A DNA stretch of 64,000 bases, from assembly GCA_043821645.1 (NCBI GenBank), contig JBDRCO010000037.1, forward strand, positions 32,001 through 96,000, in the 5' to 3' direction. Positions 1-64,000 of this stretch are shown in pieces; the stretch's first letter is position 1, and each line of letters starts with the position of its first letter. The translations under genes and the position numbers were made by a program. The notes under the pieces were generated by a model, which did no database searches, was not told the origin of the DNA, and saw only the letters and a program-made list of their open reading frames with translations. This DNA is from Pseudomonadota bacterium (GTDB taxonomy: Bacteria; Myxococcota; JACRCW01; JAFGSX01).

Positions 1-1811
1 TTGACCACGACGATCACCACATTCTCGCCATCGGGGGTGGCCTTGGCAAAGGCCAGGATCCCGGGCGAGGTGCTGTCCAGGAGCCTGAAGTTGGCGGCCA
101 GGCGCAGGGCGGGGTTCTGGTGACGCAGGGAATTGGTCCGGGCGACAAGGTGGGTGATGTGTCCTTCTTTCTGCCAATCCCTGTTCTTGAATTCGTACTT
201 CTCGCTGTCCAGATACTCCTCGCTGCCCTCTCGCAGCGGCGTGTTCTCGCACAGCTCATAGCCCGAGTAGATGCCGTAGCTTGGCGACAGGGTGGAGGCC
301 AGCACCAGGCGCGCGATGAAGGCGGGACGGCCACCCTGCTGCAGGTAGGCGTGCAGGATGTCCGGCGTGTTGGCGAAGAAGTTGGGCCTGTAGAAGTCCG
401 CCACGTCGGTGTTGAACAGCTCGAGAGCGTAGCTCGCCAGCTCGCTCTTGGTGTTGCGCCAGGTGAAGTAGCTGTAGGACTGGCTGAAGCCCAGCTTAGC
501 CAGGGTGTACATGCGCTTGGGCCGCGTAAAGGCCTCGGCCAGGAACAGCACATCGGGATGCTCGCGGTGCACGCTGGCGATGAGCCATTCCCAGAAGGTC
601 GCGGGTTTGGTGTGCGGATTGTCGACGCGGAAGATCTTGACGCCGTGCTCGACCCAGAACAAGAAAACCTCGAGCAGCGCGTTGTAGAGTCCGTCTCGGT
701 CTCGGGTGTCGAAGTCGATGGGATAGATGTCCTGGTATTTCTTGGGTGGGTTCTCGGCGTACTTGATGCTTCCGTCGGGGCGGTGCGCGAACCACTCAGG
801 GTGCTCGGTCACCCACGGGTGATCGGGTGAGCACTGCACCGCGAGATCGAGGGCAATCTCCAGCCCCAGAGCCTCGGCGTGAGCACGGAAATGGTCGAAG
901 TCGTCCAGGGTGCCGAGCTCTGGATGCACGGCCGTGTGGCCTCCGTCCGGGCTGCCAATGGCCCAGGGACTTCCTGGCTCACCGCGCTTGCACAGCGGAT
1001 TGTTGTTGGCACCCTTGCGATGGCTGAGGCCTATCGGATGGATGGGCGTGAGGTAGAGCACGTCGAAGCCCATGGCTGCGATGGCAGGCAGCCGCTGCTC
1101 GGCCTCGCGAAAGGTTGCGCCGCGGCCCGGGACCTGCCCCTGGGAGCGCACGAAGATCTCGTACCAGGCGCTGAAGCGAGCCCGCTCGCGATCCACCCAC
1201 AGCGGGATCTCGAAGGGGTAGAGGGTGGCATCGGTCCGCGGATCGTTGCGCTGCATGAGTTCGGCGAGGCGGGGGTGCAGCCCCAGCTCGACTCCATGCT
1301 CGACGCTGTCGGCAGCGCGCATCGCCGCCAGGAACTCCTGGATGTCCTTGTGGTCGCGGCCCGCCGTACCCTTGCCGTAGTTCTCGACAATGGCCTGCCC
1401 CTCGAGCAACTCGCTCTTCAGGTCAGACTGCTGGGCCTCGTGCTTCTTGCGCAGCTCCTCCCGCCAGGTCCAGAAACGGTCCGTCCAGGCGAGCACGGTG
1501 AAGGCCCAGGGGCCGATGGCATCGACCTCGAAGCGGCCGTGCCAGCGATCGTTGACGCCCTCGGTCAGGGGCGCCTCGCGCCACCCCTTGCGGGTGCGCC
1601 TCGATGCCACAGCGAGTTCTTGTACAGGAACGCGCTCACCCGGTGCCAGAGGCCGCCACAAAACGACCGCGCGGAGCTGATCGTGGCCGTCCTTGTAGAT
1701 ATCGGCGCCCACCTGCAGGACGTCCCCGGCCACGGCCTTGACCTCGTAGCGCCCGCCGTCGACCTGGGGGGTGACGCCCTGGATACTGATGCGTCTTTGC
1801 TCGATGCTCAT
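1..1811 (-). CDS. glgE: Alpha-1,4-glucan:maltose-1-phosphate maltosyltransferase (GH13_3), 3' end truncated by window
   Basis: Not in ORF track. Read by hand from ATG at 1811: MSIEQRRISIQGVTPQVDGGRYEVKAVAGD...DIYKDGHD; internal ENPPKKYQDIYP and catalytic KIFRVDNPHTKP; frame still open at window edge (GENVVIVVV). Confidence 0.95.
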   Translation of the reverse strand, partial: MSIEQRRISIQGVTPQVDGGRYEVKAVAGDVLQVGADIYKDGHDQLRAVVLWRPLAPGERVPVQELAVASRRTRKGWREAPLTEGVNDRWHGRFEVDAIGPWAFTVLAWTDRFWTWREELRKKHEAQQSDLKSELLEGQAIVENYGKGTAGRDHKDIQEFLAAMRAADSVEHGVELGLHPRLAELMQRNDPRTDATLYPFEIPLWVDRERARFSAWYEIFVRSQGQVPGRGATFREAEQRLPAIAAMGFDVLYLTPIHPIGLSHRKGANNNPLCKRGEPGSPWAIGSPDGGHTAVHPELGTLDDFDHFRAHAEALGLEIALDLAVQCSPDHPWVTEHPEWFAHRPDGSIKYAENPPKKYQDIYPIDFDTRDRDGLYNALLEVFLFWVEHGVKIFRVDNPHTKPATFWEWLIASVHREHPDVLFLAEAFTRPKRMYTLAKLGFSQSYSYFTWRNTKSELASYALELFNTDVADFYRPNFFANTPDILHAYLQQGGRPAFIARLVLASTLSPSYGIYSGYELCENTPLREGSEEYLDSEKYEFKNRDWQKEGHITHLVARTNSLRHQNPALRLAANFRLLDSTSPGILAFAKATPDGENVVIVVV

Positions 1812-1858
1812 GGTTGGTCCGTCCTCGATACGAGAGCCGCGGGTCCCGCGTGCCGCAC

Positions 1859-3496
1859 TCAGGGTTGAAGCACGAAGGGCTGCCCCGTCTTGTACTTGAA
1901 AAAGAACACGTCGCCGGCAGCAAGCCGCACGTCCAGTCGGCTGTGGTTGCCATCGATCGGCGTCAGGGACTTCTCGACGACGTTGCCCGTGGCTTGCTCG
2001 AGCTGAAGCAGGGTGCTGCGGTCTACCGTGACCGGCGCGCTCGAAAAATCAAACTCGAGCCGCGCGGTCCCTGGATTGTTGCTGTCGATGGGCCAGTCGC
2101 CGTGGGCGTGGCGCACGTTCTGGACCATGGCGTAGGTCTCGCCGGCGTCGTCGACGAAGAAGCCGACCAGCAGCTCCAGAAAACTGTTCCCCGGAGCGGG
2201 CTCGAGGGCACTGAGGAAGGGATCCTGACCGGCGCCGGCACTCCAGGCCGAGGTCCCGGCGGGCTGGGTCACGGCCCAGGTCGACTGATAGCGCACGTCG
2301 GTGCTGGTCAAGAGCACCAGGGCACGCCCGAGGTGAGCCAGCTCGGTGTTGAGCTGGGCTGCGTTCGCCCACTCCGCGGTGGTGGCCGACGAGAAGTCTC
2401 CCTTGATGGAGAAGAACGCCGGGACGAGGTCAGGATTGGTGGGTTCGATCTGGTACAGGAACCAGGTGTGGCCTGTGTAGCCATAGACCGCTCCCGAGAA
2501 CGCGTCCCAGCGTAGATCCGAAGCATCCAGGGGATCGTCGCCATCGGCGGCGTAGTACGACTTGAGATAGCGCCAGTAAGGCGCACCATGTGCGAGGGCC
2601 CTTTCTCTGAACAGTGCAAGCTTGCCGTAGGCACTATTGCTGCGGGTGTAGGCGTCGTAGCTGAGGATGTCGCCGCCCCAGTTTCCCAGGTACTCATCAC
2701 ACATGCGCTCGACCTCGTCGGCGCCGCTCATGTGGTTCATGACGATGAGCGCACCCGGATCCGCGCCGCGCACCGCATCGAAGCCCGCGCGCATGCTCAG
2801 GAACTCTGCGTAGTCGCCGGGCTCGTCCCACAGCTGGTAGCCGATGCGACCGGCTGGTGGCGTCGTCAGGCCCCCCAGGAGCTGGCCGTTGGCCGAGCTG
2901 TTGCCAGCCTGGTTGAGCCAGGACAGCCAGCGCAGGTCCGAGCGTCCCGCCGCCGCCCAGCCCGCCTGCTCGTCGGGCAGCCCGGTTTGCCACAGGTGCA
3001 CCGCGGTGGCGTGAAAGCCGTCAAAGTAGGCGTGGACGAAGTCCGCAGGCGGAGCCGCCATCACCACCGTGAGCCCGCTAATGAACATCGGATTGTCGCG
3101 TACCCATTGCAGGGCGCGCGAGCGCGGGGGCATCGCAGCGTCGGCGGACGAGGCATCCGGCCCGGCCGCGTCCGGGGACGTGTCGGGCATCGATCCGTCA
3201 GACGCGACGATCAGATCGGGCTGGCCCAGGTCGCCTGGAGCGAGGTCCGGGACCGCTGCGTCGAGGGGAGTGCTGCGGTCGGGCGCGCTCGCCGAATCCC
3301 GAGCCACGTCCGTCGCTGGCACGTCGGCGCGTCCCGAATCCGTGGCCGCATCGATGGCAGCACCCGCGCCGTCCTCGCTGGAGCCACTGTCCTGCACCAC
3401 GGAAGGAGCCGGGCAGGCTCCCAGGCACAGCGACAATGCCAGCAGCGCCAGGGCGCCACGACGCGCTGGGTAGGGCGACAAAGGAGAGCAGGTCAT
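1859..3496 (-). CDS. Exported lipoprotein with Asp-rich linker and putative glycoside-hydrolase-like TIM-barrel domain (545 aa)
   Basis: Start ATG 3496 overlaps glgM stop (ATGA); signal RRGALALLALSLCLGA-C (lipobox); D-x4/5 linker; GYQLWDEPG and DILSYDAY motifs resemble clan GH-A barrels (inference). Confidence 0.7.
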   Translation of the reverse strand: MTCSPLSPYPARRGALALLALSLCLGACPAPSVVQDSGSSEDGAGAAIDAATDSGRADVPATDVARDSASAPDRSTPLDAAVPDLAPGDLGQPDLIVASDGSMPDTSPDAAGPDASSADAAMPPRSRALQWVRDNPMFISGLTVVMAAPPADFVHAYFDGFHATAVHLWQTGLPDEQAGWAAAGRSDLRWLSWLNQAGNSSANGQLLGGLTTPPAGRIGYQLWDEPGDYAEFLSMRAGFDAVRGADPGALIVMNHMSGADEVERMCDEYLGNWGGDILSYDAYTRSNSAYGKLALFRERALAHGAPYWRYLKSYYAADGDDPLDASDLRWDAFSGAVYGYTGHTWFLYQIEPTNPDLVPAFFSIKGDFSSATTAEWANAAQLNTELAHLGRALVLLTSTDVRYQSTWAVTQPAGTSAWSAGAGQDPFLSALEPAPGNSFLELLVGFFVDDAGETYAMVQNVRHAHGDWPIDSNNPGTARLEFDFSSAPVTVDRSTLLQLEQATGNVVEKSLTPIDGNHSRLDVRLAAGDVFFFKYKTGQPFVLQP

Positions 3497-4650
3497 GGCT
3501 TCTTCTCGTCGACAAGCTCCTGGTACATCTCCAGCGTCTTGCTCGCGATGGAAGCCCACGAGAAGTGGTCCACCACGCGTTGTCGGCCGGCCTTGCCCAT
3601 GCGCAGGGCGAGGGCAGGATCTCGCAGCACGTCGTTGATGCGCCGGGCCAGGGCCTGTGCATCGCCCGGCGGCACCTGGAAGCCCGTGGTCCCGTCGACT
3701 ACCACTTCCTGGATACCGCCCACGGCGCTGGCCACCACCGGGGTCTCGCAGGCCATGGCCTCGAGGTTGATGATGCCGAAGGGCTCGTAGACCGACGGGC
3801 AGCAAAACACCGAGGCGTGGGTGTACAGTTCGATGTACTGGTCCTCGCGCAGCATGGTGTTGATCCACAGAGCGCGTGGCTGCTGGGCGATCTTGGCAGC
3901 GATCTCCTGCTCGATCTCCGGCGTGTCCGGGGCGCTGGTGCAGCAGACCAGGCGGACACCCGGGTCCACGTGCTGCATGGCGTCGATGAGGTGCACCATT
4001 CCTTTCTGGCGGCTGGTGCGCCCCACGAACAGGATGTAGGGCCCCTCGATCTCGTACGCGCGCCGCGTGGCCTGGCTCGCACTGGGGGTCCATACATCGA
4101 GATCGATGCCGTTGTGGATAACCCGGATCCGTCGCTGGTCGACGTCGAAGTGCTCGAGGATCTCACCCTTGGCGTGGTTGGAAACGGCGACGATTCGGTC
4201 CGCAGCCTCCAGGGCGACCTTCTCGACCCAGGTGGTCAGGTGGTAGGAACGGCCAAGCTGTTCCTCCTTCCACGGCCTCAGCGGTTCGAGGCTATGTACC
4301 GTCGCCACGTAGGGAACCTGGTACAGCTGCTGCGCCATGTAGCCGGAGAGTGCGGCATACCAGGTGTGCGAGTGCACCAGGTCGGCATCGATGGCGTCTC
4401 GGACCATGGATAGGTTGGTCGAGAAGGTGCCGAGGGCGCTGTTGAACTTGGGGTTGTGGCCCTCCCACATGCGGTTCCAGGCACCGAAGCCGTGCACGGC
4501 GAGCTGAGGCTCGTCGCTGCGCTGGTCACCCATGCAGCGCACCTCGACGTCGATGAGCCGTGACAGCTGCCGGGTCAGGTTCTTGACGTGCACGCCGGCG
4601 CCACCGTAGATCTGCGGCGGATACTCCTTGGTGAAGAAGCAGACCTTCAT
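3493..4650 (-). CDS. glgM: Alpha-maltose-1-phosphate synthase / Corynebacterium-type GlgA (GT4)
   Basis: N-terminus FFTKEYPPQIYGGAGVHV, VHSHTWY, HSLEPLRPWKEEQLG, CPSVYEPFGIINLEAMAC; lies between a glgC-like gene and glgE. Confidence 0.9.
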   Translation of the reverse strand: MKVCFFTKEYPPQIYGGAGVHVKNLTRQLSRLIDVEVRCMGDQRSDEPQLAVHGFGAWNRMWEGHNPKFNSALGTFSTNLSMVRDAIDADLVHSHTWYAALSGYMAQQLYQVPYVATVHSLEPLRPWKEEQLGRSYHLTTWVEKVALEAADRIVAVSNHAKGEILEHFDVDQRRIRVIHNGIDLDVWTPSASQATRRAYEIEGPYILFVGRTSRQKGMVHLIDAMQHVDPGVRLVCCTSAPDTPEIEQEIAAKIAQQPRALWINTMLREDQYIELYTHASVFCCPSVYEPFGIINLEAMACETPVVASAVGGIQEVVVDGTTGFQVPPGDAQALARRINDVLRDPALALRMGKAGRQRVVDHFSWASIASKTLEMYQELVDEKKP

Positions 4651-5921
4651 CGGGTGACCTCCGTCCGCTTCACGCTGCTCCCCGACGCCACCTCACCCGC
4701 GAAGTCCTCTCCCCGGGCATCGGCGTGGACCACGCAGTTGCGCCCGATGCGTGCACCGGCCGGCACTCGCACGTCCATGCCAAACACGCTGGCACCGCAG
4801 GTCAGCGAGCCCCGCATCTCCGTCGACGGGATGCTCTCGCCTCGACCCACCTGGCACCCCGGGCCAAAGTGGACCCGCTTGTCGGACACCACGCCGCTCA
4901 GCTGCGCCGCGGTCTCGACCACCACGTCCTCCCACAGCACACAGTCGTCGACCACGGCGTCCTTCTGAACGTGAACTCCGCGGCTGAGCACGCTGTTGCG
5001 CACCGTGCCCTCGATCACGCAGCCCGGGCAGACCAGCGAGTTCTCGACCACGCCACCGGGGAGCACGCGGGCCGGTGGTGCCGGGTGCGAGCGCCGAGCC
5101 ATGACATTGGAGCGGACGTCCCACAGGTTGAGATCGACGGCCGGGTCCGGCCCGAGGAGCTTGTGGTGAAAGGCCACATACTCGTCAAGGGTGCGGGTGT
5201 AGTGCCATTCGCCGTGGAACACGTAACCGTAGGCCCGGCGTCGCGGGATCATGCGGTGCAGGATCTCGTGGATCTCGAAGGTGGCTCCCTCCCGTCCAGC
5301 CACCGCGGTCGACAGCTCGTCCAGCAGCACCTGGCGCTTGAAGAGATAGACGCCGATCGAGGCCAGGTTGGTCCTCGGGTACTCGGGTTTCTCGACGAAG
5401 TTCATGATCTGGCCGACCGCGTTGATCTCGCCGATGCCATAGCGCGAGGGGTCCTCTTCCATGGGCTTGAAGGCCATGGTGAGGTCGGCGTCGCGCTCGC
5501 GGTGGAAGTCCAGCAGGGGCCTGTAGTCCATCTTGCTGACATGGTCTCCGGACACCACCAGCACGTGCTCGGGTGCATGGCGCTGGATGAAGTCGATGTT
5601 CTGGTACAGGGCGTCCGCCGGGCCTCGGTACCACTCGCCGGCGCCCGGTCCCAGGTATGGGGGCAAAAAGCGCACCGTCCGATCGGTGCCGACGAGGTCC
5701 CAGGCCATGCCGCTGCCCACGTGATCCATGAGTGACGACGGGCGATACTGCGCCAGGATGCCGACCTGACCGATGCCCGCGTCTGCCAGATTGGTCAGGG
5801 CGAAGTCTATGGTCCGGTAGGCGCCCCCGAACACCACCGCGGCCTTGGCTCGCCGCTCGGTGAGCACACCCAACTCGGGTACCCGGCCACCGGCAAAGAT
5901 CATGGCAACGATGCGATGCAT
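4647..5921 (-). CDS. glgC: Glucose-1-phosphate adenylyltransferase family protein (divergent GlgC/GlgD-like)
   Basis: AGG...LTERRAKAAVVFGGAYRTIDFALTN, WYRGPADA, SGDH, FVEKP, C-terminal beta-helix; RBS AGGAG; canonical GGxGxRL altered. Confidence 0.8.
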   Translation of the reverse strand: MHRIVAMIFAGGRVPELGVLTERRAKAAVVFGGAYRTIDFALTNLADAGIGQVGILAQYRPSSLMDHVGSGMAWDLVGTDRTVRFLPPYLGPGAGEWYRGPADALYQNIDFIQRHAPEHVLVVSGDHVSKMDYRPLLDFHRERDADLTMAFKPMEEDPSRYGIGEINAVGQIMNFVEKPEYPRTNLASIGVYLFKRQVLLDELSTAVAGREGATFEIHEILHRMIPRRRAYGYVFHGEWHYTRTLDEYVAFHHKLLGPDPAVDLNLWDVRSNVMARRSHPAPPARVLPGGVVENSLVCPGCVIEGTVRNSVLSRGVHVQKDAVVDDCVLWEDVVVETAAQLSGVVSDKRVHFGPGCQVGRGESIPSTEMRGSLTCGASVFGMDVRVPAGARIGRNCVVHADARGEDFAGEVASGSSVKRTEVTR

Positions 5922-6065
5922 GGCGATCTCCTGTTCCGTGAGGCGCGGCGGCCATTCTATACACGGTCGCCGGGTCGCGGGACCCCTGGTTGGAACTCGA
6001 GTTGGGCTGCGCGTTCAGGCTCGCGTGGTGCTCCCGGGTGTCGGCCAGGGGGGGGCCACGGCCTT

Positions 6066-6743
6066 CTACCACAGCGAGGTTCGCCAGCGGCCGGACCCCA
6101 GGTCGCCATGGCCACGCCGTGCCATGATCTCGTCGAGAAAAGCAAAGAAGTTGGTGCGGGTGTGCTTCACGTTGAGCTGCCGTGACCAGATGCGAAGTAC
6201 CTCGCGATCCACCGCGCGCTGCGTCTCGTCGTCCACGATCAGCTGCTCCAGGGCATCGCGCGCCCGGGAGCTGGATGGCCAGGCCCGGGGACACTCGCTG
6301 GGCGGCTGCTGCGCGAGCATGCCCGGGGGAGCCCGGCGCTGCGCCACGCGGTTGGCAATGATGGGGAACACGCGGCAGGCTTTTGGTCTCTGCGCATGGA
6401 CGCTGCACTGGAGCTGCCCACCCACCCGGCGAACGAACAGGCAGCGGCGCTTCCGGCGCTTCAGGGCGAGCTGGTGCTTGTGCTGGCCAAGGCGAACCCA
6501 CCAGGTGGGAGCATCGTGGTGATAGGGAGCGAAGGTCGCAAAGGCTCGCCACTCGAGACCGAGCTCGCTGCGGAGCCGGTACGCGTCGACGACGTTGAGG
6601 GGGACCACGTACGTGGTGCAGCAGGGTGCCGGGCAGCCAGCGCACACGTCGGCGGTCTCGGCATCTGCAGACCATGGACGATGCTCGTAGGCCGAGGTCG
6701 GGTGAATGCTGCACCCGGTCAAGGAGGCAAAGCGCGCAAGCAC
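6066..6743 (-). CDS. YkgJ-family cysteine-cluster (CxxCxxxCC) protein; start uncertain
   Basis: CAGCPAPCC ... RCLF ... QCSVHAQRPKACRVFP; upstream part of the track ORF is antisense to the dehydratase, so start placed at GTG 6743. Confidence 0.75.
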   Translation of the reverse strand: MLARFASLTGCSIHPTSAYEHRPWSADAETADVCAGCPAPCCTTYVVPLNVVDAYRLRSELGLEWRAFATFAPYHHDAPTWWVRLGQHKHQLALKRRKRRCLFVRRVGGQLQCSVHAQRPKACRVFPIIANRVAQRRAPPGMLAQQPPSECPRAWPSSSRARDALEQLIVDDETQRAVDREVLRIWSRQLNVKHTRTNFFAFLDEIMARRGHGDLGSGRWRTSLW

Positions 6744-6893
6744 GCTGGAGGTCCCGTCTTCTGGCTGTGGCACGTGAACGAGATTAGCACCGATGCCGAT
6801 TCGATTCCCTGGTGACCGGCGCCTTGACCTCGGCGGAGGTTTTCGTTCTTTATACCCCCTCTGATCGATCCACCTTCGGTGCGGGGGTATGCG

Positions 6894-8141
6894 ATGCCCG
6901 GGGACTCCAAGGCACTCATCAAGAAAATCCGTTCGACCGCTGCCATGCGCGATGTGATGGCAGACTATTTCAAGGAGCTCGACGAGGCCGCGCGGACGCA
7001 CAGCTCCAAGGTCGCCTGGTGCACCAGCGTGGGGCCGGCGGAGCTGCTGCGAGCGCTTGGCTACAAGGTCTACTTCCCGGAGAATCATGGCGCCCTGCTG
7101 GGTACCTCGCGCGTGGCCGCTGACCTGATTCCAGCCACCAACGCCATCGGCTATTCGCCGGACATCTGCTCCTATTGCACCAGCGACATCGGGTCCTATC
7201 TGAAGAAGCAGACGCCCCTGACCAAAGCCTTCGGACTCGAGGGCGTGCCACGCCCGGACGTGCTGGTCTACAACACCAACCAGTGCCGTGACGTGCAGGA
7301 CTGGTTTGGCTGGTATCAGCGAGAGTTCCAGGTGCCCATGGTGGGCATCGAGACCCCGCGCAGCGTCGACGATCTCAAAGAACAGCACGTGCAGGATGTG
7401 GCCGGCCAGATCCGGGACCTGGTGCCCACCCTCGAGCAGATCGCGGGGGTTCGTCTCGACATCGACCGCCTGCGCGAGGTGGTCGCTGCTTCACATCGCT
7501 GCACCGTGCTGTGGAAGCGCGTGCTGCGTGCAGCCGAGCAGGTGCCATCACCCATCACCTTCTTTGATGGCACCATCCACATGGGGCCGGCAGTGGTGCT
7601 GCGTGGCGACGAGCGTGCCGAGCAGTACTACCAGGTCTTGCTCGCCGAGCTGCAGCAACGCATGGATCAGGGCGTGGCCGCTGTCGACGGCGAGAGGTGG
7701 CGCTTCTACTGGGACGGCATGCCGGTGTGGGGCAAGCTGCGTGAGCACGCGGAGCTGTTTGCCGGACGCCAGGCGTGCGTGGTCGCCTCGACCTACTGCA
7801 ATAGCTGGATCTTCGAGCCGCTGGCGGATCCGGATCCCTTCGTCGGCATGGCCAGGGCCTACACCGAGCTGTTCATCGTGCGCGCCGAATCCTTCAAGGA
7901 GCGCTATCTCGAGGCCATGGCCCGGGACTACAAGATCAACGGCTTCATCTACCACGACGCCAAGACCTGCCCCAACAACAGCAACAATCGCTACGGCATG
8001 CCACGGCGGATCGCCGACAAGCTGGGAATCCCTTTCGTGACCTTCAACGGCGATCTCAACGACCTGCGGCTGTACTCCGAGGAACAGGCGCGGACCCAGT
8101 TCGAAGCCCTGGTGGAGCAACTCGAAGAGAAGCGCGCGTGA
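6894..8141 (+). CDS. 2-hydroxyacyl-CoA dehydratase / benzoyl-CoA reductase family subunit (HgdA/FldB/BcrB-like)
   Basis: FPENHGA, GYSPDICSY, NTNQCRD, HDAKTCPNNS, GDLNDLRLYSEEQARTQFEAL. Confidence 0.88.
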   Translation: MPGDSKALIKKIRSTAAMRDVMADYFKELDEAARTHSSKVAWCTSVGPAELLRALGYKVYFPENHGALLGTSRVAADLIPATNAIGYSPDICSYCTSDIGSYLKKQTPLTKAFGLEGVPRPDVLVYNTNQCRDVQDWFGWYQREFQVPMVGIETPRSVDDLKEQHVQDVAGQIRDLVPTLEQIAGVRLDIDRLREVVAASHRCTVLWKRVLRAAEQVPSPITFFDGTIHMGPAVVLRGDERAEQYYQVLLAELQQRMDQGVAAVDGERWRFYWDGMPVWGKLREHAELFAGRQACVVASTYCNSWIFEPLADPDPFVGMARAYTELFIVRAESFKERYLEAMARDYKINGFIYHDAKTCPNNSNNRYGMPRRIADKLGIPFVTFNGDLNDLRLYSEEQARTQFEALVEQLEEKRA

Positions 8142-8190
8142 GGGACCAGACGTCGAGGGTGTGCAGCGCGAAAGAGGGGATGGCGTGGCA

Positions 8191-8994
8191 ATGAGCGACG
8201 GCGCCCTGTACTGCGGCGTCGACATCGGCGCCTCGGCCACCAAGCTGGTCCTCATCAACGAGGCCGGCGAGGTGAGAGCCCGCAGTGTGGCGCTATCGGG
8301 TGTGGACTACGCAGGGACCGCTCGCCTCAACCTGCAGCGCGCTCTCGGCGAGATCGGTGCCAGTGACGATCAGATCCGCCGCACCGTGGCCACAGGTTAT
8401 GGTCGCCGCAACGTCCCCTTTGCCCAGGACATGTCGACGGAGATCCAGTGCCACGGCATGGGGTGTTACCATCTGGTTCCGCGCGCCATCACCGTGGTCG
8501 ACATCGGCGGCCAGGACAACAAGGTGATCCGTCTCGACGGCAGCGGCCATCGCGTGGACTTCAAGATGAACCGCAAGTGCGCGGCGGGTACAGGCTCCTT
8601 CATCGAGGAGATCGCCCTGCGCCTGGCCCTCGAACCCGGGCAAATGGAGCCCCTGGCCGCGAGCACGGATCGCGCGGTCAAGCTGTCGAGCTTCTGCACC
8701 GTGTTTGCCAAGACCGAGATCCTGTCGCACTTGCGCGAGGGTGTCCCGGTGGCCGAGATCGTTCGCGGCAGCTTCCTGTCGGTGATCCACCGCGTGGTCG
8801 AGATGGATACTCTTGACGGTGAGGTGGTGCTGACCGGTGGCGTCATCGCCCACAACCCGACCATAGGCACGCTGCTGGCCGAGCGCCTGGGGCGTCCGAT
8901 CACCGTGCCGCCACATCCGCAGTACACAGGCGCCCTGGGGGCCGCCCTGATGGCCAGGCGCCAGGCCACGGTTGCAGACACAAGGAGCACATGA
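8191..8994 (+). CDS. ATP-dependent dehydratase activator (HgdC/BcrAD ASKHA family, [4Fe-4S])
   Basis: GVDIGASATK, TGYGR, DIGGQDNK, MNRKCAAGTGSF, SSFCTVFA, TGG, GALGAAL. Confidence 0.92.
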   Translation: MSDGALYCGVDIGASATKLVLINEAGEVRARSVALSGVDYAGTARLNLQRALGEIGASDDQIRRTVATGYGRRNVPFAQDMSTEIQCHGMGCYHLVPRAITVVDIGGQDNKVIRLDGSGHRVDFKMNRKCAAGTGSFIEEIALRLALEPGQMEPLAASTDRAVKLSSFCTVFAKTEILSHLREGVPVAEIVRGSFLSVIHRVVEMDTLDGEVVLTGGVIAHNPTIGTLLAERLGRPITVPPHPQYTGALGAALMARRQATVADTRST

Positions 8995-11072
8995 TGCTGG
9001 ACGGACTCTTCAAGCCGCGCGCGGTCGCTGTCGTCGGGGCCTCCAACAACCCCTTCTCGATCGGCCACATCGTCATCAAGAACCTGGCGGCCTACGGCTA
9101 CAAGGGACCCATCTTCCCCATCAACCCCAAAGGCGGCAGCATCCGCAGCTACCAGTGCTACAAGTCCGTGCTCGACATCCCCGTCGACGTCGACCTGGTC
9201 AACATCTCGATCAAGGCCACCCTGTTGCCAGGGATCATCGAGGACTGTGGCAAGAAGGGCGTGAAGTTTCTGATCGTGCACTCCGCTGGCTTCAAGGAAG
9301 TGGGCGAGGAGGGCATCCAGCGCGAGCGTGAGATGGTGGCGCTGGCCCACAAGTACGGCATGCGGGTTTTTGGCCCCAACTCCCAGGGTATCCAGAACGC
9401 CGATCCGGACATCAGCGTCTATGCGAACTTCACCTTCGTGCCCATGAAGCCCGGCAACATCTCCATCATCGCCCAGGGTGGTGGCATGGGCGAGATGCTC
9501 AAGCTGCATCTGCACAATGTTGGCCTCGGTCACCGCATGTACTGCTCCTACGGCAACGAGTGCGACCTGAGCATGCCCGAGATCCTCGACTACTACGGCC
9601 AGGATCCCGGAACCAAGGCCATCCTGATGCAGACCGAGAGCTTCAAGGATCCGAGGGCCTTTCTCGAGGTGGCGTCGAAGATCACACCGCACAAACCCAT
9701 CCTCGCCCTCAAGGCCGGCCGCACCCGGGAGGGCTCCATCGCGGTGTCCTCACACACTGGCACCCTGGTGGACCAGGCTGCCATGGCCTCGGCCATGTAT
9801 CGCAAGGCCGGTGTGCTGGAGTTTCACGACACCCAGACCATGATCAAGGCCGGCATCGCCTTCAGCTATCTCGAGCCACCCAGGGGTCGCCGTATCGGCA
9901 TGATCACCAACACCGGTGGTCCTGGCATCCAGGCCGTGGACGAGGCCGTGGCCCAGGGGCTGCAGCTCGCGACCTGGTCGGATGCCGGGCGCGCCCGCCT
10001 GAAGGAGAGCCTGATCCCCGAGGCCAGTGTGGGCAACCCCGTGGATGTGGTGGCGACGGGAAACGCGGACCACTATCACGCAGCCACCGACACCCTGCTC
10101 AAGGAGGAGGGTGTCGATATGGTGCTGATCTTCTTCGTCACCGCACCCTTCGTGGACCTCGACGCCATCGCGGCGCGCATGGAACAGGTGGTCAAGACCT
10201 CGACCAAGCCCGTGGTCATGGTCATCGAGACCATGTCGACCTGGTACGGCCTCATCGACAAGCTGCGCCAGTCCGGCGTGCCGGTCTACGAGTTTGCCGA
10301 GGACGGCTCGCGCGCGTTGGCGGCCATGGCCAGCTACAGCGCACTGCGCGACCGCGTCCGGGAAGACCTCCCGGAACTCAAGGTGGATCGTGTCGCGGCG
10401 GACGCCATCGTGAAGACCTACGCGGGTCACGACGCCTACCTGCCACAGAAGGAAGCCTTCGACCTGCTCGCCGCCTACGGCTTGCCCGTACCCAGGCTGG
10501 CCGTCGTGCGCAGCCGCGATCAGCTGGCAGCCGCTGGGCAGCGCGTGGGTTATCCCTGCGTGCTCAAGATCGACGCCAAGGATGTTGTCCACAAGTCCGA
10601 CGAGGGTGGGGTCTGCCTCGACCTGGCCGACGCTGCGGCTCTCGAGGCGGCCTTTGGCGAGATGCAGGATCGCTTCGCGGGCAAAGCCGCGACCTATCTC
10701 GTGATGGAACAGAAGAAGCCTGGCCGCGAGATCATCGTCGGCGCCACCGCGGCGCCAGGCCTGGGCAGCCTGGTCATGTTCGGTCTGGGCGGAGTCTTCG
10801 TCGAGGTGATGAAGGACGTATGCGTTGGTGTGGCACCGCTGAGCCGTCCCGAAGCACGCGAGATGATGCAGCAGATCAAGGGCTACAAGGTGCTGCAGGG
10901 CATGCGCGGCGAGGCCGGAGTGGACCTGGCCGCCGTCGAGGATCTGCTGCTGCGTGTGTCGCGTCTGACCTCGGACTACCCGGCCATCACCGAGATGGAC
11001 CTCAACCCCATCTTCACCTATCCGGCAGGACAGTCTCCGGCGGTCGTCGACGTGCGGCTCAAGCTCAAGTGA
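8991..11072 (+). CDS. NDP-forming acyl-CoA synthetase (acetate--CoA ligase family, fused alpha/beta)
   Basis: LFKPRAVAVVGAS, GPNSQG, phospho-His SSHTG, NPVD, HKSDEGGV, EMDLNP ATP-grasp end; ATGA overlap with activator. Confidence 0.92.
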   Translation: MMLDGLFKPRAVAVVGASNNPFSIGHIVIKNLAAYGYKGPIFPINPKGGSIRSYQCYKSVLDIPVDVDLVNISIKATLLPGIIEDCGKKGVKFLIVHSAGFKEVGEEGIQREREMVALAHKYGMRVFGPNSQGIQNADPDISVYANFTFVPMKPGNISIIAQGGGMGEMLKLHLHNVGLGHRMYCSYGNECDLSMPEILDYYGQDPGTKAILMQTESFKDPRAFLEVASKITPHKPILALKAGRTREGSIAVSSHTGTLVDQAAMASAMYRKAGVLEFHDTQTMIKAGIAFSYLEPPRGRRIGMITNTGGPGIQAVDEAVAQGLQLATWSDAGRARLKESLIPEASVGNPVDVVATGNADHYHAATDTLLKEEGVDMVLIFFVTAPFVDLDAIAARMEQVVKTSTKPVVMVIETMSTWYGLIDKLRQSGVPVYEFAEDGSRALAAMASYSALRDRVREDLPELKVDRVAADAIVKTYAGHDAYLPQKEAFDLLAAYGLPVPRLAVVRSRDQLAAAGQRVGYPCVLKIDAKDVVHKSDEGGVCLDLADAAALEAAFGEMQDRFAGKAATYLVMEQKKPGREIIVGATAAPGLGSLVMFGLGGVFVEVMKDVCVGVAPLSRPEAREMMQQIKGYKVLQGMRGEAGVDLAAVEDLLLRVSRLTSDYPAITEMDLNPIFTYPAGQSPAVVDVRLKLK

Positions 11073-11118
11073 ATCCTGTTTCTGCGTCGATGCACTGCTG
11101 GATCCACGCTGAGAAGCC

Positions 11119-12540
11119 ATGAGCAACTGGATCCCCATCACCGTCGTTTCTGCCTACATGGTCGTGCTGTTCGGCATGACCGCCTGGGCACAGCGCCTGA
11201 ACCGGCGCGGTGGCGAGGGACTGGTGAGCTACCTGCTCGCGGGTCGGGGCTTGCCGTCCTGGGTTGCAGCAGCCCTGGTCGCGGGCCTGGCCGTGGGTGG
11301 GGCGTCGACCATTGGCGTGGCCGAGCGCGCTTACACGGTTGGAATCTCGGCGGGCTGGTACAACGCGGCCTGGTCCTTTGGCGCGCTGGTGCTGGGCCTG
11401 GTGGCGGCGCGGCGCTTTCGGCGCATGGAGCTGACCACCCTGCCCGAGTTCTTCGAGCGCCACTACACGAGCACCGCGCGCGTGCTCGCTGTGGCGGGCC
11501 AGCTCGCCATCCAAGTCGTGATCACCTCGCTGCAGTACGTGGCGGGCGGCGCTATCCTGCGCTCGCTGTTGCCCGAGGTGTTCAGCGATTTCGGCGGCAT
11601 GCTGACCACCGCAGTCGTGTTCGTGGCCATCACCCTCATCGGTGGCTTCTGGGCTGCGGGTCTGACCAACGTCGTCAACGTCATCGTCATCTACGTGGGC
11701 ATCGTGCTCGGTGCGGTGCTCACCCTGCAGCGGGTGGGTGGCTTCGAGGGTCTGCAGCAGCACCTACCCGCGGCACACCCGGGCTTCGACCTGTGGGCCG
11801 TGGGCCCCGGTCTCATCGCGGCCTGGTTCCTGATCATGGTGACCACCACCCATAGCAACCAGGCCACCATCCAGATCGGTTTTGCCACGCGGGACGAGAA
11901 GAGTTCGCGCAACGCCTACCTGCTGGGTGCACTGCTCATCCTGCCTGTGGGCTTCATCAGTGCGCTGATCGGCATGGCCGCGGCAGGCCTGTACCCGGAC
12001 ATCCTGCCCAAGGAGGCCCTGCCCCGGGTGGTGCTCGAGCTGCCGCCGGTGGCTGCAGGTCTGATCCTGGCGGGGCTGTGGGCCGCCGACGTGAGCACGG
12101 CCTCGGCCCTGCTCATGGGCAGCGCCACCGTGGTCTCCACCGACGTCATCAAGCGCTTCTTCGTGCGCGATCTGAGCCCGCACCGTGAGCAACTCATGTG
12201 CCGCCTGACCGTGGCCGGCCTGAGCGTATTCACCTTCGTGCTGGCCCTGGGTGTGTCGCAGAACATCCTGGGCGCGCTGCTCGCTGGATTGAGCCTGGGC
12301 ACGGCCTACGCGCTCATCGTGCTCATGACCCTGTTCGCACCCCGTCTGTGTCGTCGAGGATCTGGCACCTGGACCCTGGCCGCGACCATGGTGTCCTTCG
12401 GCCTGTGGTACATCATGCCCGCGGCGTGGCACCTCGTACCGCACCCCATCTACTTCACCTGGGTGGTGAGCTTGCTTGCCTTCTTCGTGGTGATGCTCGT
12501 CGACAAGCGGCCCATGCTGGGCGCGGATGCTGCTCGCTGA
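11119..12540 (+). CDS. Sodium:solute symporter family transporter
   Basis: YLLAGRGL, VGGASTIGVAE, TLPEFFERHY, about 13 hydrophobic segments. Confidence 0.88.
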   Translation: MSNWIPITVVSAYMVVLFGMTAWAQRLNRRGGEGLVSYLLAGRGLPSWVAAALVAGLAVGGASTIGVAERAYTVGISAGWYNAAWSFGALVLGLVAARRFRRMELTTLPEFFERHYTSTARVLAVAGQLAIQVVITSLQYVAGGAILRSLLPEVFSDFGGMLTTAVVFVAITLIGGFWAAGLTNVVNVIVIYVGIVLGAVLTLQRVGGFEGLQQHLPAAHPGFDLWAVGPGLIAAWFLIMVTTTHSNQATIQIGFATRDEKSSRNAYLLGALLILPVGFISALIGMAAAGLYPDILPKEALPRVVLELPPVAAGLILAGLWAADVSTASALLMGSATVVSTDVIKRFFVRDLSPHREQLMCRLTVAGLSVFTFVLALGVSQNILGALLAGLSLGTAYALIVLMTLFAPRLCRRGSGTWTLAATMVSFGLWYIMPAAWHLVPHPIYFTWVVSLLAFFVVMLVDKRPMLGADAAR

Positions 12541-12561
12541 TCGCCAGCTCGGGGCTTGACC

Positions 12562-13761
12562 TCAACCGCCGTAGTTGGCCACACCCACCACCTGCGTCGC
12601 TGGCAGGCTGAAGATTTCGTCGAAGCAGGTCGGGTCGACCACGTAGGGCCCGACGCCCGAGGTCATCTGCCAGCCGAAGCAGAAGCGTGCCGTGTAGGTT
12701 CCAGCCGGTGCAGGCGTGCGCACCCAGCAGTCCCGGCTCTCGTCAAACTCGCGCAGGTAGCCATCCCAGCTCTGCCAGATCTGACCTGAATCGGTGCTGT
12801 GGGTGAGGCTGTGCACCATGGGGCCCACCGCGGCACAGCAGCCCTCGCAGTCCAGGCTGTCACAGAAGGTGACGTCGCAGCGGTCGACCATGACCAGGGG
12901 CCTGTTGTCCTTCCACAGCTGCACCCAGCCTGGCGCGCCGCCGTCATCGGAGGTCTGCACGTAGACTTCCTCGGGCACATCGGTGTTGTAGCGCAGGCCG
13001 AGGCTCAGGGGCTGCGGATCGGCGCCGTGTCGATTGTCCGCCACGATGTGGTAGCGCGCATTGTCGTCGAAGACCTCGACGTCCATGTCCACCAGGTCCA
13101 GGCCGTGCCGGCTGTACATGGCCATGTCCACGCAGCCGTCGGCGCTCAGCACCTGGGCATTGCCGCCGTAACCCCAGCCCGCGCAGGGCCCGTCGGTGTC
13201 TGTCTCCAGGTACACGTAAAAGGGGCCGTAGGGCTCACCGCCGAAGATGCCGCAGGATGGTATCTCGCTCATCCACACCAGGGTGGCGCAGACCCGGGCC
13301 TGGGCGTCGTGACCGGTGACGAAGGATCGCTGGGCGCCGGTGGGCAGTTCGCCGAATTGCATGCTTGCAGGGTCGAGCACGACCTCGACGCGCTCGGTCG
13401 GGACATCCATGCCCACCAGGTCCGGCGAGCCCGCATCCAGGTCGCCATCCACCGAGCCGCCATCGAAGCCACCACCGTCGAGGGCGCTGTCCAGGCCTCC
13501 GCTGTCCCAGCCGCTGCTGTCGTACGCTCCGCCGTCCCAGCTGCCGCCATCGACACCGGCCTCGACGGAACCGCCATCCTGCGCGGCGTCCGCGGGCGAA
13601 TTCGCGTCCGCGCCCGCATCAGGTGCTGGTTGCGACGATGGTCCCACCTCGTCGGGGCCATCCGGTCCTATGCTGATGAAGATGCAGCCGCTCGAGTGCA
13701 GGACTGCAGCGAGCCACAAACCAAGCACTGCCACTTGCCAGGCGCGTTCCGAGGACCTCAT
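12562..13761 (-). CDS. Hypothetical exported lipoprotein with DGGx(W/Y/F/L) low-complexity linker and Cys-rich C-terminal domains
   Basis: Signal ending SSG-C; RBS GGAGG; pentapeptide Asp/Gly tract. Confidence 0.7.
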   Translation of the reverse strand: MRSSERAWQVAVLGLWLAAVLHSSGCIFISIGPDGPDEVGPSSQPAPDAGADANSPADAAQDGGSVEAGVDGGSWDGGAYDSSGWDSGGLDSALDGGGFDGGSVDGDLDAGSPDLVGMDVPTERVEVVLDPASMQFGELPTGAQRSFVTGHDAQARVCATLVWMSEIPSCGIFGGEPYGPFYVYLETDTDGPCAGWGYGGNAQVLSADGCVDMAMYSRHGLDLVDMDVEVFDDNARYHIVADNRHGADPQPLSLGLRYNTDVPEEVYVQTSDDGGAPGWVQLWKDNRPLVMVDRCDVTFCDSLDCEGCCAAVGPMVHSLTHSTDSGQIWQSWDGYLREFDESRDCWVRTPAPAGTYTARFCFGWQMTSGVGPYVVDPTCFDEIFSLPATQVVGVANYGG

Positions 13762-13792
13762 GTCACCCTCCTACCATGATGCGGACCTCGGG

Positions 13793-13809
13793 TTTCAAGG
13801 CCCGTGCCA
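13793..13809 (-). promoter_or_regulatory. Possible sigma54 promoter
   Basis: TGGCACG-GGCC-TTGAAA: perfect -24 box, one mismatch at -12 (TTGA vs TTGC), about 30 nt upstream of ATG 13761. Confidence 0.4.
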
Positions 13810-13918
13810 TGTGAGCGCCATTGAAAAAGTGTTGTGAGGCGGGCATCGAGGCACGACGGCGAGGGCAGCAGGTATCAGTTTTCTGAGTCGGGGAGAGCAG
13901 GGGCGGGGGAAACCGAGG

Positions 13919-15283
13919 TCAGCGGCTGAGCACGCGGGCGCGGGCCTTGGCGCTCTTCTGCACGGCGCTCTGGGTGGGTGCGTCAGCGTCCGCGCGGGTC
14001 GAGTCCTCCAGCGCATCCATCTGCTGCAGCTCCGAGCTCAGTGAGGCGCTGCCGATGTAGGCGTTGGCCTGGGCAGTGGCGGCATTCTGGGCGCGCAGGA
14101 TGCCCTGGGCCTTGTCGGCGTTGCCTTTCTTGTACTCCTCCATGGCCTTGTTCACGGCGGTGGCCACCTTGACCTTCTCCACCTTCTCGGCCACGTCCTT
14201 GTTCAGACTGGCAGCCACCTGCTCTCGGTCTGCCACGAAGCTGGCAGCCACGGCGGTGGTCGCGGTGCGGCCGGTGTTGGCCAGGGCATCGTGGTAGGCC
14301 AGGGTCACGTTCACCAGCTCTGTATTTCCGCTGCTCGCCGGGAAGCTCAGACGCGCCAGCACCTCGGACGAGCGCCCGCCCAGGATGTCGCCGATGGGGA
14401 TGGCAGCCTCGCTGCGGCCGGTGCTGGCCTCGTAGCCAAAGACCTCCTCGACGCGAACACCGTTCTTGAGGGCGATCTTGAGCACGGCCTCGCGCGCCAC
14501 CACGGCCATCATGGACTTGAGCTCCTCACCGAAGATGGTGGCCATGCGCGCCGAGTCGCGAATGAAGTAGTAGTTCCCCTGGCCCGCGTCGGCGATGCGC
14601 GACATCAGGTTCTCATTGTAGTCCGTGCCCACGCCCATCGTCGTCACCGTGATGCCCTTGCCGGCGGCGCGACGCGAGATGTCCTGCAGGCCCTCCTCGG
14701 TGTTGGGCAGACCGTCGGAGATGAGGATGATGCGGTTGACCTGGTCGCGGCGCATCAACGATGAGGCCTGCTCGAGACCTACGTTGAGGCCGGACACCAT
14801 GTCGGTGCCACCGCGGGCGTGCAGGGTATCGATGCGGCGAGCGATCTCGCGCGCCACGCCGGCGCCGATGACCCTGGCCTCGCTGAGCACCTCGGCGCCA
14901 TTGTCAAAGGACACGATGGCCACCTTGTCGCCGTCGGCGAGCTGATCGACCAAGAACTTCGCGGCCTGGCGTGCGTCCGCCATCTTCTCCGAGCCGGTGG
15001 GGCTGCGACCGCTCATGGAGCCCGAGCGGTCGATCACCACGACGACATTCATGGGCAGGCGTTCGGTCTGCGGAGCGCGCTGGCCCACCAGGGCGATGCG
15101 CAAGAAGGTCTCGCCGCGCTCCCCCGCGAGCAGGCGACTGCGTTCAAGGGCGGCATCCATGGTCACCGAGCCTTCGGCCGGGCTGCCGAGGGTGGTCTTG
15201 GCATTGACGGTGGAAGGAGGGGCGGCCAGCACAGCCAGCAGGGCCGTGGCAGCGACCAGGGCGAGGGGGGCGAACTTCTTCAT
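13919..15283 (-). CDS. Secreted von Willebrand factor A domain protein (YfbK-like)
   Basis: Start MKKFAPLALV with RBS AGGAGG; MIDAS DRSGSM, GGT, ISDG; GQGNYYFI. Confidence 0.88.
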   Translation of the reverse strand: MKKFAPLALVAATALLAVLAAPPSTVNAKTTLGSPAEGSVTMDAALERSRLLAGERGETFLRIALVGQRAPQTERLPMNVVVVIDRSGSMSGRSPTGSEKMADARQAAKFLVDQLADGDKVAIVSFDNGAEVLSEARVIGAGVAREIARRIDTLHARGGTDMVSGLNVGLEQASSLMRRDQVNRIILISDGLPNTEEGLQDISRRAAGKGITVTTMGVGTDYNENLMSRIADAGQGNYYFIRDSARMATIFGEELKSMMAVVAREAVLKIALKNGVRVEEVFGYEASTGRSEAAIPIGDILGGRSSEVLARLSFPASSGNTELVNVTLAYHDALANTGRTATTAVAASFVADREQVAASLNKDVAEKVEKVKVATAVNKAMEEYKKGNADKAQGILRAQNAATAQANAYIGSASLSSELQQMDALEDSTRADADAPTQSAVQKSAKARARVLSR

Positions 15284-15354
15284 GGCAGCCTCCTGGGTGA
15301 CCCGGAGCGGGTGACGCGGTTCAGGAGGGGAAACGGGCGAGCCCTGGCAGCGAT

Positions 15355-16683
15355 CTAGGCCGGCGTTTTTTTCTTCTTCGCGCGGCTCCTTCCCGGAGCC
15401 CGGCTGCGGGGCCGAGCTGGGGAACTCCGGGCAGGTCGTGCGGGGGTCAGGCCCAGACGCATCTCGATGATCGTGTGCACGAGCTTCTCGGCGAAGTCGA
15501 CGGCGTGCATCACCTTGTCCAGGTCCACGTGTTCGAGCGTGTCGTCGGGAAGGTGGTAGTGGGCGGCCGTTCCCAGCCGTCGGTCCAGACAGCACAGGCA
15601 GATCGCATCGTAGCCGTTGGCCAAAAAGGCGGCGGCGTCGGAGCCTCCCACCGGCGGCTCGAAGCCCTTGACGCCTGCGAAGCGCGGCTCGCTGGCTACG
15701 ACCTTGTGGACGGCCTCGATCAGCCAGGCTGGTGTAGGTGTCTGTACGACCTCTCCCTCGCCCTGCAGAAAGACCAGCTCGCCGTTGCCCAGCATTTCCA
15801 GCGACAGGCCCACCGTGTTCTGCGGCGACCATTGATCCCGCTTCGCCTTCACCAGGGCGTCTGCGCCGCCCATGCTCGCTTCCTCGCAGCCCGTGGCGGC
15901 GAAGACCAGCTCGACCTCGGGTGGCTTGACCGCGGCGAGGCGCAGAGCCAGCACAGGCAGGGCCGCCACTCCGGTGAGGTCGTCGTTGGCGCCGGGCACG
16001 ATCTGGTTGCGCAGGCAGACCTCGGCCGTGGCCAAAAAGGCGACCAGGCCCGGAGTGCCAAGCAGCCACTCGAGCGGTCTCAGGGGCCAGGTGAGTGGGC
16101 CGAACACCATGCGCAGCAGGTCAAAGCCTGCGAGTGCGAACTGGGTGTTGGTGGCCAGGGCCAGCGGTCGGTCGAGGAAGGGTAGGGGGTTCGCACGTTC
16201 ATCGCCACTGAGGGCGTCGACGACCCGGGGGTTGAAGACCAGACCGGTGAAGGCCGCGTCGAGGTGCGCGTTGAGCACGATGCGCAGCTTCGGCTCGCCC
16301 TCGGCCGGCAGCACCGCCAGCACATTCTGTGAAGGTTTGAAACCCAGCATACGGCGCAGCAGATATGCCCGGCGCGTCGAGTCCAGGCGGTAGGACAGGC
16401 CCGCCAGCAGGTGCAGTGGCAGCGCCAGGTGGGGTGCCACACCGGAGATCGCGGTGCCCAGGCTGCCCAGACCGAAGTGCAACGCAATGTTGGCGTAGAG
16501 GTTGTCGTTAAACTCGAAGCCCTCACTCCAGGATTCCAGTCCGAGCCTGGCAAACGCATCCTGCACGATGGTGGCTGCGCGCCGCTCGTCCTCGCTGGTC
16601 GGCTGGCGGCGGGGACACTCGTCGACCACACGCTCGATCAGGTCGCGGATGTACGCGCTCTCGTCGGCGATGGACTGGGGCAT
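15355..16683 (-). CDS. M28-family metallopeptidase with internal membrane segments
   Basis: NAHLDA, GANDDLTGVA, GCEEASMGG, SDA, HYHLPDDT; start ATG 16683 with RBS GGAGA. Confidence 0.85.
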   Translation of the reverse strand: MPQSIADESAYIRDLIERVVDECPRRQPTSEDERRAATIVQDAFARLGLESWSEGFEFNDNLYANIALHFGLGSLGTAISGVAPHLALPLHLLAGLSYRLDSTRRAYLLRRMLGFKPSQNVLAVLPAEGEPKLRIVLNAHLDAAFTGLVFNPRVVDALSGDERANPLPFLDRPLALATNTQFALAGFDLLRMVFGPLTWPLRPLEWLLGTPGLVAFLATAEVCLRNQIVPGANDDLTGVAALPVLALRLAAVKPPEVELVFAATGCEEASMGGADALVKAKRDQWSPQNTVGLSLEMLGNGELVFLQGEGEVVQTPTPAWLIEAVHKVVASEPRFAGVKGFEPPVGGSDAAAFLANGYDAICLCCLDRRLGTAAHYHLPDDTLEHVDLDKVMHAVDFAEKLVHTIIEMRLGLTPARPARSSPARPRSRAPGRSRAKKKKTPA

Positions 16684-16750
16684 GACGTGATCTCCGCGGC
16701 CGGGTGAGCGGTGCAGTGCTCCGTCGTCGAGCCTGCCGTTCCGATCCTGG

Positions 16751-16776
16751 CTGGACCACCGCCCGGTGGTCATCAG
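16751..16776 (-). promoter_or_regulatory. Candidate bacterial SECIS element
   Basis: CUG-(AU bulge)-GACCACC-GGGC-GGUGGUC-CAG; G-first apical loop begins 17 nt after in-frame UGA 16784-16782. Confidence 0.6.
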
Positions 16777-17174
16777 TGGCTTCAACCCACCTTGCCGCAG
16801 GTCGCGGCAACATGCGGTTGAAAGTAGGACTCGAAGAAGGCGTCACCCAGGGATTCGCGGGCCAGCAGCGGCTCGACCTGCTGCAGCTGTCCCAGCCAGT
16901 ACTGCGCGATGCGCTGGTTGGGGTGCTGCTCGGCCAGGACCCGGATCAAGGGAACAGCCAGCGGCCGCTGGTACGCGTCCCACAGTCTCCGAATGGCGTG
17001 GTTGTAGGCATCCGGCTGGGCGTCGAGCGAACGTCGCGCGATGGCCTCGAGCAGCGGGGCCACGTCGCCGTGAGCAAGGGCACGCGCGATGGGGCGCTCG
17101 AGCCCTGAACCCAGTACGCGCCAGCCCACCAGGACCATGGTGACGAGGAGGGCAATGGCGATGACGGTGCTCAT
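16773..17174 (-). CDS. Membrane-anchored helical protein; candidate selenoprotein ending CGKVG-U-SH (133 aa; 16782..17174 if UGA is a plain stop)
   Basis: N-terminal TM MSTVIAIALLVTMVLVGW; TGC GGC AAG GTG GGT TGA AGC CAC TGA TGA; SECIS-like hairpin downstream. Confidence 0.65.
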
Positions 17175-17188
17175 GACGGGTGCGCGGA

Positions 17189-18166
17189 TCAACCGCGACG
17201 GGGTTTCTCGGGCTTGTTGACCGGGTTCGCGGGAGCCTCGCCGCGCAACACCCTGGCCACGTTGTCGACGACACGATCACCCATGGCCAGGCGAGTCTCG
17301 CGGGTGGCACTGCCCAGGTGCGGGACCAGCACCACGTTGTCGAGGCCAAGCAGGCGTGGGTCGATGTCCGGTTCTTGCTCGTACACATCCAGACCCGCCG
17401 CCGCGATCCAGCGTCGCACCAGGGCGTCGGTCAGGGCTTCCTCGTCGATGACAGGCCCGCGTGAAGTATTGACCAGCACCGCGTTGCGCTTCATCCACTT
17501 CAGGTTGTCGGCGTGGATCAGATGGTAGGTCTCCTCGGTCAGGGGCACGTGCAAGCTGACGAAGTCGCTGTGCCTGAGCAGGGTCTCGAGGTCGACCTCG
17601 CGGTCACCCTCCAGGGCCTCGACGTTGTCGCCAGGGCCCACGGTGTACAGCACCTGCATGTCGAAGCCATGCGCTCGCCTGGCAACAGCGCGGCCAATGC
17701 GGCCGTAGCCCACGATACCCAGGGTCTTGTGGTGCAGGTCGACACCGAGCAGCAGATCCAGCTCCCAGCCCCGGAACGCGCCCGAGCGAACCAGGCGCTC
17801 GCCCTCGGGGACCCGGCGGGCTGCAGACAGCATCAGGGCAAAGGCCATGTCTGCCGTGCTGTCGGTGAGCACATCGGGTGTGTTGGTGACGTGGATGCCC
17901 TGCCGTTCGGCGCAGCCGAGGTCGATGTTGTTGACGCCCACGGCGTAGTTCGCGATGACGCGCAAACGCGGCAACCTGGCGAGCACGGACTCGTCGACGA
18001 TGTCATCGAGCAGGCAGACCAGCGCATCGGCCTGGGCCAGGTCGGGGTGACCCTTGCGCAGACCCTCGACGCCGATGTCGCGTACCTCTCCCAGGGCCTT
18101 CAACTGCTCCAGCGTCGGGGGCAGCAGCTGATGGGTGACCAGGATCAATGGTGCGGTGGCGTTCAT
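17189..18166 (-). CDS. D-isomer-specific 2-hydroxyacid dehydrogenase (glyoxylate reductase / D-glycerate dehydrogenase)
   Basis: NYAVGVNNID, NTPDVLT, GIVGYGRIG, NTSRGPVIDE, LDVYEQEP, PHLGSAT. Confidence 0.93.
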   Translation of the reverse strand: MNATAPLILVTHQLLPPTLEQLKALGEVRDIGVEGLRKGHPDLAQADALVCLLDDIVDESVLARLPRLRVIANYAVGVNNIDLGCAERQGIHVTNTPDVLTDSTADMAFALMLSAARRVPEGERLVRSGAFRGWELDLLLGVDLHHKTLGIVGYGRIGRAVARRAHGFDMQVLYTVGPGDNVEALEGDREVDLETLLRHSDFVSLHVPLTEETYHLIHADNLKWMKRNAVLVNTSRGPVIDEEALTDALVRRWIAAAGLDVYEQEPDIDPRLLGLDNVVLVPHLGSATRETRLAMGDRVVDNVARVLRGEAPANPVNKPEKPRRG

Positions 18167-18263
18167 GGCGCCCGACTTTAACAGAACTGGCGCACGGGCC
18201 AATCCGCTTTTGTCGAACCTCGTCGTCGTATCGGTGGCGCGCCAATTCGGCTAGCCTGGCGCC

Positions 18264-20612
18264 ATGTGGCGGACGCGCACGGCCATCGCGCTGGTGACCC
18301 TGGCCAGCCTGCTGTTCGAGGTGACCCTCACCCGGGTTCTGTCCTTCACACTGTGGTACCACTTCGCTTTTCTCGTCGTGGGTGTGGCGCTGCTCGGCTC
18401 GGCCTCCGCCGGCACCTGGCTTGCCACGCGTCGGGCCAGCGTCGACACCGTGGTCACCTGGCGCTGGGCACTGGTGCTGGCGCTGGCTCTGCCGGTGTCC
18501 CACGCGGCCTTCCAACTCATCCCCTTCGAGCCGTTTCGCCTCGCCCTGGAGCCGATGCAGTGGGTGCTGGGCGCGTTCGGGGTGGTGGTCCTGGCCGCGC
18601 CCTTTTTTGCCAACGGCGTGATCCTGTCCTCGTTGCTGGCGCGTGCGGGCGAGCGGCCCTACCCGGTGTACGCCGCGGATCTGCTCGGCGCGGGTCTTGG
18701 TGCTACCCTTGCTCCCCTGGTCATCGGGCGGGTCGGTGCGCCCGGCGCCATCGTTGTCGCCGCCGTGCTGGCCGGCGTGGCAGCCCTGCTCTTCGCCTGG
18801 GTCGAGCGGGGCATCGCGCGCTGGCTCAGCGCCGGGGTGGTGTTCGGTCTCATCGTGCTGCTGCCCACCGCGCACCAGGTCCTGCCCTGGCGCGTGAGCG
18901 CCGACAAGCGGATCGGGGGTCAATCCGCAGAGGCTGTGCTGCGCCAGGAAAGGCTGGTGCGGTGGTCAGGCTGGGATATCGCCTCCCGGGTCGATGTCAT
19001 CGCCACCCGGGAGGGCGCGCGCATCCTGGTTGACGCCGGCACCGCGATGACCCGCGTGCCTCGTGTTCCCGCGACGCTCGACCACCTGACGCCCATCGTC
19101 GATGCCACGGCGGCGGTGTTGCAGCCCGCCCGCGGGCAGCGCGTACTGATCGTCGGATCCGGTGGTGGCTGGGAGGTCCTGCGTGCTCTCTCGCACGGCG
19201 CCGCCCTGGTCGACGCCGTTGAGATCAACCCGCTCGTGGTGCGCTGGGTGCAGCAGGACCTGCGCGACGGTGCGGCGCGTCTGCATCAGGATCCTCGTGT
19301 GAGGCTCCACCTCGACGAGGCACGGGCCTTCTTGACCGCGCACGACACGCGCTACCGGGCCATTCTGATGGTGCACACCATCAGCAACGCAGCCTACGGC
19401 GCCGGCGCCATGAGCCTGGCCGAGGACTACATCCTGACCCGCGAGGCCTTTGTCACCCTGCTGGCACATCTCGACGACGAGGGACTGTTGCTGGTGACGC
19501 GGCCAGATGCCCAGCTGGCTCGCCTGGTGCGGACCGTGCAAGCAGCACTGCCTGGGGGTGTCGAGGTGGATCACACGGGGCTGGCCTTCGTGGACCCCCG
19601 CGGTGCCGGTTTCTTTGCCGGACTCATCACCTCGAGGCGTGCGCTCACTCCCGAGACGCGTTCGCGCATCGAGCAGCTCCTGACGACGCTGGGTCTTCAG
19701 GTGCGGGTCCCGTCGTCGCTGCGCGCACCTTCGTCGCGATCGATCACAACGCCGGCCTCCGACGACCAGCCCTTCTTCTCGCAACGTGTTCGATTTTCGG
19801 ACCTTGGGCTGGCGGATCTTGGCGCTGTGCTGGGGGGGCGCAGCTCTGACCTCGACGCGCGAGGATCACAGCACGCTGCCGATGGCCGCATGGCCCTCGA
19901 GGAAAGACCCGTGGCCGAGATCGCTGCCGTGGGCACGGGCTTCATCGCCTGCCTGGTCGGGTTGCTCGGGGTGCTGCTTCCTCTGATCCTGGCGCGACGC
20001 ACCCGGCGCCAGCTCGCGGCGCAGCCTGCGGCGGTCGTGCTGCGCTTCGTGGCCCTGGGACTGGCCTTTCTGTTCGTCGAGATCGCCTTGATGCAGAAGC
20101 TGACCCGCGTTCTTGGCCACCCGTCGCTATCCTTCGCCGTGGTTCTCGGTGCCCTGCTCGTGGGCACAGGTCTCTCGAGCCTGCTGCTGGCTCCCAGGTT
20201 GGCGACCCGGCTGCGTCCCCTGCGAGCAGCACTCTGGATCGCGGCGGCCAGCGCGGGCCTACTCGCGGTCAGCCTGAGCGCTGTGCTTGGCTTGGTCGAG
20301 GCTGCGCCCCTGGCTGTGCGTATTCTCGCAGCTCTGCTGCTGTGCACCGGCATGGGTCTGGCCATGGGCCTGCCTTTCCCCACCGCGCTGCGCGATCTGG
20401 CGCAGCAAGGGGGGAGCGTGCCGTGGGCCTTCGGCGTCAACGGCTTTGCCTCGGTGGCTGCACCGGCTCTCGCTCTGGTCGCAGGCGCCGAGTTCGGCCT
20501 GACGGCGACTCTGCTCGTGGGATCATTGCTCTATGCCTTGTGTGGAGTGTTGCCCGAGAGCACACCGCCGCCGCGTCCGGACCTGTCCCGCGCTGGAGGA
20601 GCGGAGTCATGA
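18264..20612 (+). CDS. Polytopic membrane protein with central spermidine-synthase-like SAM-binding domain
   Basis: N- and C-terminal TM bundles; LIVGSGGGWEV, DAVEINP, DEARAFL, EDYILTREAF, SDDQPFF. Confidence 0.8.
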   Translation: MWRTRTAIALVTLASLLFEVTLTRVLSFTLWYHFAFLVVGVALLGSASAGTWLATRRASVDTVVTWRWALVLALALPVSHAAFQLIPFEPFRLALEPMQWVLGAFGVVVLAAPFFANGVILSSLLARAGERPYPVYAADLLGAGLGATLAPLVIGRVGAPGAIVVAAVLAGVAALLFAWVERGIARWLSAGVVFGLIVLLPTAHQVLPWRVSADKRIGGQSAEAVLRQERLVRWSGWDIASRVDVIATREGARILVDAGTAMTRVPRVPATLDHLTPIVDATAAVLQPARGQRVLIVGSGGGWEVLRALSHGAALVDAVEINPLVVRWVQQDLRDGAARLHQDPRVRLHLDEARAFLTAHDTRYRAILMVHTISNAAYGAGAMSLAEDYILTREAFVTLLAHLDDEGLLLVTRPDAQLARLVRTVQAALPGGVEVDHTGLAFVDPRGAGFFAGLITSRRALTPETRSRIEQLLTTLGLQVRVPSSLRAPSSRSITTPASDDQPFFSQRVRFSDLGLADLGAVLGGRSSDLDARGSQHAADGRMALEERPVAEIAAVGTGFIACLVGLLGVLLPLILARRTRRQLAAQPAAVVLRFVALGLAFLFVEIALMQKLTRVLGHPSLSFAVVLGALLVGTGLSSLLLAPRLATRLRPLRAALWIAAASAGLLAVSLSAVLGLVEAAPLAVRILAALLLCTGMGLAMGLPFPTALRDLAQQGGSVPWAFGVNGFASVAAPALALVAGAEFGLTATLLVGSLLYALCGVLPESTPPPRPDLSRAGGAES

Positions 20613-21754
20613 AGAAGCCGCTCGTCATCGCCGCCTCCTTGTTGACGCTTGTTCTCGTCGCTGCGGTGCTGGCATTCATCACCCTGGACAGGTGGGTGTT
20701 CGCGGCGCTGGATCCTGGCGTCTTTGATCCAGACAAGACTCCCGCCGCCCCCGACTACGGCAAGGAAGCGGCCTGGGCGGCGCTGCCCACGATGGTGGAC
20801 GACGCCGACACTGCGCTGCCCGAGTTACCTGCCGTGGACCCCGCGGCGGCCGCGGCCGATGTGTTCTTCGTCCACCCCACGACCTCCCTTGGCTCGTCGT
20901 GGAATGCTCCGCCAAACGATCCCGTCGTGGTGCAAGCCACGGCTCGCGGTGCCACGCTGATCCAGGCGAGCGTCTTCAACGCCTGCTGTGCGGTGTATGC
21001 CCCGCGTTATCGACAGGCCCATGGCACGACCTTCGTGGAACCCAGTCCAGACGGAGCACGCGCCCAGGACATCGCCTACTCGGATGTGGCTGCTGCATTC
21101 GAGTTTTTCCTCGAGCACCACAGCCGTGGCCGCCCCTTCATCCTGGCCTCGCACAGCCAGGGAACAGTGCTGTCGGCACGCCTGCTGCGCGAGCGCATCT
21201 GGGGGCAGGAAGCAGGCTCTCGCCTCGTCGCGGCCTACCTGATCGGAGGACCCATCACGCGCCTGGTTCTGGGACCCGAGATTCCCCTCTGTGCATCCGC
21301 GGAGCAGACGGGCTGCGTCATCGCCTACAATGCCCGGGGGCCTCGCTACGTCGGCAATGACCTGGATTTCGCCAATCCAGGCGGCAAGGCTGTCGGTCGT
21401 CCAACCCACGGTTGGCTTTGCACCAATCCGCTCTCCTGGTCCACGGACGACGTCCGGGCGCCGGCCTCTGCGCACGCGGGGGCGCTGTTTCTGGACGCGG
21501 ACACGCCCCGGGTCCTGCCCAGCTTTGCCGATGCCCGGTGCCAGGACGGGCGCCTGCTCGTCGAGAAGATCGGCGACATCCCCCGGCGCGATGTCATGAG
21601 CTGGTTGTTGCTGAGGATCATCGGGCCGCAGAACTACCACCCCATCGAGTACCAGCTGTTCTACGTCAACCTGCGGCGGAACGCGCAGGTGCGCGTCCGG
21701 GCCTGGCTGGAACATCGTGCAGAGATTGTGGCTCCCGCCAGCATGCCCGGCTGA
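20609..21754 (+). CDS. DUF3089-family alpha/beta hydrolase (membrane-anchored esterase-like)
   Basis: ATGA overlap; DVFFVHPT, YAPRYRQA, nucleophile elbow SHSQG, CTNPLSW, NYHPIEYQLFY. Confidence 0.85.
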   Translation: MKKPLVIAASLLTLVLVAAVLAFITLDRWVFAALDPGVFDPDKTPAAPDYGKEAAWAALPTMVDDADTALPELPAVDPAAAAADVFFVHPTTSLGSSWNAPPNDPVVVQATARGATLIQASVFNACCAVYAPRYRQAHGTTFVEPSPDGARAQDIAYSDVAAAFEFFLEHHSRGRPFILASHSQGTVLSARLLRERIWGQEAGSRLVAAYLIGGPITRLVLGPEIPLCASAEQTGCVIAYNARGPRYVGNDLDFANPGGKAVGRPTHGWLCTNPLSWSTDDVRAPASAHAGALFLDADTPRVLPSFADARCQDGRLLVEKIGDIPRRDVMSWLLLRIIGPQNYHPIEYQLFYVNLRRNAQVRVRAWLEHRAEIVAPASMPG

Positions 21755-21934
21755 ATCGTGACATTCACCTCCCCAACGCATGGCCACCGATTGTTGTTTG
21801 CGCCCCATTCTCTGAGCTAGGCTGCCCCCTCTTCTGGTGCTGCTGCGGGGGCTTGCAGCATCCGACCATGGCAGCGGTCTCGCATGGTTGCCTGTGGAAG
21901 CGGTCGCTCATTTTTTTCAGGTGAGGTGTCGTGC

Positions 21935-22834
21935 ATGCCCTGTCCCCCTCTTGTTGATCCCGCGGGAACCTTGACCCGAAGTCTCGCGCGTCTGCGTGGC
22001 GGCATGGTAGTCGCGGTCTTGTTCTCGACGCTGCTCGCCTTCAACGGGCTGCAGGTGGTCAGCCTGCTGGTGCGGCTGTTCTCGTTGCGCGCGTTTCGCG
22101 CCATCAATCGCTGGGGTGCGAACACCTGGTGGGGATGGTGCACCTACATGGCGGCCTGGGGATATGGCACGGGCATCGCGCTCAGTGGCGACGAGCTGCC
22201 TCCGCTCGAACACGTGCTGCTGCTATCCAACCATCAGCAGATGGCGGACATCACCTTCTTGATGTTTCTCGGTCGACGCCAGCAGCGGCTGGGCGACATG
22301 AAGTGGTTCGTCAAGGACATCGTCAAATGGGTTCCGGGCGTGGGCTGGGGCATGCTGTTCCTCGACTGTCTGTTCGTGAAGCGGCAGTGGGCCGAGGACC
22401 GGAACTCCATCGCGCGCACCTTCGCCAGCATTCTCAAGGGACGCGTTCCTTTGTGGCTGATCCTGTTCCCCGAGGGCACGCGAATCACCGCCAGCAAGGT
22501 CCAGCGCAGCCATGACAAGGCCCTGCGCAAGGGCACGGCGCGCTACGATCACGTGCTGCCACCGCACACGCGTGGTTTCACGGCCTCGGTGCAGGGACTG
22601 CGCGAGCACCTGCACGCCGTGTACGACGTCAGCATCGCCTACGAGCAGGGCGTCCCGTCGCTGTGGCAGTACATCCAGGGCTTTGGTCGCCTGGCCCATA
22701 TCCATGTGCGTCGCTACACCATGGACCAGCTCCCGCAGGAGGACGCCGAGCTCGACCGCTGGTTGCAGGACAGGTGGGCTGAAAAGGACAGGTTGCTCGG
22801 GTCCTTCTACACCGACGGGACTTTCGCTGTCTGA
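21935..22834 (+). CDS. Lysophospholipid acyltransferase (PlsC/LCLAT1-like)
   Basis: SNHQQMAD (HxxxxD), FVKR, LFPEGTR, HVLPPHTRGF. Confidence 0.88.
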   Translation: MPCPPLVDPAGTLTRSLARLRGGMVVAVLFSTLLAFNGLQVVSLLVRLFSLRAFRAINRWGANTWWGWCTYMAAWGYGTGIALSGDELPPLEHVLLLSNHQQMADITFLMFLGRRQQRLGDMKWFVKDIVKWVPGVGWGMLFLDCLFVKRQWAEDRNSIARTFASILKGRVPLWLILFPEGTRITASKVQRSHDKALRKGTARYDHVLPPHTRGFTASVQGLREHLHAVYDVSIAYEQGVPSLWQYIQGFGRLAHIHVRRYTMDQLPQEDAELDRWLQDRWAEKDRLLGSFYTDGTFAV

Positions 22835-23009
22835 CCGGGCTCGGAGAGCGCAGGACGATTGTGGCATACCCTGATACGCGAGCGCCGCGGGGGCCCGAGG
22901 CCGCCTGTTGACCCGATCAGGGCGCGATGCTACCGCTGCCAGGTCCGTCTCACCGTCGGAGCCGCGCCCGCGGGGACGCGCGCAAACCGACCAGCTCGAG
23001 GAGTTCGCC

Positions 23010-24185
23010 ATGCCCAACGCCGTCATCGTCGGAGCAGCCCGCACCCCCATCGGTGCTTTCCAGGGATCCCTGTCGTCCCTTTCCGCGGCCAAGCTCGGCG
23101 CCGTCGCCATCAAGGCAGCCCTCGAGCGCGCGGGTGTCGCGCCCGACCAGGTCGACCAGGTGTACATGGGCAACGTGCTCATGGGTGGCCAAGGGCAAGC
23201 CCCGGCGCGCCAGGCCGCCATCTACGCCGGTCTGCCCAAGAAGGTGCCCTGCACCACCATCAACAAGGTGTGCGGCTCGGGCCTCAAGGCGGTGATGCTG
23301 GCCGCCAACGAGATCCGCCTGGGCGAGGCCCAGGTGGTGGTGGCCGGCGGCATGGAGTCCATGAGCAACGCGCCCTACTACCTGTTCAAGGCACGCGACG
23401 GCTATCGCATGGGCAATGGTGAGCTGGTCGACGGCATGATTCACGACGGCCTATGGGACCCCTACGGCAACGTGCACATGGGGACCTGTGGTGACCTGTG
23501 TGCCCGCGAGAAGAACTTCAGTCGCGAGGACCAGGACGCCTTCTCGAAGACCAGCTATGAAAGAGCGCAGAAGGCCTGGGCCGAGGGCCTGTTTCAGGAT
23601 GAGGTGGTGCCGGTCCAGATCCCGCAGAGAAAGGGCGATCCTGTCGTCGTCAGCCAGGATGAGGAGCCGGCCAAGGGCAACTTCAAGAAAATGCCCGAGC
23701 TGCGACCCGCGTTCGGCAAGGAGGGAACGGTCACAGCGGCCAACGCCAGCAAGATCGACGATGGCGCAGCGGCGGTGGTGGTGGTCAGCGAGGACTACGC
23801 CAAGCAGCACAGGCTGACCGTGCTCGGTCGCATCGTGGCCTACGACGGTGTTGCCCAGGAGCCCGAGTGGTTCACCACCGCGCCGGTGGGCGCGATCCAG
23901 CGCACCCTCGACAAGGTCAAGCTGAGCACAGGAGACATCGACCTGTACGAGATCAACGAGGCCTTCGCCGTCGTCACCATGGTGACGATGCGCGAGCTGA
24001 AGCTCGACCATGCCAAGGTCAACGTGCATGGCGGCGCCGTGTCCCTGGGGCACCCCATTGGCTGCTCCGGAACCCGCATCCTGGTCACCCTGTTGCACGC
24101 CATGAAAGCCCGCGGTGCCAAGCGTGGCCTGGCGTCGCTGTGCATTGGTGGTGGCGAGGCGGTGGCCCTGGTCGTCGAGAGATGA
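23010..24185 (+). CDS. Acetyl-CoA C-acyltransferase (thiolase)
   Basis: ARTPIG, NKVCGSG, NEAFA, GHPIGCSG, LCIGGG; RBS GAGGAG. Confidence 0.95.
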   Translation: MPNAVIVGAARTPIGAFQGSLSSLSAAKLGAVAIKAALERAGVAPDQVDQVYMGNVLMGGQGQAPARQAAIYAGLPKKVPCTTINKVCGSGLKAVMLAANEIRLGEAQVVVAGGMESMSNAPYYLFKARDGYRMGNGELVDGMIHDGLWDPYGNVHMGTCGDLCAREKNFSREDQDAFSKTSYERAQKAWAEGLFQDEVVPVQIPQRKGDPVVVSQDEEPAKGNFKKMPELRPAFGKEGTVTAANASKIDDGAAAVVVVSEDYAKQHRLTVLGRIVAYDGVAQEPEWFTTAPVGAIQRTLDKVKLSTGDIDLYEINEAFAVVTMVTMRELKLDHAKVNVHGGAVSLGHPIGCSGTRILVTLLHAMKARGAKRGLASLCIGGGEAVALVVER

Positions 24186-24186
24186 T

Positions 24187-24453
24187 GTGAAGATCCCATC
24201 CCGCGACCGCGATCTCGAGCCCATCCTCGATGAGCTGAGGCAGAACTTCGACCGTGCCATGAACCTGGACGTGCAGGGTCTGCGCGAGCGTGTCGAGCTG
24301 CTCGAGGCCGAGAACCGCGGCCTGCGCGGGGAGCTGGTCGAACTCAAGCAGGGCTTCGAGCTGTTGCGCCACATCGCCAGCGAGCACGAGGAGCGGCTCA
24401 AGCTGGTCGAGAAGGGCGCCACCGTGACCGCGGCCGTACGCCGCACAGCCTGA
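24187..24453 (+). CDS. Small coiled-coil hypothetical protein (88 aa)
   Basis: GTG start 1 nt after thiolase stop; heptad Leu pattern LRERVELLEAENRGLRGELVELKQGF; fills the gap to the next gene. Confidence 0.6.
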   Translation: MKIPSRDRDLEPILDELRQNFDRAMNLDVQGLRERVELLEAENRGLRGELVELKQGFELLRHIASEHEERLKLVEKGATVTAAVRRTA

Positions 24454-24477
24454 CGATTTGCACATCCGGAGGACGTG

Positions 24478-25620
<1,143 letters not shown>

Positions 25621-25687
25621 CGCTGCTCCGAGGTCTGGATACCCACAAGGACAGCGCTGCAAGCATCCCATCTGGGGAGGTCGAGAG

Positions 25688-26833
25688 ATGGATTTCGAGC
25701 TGAGTGAAGATCATCGTCTGGTGCAAGAAGCTGCTCGCGATTTTGCGATTCGAGCCGTGGCGCCGGGGGCCGCGGAGCGGGATCGCACACACATCTTTCC
25801 CGTCGACATCATCGGTCAGCTCGCCGAGCTCGGTTTCCTTGGCGTCAAGGTCAAGGATACCTATGGCGGTGCTGGCTGCGACTTCACGTCCTATGCTCTT
25901 GTCATGCGTGAGATCTCGCGCGCCTGTGCCTCGACGGCGGTGGCCATGGCCGTGACCAATATGGTGGCCGATGCCATCGAGATGTTCGGCAGCGACGAGC
26001 AGAAGCAGCGCCTGTTGCCTCCGCTGATGCGTGGTGAGCTGTGCACCGGGGCCTTCTGCCTGTCCGAGCCAGAGGCGGGCAGCGACGCCACGGCCGTGCG
26101 CTGCACCGCGCGCCTGGATGGCGACCACTACGTGCTCGACGGCACCAAGCAGTGGGTGACCAACGGTGTCAACGCGGGCCTGGCCGTGATCTTTGCCACA
26201 CTCGATCGCAGCCGCGGCAAGGACGCGCTGTGCGCCTTCGTGGTCGAGAAGGGTACACCGGGCTTCTCGGTGGCCAGGGTTGAGGAGAAGATGGGCTTGC
26301 GGTCGTCGGAAACCGCGCAGCTTGTGCTGGACGGTGCCCGGGTGCCCGCGGCCAACCGTCTCGGCGCCGAAGGGGAGGGCGCGCGCATTGCCTTCGGCGT
26401 GCTCGATGGCGGGCGCGTGGGTGTGTCGTCGCAGGCCGTGGGTGTTGGCGAGGCCGCCCTGGCCGAGGGCGTCAAGTTCGCCCGCGAGCGCAAGGCCTTT
26501 GGCAAGGCCGTGGCCGAGTTCCAGGCGCTGCAGTGGATGATCGCAGATACCGCCACCGAGCTCGAAGCGGCGTGGCTGCTGACCTTGCGTGCCGCCAACC
26601 TGCGCGACGCCGGGCAGCGCGTGACTCGCGAGGCGTCGATGGCCAAGGTCTTTGCCACCGAGGCCTGCGGTCGTGCCGTGGATCGCATGCTTCAGATCCA
26701 CGGTGGCTACGGCTACACCCGCGATTACCCCATCGAGCGCCTGTACCGCGACGCCCGGGTGTTTCGCATCTACGAGGGCACTTCCGAGATCCAGCGCCTG
26801 GTCATCGCGCGGCAGCTCCTGCAGGAGCAGTGA
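25688..26833 (+). CDS. Acyl-CoA dehydrogenase (second paralog)
   Basis: Start [44 protein letters not shown]. Confidence 0.95.
   Translation: MDFELSEDHRLVQEAARDFAIRAVAPGAAERDRTHIFPVDIIGQLAELGFLGVKVKDTYGGAGCDFTSYALVMREISRACASTAVAMAVTNMVADAIEMFGSDEQKQRLLPPLMRGELCTGAFCLSEPEAGSDATAVRCTARLDGDHYVLDGTKQWVTNGVNAGLAVIFATLDRSRGKDALCAFVVEKGTPGFSVARVEEKMGLRSSETAQLVLDGARVPAANRLGAEGEGARIAFGVLDGGRVGVSSQAVGVGEAALAEGVKFARERKAFGKAVAEFQALQWMIADTATELEAAWLLTLRAANLRDAGQRVTREASMAKVFATEACGRAVDRMLQIHGGYGYTRDYPIERLYRDARVFRIYEGTSEIQRLVIARQLLQEQ
26591..26823 (+). repeat. 233-bp direct repeat, copy 1 (3' end of acyl-CoA dehydrogenase)
   Basis: Aligns without gaps to 29026..29258 with 7 mismatches (hand count). Confidence 0.95.
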
Positions 26834-26915
26834 TGGACTCCTGTCGCTTCTCTTCCGCATTTTGTCACGAAGGATGGCAAGAGTGAGGAGTGCGGCCACT
26901 CCTGGAACCAGCACA

Positions 26916-29024
26916 ATGTTTTCGACCCTGAGAGCACTCTTAGCAGCCCATCGCACAGCCTTGTCGCTGCTCGTCCTCGGCTTCACCACCCTGTTCCTCG
27001 AACTCGCGCTCATCCGGTTTCTCTCTGCCAGTGTCTGGAACCTGGGCTACTTTCCAAACTTCGTGTTGATGGCAGTGTTCATCGGCATGGGCCTCGGCTT
27101 CGTGCTGAATCGCCGTCTCTCGGATCGCTCGTCAGTCCTCGTTTACGAAGGAACAAGCCTTCTGATGCTCGGGATCATCGCGCTGGCGATCTTCTTTCGA
27201 CCTCAGGTGCCGGGGTTTGGTCCCAACGAGGGGCTGATAGCGGGAGAAGTCTTCTTTTCCGACGACAGGACGAACGACGGCGGCCTGGGCTATCTTTTTC
27301 TTGCGGTCACCTTCGTCTTCGTGATGTTGACTGCAGCGGCAGTTTCCCAGCGAACAGCTCGCCTGTTCAGGCAATTCTCTCCTCTGCTCGCATACTCCCT
27401 GGATATCAGCGGAGCCATACTCGGGATTCTCGTCTTCTCACTCATGAGCTGGGCGCAACTTCCGGCATGGGGTTGGTTTCTCGTCGTCAGCTCCACCTTT
27501 TTGGCCGCGGCCCCAAAGACGCCTGCATGGAGGCGGGGAACAGCGGCCACCCTCCTTGTTGCCATGGTGTACCTGGCTTCTCTCTCTGATCGACACCCGC
27601 TGTGCGTTCCCGAACAGGCCGAGACCTTTCAGTCTTGGTGGTCGCCCTACCAGCGGCTCGACCTGGTCGTCGTGCCACCTCAGCCACTCGCCGTCTGCGC
27701 CAACGGTATTGCTCACCAGGTTCTTCTTCCTGGAGACAAACTCAAGGGTTCCATCTACGACGCGCCGCACCGTGCTCACGCTGCCGCCCACCTACCCCCA
27801 TACCGGCGGGTTCTCATCATTGGAGGCGGGACGGGAAACGATGCGGCGGCGGCACTGATGCACGGTGCGGAGCACATCGACGTCGTGGAGATCGATCCGC
27901 AGATCGCCGCCATCGGCAAGGCTGCGCACCCCGAAAAGCCCTACAGCGATCCCCGCGTCCATCTCATCATCAACGATGGACGCAATTTCATCGAACGTAC
28001 TGAGAATCAGTACGACTTGATCGTTTTCGCGCTTACCGACTCTGTCCTCAAGGTCTCCGCTCACTCCCAGCTGCGCCTCGAGAACTACCTGTTCACGCTG
28101 GAGTCGATCACGGGAGCGTATTCTCGTCTGAGCAGTGATGGGGACCTGATTCTGTGCAACTTCTACCGCCAGGCCTGGTTGGTTCAGAAGCTGCTCGCCA
28201 TGGTCTCGGTGGCGACAGGTCGGACCCCGCACATCGTCATGCAGTCGCACGATTTCGTCATGATCAGCGGGTCCCCATCTGCAGCACCATACCGAGGACC
28301 GGAGTTCGACAAGGACCAGCTACCGGTGGATGACTGGCCCTTCCTGTACCTGAAGCAGCGCGCCGTGCCTGGCTTCTACCTCGGCGTCCTGTCCGCGCTT
28401 GCGCTTTTTGTGGCCGCGATGATCTGGATTGCCCACCGATGGGCCCGCCGAGACCAATCCCAGTCTCATGCCGCGACGAGCATCTGGCTCAAGGTCACGT
28501 TCCTGGCAATGGGGATGGCTTTCATGCTCCTCGAAACGAAGAGCGTTGTGCAGTTCAGCCTGCTTTTCGGAACCACCTGGATCAACTCCTTGCTGGTGTT
28601 TTTGGGAGTCCTCGTATCGGTCCTGATTGCGAACTGGTGTGCTCACGTGCTTCGAGAGAAACGGATCTGGTGGCCGGTGTTCGGGGCTCTCATCCTTGCC
28701 TGCTTGTTACCCCTGGCATTTCCGCTCTCCGCGTTGCTGAACGTGCAATCGGATACCTGGCGTGTCCTCGTGGCGAGCATGCTCACGTTTGCACCGATCT
28801 TCTTTGCGAATCTTCTCTTCGGCGCGGTGTTCGCTCGGCAGCCGGCGGCAGAGAGCCTGTTTGGCTGGAATCTGATTGGATCGACGCTCGGAGGCCTTCT
28901 CGAATACGCCAGCATGGCAACCGGGTACTCATTTCTCGCCGTGCTTGTGGCCCTCCTGTACTGCCTGGCGTTTTTGGCGCTCATGCTGGATGGGCGCCGC
29001 GAAGGAGCTTTGTCATCTGGCTAA
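26916..29024 (+). CDS. Polytopic membrane protein with spermidine-synthase-like SAM domain (lower GC)
   Basis: WSPYQRL, NGIAHQ, LIIGGGTGND, DVVEIDP, NDGRNFI, RLENYLFT, DDWPFLYL, FMLLETK. Confidence 0.85.
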   Translation: MFSTLRALLAAHRTALSLLVLGFTTLFLELALIRFLSASVWNLGYFPNFVLMAVFIGMGLGFVLNRRLSDRSSVLVYEGTSLLMLGIIALAIFFRPQVPGFGPNEGLIAGEVFFSDDRTNDGGLGYLFLAVTFVFVMLTAAAVSQRTARLFRQFSPLLAYSLDISGAILGILVFSLMSWAQLPAWGWFLVVSSTFLAAAPKTPAWRRGTAATLLVAMVYLASLSDRHPLCVPEQAETFQSWWSPYQRLDLVVVPPQPLAVCANGIAHQVLLPGDKLKGSIYDAPHRAHAAAHLPPYRRVLIIGGGTGNDAAAALMHGAEHIDVVEIDPQIAAIGKAAHPEKPYSDPRVHLIINDGRNFIERTENQYDLIVFALTDSVLKVSAHSQLRLENYLFTLESITGAYSRLSSDGDLILCNFYRQAWLVQKLLAMVSVATGRTPHIVMQSHDFVMISGSPSAAPYRGPEFDKDQLPVDDWPFLYLKQRAVPGFYLGVLSALALFVAAMIWIAHRWARRDQSQSHAATSIWLKVTFLAMGMAFMLLETKSVVQFSLLFGTTWINSLLVFLGVLVSVLIANWCAHVLREKRIWWPVFGALILACLLPLAFPLSALLNVQSDTWRVLVASMLTFAPIFFANLLFGAVFARQPAAESLFGWNLIGSTLGGLLEYASMATGYSFLAVLVALLYCLAFLALMLDGRREGALSSG

Positions 29025-29025
29025 C

Positions 29026-29258
29026 GCCGCCAACCTGCGCGACGCCGGGCAGCGCGTGACGAGCGAGGCGTCGATGGCCAAGGTCTTTGCCACCGAGGCC
29101 TGCGGTCGTGCCGTGGATCGCATGCTTCAGATCCACGGTGGCTACGGCTCCACCCGCGATGACCCCATCGAGCGCCTGTACCGCGACGCCCGGGTGTTTC
29201 GCATCTATGAGGGCACTTCCGAGATCCAGCGCCTGGTCATCGCACGGCAGATCCTGCA
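29026..29258 (+). pseudogene. 233-bp direct repeat, copy 2: acyl-CoA dehydrogenase 3' fragment
   Basis: No 5' part or start; conserved GGYGY becomes GGYGS and DYP becomes DDP. Confidence 0.9.
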
Positions 29259-29421
29259 ACACCACCGAGGCGGCCACGGCCACTGCCCGCGGTTTTTTAA
29301 ACGGATGGGTCTTTTGCCACCGCTCGTCGCCTGACCGGACCTGCCAGAGCTCCAAAATGAGGTCGTCAATGCTACTCGGTATAGCCGTCACGCATTCTGC
29401 CTGCTGTCTTCGAGGTGAGCG

Positions 29422-30780
29422 ATGAGCAACGTCGTCGTCGAGCGCGGTCAGAGCCTGTGGTCCATCGCCCGTAGCCAGCTCCCCGGCGGATCTTCCGACG
29501 CCACCATACAGCAGGCCGTCCGCGACATCGCCAAGGCCAATGGCCTGGCACCCGACGCCAGGCTGAAGCCGCACCAGACGCTGGTCATCCCCGATGCCTA
29601 CACCGGTGTGTCGGCGTCGAACACGGTGGCCGAGTCGCTGCCGCGCCTGAGCACCGCCGGATCCAGCGCAAATGTTCTCACCGCGCGTCTGGGGGCCACG
29701 GCCAAGCCGCTCGTGTCCTTCAAGGCCATATTCTCGGACACCGTGCGCAAAGACCTTGGCGCCGTCGACCTCCCCGCGATAGCAGGCACGCCCGTTTTGG
29801 GGCAGCGCCAGCGGTACGAGGGCCTGCGGAGCTCGATAGGCGAGGCGTCGCTGAACACCGTGGACGCGCGGCTGGGCACGCTCTCCCGTGAGCAATTCGA
29901 TGCGGTGCACGCCCAGCTGGGTGGTCGCTCGGGAGTGACCTACGACGCCGGCCGGGACTACCGCGTGGTCGACTTCTTGCCTCCTGCGCTGCAGGCCCTG
30001 CTGCACAAGGACCTCGAGATCCCTGAGCCCGTCGAAATCATGGGTACCAAGAAGCTGGTGCAGAATCTCATCGAGCAGGGCGGCATGCTCATCGGGGATG
30101 ACCCCGAGGGTGCAAACCTCGATGTGAACCTGACCATGAACTGCCACGCCACGGCCTGGGAGGCTGCGCGCGCCTACCAGGGGACGTCGGGGTCCGTGGC
30201 GGTGTTCTATGGCGAGATGATCACGATGGATGGGTTGTGCCAGGACCCCAAGCTGTTCGACAAGGTCGGAGAGGTCGACGCTGCACACATCAAGGACCTG
30301 ACCCGGCTCGACCTCAAGCCCGGTGACCTGGTGCAGTTTCACGAAGTCAGCGACTGGGCACGCATGACCATGCTGCTGCACACGGCGGTGTACGTCGGCG
30401 GCGGCCTGTTCTTCGAGAAGCCCAACACCGAGGGGCCCGAAAAAGCCGACCCTGCCCGCTACATCCAGCAAGACGAGACGCCGTTCAGGCTGGCCACCCT
30501 GGATGACATGGTCGCACCTCTGAGTGATGCCGTGGAGGGGAAGTTTCGTGTCGAGGTACTCAGACCCAGGGTCTCGCTCGAGGATCCGGGCATTGCCTTC
30601 GCCTCGTCCGTGGCCGAGCCCGTCACGCAGTGGGCGGGTAAGAAGGGGCGACAGCTGGGAGTGGAGCTGGTGTCCGAGTTCGAACAGGGCATGGGCGGTG
30701 GCATCCGCGCAGAGCACGTGAGCGCTTTGGTGCGTGTGCCTGTGGTTACCCAGGACGATGGCACGGCTGTCCTCGGCTGA
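29422..30780 (+). CDS. LysM domain plus NlpC/P60-like cysteine hydrolase, no signal peptide
   Basis: VVERGQSLWSIAR...IAKANGL...LKPHQTLVIP (LysM); MNCHATAW, LKPGDLVQF, LHTAVYVGGGLFFEK. Confidence 0.72.
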   Translation: MSNVVVERGQSLWSIARSQLPGGSSDATIQQAVRDIAKANGLAPDARLKPHQTLVIPDAYTGVSASNTVAESLPRLSTAGSSANVLTARLGATAKPLVSFKAIFSDTVRKDLGAVDLPAIAGTPVLGQRQRYEGLRSSIGEASLNTVDARLGTLSREQFDAVHAQLGGRSGVTYDAGRDYRVVDFLPPALQALLHKDLEIPEPVEIMGTKKLVQNLIEQGGMLIGDDPEGANLDVNLTMNCHATAWEAARAYQGTSGSVAVFYGEMITMDGLCQDPKLFDKVGEVDAAHIKDLTRLDLKPGDLVQFHEVSDWARMTMLLHTAVYVGGGLFFEKPNTEGPEKADPARYIQQDETPFRLATLDDMVAPLSDAVEGKFRVEVLRPRVSLEDPGIAFASSVAEPVTQWAGKKGRQLGVELVSEFEQGMGGGIRAEHVSALVRVPVVTQDDGTAVLG

Positions 30781-30844
30781 GCTGGCCAGGGCTCAGGACG
30801 CGGGTATTTGGCTAGTTCCATGCCACCCGGCTACACTGAGCTTG

Positions 30845-31528
30845 ATGCGCAGACTCCATGCACTGGCCAGATTCGCGTTCGCCATGACCCTGGTCCTGGT
30901 CAGCCCGCTGCGTGCGAGCGATCCCCCCGACGAGGAGATCCCCATCGACAAGTCCCTGGCCTACCGCACCCTGCAGGCCGAGATTCGGGCTCTCGAGAAA
31001 GACATCGCGACTCGGCAGTTTGGCTACTACGGACAGTCCGAGCGCGATCGGCTCAAAAAGGACCTGCTGCATCTCAAGCAGGTGCAGAAGCGTGTCGACG
31101 GTTACGTGTTTGCACTTCCAGCCAACTGCGATGAGTACCAGCCCCTGGCCACGGGCAAGCAGCCATCGCAGAACGTTGTGCAGATGGGGCCAGACGAATC
31201 GCACGTGCTCCTGGCCCCCGATCGCAACCACTTTGGTGAAAAACCCATCAATGCCTACACGGCGAGGGATGTCCGCTGCCGGCCGCGCATGCGAATCTCC
31301 GACGCCATGCTGCTCAAGGTGCGTGAGGCCGAGGACCTGCGCCGCACCCTCGGCGCGCGAAACTTCGACTTCGAACACCGCGACCAGAAGCACGAAGCCG
31401 AGCAGCACCTGGCAGACCTCGAGCTCGAGCTGCGGCAGGCCGGCGTCCCGGGTGATATCCACGCCGCGCCACCACGCCCCGAGAAGGCCGACCTGCAGAT
31501 CATGAGCGGACAGCCCGTTCACCGCTGA
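30845..31528 (+). CDS. Hypothetical secreted protein with coiled-coil segments
   Basis: Signal-like MRRLHALARFAFAMTLVLVSPLRA; host-like codon usage. Confidence 0.6.
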   Translation: MRRLHALARFAFAMTLVLVSPLRASDPPDEEIPIDKSLAYRTLQAEIRALEKDIATRQFGYYGQSERDRLKKDLLHLKQVQKRVDGYVFALPANCDEYQPLATGKQPSQNVVQMGPDESHVLLAPDRNHFGEKPINAYTARDVRCRPRMRISDAMLLKVREAEDLRRTLGARNFDFEHRDQKHEAEQHLADLELELRQAGVPGDIHAAPPRPEKADLQIMSGQPVHR

Positions 31529-31593
31529 TCGCGTCCCGCCTTCACCCCGACTTGGTTCTGCGCCACAGTAGACCCCTTGCCGAGGGAGGCGAC

Positions 31594-34512
31594 ATGGATC
31601 CGCGTGCATGGCCCGCGAAGCTTGGGGTGCTTGGCATGGCGGGCGTGCATCGTGCACTGAACGGCGTGCTGCGACGGCCCGTGGCAGTCCTCATCGCCTG
31701 CGCCGTGTTGACCGGGCTGTCGCTGGTCAGCGCCAGTCGTATCCAGATCAAGACCTCGTTCTGGGACACCATGTCCGAGGACGAACCCGTGATCGCCCGC
31801 ATCCGGCGCCTGGCGACCAATTTTCCCGCTGCCATGACAGCCATGGTGGTGCTCGAGGGCAACGAGCCCGATCGCCTCGTCGAGGTGGCCCGCCGCATCG
31901 AGCAGGACCTGCGCCGCGAGCTCGAGCAGGTGCGCGGGGTCTACCTCGAGCAGGACCTCGCGTTCTTCGAGCAGCGGGCCCTGCTGTACCTTCCCGTTGA
32001 TGAACTGCGCCTGGTCGACGAGGAACTGGCGCGGCACCGGGCGCAGCTGGCTGCCCTGGTGGCCGACCCGTCGCTGCTGGGTCTGCTGCGCAGCCTGGAT
32101 GCCATGGGGCGGCAGGTGTTCCCGGCGGGCGACAGCATGACCACCCTGAGCACCCGCGTGTTCGCCAATCCCCTGATCGCCCAGACCCTGGCCGGTCGGC
32201 CGGGCGCCGAGCTGGGCCTGAAGCTGGACACGGGACCCCTGCGTGAACGCCTGGACCGGGACAGTCTGGCGCTGCTGCGCGACGTGCCCCTGCCGCCCTC
32301 GGACCCCGCGGCCCTGAGCCTGCTCACCTCATCCCACGAGCTGCTCGACCTGGTGGCCGACGTGCTGGAGCAGGGCGAGCGCATCGATGCCGAGACTTTT
32401 CACCGGCGCTTCGCGGGCATCCGCTCGGTCACGGACAAGGCCCTGCCTCCCCGCTTTCAGTTCAGCGACGACAGGCGCATGTTGGTGATGGAAGTCAGCG
32501 CGGTTCACGACGTGACCCGGCTCGAGTACACCAAGCCCTTCGTGGCCGTGCTCGAGCGCGTGGCCCAGGCGCAGCAGCAACAGGCACAGGACGTCAAGAT
32601 AGGGCTCACGGGCATGCCCGTGCTCTATGCCAGCGACGAGCGCACCGTACTCGACAACTTCGCCCTGGTCTCCATCCTGGGCCTGCTGGGCATCCTGGCG
32701 GTGTTCATCATCGGTTTTCAGCAGGTGGCGCTGCCGTCACTGGCTGCCATCCCCCTGATCGTTGGGGTGCTGTGGACCCTGGGCCTGCAGGGTCTGGCGC
32801 GGCCACAACTCAACATGTTCAACCTGCTGTTCCCGGTGCTGCTGTTCGGGCTTGGAATCGACTTCGCGATTCACATCATCAACGGCTTCGCGCAGCTCCG
32901 GAGCCAGGGCCGAAGTTCTTCGGAGGCGCTTCACCAGACCTACGACGCGGTGGTGCCCAGCCTGGTCACCGGCGCGCTGACCACCGCTGCCGCCTTCTTT
33001 GCCATGCTCCTGGCCTCGCTCAAGGGGGTGCGGGAGCTCGGCTTCACCGCAGGGAGCGGAGTGCTGCTGGCACTGCTCTCGATGCTGCTGATGCTGCCTG
33101 CCTTGCTGCTGCTCTGGGACAGGCGGCGCGAACGCGGCGGTGTGCCCGTACCGCATCTCGAATTCGTGACCATGGGCAAGCTGGGCGCGCTGCTGGTGCG
33201 ACTGCGCTATGCCGTGCTGGCGCTGTTCCTCGTCGTCACCATCGTGCTGGCCTACTTCACTCCCCGGGTTGGCCTGGATCGCGACGCCGGGCGCATCGCC
33301 CCACAACACACACCCGCAGCCACGTTGCAGAAGTCTGTGCTCGAGAAGATGAAGATGGGCCTCGAGCCCAGCGTGTTCTTTGCAGCCGACCTCGTGGAGG
33401 CCGAGCGCATCCGCATTGCAGCCAGCCATGCGCACACCTTGTCGGAGCCGCTGTCCATCACGGCGGCCCTCCCGATGGAGCAGGAAACCAAGGGCCCTGT
33501 CCTCGACGCCATCGCCGAGAAGATCGACACCGTGCTGGCCTCGCCCCGGGCGACAAGCCCCGACTATACGGAGGCCGAGCTGGCGGAGCTGGGCACGCGC
33601 ATGGCGCGCCTCAAACGAACGGGCCTGGAGCTGTCGATGCTGTCCGCCCTGCTGTACGAGGCACCCACCCGGCAGCGCGTGGGTGAGATTCGCGACGACC
33701 TGAATCGCATCGACGGCCGCATCGGCGTCGCCAGCGTCGAGCGTCTGCGCTACCTGGACCGTTTGATTCGCGCCGAGGTTCAAGGTGCCACCACCGTGCT
33801 CGCGGCCATGGCCCACCACCGTCGCGTTGCGGTCGAGGACCTGCCGCGCGATCTTCTCGAGCGCGTCCAGGGCCTGGATGGCTCGTGGATGGTGGTGGTG
33901 CGTGCCAATAGCTACGCCTTCGACGAGCAGTTCTTGCGCGCCCACATCGAAGAGATGCGCACCATCTCGCCCGAGTTCACGGGCTTCGTGCCGGTGTGGC
34001 ACCGCATGCTCGAGATCATCCTGGACGACCTGCCTCGGCTGTTCGGGGCCACGCTGATCGCCGTGGCTCTGCTGGTGCTGCTCGGCCTGCGGTCGCTGCG
34101 CGCCTCGGTACTCAGTCTGGTGCCGCTGCTGGTCGGCCTGCTGTGGACAGTTGGCACCATGGGTTTGCTGGGGCTGTCTTTCAATGTGGTGAGCGTTCTG
34201 GCGGTGCCTCTCATCGTGGGCATAGGCATCGACAACGGCGTGCACCTGGTGCACCGCATTCGCCATGACCACGACGTGGGCCTGGCCCTCGCGCACACCG
34301 GAAAACCCATCCTGCTGACCTCGCTGACCACAGGCATAGGCTTCGGCAGCCTGCTGCTCAGCGTGCACCCAGGCATTTTTTCTCTCGGTCTCACCACAAC
34401 CCTGGGCATCCTGTGCTGCTTGCTGGTGTCGTTGCTGCTGGTGCCGGCCCTGGTGGCGATTTTTGACGAGGACAGCTTGAAGCCCGCCACCTCACCGACG
34501 GACGAGCCATGA
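31594..34512 (+). CDS. MMPL/RND-family lipid transporter (HpnN-like)
   Basis: Two halves with LLFGLGIDFAIH and LIVGIGIDNGVH, LTTAAAF / LTTGIGFGSL, large periplasmic loops. Confidence 0.88.
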   Translation: MDPRAWPAKLGVLGMAGVHRALNGVLRRPVAVLIACAVLTGLSLVSASRIQIKTSFWDTMSEDEPVIARIRRLATNFPAAMTAMVVLEGNEPDRLVEVARRIEQDLRRELEQVRGVYLEQDLAFFEQRALLYLPVDELRLVDEELARHRAQLAALVADPSLLGLLRSLDAMGRQVFPAGDSMTTLSTRVFANPLIAQTLAGRPGAELGLKLDTGPLRERLDRDSLALLRDVPLPPSDPAALSLLTSSHELLDLVADVLEQGERIDAETFHRRFAGIRSVTDKALPPRFQFSDDRRMLVMEVSAVHDVTRLEYTKPFVAVLERVAQAQQQQAQDVKIGLTGMPVLYASDERTVLDNFALVSILGLLGILAVFIIGFQQVALPSLAAIPLIVGVLWTLGLQGLARPQLNMFNLLFPVLLFGLGIDFAIHIINGFAQLRSQGRSSSEALHQTYDAVVPSLVTGALTTAAAFFAMLLASLKGVRELGFTAGSGVLLALLSMLLMLPALLLLWDRRRERGGVPVPHLEFVTMGKLGALLVRLRYAVLALFLVVTIVLAYFTPRVGLDRDAGRIAPQHTPAATLQKSVLEKMKMGLEPSVFFAADLVEAERIRIAASHAHTLSEPLSITAALPMEQETKGPVLDAIAEKIDTVLASPRATSPDYTEAELAELGTRMARLKRTGLELSMLSALLYEAPTRQRVGEIRDDLNRIDGRIGVASVERLRYLDRLIRAEVQGATTVLAAMAHHRRVAVEDLPRDLLERVQGLDGSWMVVVRANSYAFDEQFLRAHIEEMRTISPEFTGFVPVWHRMLEIILDDLPRLFGATLIAVALLVLLGLRSLRASVLSLVPLLVGLLWTVGTMGLLGLSFNVVSVLAVPLIVGIGIDNGVHLVHRIRHDHDVGLALAHTGKPILLTSLTTGIGFGSLLLSVHPGIFSLGLTTTLGILCCLLVSLLLVPALVAIFDEDSLKPATSPTDEP

Positions 34513-35738
34513 GGGCAACACTCACCTTGGTTCTTTGCGTCATGCTCCTCGGCTGCCCCGGGCGGTCAGTAGACCCCCTTGCGGAGGAGCGTGCACGTCT
34601 GGTCGAGCTCGAACGCGAGGCCCTGATCGAAGGCTGGCCCGCCGAGGCGGTTCTCGTCGTCCCGGCCCCGACTCTGGCTGCGAAGATACAGCAGGGCTTC
34701 GCTAACGCCCTGGCGGCGGGTCAAGACGCCCTGCACCTGGAGCCTGGGCTGGGGGTGAGCCTCGACGCCATACCGGACCTGCAGGTTGCAGGCGTGCAGG
34801 TCGAACCTAGCGCGGAGTGCGCGCAATGTGTGCGGGCCCGCGTCCAGCTGAAGGGAACCCTGGCATTGAAAGGGAGCGGCTGGGGGCTGCAACTCGAGCA
34901 TGAACAGAAGCTGCATGTGTCCCTGGCTGGTGTGATGGAGTCCTGGCTGACCTCCGAGGGAGGTGTGCATCGCGTCCAAGCTCGACCCAGGGCCAGCGAG
35001 ACCTGGACCGTGTTGATCGAGATTGAGTCCCTGCCTTCGACCTGGAACCAGGGTCTGGCCCGATTCATCGAGCAGCAGGTCGAGAAGTCCCTCCAAGAGA
35101 AACCCTGGCCCCCGGTCGACGTGCTCGAGGTCGAGGGTGAAAGCCCGGTTCGGTTGCGCGGCATTCGACTCGAGGCCGGGCCAGACGGTGGACTCATCAT
35201 TGCGCTGGCCTTCGCGGCCCTCACGCCAGGGACCGTCTCGGCCATTCCTTCCGTGGAGTCCGGGATCCTGCTGCTGGTCCCCGAGACCACCGCCCTGGCC
35301 CTGGTGCGCGCCACCGCATTGCGTCAGGCTCCGGTGGACGGGCACGCGGTCGAACCCTTGCGCATCGAGTTTCGGGAGGACCGCTTCGAGCTGTGGTTGC
35401 GAATCTGGGAGGTGTCTTCTCGACCCACCGCACGTGATTTTCACGTGCGCGGCCTGGTTCGCATTGAGGAGCAGCGACAGATTCTTCTGGAGGCCCAGGG
35501 CGCTCGCGAGCTCGGTCCAACAGGTCAGCGCTACGACCCCCTCAGTCTGCTGACCCGGGCAGCGATCCTGCAGAAGTTGGGAGCCAGTCTGTCGGCTGCG
35601 CTACCCGCGACCGTGCGTCGTGAGAGCCTGGGCCAGGTCGCCGCACTTCGTGTCGTGGGCGTCCAGGGTCAGGCAGATGCGCTCACGGTCCGGATGCAGC
35701 TGGAGCTGACCCGGGCTGAGCTCCCTGCGCCACTATGA
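34509..35738 (+). CDS. Hypothetical lipoprotein coupled to the MMPL transporter
   Basis: ATGA overlap; lipobox MLLG-C; long beta-strand/helix pattern. Confidence 0.7.
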   Translation: MRATLTLVLCVMLLGCPGRSVDPLAEERARLVELEREALIEGWPAEAVLVVPAPTLAAKIQQGFANALAAGQDALHLEPGLGVSLDAIPDLQVAGVQVEPSAECAQCVRARVQLKGTLALKGSGWGLQLEHEQKLHVSLAGVMESWLTSEGGVHRVQARPRASETWTVLIEIESLPSTWNQGLARFIEQQVEKSLQEKPWPPVDVLEVEGESPVRLRGIRLEAGPDGGLIIALAFAALTPGTVSAIPSVESGILLLVPETTALALVRATALRQAPVDGHAVEPLRIEFREDRFELWLRIWEVSSRPTARDFHVRGLVRIEEQRQILLEAQGARELGPTGQRYDPLSLLTRAAILQKLGASLSAALPATVRRESLGQVAALRVVGVQGQADALTVRMQLELTRAELPAPL

Positions 35739-35795
35739 GCTGACGATCCCTCGTCGCAAGGCCGGTGCAGCGACGTCGATGATCTGCGCCGCAGG

Positions 35796-36776
35796 TCAGT
35801 CGACCGGACACTGGTGTACGGCGTCGGTGCAGATCCACTGTCCGCTCGCGCACAGGCGCGACGAAGTCGCCAGCGCAACGGTGGTCGCGTCCACTGTGAT
35901 GTCGCCGATCTCCCAGAACTCGCCCGGCGCCAGCGTGTGCTGCTGTGTCGCCCGCTTGACGCCCAGGCTCCACAGCTCGACCGTGGCCGTGACGTCGGGA
36001 AGTGATGGGCCGGGCTGGTAGTGCACCGCCGTGGTGTAGGTCGCTTGCAGCGGATCCACGATGCGCAGGATCTCTGGTCCGCTTCCGATCTGCGCGCTGC
36101 CAAAGAGCACAGGATCCGCAGCGCTGCGGTCGCTGCTCTGATCCCAGTCCACGTGGGTACTGGCGCTGTCTGCACAGTTGGCCCAGTAGCAGGCGTCGTC
36201 GGTGCACCAGGCTCCGCTGTTGAACGAGAGATGCAGGTCGAGATCGCCCTGGGCGCTGTTCCAGATCAGCAGCAGACAGAGGCCTCCACTACTGCAGTCG
36301 CCGACCGTGGTGCCGCTGTCGGGAACCAGGCTGTCCGCAGCGGTTGCGTCTGTCGTGAGCGCAGCGTCTTGCGGCACGTCCGGCTGGCCGAGGTCTGTGG
36401 CCGAGGCGTCCTCGATTGCGGCGTCGGTCTGCGCGGCATCGTCGAGTGTGGCGTCCACCGACATCGTATCGATGGTGAGAAGATCCGTGACCTCATGGTC
36501 GGAAGCAGGGGCATCGACGGAAGTCAGGTCCGTCGCGGTCCTGTCCAGTGCGGTCCCGGTGTCTGGTAAGACGACATCTGTCGACTCGGTGTCCCCGGCG
36601 ATCGCGTCAGGGATGGCGATGTCTCCATCCCCTGTGTCGAACACGCGGGCATCCGTGCTGGCATCGGCGCGCGGTCGGGTCCCGGCATCGTCGATGTGAA
36701 CAGGCCCGGCACAGTCACAGGCCTGCAGCGCGCCGAGCAGGAGCCCGACGCCGGCGAGGGAGGCCAGACCACGCAT
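35796..36776 (-). CDS. Lipoprotein with D-x4 linker and C-terminal YfaP/DUF2135-like domain
   Basis: Lipobox LQA-C; LLIWNSAQGDLDLHL...GSGPEILRI...VHY; TGATG overlap with upstream gene. Confidence 0.72.
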   Translation of the reverse strand: MRGLASLAGVGLLLGALQACDCAGPVHIDDAGTRPRADASTDARVFDTGDGDIAIPDAIAGDTESTDVVLPDTGTALDRTATDLTSVDAPASDHEVTDLLTIDTMSVDATLDDAAQTDAAIEDASATDLGQPDVPQDAALTTDATAADSLVPDSGTTVGDCSSGGLCLLLIWNSAQGDLDLHLSFNSGAWCTDDACYWANCADSASTHVDWDQSSDRSAADPVLFGSAQIGSGPEILRIVDPLQATYTTAVHYQPGPSLPDVTATVELWSLGVKRATQQHTLAPGEFWEIGDITVDATTVALATSSRLCASGQWICTDAVHQCPVD

Positions 36777-39700
36777 CACAGGCTGCCGTAGTCGCGATCC
36801 TGGATGGTGGCCTCGCCCACGGGCATCATCGCCACGTTCGTGTTGCTCGCCATGGGAACACCGGTGAAGCCGGGCATGGCGATGTTGATCTTCTCGTTGG
36901 CCTGCAGGTTGAAGCGTGCGGCATCTTCCTTGGCGATCTTGATCTGGAAGAGGTAATTGCCCTGTCCCTGACGACCGTCGTTGTCGGTGTAGGCAAAGGT
37001 CTGGTTGATGACGACGTCGACGAAGGCGTCGTTGCGATCCACTGTGTCGATGGTGAAGTCCTTGCGGCTGGTCGAGCCCAGGGTGTGGGCGACCACGATG
37101 CCTCGCACGTCCTCGCCCGAGGGGAGCTTGAACGTGACCACGCCAGCATTGGCGTCAACCGCCTGGCTGCCACTCTGCACACTGGTGGCGAGTCCGGGCG
37201 TGCTCATGTTCACGTGGTGCTGGTTGCCGTTGCGATCGCGCACGGTGACGCCAAAGGTCGAGCGCGCCGAATGCGGGAACTCGGCCTTGAACCGACCCTC
37301 GCCGTCGACCTCGACCTCGGTCTTGTGGTCCTTGCCGTCTGGGGTGCGGCTCGAGATGACCAGGGTGCTGAAGGGCTCGACCGCAAGCTGCTCGCCGCTC
37401 AGGGCCCACAGCGGTGAGTCGCCTCGCATCTTGCCGTCCTTGTCAAAGGTCGAGTTCTCGAGCTTGGTGGCGCCGGTCCTGAAGTAGGGGGGGCGGTCGT
37501 CGCTCTTGATGGGCACCGCCGAGACTCCGGTGGACACCTGGCCGCTGCGGACCAGGTAGCTGTCCGTGGGCACCACCATCATGGCGCTCTGCTTGCCGTC
37601 GCGGGTCAGGCTGATCACGCCGAGCTGGTCGCCCGAGCGGACCTGGTTACCGCCGCCCACGACGCTGAACTTGCCGTCGGGGCCGGCCACGGTCTCGGCC
37701 ACCAGGGTCTTGTTACCCTCTGAGACGTTGAAGATCTGAACGATGTCGCCGGGGGTGGCGCGGCCCTTCATGCGCAGCGGTGTCGCGTCGTACTGGTAGC
37801 CGCGATTGTTGTTGCTCTGCGGGAACATGAGCACGCTGGCGGATTCGATGCGCGGAGCCGGGTGCGCGCCGCGCTCGCCGTCTCCGACCTGGCCCACGCC
37901 CGAGACCTTGCCCAGCAGGGCCGTACGCGCGTCGATGAGCGACATGGCGCCGGTGCGTGGCTTGCTGCTCTCGGCGCGGGTCGCATCGGCATCCTGAGGT
38001 GGCACCTTGCCACGGCCGAGCAGCTCGAAGGGGAAGCCTGTCGCCGGGAAGGCGTCCTGGGCAGCCTTAGTGATGGCGTCCTTCTGGTCTGGGAACTGCA
38101 CGGCCAGCCGGTCAAAGACGTAGAGCATGGTCTTGGCCGCGCCCATGGCACGGTCATATTCCAGGTCGCCCGGCTCCTTGCCCTGGTCGTAAGCGACCGC
38201 TGCGAAGGCCAGCGCGCCCTTGAGGGCCAGGGTCAAGCTGGCGAGGTGCTGCGGCACCTGGATGGGGCTGTTGGGGTTGCCCATGTTGACCTGGCCCATC
38301 ACGTAGTCCACACCCACCGAGGAGCTGTAGTTCTGGTTGTTGGTGCCCTGGTAGGTGAAGTTGAGGCAGCTCGTGCCCTGGTTTTCGGACAGGGAGAGCT
38401 TGGCCGAGTTCATGGCCGGCAGGCCGAACTTGTCCTTCAGCGCTGGCGGGAAGTAGTCGAAGCTCGACTCGTTCTTGCTCTCGTCGGTGCGGGCGCCAAA
38501 GAACTCGCGCTTGTAGTTGAGCGCGACGTCGCTCTCGGGCGCGGTGGTGGAACCCGTGTTGATGGTGAAGGGCGTCAGCCAGGCGTCCTCGAGGTCCAGG
38601 CTGCCCTTGCCGACGGCATCCAGGCAACCCTTGAGCGTGTGGTCATCCGAGCGCACGTGCTTCTCGGGTATCTTGCAGGTCTCACCCAGGCCAGGCACGC
38701 GCCAGCCGTGTAGCTCCATGGGGAACTTGCGGCCGGCCGCGTCGAGCACCATGAAGTTGAGCTGGTCGCCGACGTTGACCCCACGCAGCAGGCCCTGCAG
38801 TCGCCCGTTCTGGTCTGCGCGCAGATACTGCATGACCTTGCCCTCGCGCACCACTGCGAGCTGGCCAAAGGGGGGCAGCCCCTCGACGTTAGGCATCCTG
38901 AGGAAGGGACCGCGCTGGTCGCGCTGGCCGTGGATGAACAGATCTTGTGGTGGACCCTGGATGGCCTCGATCACGGCCGTGACGTCGGGCTGAGCCTGGT
39001 TGAGCTTCTCGGCCGGCACCAGGAAGCCGAAGCCGCGGCCGACCTTCTCGGGTAGCATGACGGCCAGGCTGGCCTCGCTGGTGATGTTGCCACTGGCATC
39101 GCGGGCGATGATCTCGAGGGTATCGAAGTTGTCGATGCCGCCCACCGCCGCATTGATCGAGCCCTTCTCGTCGGCGTTGAGCTCGAACAGGTCGCCGGTG
39201 CCGGTATTGCGCAAGATCACGGCACCGTTGGGGACGGTGACGCCGGCGGCCTTGAAGTGCACCCACGGCGGGCCATCCCCGACCACCTGGTCCGCGTCGG
39301 GACGGGAGGCCTGGGGTGGCTTGAGCACGCCGCCGGCCAGGGCCTCGAGACGCAGGGCCACGGGCGGGGCCACGTAGTCCACGTCGATGCCCTTGTCGTT
39401 GATGTCCTTGACCTCGACCTTGAGGCGCTGACCGGGCTCGAAACCAAAGACCTTGAGCCCGAACTTGCCCAGGCTGTCGGCCTTGGTCACGTAGTCCTGG
39501 CCGTTGACGCGCACGTTGATGGTGCTGTTGGGCTCGACCGAATCGTCGCCACCGACCAGCTCCAGGGCATAGGGGTCGCCCGCCTTGGCTGGTGGGGTGA
39601 AGGTCGCGGTCACCTTGTCGTTCTGGAAGAAGGGGTTGCGGGTGTCGTGCTTGCTGTTCAGCGCCTGCAGGGTCGTGCTCTCGCTGTTGCCGACCACGCT

Positions 39701-40306
39701 GCCGTAGCGTGTGTAGGTGATCTTGGTGGTGGTCGCCTGGAAGGGCTCGGTGGGCACCACCACGGGCTTCGAGGGTTTGCCCGAGTCATCAATGACACGG
39801 ATACCGATCTGGTCGCCGAACTCGAACTTGGTCTCGTCGGTGAGTTCGAAGCGGAAGCGGCCGTTGGCGTCTGCCTTGCAGTCTCCGATGACGGGGCGAC
39901 CGGGCTGCGAGGCATTGTAGAATTCGACCTTGGCGCCGGCCTCGGCGTGGCCCGTGATGTTGAGCGGATCGCGATAGCGTCCCGGGGGCGCCGGTGGCGG
40001 CGGGGTGGTGTCGATGGTGCGCTCGACCACCTGCAGCTTGGTGATGCGCGCCTCGGTGACGCGGGCGGGCGAGGCCGTGGGATTGCTGGTGTTGGGTTTG
40101 AACTCGAAGCAATCCTGGTAGTACTGCTGGACGAAGTTCACCAGCTTGTCAAAGGCCCGGACATCGTCGAACTTGCCGTGGCACTTGTCGCAGACCTCCT
40201 GCAGGGCCTTCATCTGGGTGGCATCACCCTTGGCCTCCTGCATGGCCTCGCGCACCATCTTGCCGGTGATGACCTGGGCAGTCTGCATGCTGGCGATCGT
40301 CGACAT
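36776..40306 (-). CDS. 1176-aa protein with multiple Ig-like beta-sandwich repeats, no signal peptide
   Basis: RBS GAGGTG; repeated ADANGRF / ADSLGKF / ADEKGSI / ADQNGRL / VDGEGRF and GD(Q)L...D..GN motifs. Confidence 0.78.
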   Translation of the reverse strand: MSTIASMQTAQVITGKMVREAMQEAKGDATQMKALQEVCDKCHGKFDDVRAFDKLVNFVQQYYQDCFEFKPNTSNPTASPARVTEARITKLQVVERTIDTTPPPPAPPGRYRDPLNITGHAEAGAKVEFYNASQPGRPVIGDCKADANGRFRFELTDETKFEFGDQIGIRVIDDSGKPSKPVVVPTEPFQATTTKITYTRYGSVVGNSESTTLQALNSKHDTRNPFFQNDKVTATFTPPAKAGDPYALELVGGDDSVEPNSTINVRVNGQDYVTKADSLGKFGLKVFGFEPGQRLKVEVKDINDKGIDVDYVAPPVALRLEALAGGVLKPPQASRPDADQVVGDGPPWVHFKAAGVTVPNGAVILRNTGTGDLFELNADEKGSINAAVGGIDNFDTLEIIARDASGNITSEASLAVMLPEKVGRGFGFLVPAEKLNQAQPDVTAVIEAIQGPPQDLFIHGQRDQRGPFLRMPNVEGLPPFGQLAVVREGKVMQYLRADQNGRLQGLLRGVNVGDQLNFMVLDAAGRKFPMELHGWRVPGLGETCKIPEKHVRSDDHTLKGCLDAVGKGSLDLEDAWLTPFTINTGSTTAPESDVALNYKREFFGARTDESKNESSFDYFPPALKDKFGLPAMNSAKLSLSENQGTSCLNFTYQGTNNQNYSSSVGVDYVMGQVNMGNPNSPIQVPQHLASLTLALKGALAFAAVAYDQGKEPGDLEYDRAMGAAKTMLYVFDRLAVQFPDQKDAITKAAQDAFPATGFPFELLGRGKVPPQDADATRAESSKPRTGAMSLIDARTALLGKVSGVGQVGDGERGAHPAPRIESASVLMFPQSNNNRGYQYDATPLRMKGRATPGDIVQIFNVSEGNKTLVAETVAGPDGKFSVVGGGNQVRSGDQLGVISLTRDGKQSAMMVVPTDSYLVRSGQVSTGVSAVPIKSDDRPPYFRTGATKLENSTFDKDGKMRGDSPLWALSGEQLAVEPFSTLVISSRTPDGKDHKTEVEVDGEGRFKAEFPHSARSTFGVTVRDRNGNQHHVNMSTPGLATSVQSGSQAVDANAGVVTFKLPSGEDVRGIVVAHTLGSTSRKDFTIDTVDRNDAFVDVVINQTFAYTDNDGRQGQGNYLFQIKIAKEDAARFNLQANEKINIAMPGFTGVPMASNTNVAMMPVGEATIQDRDYGSL

Positions 40307-40533
40307 CACAACACCTCACTCGAAGTGGTTTGGACAGATCCGGGGCCCCTTTGGGGCTGGGCTGCACATATATATGAGAAGACGCCGAACTTTGGCGAGG
40401 GTCGCACGAAAAGCCCAGCAGGGCCTTGTCCTGGACCCGGCGAGGCCCGTAGCGTGGTCTTGGTCCTCAACCTGCACCGCCCCCGAGGTTCAGCGCAAAG
40501 CAGAATCGTCTCGGGCACGTAGGGGAGATTGTC

Positions 40534-41691
40534 ATGGACGCCGACCCCATCTATCTCGACCACAATGCCACCACCCCAGTCGCATCCGAGGTGGTCGAGG
40601 CCATGCTGCCCTACCTGCGCGAGCACTTCGGCAATCCGTCGAGCGCTCACGTCTTTGGCCAGCGCGCTCACGCGGCTGTCGAGGTCGCGCGAGAGCAGGT
40701 GGCGGCTTTACTCGGCGCGCAGCCCGACGAGATCCTGTTCACCTCGGGCGGTACCGAGGCCAACAACCTGGCCATCCGTGGTCTGTGCGCCATGCGCAGC
40801 GAGCGACGACACATCCTCACCTCGGCGATCGAACACCCGGCCACGGCCCGTCCCTGCGACGAGCTCGAGTGCCGGGGGATGACCGTGGACCGTGTGTCGG
40901 TCGACGGCGAGGGGAGGCTGCGTCTGGACCGCTTCTCCGAGCTGCTGCGCGCGGACACCGCCCTGATCACTGTCATGCACGCCAACAACGAGACCGGGAC
41001 CTTGCAGCCCATCGAGCGTCTGGTCGAGCTGGCGCGCATGCAGCGCGCGGTCGTGCACACCGATGCCGCCCAGAGCGTGGGCAAGGTACCCGTTCACGTC
41101 GACGAGCTGGGCGTGGACCTGCTGAGCGTGGCAGGACACAAGCTGTACGCTCCCAAGGGTGTTGGCGCCCTCTATCTACGTCGGCGGACGCCCCTGCAAC
41201 CCGTGTTGCTGGGCGCGGGTCACGAGCGGGGACTGCGACCGGGGACCGAGAACGTGGCCTCCATCGTGGGCCTGGGACGCGCTTGCGAGCTGGCCCTGAG
41301 GCTGCTCGTCACCGAGGAGCCCCGGCAGCGTCGACTCAGCGAGCTGCTGTGGCGGGGGCTGGCACAGAGTGTGCCTGGCATCGCGCGCAACGGCCCCACC
41401 GACGAGCGCCTGCCCAACACGCTCAATGTCCGGTTTCCGAACTGTCGCGGCAGCGCGGTGCTGGCCGCGGCCGACGAGATTGCCGCGTCGACCGGCTCCG
41501 CCTGCCACGACGGCGGTGAATCGCCGAGCGCCGTGCTCACGGCGATGGGCATCCCCGCCGAAGCGGCCCTGGGATCGGTGCGCCTGTCCCTGGGCCGGTC
41601 AACCACGGACAGCGACGTGCAGCGTGCCGTCTCTGCGCTGGTGAGGGCTTACAACCAGGTGAGAGCCTCCAAGAGTCTGGGTGCGCCCTGA
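40534..41691 (+). CDS. Cysteine desulfurase (class I NifS/IscS-like, PLP), stand-alone
   Basis: YLDHNATTP, GNPSS, FTSGGTEANN, HANNETG, AGHKLYAPKG, STGSACH. Confidence 0.93.
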   Translation: MDADPIYLDHNATTPVASEVVEAMLPYLREHFGNPSSAHVFGQRAHAAVEVAREQVAALLGAQPDEILFTSGGTEANNLAIRGLCAMRSERRHILTSAIEHPATARPCDELECRGMTVDRVSVDGEGRLRLDRFSELLRADTALITVMHANNETGTLQPIERLVELARMQRAVVHTDAAQSVGKVPVHVDELGVDLLSVAGHKLYAPKGVGALYLRRRTPLQPVLLGAGHERGLRPGTENVASIVGLGRACELALRLLVTEEPRQRRLSELLWRGLAQSVPGIARNGPTDERLPNTLNVRFPNCRGSAVLAAADEIAASTGSACHDGGESPSAVLTAMGIPAEAALGSVRLSLGRSTTDSDVQRAVSALVRAYNQVRASKSLGAP

Positions 41692-41728
41692 AACCTGCCT
41701 TCGGGCCCGATCTGGAGCGAGGGCACCG

Positions 41729-43552
41729 CTACCGACGTCGACGCTCTCTCAACCCGACGACGAGCGCCGCGATCCAGAGCCTCACCCACCCGGGCGTCGC
41801 CTGACCAGAGCAGCTGCAACCCGTCTGGCCATCGCTTTCGCCGGAAGTGCTGGCCTCGATGTCGGCAGGGGGCACGTCGCCGGCGCTGTGTGCGTCGAGA
41901 ACCACGTCGGCTGCTGCCGTGACATCGCTGCTGCCGTCAGCTGATGAAGCATCGGCTCTGTTCGTATCGGCCGTGATCGTGTCAGGTCTGGTTGCGTCTG
42001 CCGCCACCCCCGCATCCGGGGCGACCGTGGCGTGCACGCTGACCCGGAGCGTGCCGTCGAGGGGGCCGCCACCGGAGGGCGAGTCCGCGAACCAGGCCAC
42101 GCCCTCCTGTACCAGCCCGAGCTGCAACTCGAAGTCCCCGGGGCCTGGTGCTCGCAGCGCGAAGATGAAGCGACCCACCTGGCCAGGTGGAGTGGCATTG
42201 TCGACCGCGGTGATGCGGTGCGATGCGATCCAGTCCGGGGCTGCCAGCGATGAACTGCCGTCTCGTGGCATGGGGGCCAGGCGCGTGTTCGCGTCCCAGG
42301 CCATGCGGCCTGTGTTGCGCAGCTCGAACCAGACTGTTGTGGGCTGCCCGTCCACGACGTCGATGGAACCACCGCCCGCGGCGCCCAGCGACGAAGCCTC
42401 CGGCGTGGCCTGGTAAAACTCAGCCCAGCACCAGGCCGTGCCGAGACCGGACACGCAGGGGAGGCCGAAGCCTGCACAGTCTCCCTCGCTGTACACGCCG
42501 TCGGTACAGAAGCCGATGGCTGTGTTGCCCGCGCACACCGCTTGCTGTCCTCCGTTGGTGCAGCGCGGGTCCACGCAGTAGGCGAACTGCTCCTTCTGCT
42601 CGCAACGCAGACCGTAGTAGCCGCAATCGCCCACGCCCCGGTCGAGTCCACCGGTGCAGGTGCGCATGTTGGTGTTGTCTGTGCACACCCGGGAGTTCTC
42701 GGCTCCGACGCAGGTCGCGTCGGTGTGGTCGGCGACCATGATCCCCAGGTGGTTTGCCACGATGCGCTCGCCACCGTCCGAGGGCGTGTTCTGCACGGCG
42801 CCGTGTATCACCAGAGTGCTGCTGCCGCCGCCATCGTTGTTCATGGCGTTGTAGGCGCCGAACTCGAGCATCACGGCCGTCAGCTCGGCGAAGTTCATAC
42901 CCGCGGCGCCGGCGCGGCGTCCGTCCACCACGAGCAAGATCAGGGTCGCACCGTCCTGACTCAGGCCTATGGCCGTGCGTGGGTTGCGTTGCTGGTAGTA
43001 GGCCGGCGAATAAGACTGCCCGACGCCATTGATCACCAGCAGGTCCTGCATGCCGCCCACCGCGTTGTGCCAGCGCGGGTTGTTGGCCTCGAGGTTGCCC
43101 CACGGGTTGAAGCCGCAGCGTTTGTTGACGTCGCAGGCGAAGAAAGACCAAACATCCGTGTCGTCGCGCCACTTCCAGCCATCCCCCACCGCCAGACCGA
43201 GGGGCTCGTATGCGTTCCAGTTGTCGGCGTCCCACAGGTCGCCGTTGATGGCGACGGTGGCGCCCACGCTGCTGGCCCAGGCGCTGGTGCGTTGTCCGTT
43301 CTGACCCGGGCCCGTGGCGCGCAGCCAGATCTCGGGTCGTCGCAGATCGATGCGCATGACGTGGTAGTCCTGGGACCCTGTCACGCGGTGCAGGTGCTCG
43401 ATGCCCGGCGCCACGGTGGTCCAGGTGTCGGTGGCTCTGGCGGCAGGGACGGCCAGGACGGTCAGCGCGAGCGCCACAAGAGCGTGGCGAGGGCGATCAG
43501 GGCACTTCCTGCCGACCTTGTGTGCTGCGGGAGCGCGCCCCGATCTGTGCAT
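41729..43552 (-). CDS. Phosphodiester glycosidase (NAGPA/DUF2233) plus Cys-rich and NBR1-Ig-like domains, MYXO-CTERM-like anchor
   Basis: AINGD, NPRTAIG, VVDGR, NNDGGGSS; FELRNTG..W...EGVAWF; C-terminus GCSC-TM-RRRR. Start approximate. Confidence 0.82.
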   Translation of the reverse strand: MHRSGRAPAAHKVGRKCPDRPRHALVALALTVLAVPAARATDTWTTVAPGIEHLHRVTGSQDYHVMRIDLRRPEIWLRATGPGQNGQRTSAWASSVGATVAINGDLWDADNWNAYEPLGLAVGDGWKWRDDTDVWSFFACDVNKRCGFNPWGNLEANNPRWHNAVGGMQDLLVINGVGQSYSPAYYQQRNPRTAIGLSQDGATLILLVVDGRRAGAAGMNFAELTAVMLEFGAYNAMNNDGGGSSTLVIHGAVQNTPSDGGERIVANHLGIMVADHTDATCVGAENSRVCTDNTNMRTCTGGLDRGVGDCGYYGLRCEQKEQFAYCVDPRCTNGGQQAVCAGNTAIGFCTDGVYSEGDCAGFGLPCVSGLGTAWCWAEFYQATPEASSLGAAGGGSIDVVDGQPTTVWFELRNTGRMAWDANTRLAPMPRDGSSSLAAPDWIASHRITAVDNATPPGQVGRFIFALRAPGPGDFELQLGLVQEGVAWFADSPSGGGPLDGTLRVSVHATVAPDAGVAADATRPDTITADTNRADASSADGSSDVTAAADVVLDAHSAGDVPPADIEASTSGESDGQTGCSCSGQATPGWVRLWIAALVVGLRERRRR

Positions 43553-43740
43553 CCATCCATCCTTCAACGGATCCTCCGCTCTCTGGCCCACCGCGAAGGG
43601 GTGGCACGCCAAACCAGGCTAGCAACACCGATGTGGCCTGCCGTCGGACAGCGGGAGGAGGGCGTAGGAGCTTTTTTTTAAAGGACGGTTCGAGGAAAGC
43701 TGCGCAGCGCGACGAAAGACTGCTGTCTTTTCCGTGGGTG

Positions 43741-45318
43741 TCAGCCGGTGCGGATTCGACGCCGTCCAGCGAGAAGCGTGACCAGGCTCCCGGCCACCAG
43801 AACCCAAGATGAATCTGAAAGTCGGGTCTCAGCACTGCAGGCACATCCCGCGCCGGTCCTGACCGCCGAGGCGTCGTGGCCCGTCTGCGAATCGGCTGCC
43901 TGAGCGTCCACCTCGACGACAGCGAGGTCGGTGGCGGAGCTGGTGTCCGAGCGTGCTCCCGCGTCGACAGGTGCCAAGCTGTCCTGACCTGGCGCCCCGT
44001 CTGTCGCTATCGAGGCATCCTGGTGCGTCGTCGTCGTGTCCGCCAGGGCCGCGTCCTGGGCTGAGCCCGCATCCGTCCCTGCAGTGGAGCCCGCATGCAC
44101 CTGGGTGGCATCGCAGGGCCCGTCGCCGTCGTATTCCACGGCGCCAAGGTCGGGCTGCCCGTCGCCGCGCAGGTTGGCGCAGAAGTCATCGGGCACGGCG
44201 GCGAGCGTCGTGCCCTGGTTGACGATGGAGCTGCCATCGACGAGTGAAAGGTCAAGGCTGCCGGGGGCAGTGAAGATGCTCCCCAGGCTGGCGCCGGTCA
44301 GGTTGCCCGTCTGGCTCAGGGTTGCGCTGTCACGGCCGCGGATCTGGCCGTTCAGCACGTTGTAGCGAAGGTCGGCCGTGCTGACCGCGAAGCGCACATC
44401 GATGCCCGCGGTGTTGATGAGCGTGTTGTGCAGGATCTGCACGTTGACGCCCTCGTTGACGTAGATGCCAACATCAGCCGGGCAGTTGGCGATGACGTTG
44501 TTGCGCATGATCCCGTTCTGGTGCTCGATGGAACAGTTGCCGTCCTCGCAGATGGGGTCAGGGCTGGAGCCGCCGCCACCGAAAGACAGCCCCAGGCGAA
44601 CCTGACCTGTGTGCAGTTTCTCGCACTCGACCAGGTTGCGCTCGAACAGCCCGTCGCGGGAGTTGCCCTTGAGAAAAGCCGCGTAGCTGACGTTGTCGCC
44701 CTGGCCCTTGGCGTGGTCGTGGATGTGGTTGGCGCGGATCACCCAGCGCCGGCCGCCCACCACGTCGATGGGCGTCACCGGGTTGGAGGTCTGGCGCACG
44801 GTCGTGTTGAAGAACTCGTTGCCCTCGATGAGCACGTCGTCGGGCCAGATGCGGCCTCCCCCCGGGTCCTCAGCGTTGCCCTTGACCTGGGCATTGAAGT
44901 CGCGCACCCGGTTGCCGCGCAGGATGGTGAAGTCCGCCGCCCCGACGACATGAAACGCGTGCTCGCAGTTGTTGTGGTCGGCGCACGCTCCGCGAATGTC
45001 CAGGTTCTCGAAGGTCCAGTGCGGGCCAGAGACCTTGAAACCCTCGACCGCATCGAACTCGATGATGGCGTTGCCGAGCTGGGCGGCCTTGACCACGATG
45101 GGCGCTCCGGTCTGCCCGGCCGCGGTGCACGACAGGTTGTGCCCGATGGCGTAGGTGCCAGCTGCCAGGGTGATGACGTCTCCGGCCTGTGCTCCAGCGA
45201 TGGCGCTGATGAGCTCCGTTGGATCGTGCACGTCGACCGTGGCCGCCAGGGCAGGGCTCCCGGTAACGATGGCCAGGACGACACCCACGGCTGTGAACGG
45301 GTACGCGTACTGTCTCAT
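43741..45318 (-). CDS. Secreted right-handed beta-helix protein (chondroitinase-B/pectate-lyase-like), MYXO-CTERM-like anchor
   Basis: AIAGAQAGDVITLAAGTY, repeated IEGN/IRAN/FERN/MRNN coils, PDLGAVE; GCAC-TM-RRR; RBS GGAGG. Confidence 0.82.
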   Translation of the reverse strand: MRQYAYPFTAVGVVLAIVTGSPALAATVDVHDPTELISAIAGAQAGDVITLAAGTYAIGHNLSCTAAGQTGAPIVVKAAQLGNAIIEFDAVEGFKVSGPHWTFENLDIRGACADHNNCEHAFHVVGAADFTILRGNRVRDFNAQVKGNAEDPGGGRIWPDDVLIEGNEFFNTTVRQTSNPVTPIDVVGGRRWVIRANHIHDHAKGQGDNVSYAAFLKGNSRDGLFERNLVECEKLHTGQVRLGLSFGGGGSSPDPICEDGNCSIEHQNGIMRNNVIANCPADVGIYVNEGVNVQILHNTLINTAGIDVRFAVSTADLRYNVLNGQIRGRDSATLSQTGNLTGASLGSIFTAPGSLDLSLVDGSSIVNQGTTLAAVPDDFCANLRGDGQPDLGAVEYDGDGPCDATQVHAGSTAGTDAGSAQDAALADTTTTHQDASIATDGAPGQDSLAPVDAGARSDTSSATDLAVVEVDAQAADSQTGHDASAVRTGAGCACSAETRLSDSSWVLVAGSLVTLLAGRRRIRTG

Positions 45319-45399
45319 CTTCACCTCCAGGGCCACGGATTCAAGGCACCACGGGGTCGAGAGCTCGCGGTTCATTCAGGCCGGCTCGGATCGCACTGC

Positions 45400-46008
45400 T
45401 TAGTCCCCGGGCTCCGGCTTCACCTGTGTGGGACCGAGGATCAAGGAGCCCCAGGCGTCTGGCAGGATGTTTGCGGCATTGCCCTCGTCGGCGTCCAGGT
45501 GCATGTCCAGGCGGTACGAGGAGTTCACGCGCACCAGCACGTCGTCGAAGATGATGCCGCGCTCACCACTGACCCGCACCATGACCCACTGCTTGTCCTT
45601 GACGCCGAAGCGAATCGCGTCCTCCGGGTGCATGTGGATGTGGCGCTGGGCCTGGATCACACCGTGCTCCAGTTCGACCTTTCCGGCGGGGCCGATGAGC
45701 GTTAGCCCGGGAGTGTTCTCGGTCTTGCCCGAAGCACGAATGGGCGCGTCGATCCCCAGGGCAAACTCGTCGGTGCGGGAGATCTCGACCTGGGTCTCCG
45801 GTCGTGCGGGCCCCAGCACGCGGACCTTGTCGATCCGACTCTTGGGGCCCTGGATGGCCACGACTTCCTCGCACGCAAACTGGCCTGGCTGGCTCAGGTC
45901 GCTGCGACGGGTCAGTTGCCGGCCTGTACCGAACAGGGCCTCGACGTGGGCCTGGCTCAGATGGACGTGGCGCACGCTGACGCTGATGGGAATGCGAAAT
46001 TCCTTCAT
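45400..46008 (-). CDS. pduL: Phosphate propanoyltransferase / phosphotransacylase
   Basis: SVRHVHLS, LSQPGQFA, RVLGPAR, QVEISRTD, RHIHM, MHLDADEGNA; RBS AGGAGG. Confidence 0.92.
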   Translation of the reverse strand: MKEFRIPISVSVRHVHLSQAHVEALFGTGRQLTRRSDLSQPGQFACEEVVAIQGPKSRIDKVRVLGPARPETQVEISRTDEFALGIDAPIRASGKTENTPGLTLIGPAGKVELEHGVIQAQRHIHMHPEDAIRFGVKDKQWVMVRVSGERGIIFDDVLVRVNSSYRLDMHLDADEGNAANILPDAWGSLILGPTQVKPEPGD

Positions 46009-46116
46009 GGCAGGCCTCCTGGCCGGAGCATGATAGCGCCTGTTCGCGTCGTGCACAGTCCCTGCTCGCACCAAGCCCACGCGACGCGGTACAGATATCC
46101 CCGTGGAGTGTGGAAC

Positions 46117-48162
46117 ATGCCGACGCTTCATCGCACCACCTGCGCCCACGATTGTCCCGGGAGCTGCGCGCTCCTGGTCGAGATCGAGGGCGATCAGCTG
46201 CTCTCGGTCCGCGGTGATCCCGCGCACGCACTCACCCGGGGTGTGATCTGCGGCAAGGTGCGCCGCTATGCCGAGATCGTCGACGGGCCGCGGGTCGCGC
46301 GACCCCTGCTCCGAGAAGGGCCCAAGGGCAGCGGACGCTTTCGCGAAGCGACCTGGGACGACGCCCTGCAGCACATCGTGGACGGACTCGAGCGAGCCGT
46401 CCGCGCGCACGGCGCGTCGAGCGTGTTGCCCTACTACTACGGAGGCACCCTGGGGTTGGTGCAGCAGAAGGCCATCGAACGGCTCGCCCATCGAGCAGGC
46501 TGGTCCCGGCTCGAGCGCAGCCTGTGCTTTGCTATCGCCGACGCGGGCTGGAGTGCTGGCGTCGGTCGCATGCTCGGGCCGCGGCCCGAGGAGATCGCCC
46601 ACAGCGATCTGGTTCTGCTGTGGGGGATCAACGCGGTGTCGACGCACATCAGCCTGATGTCCCACGTCAAGCACGCGCGATCCCGGGGGGCTCCTCTCGT
46701 CGTCGTCGATCCGTATCGCACCCGCACGGCCCGCCTCGCAGACCATCACCTGATGCCACGCCCGGGCACGGACGCAGCCCTGGCTTGCGGCCTGATGCAC
46801 GTGCTGCTCGACCAGGGGATGGAGGACAGGGCCTATCTCGCCTCCCGCACGGATTTCAACGCTGAGGTCGAGCGCCATCTGACGAAGTGCACCCCGCCAT
46901 GGGCCAGCGCCATCACCGGCATCGCTGTCGACGAGATCGTGGACCTGGCCCGGCGCTATGGTCGCGCGCAGAGGCCCTTCATCCGCATCGGCGTCGGCAT
47001 GACGCGCCACCGCAACGGGGCGGTCAACCTGCATGCGGTGAGCTGCCTGCCGTCCCTGGTCGGAGCCTGGCCCAAGCATGGGGCCGGCGCGCTCATCGGC
47101 ACCGACGCGGGTTTTTCGGGAATCGTCGACGAGAGAGTCCGGGGCACACGCTGGCGCGATCCGGGCGTGCGCTCCCTCGACATGAGCCAGCTCGGCCGCT
47201 GGCTGTGCGATCCCGCCCTGGCACCACCCGTTGCGGCCTTGCTGGTGTTCAACGCCAATCCCGCGGTGAGTTGCCCGGACCTGGGAACCGTCCACCAGGG
47301 GCTGCAGCGCGAGGACCTGTTCACCGTGGTCCACGAACAGGTGATGACGGACACCGCGAGACTGGCCGACGTGGTGCTCCCGGCCACGACCTTTCTCGAA
47401 CACGATGACCTGTATCGCTCCTACGGCCACTACAGCCTGCAACTTGGACGCGCCGTCCTGACTCCGCGCGGGGAGGCCCGCTGCAACCATGATGTGGTCA
47501 ACGCGCTGGCGCAGCGCCTGGGTCACGACGACGATCTCTTCGCGGGTGATAGCCTGCAACGCATCGATCAGGTGCTGGCCGCATCTGGCCTGCCGGATCG
47601 AGGCTGGTTCGAGACCCACGGCCCCCACGATGTGGGCATGGACGAGGACGTGCTGCATTTTCGTACACGCTTCCCCACCCGCGATGGGCGTTTTCACTTC
47701 ATGCCCGGGTGGTCAGACTCCGCCATGCCGAGGCTGCCCGACCACTGGGCCGTCAACGCCCGCGACGTCGAGGACCCCTCGCGCACTCCACTGGATTTCA
47801 TGGCGCCGCCGGGACACGAGGTCCTCAACAGCACCTTCACCCAGACCGCCACCGCACGTCGTCGTCATGCGCCTCCCACGCTGCTGCTGCACCCGGTGGA
47901 CGCCGCGGCCCGGAACATCGTCGATGGAGACACAGTGCGTGTGTACAACGCGCGGGCCAGCCTGGTGCTGCGAGTCCACCTCACCGACGACGTCACGCCC
48001 GGTCTGTGCCTGTGCGAGACCAACCACCTGGGGCAGGATTTTCCGGGTGGGATGTCGGTCAACGCCCTGGTCGATGCCGCGCGTGTGGCGCCCGGCGGCG
48101 GCCCGGCTTTTCACGATAACCGGGTGCAGGTCTCGCGCCTGGCGCCTGGAGCGAAGGTGTGA
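46117..48162 (+). CDS. Mo/W-bisPGD oxidoreductase (uncharacterised DMSO-reductase-superfamily clade) with N-terminal [4Fe-4S]
   Basis: TCAHDCPGSC...ICGK, WGIN, PRPGTDAALA, TDTARLADVVLPA, LNSTF. Confidence 0.88.
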   Translation: MPTLHRTTCAHDCPGSCALLVEIEGDQLLSVRGDPAHALTRGVICGKVRRYAEIVDGPRVARPLLREGPKGSGRFREATWDDALQHIVDGLERAVRAHGASSVLPYYYGGTLGLVQQKAIERLAHRAGWSRLERSLCFAIADAGWSAGVGRMLGPRPEEIAHSDLVLLWGINAVSTHISLMSHVKHARSRGAPLVVVDPYRTRTARLADHHLMPRPGTDAALACGLMHVLLDQGMEDRAYLASRTDFNAEVERHLTKCTPPWASAITGIAVDEIVDLARRYGRAQRPFIRIGVGMTRHRNGAVNLHAVSCLPSLVGAWPKHGAGALIGTDAGFSGIVDERVRGTRWRDPGVRSLDMSQLGRWLCDPALAPPVAALLVFNANPAVSCPDLGTVHQGLQREDLFTVVHEQVMTDTARLADVVLPATTFLEHDDLYRSYGHYSLQLGRAVLTPRGEARCNHDVVNALAQRLGHDDDLFAGDSLQRIDQVLAASGLPDRGWFETHGPHDVGMDEDVLHFRTRFPTRDGRFHFMPGWSDSAMPRLPDHWAVNARDVEDPSRTPLDFMAPPGHEVLNSTFTQTATARRRHAPPTLLLHPVDAAARNIVDGDTVRVYNARASLVLRVHLTDDVTPGLCLCETNHLGQDFPGGMSVNALVDAARVAPGGGPAFHDNRVQVSRLAPGAKV

Positions 48163-48908
48163 GGTCCTTGCGCTCCCCGCGCCCTGGCACGCACCTGAGG
48201 CGCTGGCTGCGCGCGCCCTCGACCGTTCGTGGCGACGAGGAACGGGACCCGGGCGCATGGGACCGCTGGCTGCTGCGCCTGCTGGATCCGCGGCGTGTGC
48301 TGCTGGTTGGTGACGTACTGGTCGACCGGCGGGTGTTACGACAGAGCTTCGCCTGCGTGTCCCGTCGCTGCATCGGTGCAGATCGCGGGGACCTTCGGAG
48401 CTGCTGTGCGGATCTGGCGGTGCCCCTGAGCGACCCGGAGCGAGGCCACTTGCAGCGACACCAGCAGCTCCTGGCTCGGCACCTGTGGCGCCACGAGCCT
48501 GGACTGAGACCCTGGCTCGACGCGAACCCGCGTGCCCGTGAGCTGTTCATCGAGCCTGGAGGCGTTCTCGCGCGACCCCATGGCCGCTGCGTGTTCTCGC
48601 GCGTCGGGAGCGATGGGGCCATTCGCTGCCGCCTGCGCGCCGTGGCACGATCTGCCGGGCTTCCGCGTCTGACATTGCAGCCCTTGAGCTGCGCCCTGTT
48701 CCCGCTGGTGGTGGTCGAGACCAGCCCTGGCCGCCTGCTGCTGTCCCTGGTGACGACGGACAATCATCGACTGCTGGGTCAACCCGCCCCACGGCACTTT
48801 CCGTGCCTGTCCGACCCCTTGCTGCCGCCGCTGGTCGAGAGCGTGCGTGGGGACCTTGCCCTGCTGTTCGGCAGGGAATTCGCCCTCGCGCTGGCAAAGC
48901 AGGCTTGA
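48159..48908 (+). CDS. Cys-rich protein, DUF3109/YkgJ-like
   Basis: FAC...C...SCC, GRCVF, CRL, QPLSCALFPL; GTGA overlap with the oxidoreductase. Confidence 0.68.
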   Translation: MRSLRSPRPGTHLRRWLRAPSTVRGDEERDPGAWDRWLLRLLDPRRVLLVGDVLVDRRVLRQSFACVSRRCIGADRGDLRSCCADLAVPLSDPERGHLQRHQQLLARHLWRHEPGLRPWLDANPRARELFIEPGGVLARPHGRCVFSRVGSDGAIRCRLRAVARSAGLPRLTLQPLSCALFPLVVVETSPGRLLLSLVTTDNHRLLGQPAPRHFPCLSDPLLPPLVESVRGDLALLFGREFALALAKQA

Positions 48909-48980
48909 GCTTCAGGTCTCGGAGCCGTGCAAAGACGTCCGGCCTCAGCAAGCGGGGCGCAGGTGGCGTCGAGAACTCTG

Positions 48981-51260
48981 TCAGCGACGGGAGTGGCGGC
49001 GAAGGACGAAGATCAGGGCCAGTGTCAGAACAAGTGTGGCCGGGGTACCTGCTGTGGACTGGGCGCAGCCGCAGCCACCAGCGTCGGGGTCAATCTTTGC
49101 GGCGCCCGAGTCCTGCCCCGTCACTGTCGCGTCGACGCCGACCACACTTGAATCCAGGCCCGTCATCGTGTCCGTGCCGGTGCTACTGTCCTGATCCGTG
49201 GCAGAATCCGCGGTCGTCGCAGCATCCGCGACCGTCGTGGCATCCGTACCCGTGAAGGTGTCCATGCCGGTCGCAGCATCTGTCCCCATCGCGGTGTCCG
49301 TTCCGACACCGGCATCGCTGCTCGTCGAGCTGTCACGGCCGGTCGAGGCGTCGACCGCGCTGCTGGCATCTGTCCCCACCCCTGCATCCTGCCCCATGGC
49401 CGCGTCAGCGCCTGCGCCTGTATCTGAGCCTGAGCTTGCGTCGCTGGCCACGGCCGCGTCTGTCGCGGTCCCGGCGTCCGCCACGCTGGCATCCGCGCCG
49501 GTCGCGGCATCCGAGCCTGAAGCAGCGTCCAGCCCAGCTCCTGCGTCCGCCGCCGGATCTTCGACCAGGGTGCTGGCGCTGGCGCTGTTGTTGGCTTTGT
49601 TGGGTTCAAGGCCCGTGGCCGTGACCGCAACACTGACATCGAGATCACCCGCCGTCTGTGGTGTGACCACCAGCCGCATCATCCAGGTCGCACCGGCCGT
49701 GAGTGTACCGATGGTGCAGGTGGTCCCGGCGCAGGACCCACTGCCTGACACCAGGCTCAGGGACGCGGTCAAACCACCCGGGACAGTCGCCGCGACGCTG
49801 GCCTGGGAGCCGTCCTCGGGACCGGTGCTGTGCACGGTGATGTCGTAGCCGGCGTCGTTCCCCAGCAACACCGGATCCGCATCCTCGGTGATGGTGATCT
49901 GGGCGTCGAAGCCGCGACCCTCCAGGGCTCCGATATCGACGTGGGCACCCAGGATGCGAGCCTGGCCGTTCAGGTCGTTCGTGCCAAGTCCGGCTGCCGG
50001 ACTGTCGTTCCCGGTGTCGATGGCCGGCGAGCCGGGCAGGGGCACGTAGTTGCCCTGAATGCGATCGGTGAACAGGGGGTCCACCCCGACCAGGCTGTGG
50101 TCCGCGCTCGGGCAGCCCGTCAGATCGTCGGTGCCATTGCCATGCACCAGCACATTGGCCAGCGAGGTGGTCCCCGAGGTGCTGCTGCACAGCGCAGCCA
50201 GTCCGCCGTTGTCGGCGATGGTCAGGTTCACCAGATCGAGGCTACATGTGGTCGAGACCTGGCTCAGACCCAGACCCCGGGTGTTGCCCTTGACCACGGA
50301 GGAGTCGCGCAGGAGCACGCTCAGGTTGCCAAGCCCCGGGAGGTGGATCTGATTGCCGTCGGTATTGGCGTCGTCGTCATTGGCTGAGAACAGAACCCGC
50401 TCCACGGTCAGTGAACCGTTGTTGCCACCGCCGCCGCCCACGCTCAGACCGCTGCCTCGGCTGGACGTGATCTGTCCGGAGATGGCGTTGTCTCGCACGT
50501 ACATCTGCGACAGCGTGCCCTGGGCGGTACCGTCCAGGGAGACGAACAGTCCCGCTCCTGCGGCCAGGCTTGCCAGGTGGGTGGAATCGCCGAGGAGAAT
50601 GGAATTGCCCGCGACACCTTCGCCACCGATGCTGAACGAACTGGCGTCCGATGCGCTGATGTACACCCCGGCGCCCAGGCCCTGGACCGTGGCATCGGCG
50701 TTCTCGATCGTGTTGCCGGCAAACCAGCTTCGCAGCGCCGTGAGATTCGCGGTGTCCCCGAGCACGGCATACAGGCCAGCACCTGCGCTGGTGGCCTGGT
50801 TGGCCATCAGCCATACCTCCTCGAGCATCACGGTGCCCGCACCCCGCGCATGCACCCAGATGCCACCGCCCTGAGTTGCCAGGCCTTCGCGGAGGGTCAA
50901 TTGCTTGACCGTGACGTCGGTGCCCACCACGTCCAGGTGCAGCACCGTGTCCGAGCTGCCACCGGAGATCACCGTCATCGAACTGTCGTTGGAAGCAAAG
51001 CTGAACTGGTTGTCCCAGCCGCCGCTGATGTGCAGGGTGCCCGCCGTGAAGGTGTCCGGTACGACAAGGTTCTCAGTGTATTCGCCCTGCTCGATAAGCA
51101 CGTTGCCGCCACCGTCGGCAATGGCCGCGGCGAGGCCCTCGGCGACGGTCGCATAGGTTCCGTCTGCACCAACCGTGAAGTCCGCAGCACTGGCCGGGTT
51201 GGGCAGGGCGAGAATACCCGTCACGCCCAGGACCGTGAGAACTCGTGTCTGTGTGTTCAT
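48981..51260 (-). CDS. Surface protein: beta-helix, choice-of-anchor-Q-like segment, DUF11, Asp hexapeptide stalk, MYXO-CTERM-like anchor
   Basis: Signal ending ASA; SPAIDTG...DIGALE; DADPV..G..YDITV...NNSAS; GGCGC-TM-RRHSRR. Confidence 0.82.
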   Translation of the reverse strand: MNTQTRVLTVLGVTGILALPNPASAADFTVGADGTYATVAEGLAAAIADGGGNVLIEQGEYTENLVVPDTFTAGTLHISGGWDNQFSFASNDSSMTVISGGSSDTVLHLDVVGTDVTVKQLTLREGLATQGGGIWVHARGAGTVMLEEVWLMANQATSAGAGLYAVLGDTANLTALRSWFAGNTIENADATVQGLGAGVYISASDASSFSIGGEGVAGNSILLGDSTHLASLAAGAGLFVSLDGTAQGTLSQMYVRDNAISGQITSSRGSGLSVGGGGGNNGSLTVERVLFSANDDDANTDGNQIHLPGLGNLSVLLRDSSVVKGNTRGLGLSQVSTTCSLDLVNLTIADNGGLAALCSSTSGTTSLANVLVHGNGTDDLTGCPSADHSLVGVDPLFTDRIQGNYVPLPGSPAIDTGNDSPAAGLGTNDLNGQARILGAHVDIGALEGRGFDAQITITEDADPVLLGNDAGYDITVHSTGPEDGSQASVAATVPGGLTASLSLVSGSGSCAGTTCTIGTLTAGATWMMRLVVTPQTAGDLDVSVAVTATGLEPNKANNSASASTLVEDPAADAGAGLDAASGSDAATGADASVADAGTATDAAVASDASSGSDTGAGADAAMGQDAGVGTDASSAVDASTGRDSSTSSDAGVGTDTAMGTDAATGMDTFTGTDATTVADAATTADSATDQDSSTGTDTMTGLDSSVVGVDATVTGQDSGAAKIDPDAGGCGCAQSTAGTPATLVLTLALIFVLRRHSRR
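49095..49547 (-). repeat. Degenerate 18-bp (hexapeptide D-x5) coding tandem repeat
   Basis: 22 consecutive Asp-initiated units, 21 exactly 6 aa (DAGAGL DAASGS DAATGA ...), then a few 7-aa units. Confidence 0.85.
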
Positions 51261-51458
51261 GTTGTTCCCCATCCAGGCCGTCCGCTGGACTTGTGTCATC
51301 GCTGCAGGCCTGAGGGCGAATCTAGGCTGCAGGCCGAGAAATTCCACGGACTTTTTGCGGGAGAGTGGGGGGGACTCGAAGCCGTGCCGGATCAGGGCAT
51401 CCTGGTGTCGGGCACCCGGGCGATGCGTCCGGAAGTCTCGCCTGACTGGGGGACAGGC

Positions 51459-51647
51459 TCAGGCGCGGAGCAGGGTATACAGCTCCTGTGCCTCGGGGAT
51501 AGTGAAGCCGCTCTCGAGCAGCACGGCAAAGAAACCAGAGAACTCAAGCCTGCGCTCGGCCACGAAACTCTCGAGCTGCGCCAGGACTGCGCGGTGCTCG
51601 GTGATCCGGTGCAGAAGCTGCTTCCAGTTCAGGCTCGAGGTCTTCAT
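51459..51647 (-). CDS. Small hypothetical helical protein (62 aa)
   Basis: ATG with GGGGA RBS; MKTSSLNWKQLLHRITEHR...; GC3-rich codons. Confidence 0.45.
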   Translation of the reverse strand: MKTSSLNWKQLLHRITEHRAVLAQLESFVAERRLEFSGFFAVLLESGFTIPEAQELYTLLRA

Positions 51648-51930
51648 GGTGTCCCCGTCGACCTTCACCGTGGTCGTGGCTGGAGTATCGGCAGCCGCGA
51701 GCTCGTGTGCTGTGGCGAAGCGCACACTCGAGATCGACCGCCAGTAAAAGGACCTGAGTACAGGGGCTTGACCCGCGGTTCCAGGACTCGGTCAACCGCC
51801 CCATGGTCGGCCGCGCGAGCTCATCGGCATGTCGAAAGTTCTCTCCATCCCGCAGAGATTCGTACCCGACCTTGCTGCCGTGGAGGTAGCACGCTAGGTG
51901 CTTCACTGCGCGACGCAGCGAGGTCCAGAC

Positions 51931-52755
51931 ATGTCGACCGCGTTCTACGAATTGTTGCAGCCCTACGACGTGGTGACCCAGGCCTTGCTGGCGACCCTGT
52001 TCACCTGGTTCGTCACCGCGCTCGGTGCCTCCCTGGTGTTCTTCACCGGGCGTTTCAACCAGAAACTCCTTGACGGCATGCTGGGCATGGCCGCCGGCGT
52101 GATGATCGCGGCCAGCTTCTGGTCCCTGCTGGCACCTGCCATTGACATGACGGGAGGCGACTGGAAACCCGCGACCATCGGATTCTTGCTGGGCGGCGGT
52201 GGGCTCTACCTCATCGACAAGATCCTGCCGCACCTCCACTCCGGTCTCGACGTCAGCCAGGCCGAGGGTATCAAGACCTCGTGGCAGCGCAGCGTGTTGC
52301 TGGTGATGGCCATCACCCTGCACAACATCCCCGAGGGGCTGGCCGTGGGCGTGGCCTTCGGCGCCGTTGCTCACGCGACCAGCGCCGCCGATGCGCAGAC
52401 CGCCATGCTGGGAGGGGTGGCTCTGGCCATCGGTATCGGTCTGCAGAACTTCCCCGAAGGGCTCGCCGTGGCCATGCCACTCAGGCGCGAGGGCATGGGC
52501 AAGTTCAAGAGCTTCGTGTACGGCCAGGCCTCTGGGGTGGTCGAGCCCATGGCTGGCGTGCTGGGTGCCTGGGCCGTGCTCTCCATGCAGAGCGTGCTGC
52601 CCTATGCCCTGGCCTTCGCCGCCGGTGCCATGATCTTCGTCGTGGTCGAGGAACTCATCCCCGAGTCGCACCGCAATGGCTTCTCTGACTTCGCCACCGT
52701 CGGCACCTTGCTGGGCTTTGCGGTGATGATGATGCTCGACGTGGCGCTGGGCTGA
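51931..52755 (+). CDS. ZIP-family metal transporter (ZupT/GufA-like)
   Basis: [38 protein letters not shown]. Confidence 0.93.
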
Positions 52756-52767
52756 GCAGCTGGCACC

Positions 52768-53580
52768 TCACAGCCGAAGCGCGATCCCCAGACCCCCGCC
52801 GAGCGATCCCCCCCCGTCATCGACCAGGCTGCGCAGGTACAGGTCGACCTGGAAATCCGGGTGGATGCTGTAGGCTGCTCCTGCACCAAACGAGAGAAGG
52901 GGGCTGCCTTCGAGGGTCAAGGCTCCCTGCACGAAGCTGTCCACGAACAGACGGAGGTCTGTGGTCCAGGGTGTCAGCGGCCGCCACAGGGACGCCGTGG
53001 CACGCCACAGCGCGCTTTGACTCGGCCTGCCGTCGATGGCACCGACGAGGACCAGGTTCGTACCCAGGGACAGGTCGAGCGGGAGTGAAAAATCTGCAAT
53101 CAACGCCGTCTTGAGCAGGAGCTGCGACGCGCTGAAGCGCTCGGTCCCAAAGGGTGCCACCAGCGACACCAGCACACCCATGCTCGGCTGCCACATGGCC
53201 GCATCGGATCCCGGCTGGGCGAAGTTCCACTTGAGACCCAGGCCGAGATCCGAAATCCCGGCATGCAGTTGCACGCCCGCATCCTGCACGGGCTCCAGGT
53301 CCACAGCGGGTCCATCGCTCTCGAGGTGCAGCTCGACGACCTCGGAGACGCCCAGCCGCAACTTGAACGGGACACGAAGTGCCGTGCTGTTGGGCTCACC
53401 CAATGCCGTGCTCTGATCCACACCCAGCTCGAGCTGGATGTGTCCGCTCCCCACCGTGCCGCTCCCGTCCGGTGCGTCCGGTCGATCGGAGGACAGCGCC
53501 GAGGGCCCGGCCGCGGCGAAGGCACCTGGCAGATTGCCCATCAGGAGCACCAGGGATGGCAGAACGGAACGATGCCGCAT
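52768..53580 (-). CDS. Outer-membrane beta-barrel channel (Phenol_MetA_deg / 'transporter' family)
   Basis: Signal peptide; SDRPD...TVGSGHIQLELG, GISDLGLGLK, amphipathic terminal strand GLGIALRL. Confidence 0.72.
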   Translation of the reverse strand: MRHRSVLPSLVLLMGNLPGAFAAAGPSALSSDRPDAPDGSGTVGSGHIQLELGVDQSTALGEPNSTALRVPFKLRLGVSEVVELHLESDGPAVDLEPVQDAGVQLHAGISDLGLGLKWNFAQPGSDAAMWQPSMGVLVSLVAPFGTERFSASQLLLKTALIADFSLPLDLSLGTNLVLVGAIDGRPSQSALWRATASLWRPLTPWTTDLRLFVDSFVQGALTLEGSPLLSFGAGAAYSIHPDFQVDLYLRSLVDDGGGSLGGGLGIALRL

Positions 53581-53594
53581 GTCAGCTCCTCCGC

Positions 53595-53648
53595 GTTGTC
53601 GAGGTGATCAGGAACGGGTTGTCGAGGTGATCAGGAACGGGTTGTCGA
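53595..53648. repeat. Perfect 23-bp tandem repeat (2 copies plus 8 bp)
   Basis: GTTGTCGAGGTGATCAGGAACGG at 53595 and 53618, partial at 53641; spans the symporter stop codon. Confidence 0.95.
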
Positions 53649-54989
53649 TACGCGCGCTGCGAGGTAGTCCCGGGTCTCGCTTACCACCACCGGCGTCAGC
53701 AGCAGCAGCGCGACCAGGTTCGGAAAGGCCATCAGGCCGTTGAAGATGTCGGCGAGTCCCCACACCAGGTCCAGCTTGAGTACGGCGCCGACACCGATGA
53801 AGAGCACGAACACGTAGCGATAGGGTTTCACCGACACCGGTCCCAGCAGGTACTCGATGCTCTTCTCGCCGTAGTAGCTCCAGCCCAGCATGGTCGAGTA
53901 GGCGAACAGGATGAGGCCTATGGCGACGATGAGGTCACCCCAGGTGCCGGGCAGGCCAGCCTCGAAGGCCACGGTGGTGAGCTCGGCGCCGGTCTTGCCA
54001 TTGTTCCAGGTGCCGCTGACGATGAGCACCAGGCCCGTCATGGTGCACACGACCAGGGTATCGATGAAGGTCTGGGTCATGGACACCAACGCCTGGGACA
54101 CCGGGTGCTTGGTCTGTGCTGCGGCCGCCGCGATGGGTGCCGAGCCCAGGCCGCTTTCGTTGCTGAACAAGCCGCGCGCCACGCCCATGCGGATGGTCAT
54201 CATGACGGTGGCGCCGAGAAATCCCCCCGACGCTGCGGTGGGTGTGAAGGCCTCGCTGAACACCAGGGCCAGGGCGGCCGGGATGCGGTCGACGAAGATC
54301 GCCAGGATGACCAGCGCGCCCAGCGAGTAGAACACGATCATCACGGGCACCAGCACCGAGGTCACGCGGCCTATGCTCTTGATGCCACCGATGATGACCA
54401 GGGCCGTCGCCACCATGAGCACCACGCCGCTCACCCAGGTGGGGACGCCGAAGCTCGCACGCACCGCGCTGGCCACCGAGTTGCTCTGCACCATGTTGCC
54501 GATGCCAAAGGCGCTCAGGGATGCGAAGACTGCGAACAGCACGGCCAGCCAGCGCTGCTTCAGGCCCTTCTCGATGTAGTACATGGGGCCGCCGCGAACC
54601 TGGCCGCTGGCGTCGATCTCGCGGTACTTCACGGCGAGCACGGCCTCGGCGTACTTGCTGGCCATGCCGACCAGGCCGGTCACCCACATCCAGAACAGCG
54701 CCCCCGGCCCACCTGCGGCGATGGCCGTGGCCACGCCTGCGATGTTGCCGGTGCCGACCGTCGCCGACAGCGCCGTCATCAAGGCTTGAAAGTGTGTGAT
54801 GTCGCCTGGCTGGTCGTCGTCCTCGCGACGCTTGACCAGCGCCAGGTACAGCGCATGCCCGAGGTGGGTGAACTGAAGGCCCGCGAGTCGGATGGTCAGC
54901 CACAGACCCGTGCCGACCAGCAGCAGCATCAGCGGCGCGCCCCATACGTAGCCGCCCAGCGTGTTGACGAGACCCTGCAGCGTGTCCAT
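53631..54989 (-). CDS. Alanine/glycine:cation symporter (AGCS family)
   Basis: [52 protein letters not shown]. Confidence 0.95.
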
Positions 54990-55139
54990 GCCTGGACTCC
55001 TCACTCCGAGAGCGGAGCCACCCCTGCTCATGCCATCCCTGCCGACGAGAACGAGCCATTTTTCGAGGCAAGGTTGACCACGATCTCGCTTTTACATAGC
55101 AGCACATGCCAGTACAGTGCGAGCTTCAGGCGAGGAGAA

Positions 55140-56441
55140 ATGGACGCGGGCGGGGGGCGAGGCGTGACCGGTCTCAGCACGACGAGGAAGCTCAGTTACG
55201 CGGCCGGTGGTGCCGCGATGAACCTGAGCAACCTGGTCATCTCGCAGTGGCTGTTCGTGCTCTGGGCCTCGGGTGGGCCAAGTTCCCATGTGTCCCCGGC
55301 CCTGTTCGGCTCCCTGTTCATGCTGGGACGCGTCACCGACGCCATCACGGACCCGCTCATCGGCTACTGGAGCGACAACGCGCGCTACCGGCGCGGACGG
55401 CGCATACCTTTCATCGCCCTGGGGCTGCTGCCCTTTGCCGTGGTCTTCTTTCTGCTGTGGGTGCCACCGATCGAGGGGCGGCACTGGTTGAACGCGGTGT
55501 ATATCGCCCTCGTCATCCAGACCTATTTCGTGCTGTACACCATCGTCAACACCCCCTACGTGTCACTGCTGCCCGAGATCGCCGTCGAGGCGCGCGACCG
55601 CATCAACATCTCGACCCTGCAGGCTGTGTTCGTGATGCTCGGGACCATCGTGTTCGGTGCCATGAGCCTGGTGCTGGCCAGCGGTGGCTGGCGCGCCGTC
55701 GGTGTGGTGGTGGCAGTGGTCATCGTGGCGTCCTACTTGCCCACGGTGCTGGCGATCCGCGAGCGGCCCACGCTGCGCCATGACGTCGAGGGCGCACCCT
55801 CCGCGCTGTGGCCCTGGCTGCGCACCACCCTCCAGCATCGCGCTTTTTTGCATCTTGTCGCCGCCACGTCCCTGTGCTGGTTTGGCCTCAACCTGGCGCT
55901 GATGCTGGTGCCATTCTGGGTCCAGGACGTGCTCGGGCTACCAGAGGCTGCGGTGGCCAAGTTGATGGCGCCGTTCCTGATCAGCAACATCCTGTTCTTC
56001 GGGGTCTTCAACCTGCTCGCCAAGCGCTTTGGCAAGTACCGCATGTTCCTGGTGACGCTCATCGGTTCGGGCTTCGCCTTGCCGCTCATCGCCCTGGTCG
56101 GTGTCTTCGAGCTGGGATCGCCTCTGATCCTGTCCATGGTGGCGTTCGGTGTCGTCGGAGCGCCGGTCGCGGGCTTTCTCATGTTGCCTTTTGCGCTGCT
56201 GGCCGATGTGGTGGACGACGACGCGAAGGCCACTGGGCGCCGACGCGAGGCCATCTTCTTCGGCGTGCAGGCGATCTTTCAGAAGACTGTGATCGGCGCC
56301 AGCATCCTGGTGTTCGGACTACTGGCCGAGAACAGTGGAGCCACCGCGTTGCGAACGGTGGCGGTGGTGGCCGGTGTGGCCTGTCTGCTTGGAGCCGTGG
56401 CCTTCGTGGGATACCCGCTACGGTCCGTGGACAGGCGATGA
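55140..56441 (+). CDS. MFS glycoside-pentoside-hexuronide (MelB-like) transporter
   Basis: DAITDPLIGYWSD...GRRIPF, PYVSLLPEI, ADVVDDD...TGRRREAIFFG. Confidence 0.88.
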   Translation: MDAGGGRGVTGLSTTRKLSYAAGGAAMNLSNLVISQWLFVLWASGGPSSHVSPALFGSLFMLGRVTDAITDPLIGYWSDNARYRRGRRIPFIALGLLPFAVVFFLLWVPPIEGRHWLNAVYIALVIQTYFVLYTIVNTPYVSLLPEIAVEARDRINISTLQAVFVMLGTIVFGAMSLVLASGGWRAVGVVVAVVIVASYLPTVLAIRERPTLRHDVEGAPSALWPWLRTTLQHRAFLHLVAATSLCWFGLNLALMLVPFWVQDVLGLPEAAVAKLMAPFLISNILFFGVFNLLAKRFGKYRMFLVTLIGSGFALPLIALVGVFELGSPLILSMVAFGVVGAPVAGFLMLPFALLADVVDDDAKATGRRREAIFFGVQAIFQKTVIGASILVFGLLAENSGATALRTVAVVAGVACLLGAVAFVGYPLRSVDRR

Positions 56442-56474
56442 AGGGGCGCGCCTCGCGCGCGCGGGAGGGAGCCG

Positions 56475-58442
56475 ATGACGGATTCGCCCAAGACCGAGGC
56501 TTCGCCCGCGGCTGATCTGCAAGGGGTGGTCGAGTTCCAGCAGCGGCGCTTCGAATGCCTGGCCTCGCTCGTCGACGAGGTCGTGTTCGAGATGGACCAG
56601 CGCGGGGTCATGACCTACCTCAACGGCCGCGCCTACGAGATCTCGGGCTACCAGCCTGACGACCTCCGGGAGGGTTTCGACGCGACACAGCTCGTCGTCG
56701 AGGAGGACAGACCGCGCGCCAGGGACAACCTGGTCAAGCTGATGCAGGGAGCAGAACCGGAGGCGCACGAGTACACCGCCCGGCGCAAGGATGGCAGCAC
56801 CTTCCCGGGCATCACGCGCTCGGCGGTACTCCGTTCCCAGGGCCAGTTTCGCGGAGTGCTCGGGACAATCCGGGATATCAGCGCGCGACGCGAGGCCGAG
56901 AAGTTCGCTCGCGAGCGCGAGTACAGGTTTCAGACAGTGTTCCAGACCATCCCCGACGCCATCGCGGTCACCACGCTGGATGGGGTCTTTGTCGACGTCA
57001 ACGAGGGGTTCTGCGCGGTGACAGGGTACCGCCGCGAGCAGGTGGTCGGGCACAGCGTGTTCGACCTCGGCCTCTACTCGGACTTCTCGGATCGGGAACG
57101 CGGGCGTGAGGCACTCCTGGCCGCCGGCGCTCTCGCGAACTTCGAGACCGTGCTCATCCACAGCGATGGATTGCGGCGCGACGCCCTGATGTCCGCCCGC
57201 CTGTTCACGTGGGACGGCATCCCGCATCTGCTCACCGTGGGCCGCGACATCACCGAGAACAAGCGCGCCGAGCGCGAGCAGCACGAACTGGTCGAGCGCG
57301 TTCAGCAAGCCCAAAGGCTCGAGAGTCTGGGTGTGCTGGCGGGAGGCATCGCGCACGATTTCAACAACCTGCTCATGGGGATCCTAGGTCAGGCGGATGT
57401 CGGGCTGGCGGATGCCGAGGTGGGCAGCCCGGTGGCAGCCCGACTGTCGCAGATCCAGGATGTGGCGCGGCGCGCCGCCGAGCTGACCGGGCAGCTACTG
57501 GCTTACTCGGGCCACGGCCGCTTCGTGACGCAGCCCGTGGATTTGAGCCGGCTCGCTCGCGAGCTGCGCCCGCTCTTCGCCATGTCCGTGTCCAAGAAAG
57601 CCGAGCTGTGCTTCGAGTTGACCGAGGACCTGCCCGCCGTGCACGCCGATCCATCGCAGCTGCAGCAGGTGATGATGAACCTGGTTCTCAACGCAAGCGA
57701 GGCCCTCGTCGAGGGCTCCGGGCGCATCGGAATTCGCACGGGTGTGGCGCATCGCTCGGGACGGGAGCTGTCGGCCATGCCCCCGCACGAAGCGCGCAGC
57801 GATGGGCACTATGTCTTCGTCGAGGTGTGTGACGATGGCTGCGGTCTTGCCGACGACGTGCGCGATCGCATGTTCGAGCCCTTCTTCTCCACCAAGTTCA
57901 CCGGTCGCGGTCTGGGTCTGGCCGCCCTGCTGGGTATCGTGCGAAGTCACGGCGGTGCCATCGAGACCGGCCGCTGCGTACCCCAGGGCACGCGGATCCG
58001 GGTCTACCTGCCTGCCAGTGGTGCGCGGGTTCCTGCTCCCGACCCCGAGCCTGCAGTGGACACGACCTGGCGCGGTCAAGGCACGGTGCTGCTCATCGAC
58101 GACGATGCCGACGTGCGCATGGTCGGTGAGCTCATGCTGCGGCGGCTCGGTTTCGACGTGGTGCTTGCCGAGGATGGCTACCAGGGCTGCGAGCTTCTGG
58201 ATCAGCACAGGAGCGAGGTGCGTTGCGTACTCCTCGATCTGACCATGCCAGGCCTCGATGGCGTCGAGACCTTGATCCGTTTGCGCCAGGTGCGCGCTGA
58301 CGTGCCGGTGGTCCTCAGCAGCGGCTTCACGGAGCAGGATGCCGTGGAGCGCTTCGCCAAGGTCGAGCTGGCGGGATTTCTGCAAAAGCCCTACGGCACG
58401 GCGGCGCTGCGCGAAAAGCTGCGGCGGGCTCTCGGCGAGTGA
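56475..58442 (+). CDS. Cytoplasmic hybrid sensor kinase PAS-PAS-HisKA-HATPase-REC
   Basis: Two PAS/PAC domains, AGGIAHDFNNLL, NLVLNA, FEPFFSTK, GRGLGL, LLDLTMP, KPY. Confidence 0.93.
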   Translation: MTDSPKTEASPAADLQGVVEFQQRRFECLASLVDEVVFEMDQRGVMTYLNGRAYEISGYQPDDLREGFDATQLVVEEDRPRARDNLVKLMQGAEPEAHEYTARRKDGSTFPGITRSAVLRSQGQFRGVLGTIRDISARREAEKFAREREYRFQTVFQTIPDAIAVTTLDGVFVDVNEGFCAVTGYRREQVVGHSVFDLGLYSDFSDRERGREALLAAGALANFETVLIHSDGLRRDALMSARLFTWDGIPHLLTVGRDITENKRAEREQHELVERVQQAQRLESLGVLAGGIAHDFNNLLMGILGQADVGLADAEVGSPVAARLSQIQDVARRAAELTGQLLAYSGHGRFVTQPVDLSRLARELRPLFAMSVSKKAELCFELTEDLPAVHADPSQLQQVMMNLVLNASEALVEGSGRIGIRTGVAHRSGRELSAMPPHEARSDGHYVFVEVCDDGCGLADDVRDRMFEPFFSTKFTGRGLGLAALLGIVRSHGGAIETGRCVPQGTRIRVYLPASGARVPAPDPEPAVDTTWRGQGTVLLIDDDADVRMVGELMLRRLGFDVVLAEDGYQGCELLDQHRSEVRCVLLDLTMPGLDGVETLIRLRQVRADVPVVLSSGFTEQDAVERFAKVELAGFLQKPYGTAALREKLRRALGE

Positions 58443-58481
58443 GCCTCGGTGCAGGGACCCGGATCCGCTTCGCCTCCCCGT

Positions 58482-59774
58482 TCAGACTCCCGTTTCACTC
58501 CACGCTGCTCCATCCCAGCGCCTCAAGTAAATCTGCATGCGGCCCGAGGATCCGTCTTGCCAGGCCACGACGGGACGCCCACGGCTATCCAGGGCGAGCG
58601 AAGGCAGCCACGAGCCTCCGTCGTTGGCGCTGAGGCCGCCCCCCGACCCTGAGCCACCGAGGGATTGCCAGGACTGACCGTCGTAGCGCCGCAGGTAGAT
58701 CTCCCAGTTGCCGTTGCTGCTATCGTGCCAGACAACGGTGGGCAGCCCTGTGGCATCGAGCGCCAGATCCGCAAACCAGGACTCCGCCGGCGAGGCACTG
58801 ATTCCACCGCCGGTGGCAGATCCTTGCAGCTCGTCCCAGCTCGGAGGGCTGTACCTTCGCAGATCGATCTGCCAGGTCCCGGAGCTGTCATCGCCCCAGG
58901 CCACCAGCGGTCGATCCTGGGCGTCGATCGCGAGCACTGGATTGTACGAGTCACCCGGTGTCGCGCTCAGCCCGCTCGCCTGTGCCGATCCCGCCAGTTG
59001 CTGCCAGGCGATGCCATCAAAAGCGCGCAGCAAGATCTCGGCGGTGCCCGCCTGGTGGTCGTGCCACGCCACAACGGGCTGGCCTGCGCTATCCAGGTCC
59101 AGGGCCACGTACCACGATGCGCCAGCGGTTCTGCTCACGCCTCCGCTGGTGGCCGAGCGGGCCAGCTCCACCCACCCTGTCCCGTCGTGCACGCGCAAGT
59201 AGATCTCCGAGTTGCCGTCGATGGACTCGTGCCAGGCCACCACTGGATGGTCAGAGCTGTCCAGCTTGAGGACGGGGTAGCCTGAGTTATCCGGGGTGTG
59301 ACTGACGCCGCCACTGCTGGCGCTGCCGTCGAGCTCAACCCATGCCTCGCCATTGAAGCGTTTGAAGTAGATTTCCCACTGGCCCGCCGTGTCGTCGTGC
59401 CAGGCCACGGCCGGGCGACCGCCGCTGTCCAGGGCCAGACTGGGTGCCTCGGATTGTCCGGCGCTGTCGCTGACCCCGCCGCCGCTGGCCGAGCCGCCGA
59501 GTTCCTTCCACCGCTCTCCATCATAGTGGCGCACGAAGATTTGCGTTGTACCCGAGGACGAATCCTCCCAGGCCACCAGGGGCTGGTCATTGTTGTCGAG
59601 AATCAGGCTAGGCGAGGCCGCCTGACCCTGGCTCTGGCTGATGCCGAGCGTCCGTGCCGAGCCCGGACGAACTCCGGCGTCCTCGTCGCTGGCGAAGCTC
59701 TCGAAACCGGTCCGGCAGTCTGAGAACAGGAGAGCCGACAGCAGCATCGCCGCGAAGGTAGGTGCCTGTCGCAT
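58482..59774 (-). CDS. Exported seven-repeat beta-propeller protein (probable lipoprotein)
   Basis: Signal-like MRQAPTFAAMLLSALLFSDC; seven ~56-aa repeats PSLALD..GRP.VAW.D.S.G.W.IYLRR.DG..W..L.GSA.GGG. Confidence 0.82.
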   Translation of the reverse strand: MRQAPTFAAMLLSALLFSDCRTGFESFASDEDAGVRPGSARTLGISQSQGQAASPSLILDNNDQPLVAWEDSSSGTTQIFVRHYDGERWKELGGSASGGGVSDSAGQSEAPSLALDSGGRPAVAWHDDTAGQWEIYFKRFNGEAWVELDGSASSGGVSHTPDNSGYPVLKLDSSDHPVVAWHESIDGNSEIYLRVHDGTGWVELARSATSGGVSRTAGASWYVALDLDSAGQPVVAWHDHQAGTAEILLRAFDGIAWQQLAGSAQASGLSATPGDSYNPVLAIDAQDRPLVAWGDDSSGTWQIDLRRYSPPSWDELQGSATGGGISASPAESWFADLALDATGLPTVVWHDSSNGNWEIYLRRYDGQSWQSLGGSGSGGGLSANDGGSWLPSLALDSRGRPVVAWQDGSSGRMQIYLRRWDGAAWSETGV

Positions 59775-59950
59775 GCCGCCATCTTCTCGTGGGTCTGCAC
59801 ACCCGCGCAAGGCGCCCGCGTGCCCGGAGCGGGTGTCAACGCGAGATCCGCACCCGGTCCCGGAGCGCATAGATGATCTGTTCCGCGAAGCCAGGACTCA
59901 CGTACTATGAAACAGGGTAAACTCGATTCAATAAAATCGGGGGTCTCAGT

Positions 59951-62900
59951 ATGACCAGTCCAGACATTGCGAATGGGGCTTTATTGAGCAAGAGAAGGGC
60001 GCTCAGGGGCGGCCTTTCTCTCGGAATCACGGCCCTGTGGGTATCTTTTCTGGGTCCCACACCTGCGGCGCTGGCCCAGTCCACGGCTTTTGTCGAGGAT
60101 TTCGCATGTCCCGTGACCGGCAGCTTCGGAGTTCCAGCGGGCATCTACGGCTGGCAGGCGAGCTGGACCGGGGACGCCTGGCAGACCAGTGTCGATGTGC
60201 CTGGCACCGTGTCACCCAAGACGGATGATCTCGTGGGCAGCAGCTTTGGCGCACCGCTTGACGAGTACGAGAACTTCCTGGTCACGGGTCACCCGCTGTG
60301 GGACGACGTGACCCTGCGGGTCGACGTGGCCAACGCGGACGACGACGCCTTTGGTGTACTGGTGCGCTACACCGCACCCCAGACCTACTACGCCTGCTGG
60401 ATGACCAACCTGCGTGGACCCGACTGCAATGGCGACGGCGGAGACTTCACGCCTGCGATTCGCCTGATGCGGGTGAGCACGGAAAGCTGTGGTGCGAGCA
60501 ACAACTACATCGTCGACGAGGTGGCCTACACCTTTGTCGAGGACATCACCCACTGGTACACGATGGAGCTGAGCGCCATCGGTGGACAGATCACATGCTC
60601 GGTTGATACCGACGAGAATGGCAGCCTGGAGACCGTGCTCCAGTACACCGATCCGAGTCCCCTGGGACCAGGACTTGCGGGCTTGCTGTCCTGGGATAAT
60701 GGCAACATTGCCCAGGCCGGCGCTGGCGGCGACCTCATCTTCGACAACGTCCGCATCACCATCCACGACCCGGACGCGGACGGCGACGGGCTGCCCGACG
60801 CGGTCGAGGCAGACATCGGGACGCTCCCCGACAACCCGGACAGTGACGGCGACGGCATCAGCGATCGCGACGAGGCCATGATGCCTGCTCACGTGCCGGA
60901 CACGGACGGCAGCGGCGGCATCGATCCTCTGGACATCGACTCCGACGGTGACGGGGTTCCTGACCGAGTCGAGGCCGGGGACGCGGACCTGAACACGCCC
61001 CCCATCGACACGGATTGCGACGGCCTGCCGGATTTTCGTGACACCGACTCCGATGGCGACGGCGTGCTCGACGGCGACGAGGATCTGGACGGCGACGGTG
61101 TGCTGGATCCCGGCGAGACCAGCTCCACCATCGTGGACACGGACGGCGATGGCTGGTGCGATGGCTCGAGCAACGTCTCCGGTGTGTGCCAGGGCGGGGA
61201 CAACTGTACCTGGGTCGCCAATCCCGGGCAGGAAGACCAGGATCACGACGGCGTCGGCGATGCCTGCGAGGTGCCGACCGACAGCGATGGTGACGGGCTC
61301 CTGGACAGCGTCGAGACCAGCATAGGCACCGACCCCCACAACCCGGATAGCGACGGCGATGGCATCGGTGACGCGGTCGAGACGGACAACGGCCAGCCCG
61401 GTTTGGACAGCGACGGCGATGGCACCATCGATGCGCTCGACCTCGACAGCGATAGCGATGGCGTGCTCGATCGCGTCGAGGGCACGCGGGACAGCGATGG
61501 TGATGGCACGGGGGACTGGCGCGATCCCGACGATGACGGCGACACCATCCCGACCCGGGTCGAGAACGCACCCTGGGACCCACAACCCGGTGAGACCTCG
61601 GATGGCACGCGCTTCGGCAACGATGTGGACGGCGACGGGATCCCCAATTACCTCGACCGCGACGCCGACGGCGACGGGCTGACAGATGCTGCCGAGGCCG
61701 GGGACACGAACCTGCAGACACCACCCGCAGACGCGGACCAGGACGGCATTCCCGACTACCTGGACCCCTTGCCCGCGGACGGTCCTGACGGTGATGCCGA
61801 TGGGGATGGTCTGACCAATGGCCAGGAATTCGCCCTGGGCACCAACCCACTTGACCCAGACACCGACGGCGATGGCGTGGACGATGGTACCGAGGTCGGC
61901 GACCCGGCCAGCCCGCGCAACACGGACGGGGATGCCCACATCGACGCCCTGGATCCTGACGACGATGGCGACGGCATCCTCACCCTTCGCGAGCGCCAGG
62001 ACGCGGCCGCGCACGGCGACGACCTGGATGGCGACGGTGTGCCCCCCTACCTGGATCTCGAGTCCGATGGCGATGGCATCCCGGACAGCGTGGAGGGTAC
62101 GGGGGATGTGGACGGCGATGGCGCTCCCAACTACCTGGATCTGGATGCGGACGGCGATGGGCGGCCGGATCTGGTCGAGGGGACAGGCGACGACGACAAC
62201 GACGGGTTGCCCAACTTCCTGGACCCCGTGGACGACGACGGCCCGAACGCCGATCCCGACGGCGACGGCTTGATCACGAGCGTCGAGGTGGGACTGGGCA
62301 CGGATCCCTACAACCCGGACAGCGACGGCGATGGCGGCGATGACTCGGAGGAGACCCAGGGCGGCACGGCCAGCGTGGACACCGATGGCGACGGTGTCAT
62401 CGACGCCCTGGACCCGGATGATGACGGCGATGGCATCCTGACTCGTACCGAGCGGGACCACGGCGCGCTGCATGGTGACGACGTGGATGGCGATGGCCAC
62501 CCCAACTGGCTGGACACCGAATCCGATGGAGATGGCCTCGACGACACGGTGGAGGGCACCGGCGACGTGGATGGCGACGGCGTTCCCAATTACCTGGATC
62601 TCGATGCCGATGGCGACGGCAAGCCCGACCAGGTCGAGGGCATCGAGGACCTCGACGGTGACGGCGTGCCGGGCTTCCTGGACCCGGTCGACGACGACGG
62701 GCCCGATGCGGATCCCGATGGCGATGGTCTGACCAACATCCAGGAGACGACCCTAGGCACCGATCCCTACAACCCCGACACCGATGGTGACGGTCTGGAC
62801 GACGCCACGGAGGTCGGGCCTGACCTGGCCAACCCCCAGGACCACGACGGCGATGGAGTGCCCGACGCCCTGGATCCGGACGACGACGGCGACGGTATCC

Positions 62901-63349
62901 TGACCTCGGTCGAGATCGGCGACGGCGCCACCCACGGCAACGACGTCGACGGCGATGGCCACCCCAACTGGCTCGACACCGACGCGGACGGCGATGGCGA
63001 TCCCGATGGTCACGAGGGCCGTGGCGATCCCAACGGTAACGGCGTGCCCAGCTACCTCGATCCGGCCGAGGCCATCGATGTCATCGATGCCGACGGTGAT
63101 GCGGTGGCCGATGCCGCGGACAACTGCCCGGATCGGGCCAACGCGGACCAGGCAGATCGGGATCATGACGGCGTTGGCGACGTCTGCGACCGCGACGCGG
63201 ACGGGGATGGATTCGACGACGCGCTGCGGATCTACGGCGGAGGCATTGCCTGCGACTGTGCCCAGCCCGCAGGTCCGTCACAGACACTCTGGATCCTGGG
63301 TGTTCTTGGCGGCGCAGTGGCCTGGCGCCGGCGCCGAACGCATCCTTAG
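59951..63349 (+). CDS. Large surface adhesin: beta-sandwich head, thrombospondin-type-3 / DxDGDG Ca-binding repeats, MYXO-CTERM-like anchor
   Basis: Signal to AALA-Q; dozens of DxDGDG; DNC..VANP.Q.D.D.DGVGDAC; C-terminus [14 protein letters not shown]. Confidence 0.88.
61778..63063 (+). repeat. 459-bp (153-aa) coding super-repeat, about 2.8 copies
   Basis: Units start DGP at 61778, 62237 and 62696. Confidence 0.85.
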
Positions 63350-63402
63350 TCTCGCGACGTCACCGCGGCGCGCGTTCATGTCAGCAGCTCTGGAGGAAAG
63401 CC

Positions 63403-64000
63403 GTGAGAGACCCCTTCCGCGCCCTGGCCCTGGTGGCCGCGGTGTCGAGCTTCACGCCGGACGCCCTGGCCCAGGAAGCGGCCGATTTCGCCCTCGAACG
63501 TTTGCGTCCGGCCATGGATCGCGAGGGCATCAACGACGTCGAGTCCGGCGAGACGGGTCTGCACCTCGACTATGACGCGGCCCTGTGGCTGGGCTACGCG
63601 CTCAATCCGCTGGTGCTGGTGCGCGCGGATGCCGACGGCAACCTCGAGCGTGTGGGGACCCTGGTGGGCCATCGTCTTGGCGGCAACCTGGTGGCGTCGG
63701 TGAACCTCTTCGACTGGGTCAAGCTGGGCCTCGACCTGCCCTTCGTGCTGTACCAGGACCGCGGCGGGGGCTTACCTCGCGACCTCGCCGATCTCGACGC
63801 CCTTCAACCCGTCGGTCTCGGCGATCTTCGCCTGATTCCCAAGGTCGCCCTGTTGCAGCAGGACTGGGCAGCAGTCAACCTGGCACTGCTGCTGCCGTTC
63901 ACGCTGCCCACGCACATCCCCGGTGCTGCGTACCTCGGTGACAGCTTCCTCACCGTGGCTCCTGAGCTTGCGATCTCGCAGAACCTCGGGCCCTTCACCT
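63403..64000 (+). CDS. TraB-like / OmpA-family outer-membrane beta-barrel protein, 3' end truncated by window
   Basis: Not in ORF track. GTG with GGAGG RBS: MRDPFRALALVAAVSSFTPDALAQ...FALERLRPAMD...GYALNPLVL...LVGHRL...LGLDLP...GLGDLRLIPK; open to the edge. Confidence 0.75.
   Translation, partial: MRDPFRALALVAAVSSFTPDALAQEAADFALERLRPAMDREGINDVESGETGLHLDYDAALWLGYALNPLVLVRADADGNLERVGTLVGHRLGGNLVASVNLFDWVKLGLDLPFVLYQDRGGGLPRDLADLDALQPVGLGDLRLIPKVALLQQDWAAVNLALLLPFTLPTHIPGAAYLGDSFLTVAPELAISQNLGPFT

Follow-up and report, generated by a model that had tools for sequence, protein, structure and literature searches.

Background

Does the TGA triplet that closes a 130-codon frame, directly after a C-G-x-x-G motif, terminate a bacterial membrane protein, or is it read as selenocysteine (Sec)? 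The question is raised by a gene on the minus strand of a 64,000-nucleotide stretch of DNA from a genome assigned to Myxococcota (contig JBDRCO010000037.1, positions 32,001 to 96,000; hereafter the window, to which all coordinates refer). An initial annotation of the window had proposed a 133-residue single-pass membrane selenoprotein ending C-G-K-V-G-U-S-H. We report that the gene very probably encodes a selenoprotein of 133 residues, in which the UGA would be read as Sec by means of a SECIS element. Specifically, the TGA shared by the homologs, a covarying hairpin, homologs with cysteine (Cys) and the presence of the Sec genes bear out the proposal.

Results

Gene, probable recoded codon and predicted true stop

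The part of the gene that precedes the putative Sec codon (Met1-Gly130, MSTVIAIALL...HVAATCGKVG; 16785..17174, minus strand) begins with the ATG at 17174, which aligns with the starts of the homologs, and its last residues are followed by the TGA (16782..16784, minus strand) that would specify Sec as residue 131. The putative partner of Sec131 in the motif C-x4-U, Cys126 (codon TGC; 16797..16799, minus strand), is invariant in 10 of 10 sequences in one alignment (A1) and at least 90% conserved in another (A2, 73 sequences). Two sense codons, AGC CAC (Ser132-His133; 16776..16781, minus strand), separate the recoded codon from the predicted true terminator, TGA 16775-16773, and this is followed by a second TGA, 16772-16770 (16770..16775 together, minus strand). 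The order of elements described in the initial annotation, i.e. frame, TGA, Ser-His, TGA TGA and hairpin, was recovered on the minus strand. A contig from one public DNA run, which possibly represents the source of the window itself, is near-identical to the window with 0 differences across the recoding site, while one RNA run compared with the stretch gave no match.

The SECIS-like hairpin (16751..16776, minus strand) is situated at and beyond the true stop. Its lower stem is formed by CTG (16776-16774) and CAG (16753-16751), an AT bulge separates the lower and the upper stem, and the upper stem comprises 7 bp, GACCACC (16771-16765) paired with GGTGGTC (16760-16754). The apical loop of this copy is GGGC (16764-16761), and its first G is located 17 nt from the UGA.

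Taken singly, the TGA and hairpin pattern of the window sequence is not beyond chance. The 71-nt hairpin region folds no better than its dinucleotide shuffles (z = 0.08), and folding energy alone therefore supports nothing. Moreover, of 10,300 TGA-ended open frames of at least 200 codons in the source genome, 284 (2.8%) have a hairpin of at least 6 bp with a G-first loop 15-22 nt downstream, and in 127 (1.2%) the next in-frame stop is exactly two codons later. All criteria together select eight frames genome-wide, and the window gene is the sole one with a protein-like translation. It is because the pattern is conserved in 28 of 28 distinct homologous loci that it goes beyond chance.

Conservation among homologous loci

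We identified 116 relatives among 1.84 billion representative proteins, and the protein body is conserved (mean column identity 62%, alignment A1). All members identified at the DNA level come from metagenome-assembled genomes (MAGs); loci from a phylum sample and from a genome collection, the latter including MAGs labelled Proteobacteria, Gammaproteobacteria and Gemmatimonadota, were pooled into 28 distinct sequences, where related genomes do not count as independent samples. TGA directly follows C-G-x-x-G in all 28 (GC content 48-75%). A search of 401 Myxococcota genomes identified the family in 24, and TGA is the first stop in 24 of 24; the same applies to 19 of 19 genome-collection loci. 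By comparison, 38 of 93 neighbouring long open reading frames at 16 of the family's loci end in TGA.

Between the UGA and the true stop there are two sense codons at 27 of the 28 distinct loci and three at the remaining one. The identity of the true stop varies (TGA at 15 loci, TAG at 9 and TAA at 4), and the codons of the extension show synonymous variants (AGC/AGT, GCG/GCT, GGC/GGG and ACC/ACT). Mixed first stops and no conserved hairpin among the homologs had been named at the outset as the pattern that would speak against a selenoprotein; what we found is a codon after CGxxG that is uniformly TGA (28/28), followed by a hairpin that is conserved and covaries.

The hairpin as a conserved structure

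Over the 28 distinct loci the hairpin starts about 10-13 nt past the UGA and has a stem of 6-8 bp, and the loop starts 17-21 nt past the UGA. Compensatory changes were detected in six of the seven upper-stem pairs, with the closing C-G pair being invariant, and the loop G in alignment column 40 is likewise invariant. The share of paired cells is 83.7% vs 67.6 +/- 1.9 after shuffling, the number of cells changed on both sides is 43 vs 14.8 +/- 3.0 (reached by none of 500 shuffles) and the covariation score is 0.496 vs 0.08-0.16 in slid controls.

The initial annotation referred to this element as a textbook SECIS. This holds as far as the conserved hairpin is concerned, but the loop in the window is GGGC, whereas the textbook GGUC is the family consensus, present at 20 of the 28 distinct loci according to the hairpin script and in all rows except four of the alignment. 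The U of the consensus loop is absent both from the window copy and from the loop of the source genome's own selD. A search of Rfam gave only two sub-threshold chance matches. An intrinsic (Rho-independent) terminator was considered and rejected, as a T-run directly follows the stem in 0 of 28 loci. At locus L048 there is a TTTT seven bases beyond the stem.

Homologs with cysteine

Among the 116 representative proteins, 62 end C-x-x-x-G (58 of these with CG..G), 13 continue CGxx[G/S]C... and 6 show other Cys-rich tails. Six representatives have tails of the type ...CGxxSS or ...GS. Alignment of 18 Cys forms, a comparison that the initial annotation had suggested, places an invariant Cys exactly at the TGA position. 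The tails of these forms have 3-6 cysteines with variable spacing (C-x2-C-x-C, C-x3-C-x-C and KSC repeats). For searches at the DNA level the 18-form alignment was too diverse, and a subset of seven sequences identified one locus; at this one Cys-form locus no hairpin follows the stop. As judged by these alignments, every sequenced relative has a UGA or a Cys codon at the position corresponding to the UGA 16784-16782 in the window.

Sec machinery and selD SECIS elements

A search for selA, selB, selC and selD, which had likewise been proposed, showed that the source genome has selA (531 bits), selB (256 bits), a tRNA-Sec (78.6 bits) and a selD with an in-frame TGA, all over curated cut-offs. 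We detected selA in 22 of the 24 family genomes; of the two that yielded no selA match, one, with a completeness of 86%, has a Sec-type selD, and the other is 74% complete. Throughout the phylum sample selA is widespread, with 296 of 401 genomes having it (the unpublished genome G195 is included in this count), so that its co-occurrence with the family discriminates weakly. In G402, a Gammaproteobacteria-labelled MAG with the TGA form, selA was not detected, and the best match to the selB model, 170 bits, is below cut-off. The same MAG, for which genome completeness is not given, has selD.

The selD SECIS elements of the source genome and of four out of five other family genomes have a stem of 6-8 bp and a GG-first loop approximately 19-20 nt past the UGA. 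At the level of sequence and predicted pairing, the geometry of the family hairpin is that of the selD SECIS elements in the same genomes. The fifth genome examined (G060) has a selD without TGA.

The predicted protein

An N-terminal transmembrane helix is predicted at residues 2-21 (17112..17171, minus strand; helix 2-21 in the AlphaFold2 model), and its N-out orientation follows the positive-inside rule. On the N-terminal side of the hydrophobic segment the members have a mean of 0.01 K+R, as compared with 3.0 in the 15 residues that follow it, and in 73 of 73 members the second count is the higher one. By the same rule the domain and the tail are predicted to be cytoplasmic. The AlphaFold2 model has a mean pLDDT of 92.5, with values below 50 for residues 131-133. 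The body, about 100 residues, is confidently modelled as a PPR/TPR-like helical domain, and the tail (C126-G-K-V-G-U131-S-H) appears as flexible and Gly-rich in the model.

A profile search of PDB ranked a designer PPR protein first (E = 1.1e-5, 28.7 bits); none of the matched stretches passes individually. Foldseek against PDB returned 0 matches at E <= 0.001, the best being to TPR proteins (E = 1.2). Pfam TPR_16 matches one of the 73 members (E = 0.0059), and the leads from the Protein Atlas are TPR clusters only (scores 0.87-0.90).

Gene neighbourhood

The upstream neighbour (17192..18202, minus strand) encodes a glyoxylate-reductase-like 2-hydroxyacid dehydrogenase (Pfam 2-Hacid_dh_C, E = 7.9e-58; best NCBIfam match glyoxylate reductase, below its cut-off), and its stop is 14 nt before the ATG of the window gene. 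Downstream there is a gene for an M28-family peptidase (15358..16683, minus strand; Pfam Peptidase_M28, E = 1.8e-20). Based on these neighbours and a VWA gene, the initial annotation suggested a redox/proteolysis envelope module. The data do not support such a module, as the gene neighbourhood lacks conservation: a scan of 43 neighbour proteins at 11 other loci (5 further loci, where the target gene had been missed by the ORF caller, were left out) showed no M28 or VWA domain, no partner gene conserved across genome families and no redox partner gene nearby. In addition, the window dehydrogenase shares 29% identity with the dehydrogenase near another member, in genome family f24, and the two are not orthologous, and the domain and tail are predicted to be on the cytoplasmic side. 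In f24 the gene is located downstream of serC and a phosphoglycerate-dehydrogenase-like gene, and in genome family f4 it is beside fatty-acid oxidation genes on the opposite strand.

Discussion

Is the UGA read as selenocysteine?

If the TGA were a real stop, Gly130 would be the last residue, the hairpin would represent a conserved element of the 3'-UTR (a terminator or an element with a stability or regulatory function) and the second stop would be meaningless. TGA is the commonest stop in the source genome (10,300 of 14,391 long open frames), 2.8% of the TGA-ended frames are followed by such a hairpin by chance and the local fold is no stabler than shuffles; moreover, in 62 of 116 representative clusters the protein as called terminates at Gly, and G402 has the gene with no selA match and selB below cut-off. 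We nevertheless consider a real stop very improbable, since it leaves unexplained why TGA is found in 28/28 cases against 38/93 in neighbouring genes, why a second stop of mixed identity comes exactly two codons later in 27/28, and why Cys forms have Cys at the aligned position. It also gives no reason for a loop sequence that is kept while the stem covaries, for the lack of a T-run after the stem (28/28) or for the match in geometry with the selD SECIS elements of the same genomes. The TGA genes could also be decaying or mis-assembled copies, either pseudogenes or the product of sequencing errors in a Cys codon, and the origin of all DNA-level members from MAGs would fit with this. The same TGA is, however, present in 28 distinct sequences representing 17 genera of the phylum sample as well as other phyla, the protein body is well conserved (62% mean column identity, A1) and the near-identical contig of one public run, possibly the source of the window, has 0 differences at the site. 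The conservation pattern effectively refutes this explanation, the probability of which we regard as negligible.

With the UGA read as Sec, and following the established bacterial mechanism, SelB together with Sec-tRNA(Sec) would be bound to the hairpin when the ribosome reaches the UGA, and Sec would be inserted. The SECIS element would then work although most of it is in the 3' untranslated region.

Possible roles of the tail

The helical repeat domain may dock a partner at the membrane, and the Cys/Sec tail may act as a thiol-selenol "claw". We tentatively favour that the Cys/Sec pair binds a soft metal or metalloid ion, as Cys-form relatives replace the single Sec with 3-6 cysteines at variable spacing. 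A redox centre is possible but would be our second choice: the pair Cys126/Sec131 would alternate between its selenol/thiol and selenenylsulfide states and thereby reduce or sense a substrate at the membrane. Flexible C-terminal redox tails are known from thioredoxin reductase and SELENOS. For the present family, the C-x4-U spacing and the flanking glycines are kept in Sec forms (58/62 representatives, 28/28 loci), the tail is disordered in the AlphaFold2 model and would thus be mobile, and it is predicted to reside in the reducing cytoplasm; most uncharacterized prokaryotic selenoproteins are thought to be redox-active (PMC13188914, section 7). The Cys forms do not fit well with such a role, since they keep no two-cysteine pair, and 3-6 cysteines at variable spacing would be an unusual arrangement for a redox dyad; moreover, neither a thioredoxin-like fold nor a nearby gene for a redox partner was detected. 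The choice between metal and redox is based on tail composition only.

An apparently uncatalogued family

The family of selenoproteins is apparently uncatalogued, with the window gene as its founding example. A Pfam scan of the protein gave only a sub-threshold match to DUF1198 (E = 0.082), over 73 members no Pfam family was common to more than one of the 73, and no NCBIfam model matches the window protein, nor did a scan of 10 members reveal any relevant NCBIfam family. The only name that we encountered for these proteins in the sources is "hypothetical protein". A 2026 review (PMC13188914) covers 119 selenoprotein families, and the present one is not among them; the statement in the initial annotation that no known bacterial family was recognised thus holds for Pfam, NCBIfam and this review. 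We found no description of it in the literature on bacterial selenoproteins, where Deng et al. 2026, Haft & Tolstoy 2025 and BSepDB may list it; Deng et al. 2026, as far as it is summarised in PMC13188914, lists unvalidated candidate selenoproteins from groundwater MAGs.

If the family is recognised, the approximately 119 prokaryotic selenoprotein families/subfamilies catalogued in 2026 would increase by one. Public gene calls cut its members three residues short, and the lost residues probably include the working one. Moreover, it would represent a clean natural case of a bacterial SECIS acting almost wholly outside the reading frame, and the C-x4-U and multi-Cys forms provide a tractable pair for studying what one Sec does where several cysteines are otherwise needed.

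Comparison with known systems

Two UXX-star families (1 and 2; NF041114 and NF041211) and KCU-star (NF033934) are listed in PMC13188914, Table 1. In these, as in the present family, Sec is at the C-terminus or at most three residues from it and the true stop follows almost at once; with Sec so near the C-terminus, the SECIS must be largely beyond the coding region. According to PMC13188914, Sec in such a position may serve as a metal ligand. The likeness to UXX-star, with U-x-x-stop at 27 of 28 distinct loci, is in layout only. NF041211 is a 71-position glutaredoxin-like model that matches other places in the source genome and not the window gene, and the present family differs from UXX-star and KCU-star in having a body that is modelled as a membrane-anchored PPR/TPR-like helical repeat and the motif C-x4-U.

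With respect to recoding, the family hairpin resembles the Escherichia coli fdhF SECIS, as well as the SECIS elements of selD in the same genomes, in its start, the position of the loop, the loop G(G)U and a covarying stem. The fdhF element is a short hairpin after the UGA, with a conserved G(G)U opening the apical loop, and it is located inside the reading frame. Unlike the fdhF and selD elements, the family hairpin lies over and beyond the true stop, and in the window copy the loop is GGGC, without the U.

As to the protein, LapB (YciM) is a membrane-anchored TPR adaptor with a C-terminal, rubredoxin-like, metal-binding Cys domain. The present family is similar in having an N-terminal membrane helix, cytoplasmic helical repeats (as predicted) and a cysteine-based C-terminal end, but neither its modelled structure nor its sequence matches LapB significantly (Foldseek rank 44, E = 3.4). 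It is also smaller (about 130 residues), with a short unstructured Cys/Sec tail and no rubredoxin-like domain.

Finally, the eukaryotic SELENOK and SELENOS have one N-terminal membrane helix, a cytosolic remainder and Sec two to three residues from the C-terminus in a flexible tail, and in SELENOS an upstream Cys is the partner of Sec. The parallel to these proteins that was drawn in the initial annotation stands with respect to architecture, i.e. the single N-terminal helix, the predicted cytosolic body and Sec at position -3. It does not extend to sequence, since there is no sequence similarity and no Pfam match to their families at E <= 0.1, nor to the body, which is modelled as a folded helical repeat (pLDDT 92.5) where SELENOK and SELENOS have a disordered or coiled-coil segment. 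The recoding signals differ as well, with a SelB-type hairpin beside the UGA in the present family and a distant eukaryotic SECIS in SELENOK and SELENOS. A more far-reaching idea, which we consider rather unlikely, is that the family is a prokaryotic functional counterpart of SELENOK/SELENOS of independent origin: a membrane-tethered adaptor that would recruit a client or an enzyme at the cytoplasmic face, with a Cys-x4-Sec tail that would sense or relay redox or pass on a soft metal, a metalloid or a selenium atom, and with Sec interchangeable with a multi-cysteine tail in other lineages. Given that the family shares its layout with the eukaryotic membrane selenoproteins K and S, it could show whether this design arose twice.

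Candidate gene and hairpin in the window

The candidate coding frame (130 codons, MSTVIAIALL...HVAATCGKVG) begins with an ATG at 17174 on the minus strand and runs to a TGA at 16784-16782, which is followed by AGC CAC and then by TGA TGA. On the same strand an RNA hairpin, CUG / AU bulge / GACCACC - GGGC - GGUGGUC / CAG, can form at 16776-16751, with 17 nt between the UGA and the first loop G. The initial annotation had read these elements as a membrane selenoprotein with a SECIS, and its description of the frame, the TGA and the hairpin was exact when the sequence was read again. The single-sequence pattern is not more than chance and one genome alone cannot decide, since dinucleotide shuffling gives equally good folds of the hairpin region (z = 0.08) and the separate features recur across the window's own genome, G000 (66% GC). 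Here TGA ends 10,300 of 14,391 open frames of at least 200 codons, and among these TGA-ended frames 284 (2.8%) have a hairpin of at least 6 bp with a G-first loop 15-22 nt on, and in 127 (1.2%) the following in-frame stop lies exactly two codons further on. All features combine in only 8 frames genome-wide, and of these only the candidate has a protein-like translation.

Distribution of the family and conservation of the TGA

A protein search of 60 related genomes gave 9 homologs, and a profile search detected the family in 24 of 401 genomes of the phylum (G000 included); three families of genomes contributed 16 of their 18 members, 6 of 6 and 1 of 4, respectively. Carriers in the genome collection have record titles of uncultured Myxococcota, Myxococcales or 'Deltaproteobacteria' MAGs, together with three MAGs whose labels are Proteobacteria, Gammaproteobacteria and Gemmatimonadota (one each). 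At all 24 phylum-sample loci and all 19 genome-collection loci, C-G-x-x-G is followed by TGA. After removal of loci with identical 63-nt stretches these 43 loci gave 28 distinct rows, and the first stop is TGA in every row, the extension past it being two codons in 27 rows and three in one, while the second stop varies (TGA 15, TAG 9, TAA 4). At 16 related loci the local GC content ranges between 48% and 75%, and TGA ends only 38 of the 93 neighbouring ORFs of at least 200 residues. The extension codons carry synonymous variants (AGC/AGT, GCG/GCT, GGC/GGG, ACC/ACT), which would be expected of translated sequence.

Covariation in the hairpin

The MAFFT alignment of the 28 rows is clean around an almost invariant loop. 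A simple hairpin script read the loop as GGTC in 20 rows, GTC (shortened) in three, GTT in two and GGGC in the window, and picked another register at loci L037 and L053; in the MAFFT alignment these two and two of the three GTC rows also read GGTC, so that only 4 of 28 rows depart. Across the seven pairs of the upper stem and two further positions outside it, standard pairs occupy 83.7% of cells (67.6 ± 1.9 when shuffled), and 43 cells are changed on both sides compared to 14.8 ± 3.0, a value reached in none of 500 shuffles. The covariation score is 0.496, against 0.192 for shuffled alignments and 0.08-0.16 after displacing the 3' partner by 1-3 columns. Of the seven core pairs, six show compensatory changes; the closing C-G never varies, and the two outermost tested positions show no pairing. 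An intrinsic terminator is ruled out, because no T-run directly follows the stem in any of the 28 rows.

Selenocysteine machinery and selD

In G000 selA, selB, selD and tRNA-Sec, the machinery that the initial annotation had proposed to confirm, all score over curated cut-offs; a Sec-type formate dehydrogenase was not found. The G000 selD, itself a selenoprotein gene, is located at G000:C87:204011-204937 (minus strand, locus L010; ...VCGAG-U-ASKLG). Its SECIS consists of the UGA, 12 nt and GGGCCAGG-GGA-CCUGGCCC, and selD has a UGA and the same SECIS layout in four of five other family genomes examined, the fifth (G060) having a selD without TGA. As the selD elements share its layout, the predicted candidate hairpin has the geometry of validated-type SECIS elements found in these organisms; the GGGC loop of the window copy is also less odd in view of the GGA loop of G000 selD, which likewise lacks a U.

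Of the 24 family genomes, 22 gave a selA match; the other two are 86% and 74% complete, the first having a Sec-type selD. This co-occurrence says little, since selA is present in 296 of the 401 phylum-sample genomes (a count in which the unpublished genome G195 is included). Counting against the selenoprotein reading is G402, the MAG labelled Gammaproteobacteria (locus L094; completeness not given), which has the TGA form and the hairpin, no selA match, and a score of at most 170 bits with the selB model, which is under the cut-off. Between this copy and the one in the Gemmatimonadota MAG (G401, L096), DNA identity is 80% and confined to the gene (439 nt); with unrelated flanks, this is more suggestive of gene transfer than of a duplicated contig.

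Elsewhere on the window's contig, outside the window, G000:C37:243892-244092 (plus strand) matches NF041211 ('UXX-star family 2', a 71-position glutaredoxin-like model) with 40.4 bits (cut-off 100). The matched stretch has an in-frame TGA, lies within an open frame of 426 codons and may represent a further selenoprotein gene of G000.

Cys forms and variant tails

Searching 1.84 billion representative proteins with the profile gave 116 matches at E ≤ 0.001, 97 of them at ≤ 1e-10, whose tails were sorted by simple pattern. Sixty-two end in C-x-x-x-G (58 in CG-x-x-G), the product expected from a gene caller stopping at TGA, with the TGA verified at the DNA level for 28 loci only; 13 continue as CGxx[G/S]C..., six have other Cys-rich tails, and 35 are fragments, divergent sequences or weak matches. 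All 18 aligned Cys forms have Cys at the UGA position. Hence the homologs hold both of the patterns that the initial annotation had set out to look for, i.e. a TGA after CGxxG with a conserved hairpin in 28 of 28 distinct rows and Cys forms at the same position. The one Cys-form locus with DNA ends ...CGRCGSCG-TGA and has no hairpin downstream of this stop. Six representatives (P0052, P0055, P0057, P0064, P0068 and P0071) have tails ending ...CG-x-x-S-S or ...G-G-S instead of ...CGxxG; they could either contain Sec at another distance from the Cys or lack Sec.

Predicted structure and topology

The AlphaFold2 model (73-sequence alignment, mean pLDDT 92.5) has a helix at residues 2-21 followed by eight short helices that make up a helical-repeat domain and by a tail with its last residues, 131-133, below pLDDT 50. 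W65 and W93 are invariant and R70, A73, E101, P102, F113, P120, A123, C126 and G127 nearly so. Foldseek gave no matches at E ≤ 0.001 (best E = 1.2, to TPR proteins), and a profile search of PDB sequences reached designer pentatricopeptide-repeat proteins at E = 1.1e-5, none of the individual stretches being significant by itself; leads from the Atlas were TPR-like proteins with scores too low to name a family. Lys plus Arg averages 0.01 on the N-terminal side of the hydrophobic helix and 3.0 within the 15 residues that follow the helix, and in 73 of 73 members the count is higher on the latter side; following the positive-inside rule we infer that domain and tail face the cytoplasm.

Gene neighbourhood

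In the window a glyoxylate-reductase-like 2-hydroxyacid dehydrogenase gene ends 14 nt upstream of the candidate, and genes for an M28 peptidase and a VWA protein are situated downstream, all on the same strand. At 11 other loci, 43 neighbouring proteins were scanned, and none has an M28 or a VWA domain. In one family of genomes (f24) the candidate gene is located downstream of serC and/or a phosphoglycerate-dehydrogenase-like gene, the latter being 29% identical to the window's dehydrogenase, and in another it adjoins 3-hydroxyacyl-CoA and acyl-CoA dehydrogenase genes on the opposite strand. With this varying neighbourhood, the 'redox/proteolysis envelope module' suggested in the initial annotation is unsupported. 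The f24 arrangement, with one or both of these genes immediately upstream of the candidate gene, is seen at L072 (6465-8770), L075 (4710-5798), L078 (5709-6914) and L076 (3541-5040); the serC (phosphoserine transaminase) assignment is over cut-off. Both genes belong to serine synthesis, and serine is the Sec precursor; this proximity may be a coincidence.

Discussion

The family has a conserved UGA, a SECIS-type hairpin and a Cys/Sec pair, and the Sec machinery is present; the candidate is a real feature and very probably a selenoprotein gene. Following the established bacterial mechanism, SelB would bind the hairpin and insert Sec at the UGA, and most of the SECIS would remain untranslated because the UGA is followed by just two codons before the stop. 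The helical-repeat domain might dock a partner at the membrane.

For the tail, we tentatively suggest that it binds or hands over a soft metal or metalloid ion. Sec forms keep C-G-x-x-G-U, whereas Cys forms have, in place of the one Sec, three to six cysteines in tails that are rich in Gly and vary in spacing (C-x2-C-x-C, C-x3-C-x-C, C-x4-C-x2-C and KSC repeats). This looks more like a ligand set than a fixed redox dyad. A selenenylsulfide redox switch or relay is, in our view, somewhat less likely than ion binding. Some distant relatives (P0112, P0114 and P0079) carry long Cys- and Lys-rich tails (...GGGCCCGGGGAKSCKSCKSCK), the strongest hint that the tail might bind metal ions.

Pfam has no family for the candidate and none common to more than 1 of 73 members, and no model in NCBIfam release 20.0, which holds curated selenoprotein models, matches it, NF041211 included. 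The three 'hypothetical protein' families of deep-Sep, in the part of PMC12013277 available, have NCBIfam models and none match. BSepDB is described in PMC13326102 (available in part), and the source names for 10 clusters are only 'hypothetical protein'. Table 1 of PMC13188914 (119 families/subfamilies) includes no membrane-anchored helical-repeat protein with C-x4-U, and this review mentions unvalidated candidate selenoproteins from 44,000 groundwater MAGs (Deng et al. 2026). The family is apparently uncatalogued, with earlier listing in Haft & Tolstoy 2025 or Deng et al. 2026 possible. The 'UXX-star' and 'KCU-star' selenoprotein families have the same layout and, like the candidate, stop almost at once after Sec (PMC13188914).

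Our data correct a systematic three-residue truncation of the family in public annotation and offer a naturally occurring comparison of a single Sec with multiple Cys, a result of moderate to good interest for specialists. The same layout is found in SELENOK and SELENOS, and the parallel to these proteins drawn in the initial annotation applies to the layout, whereas the sequence and the kind of body are different.
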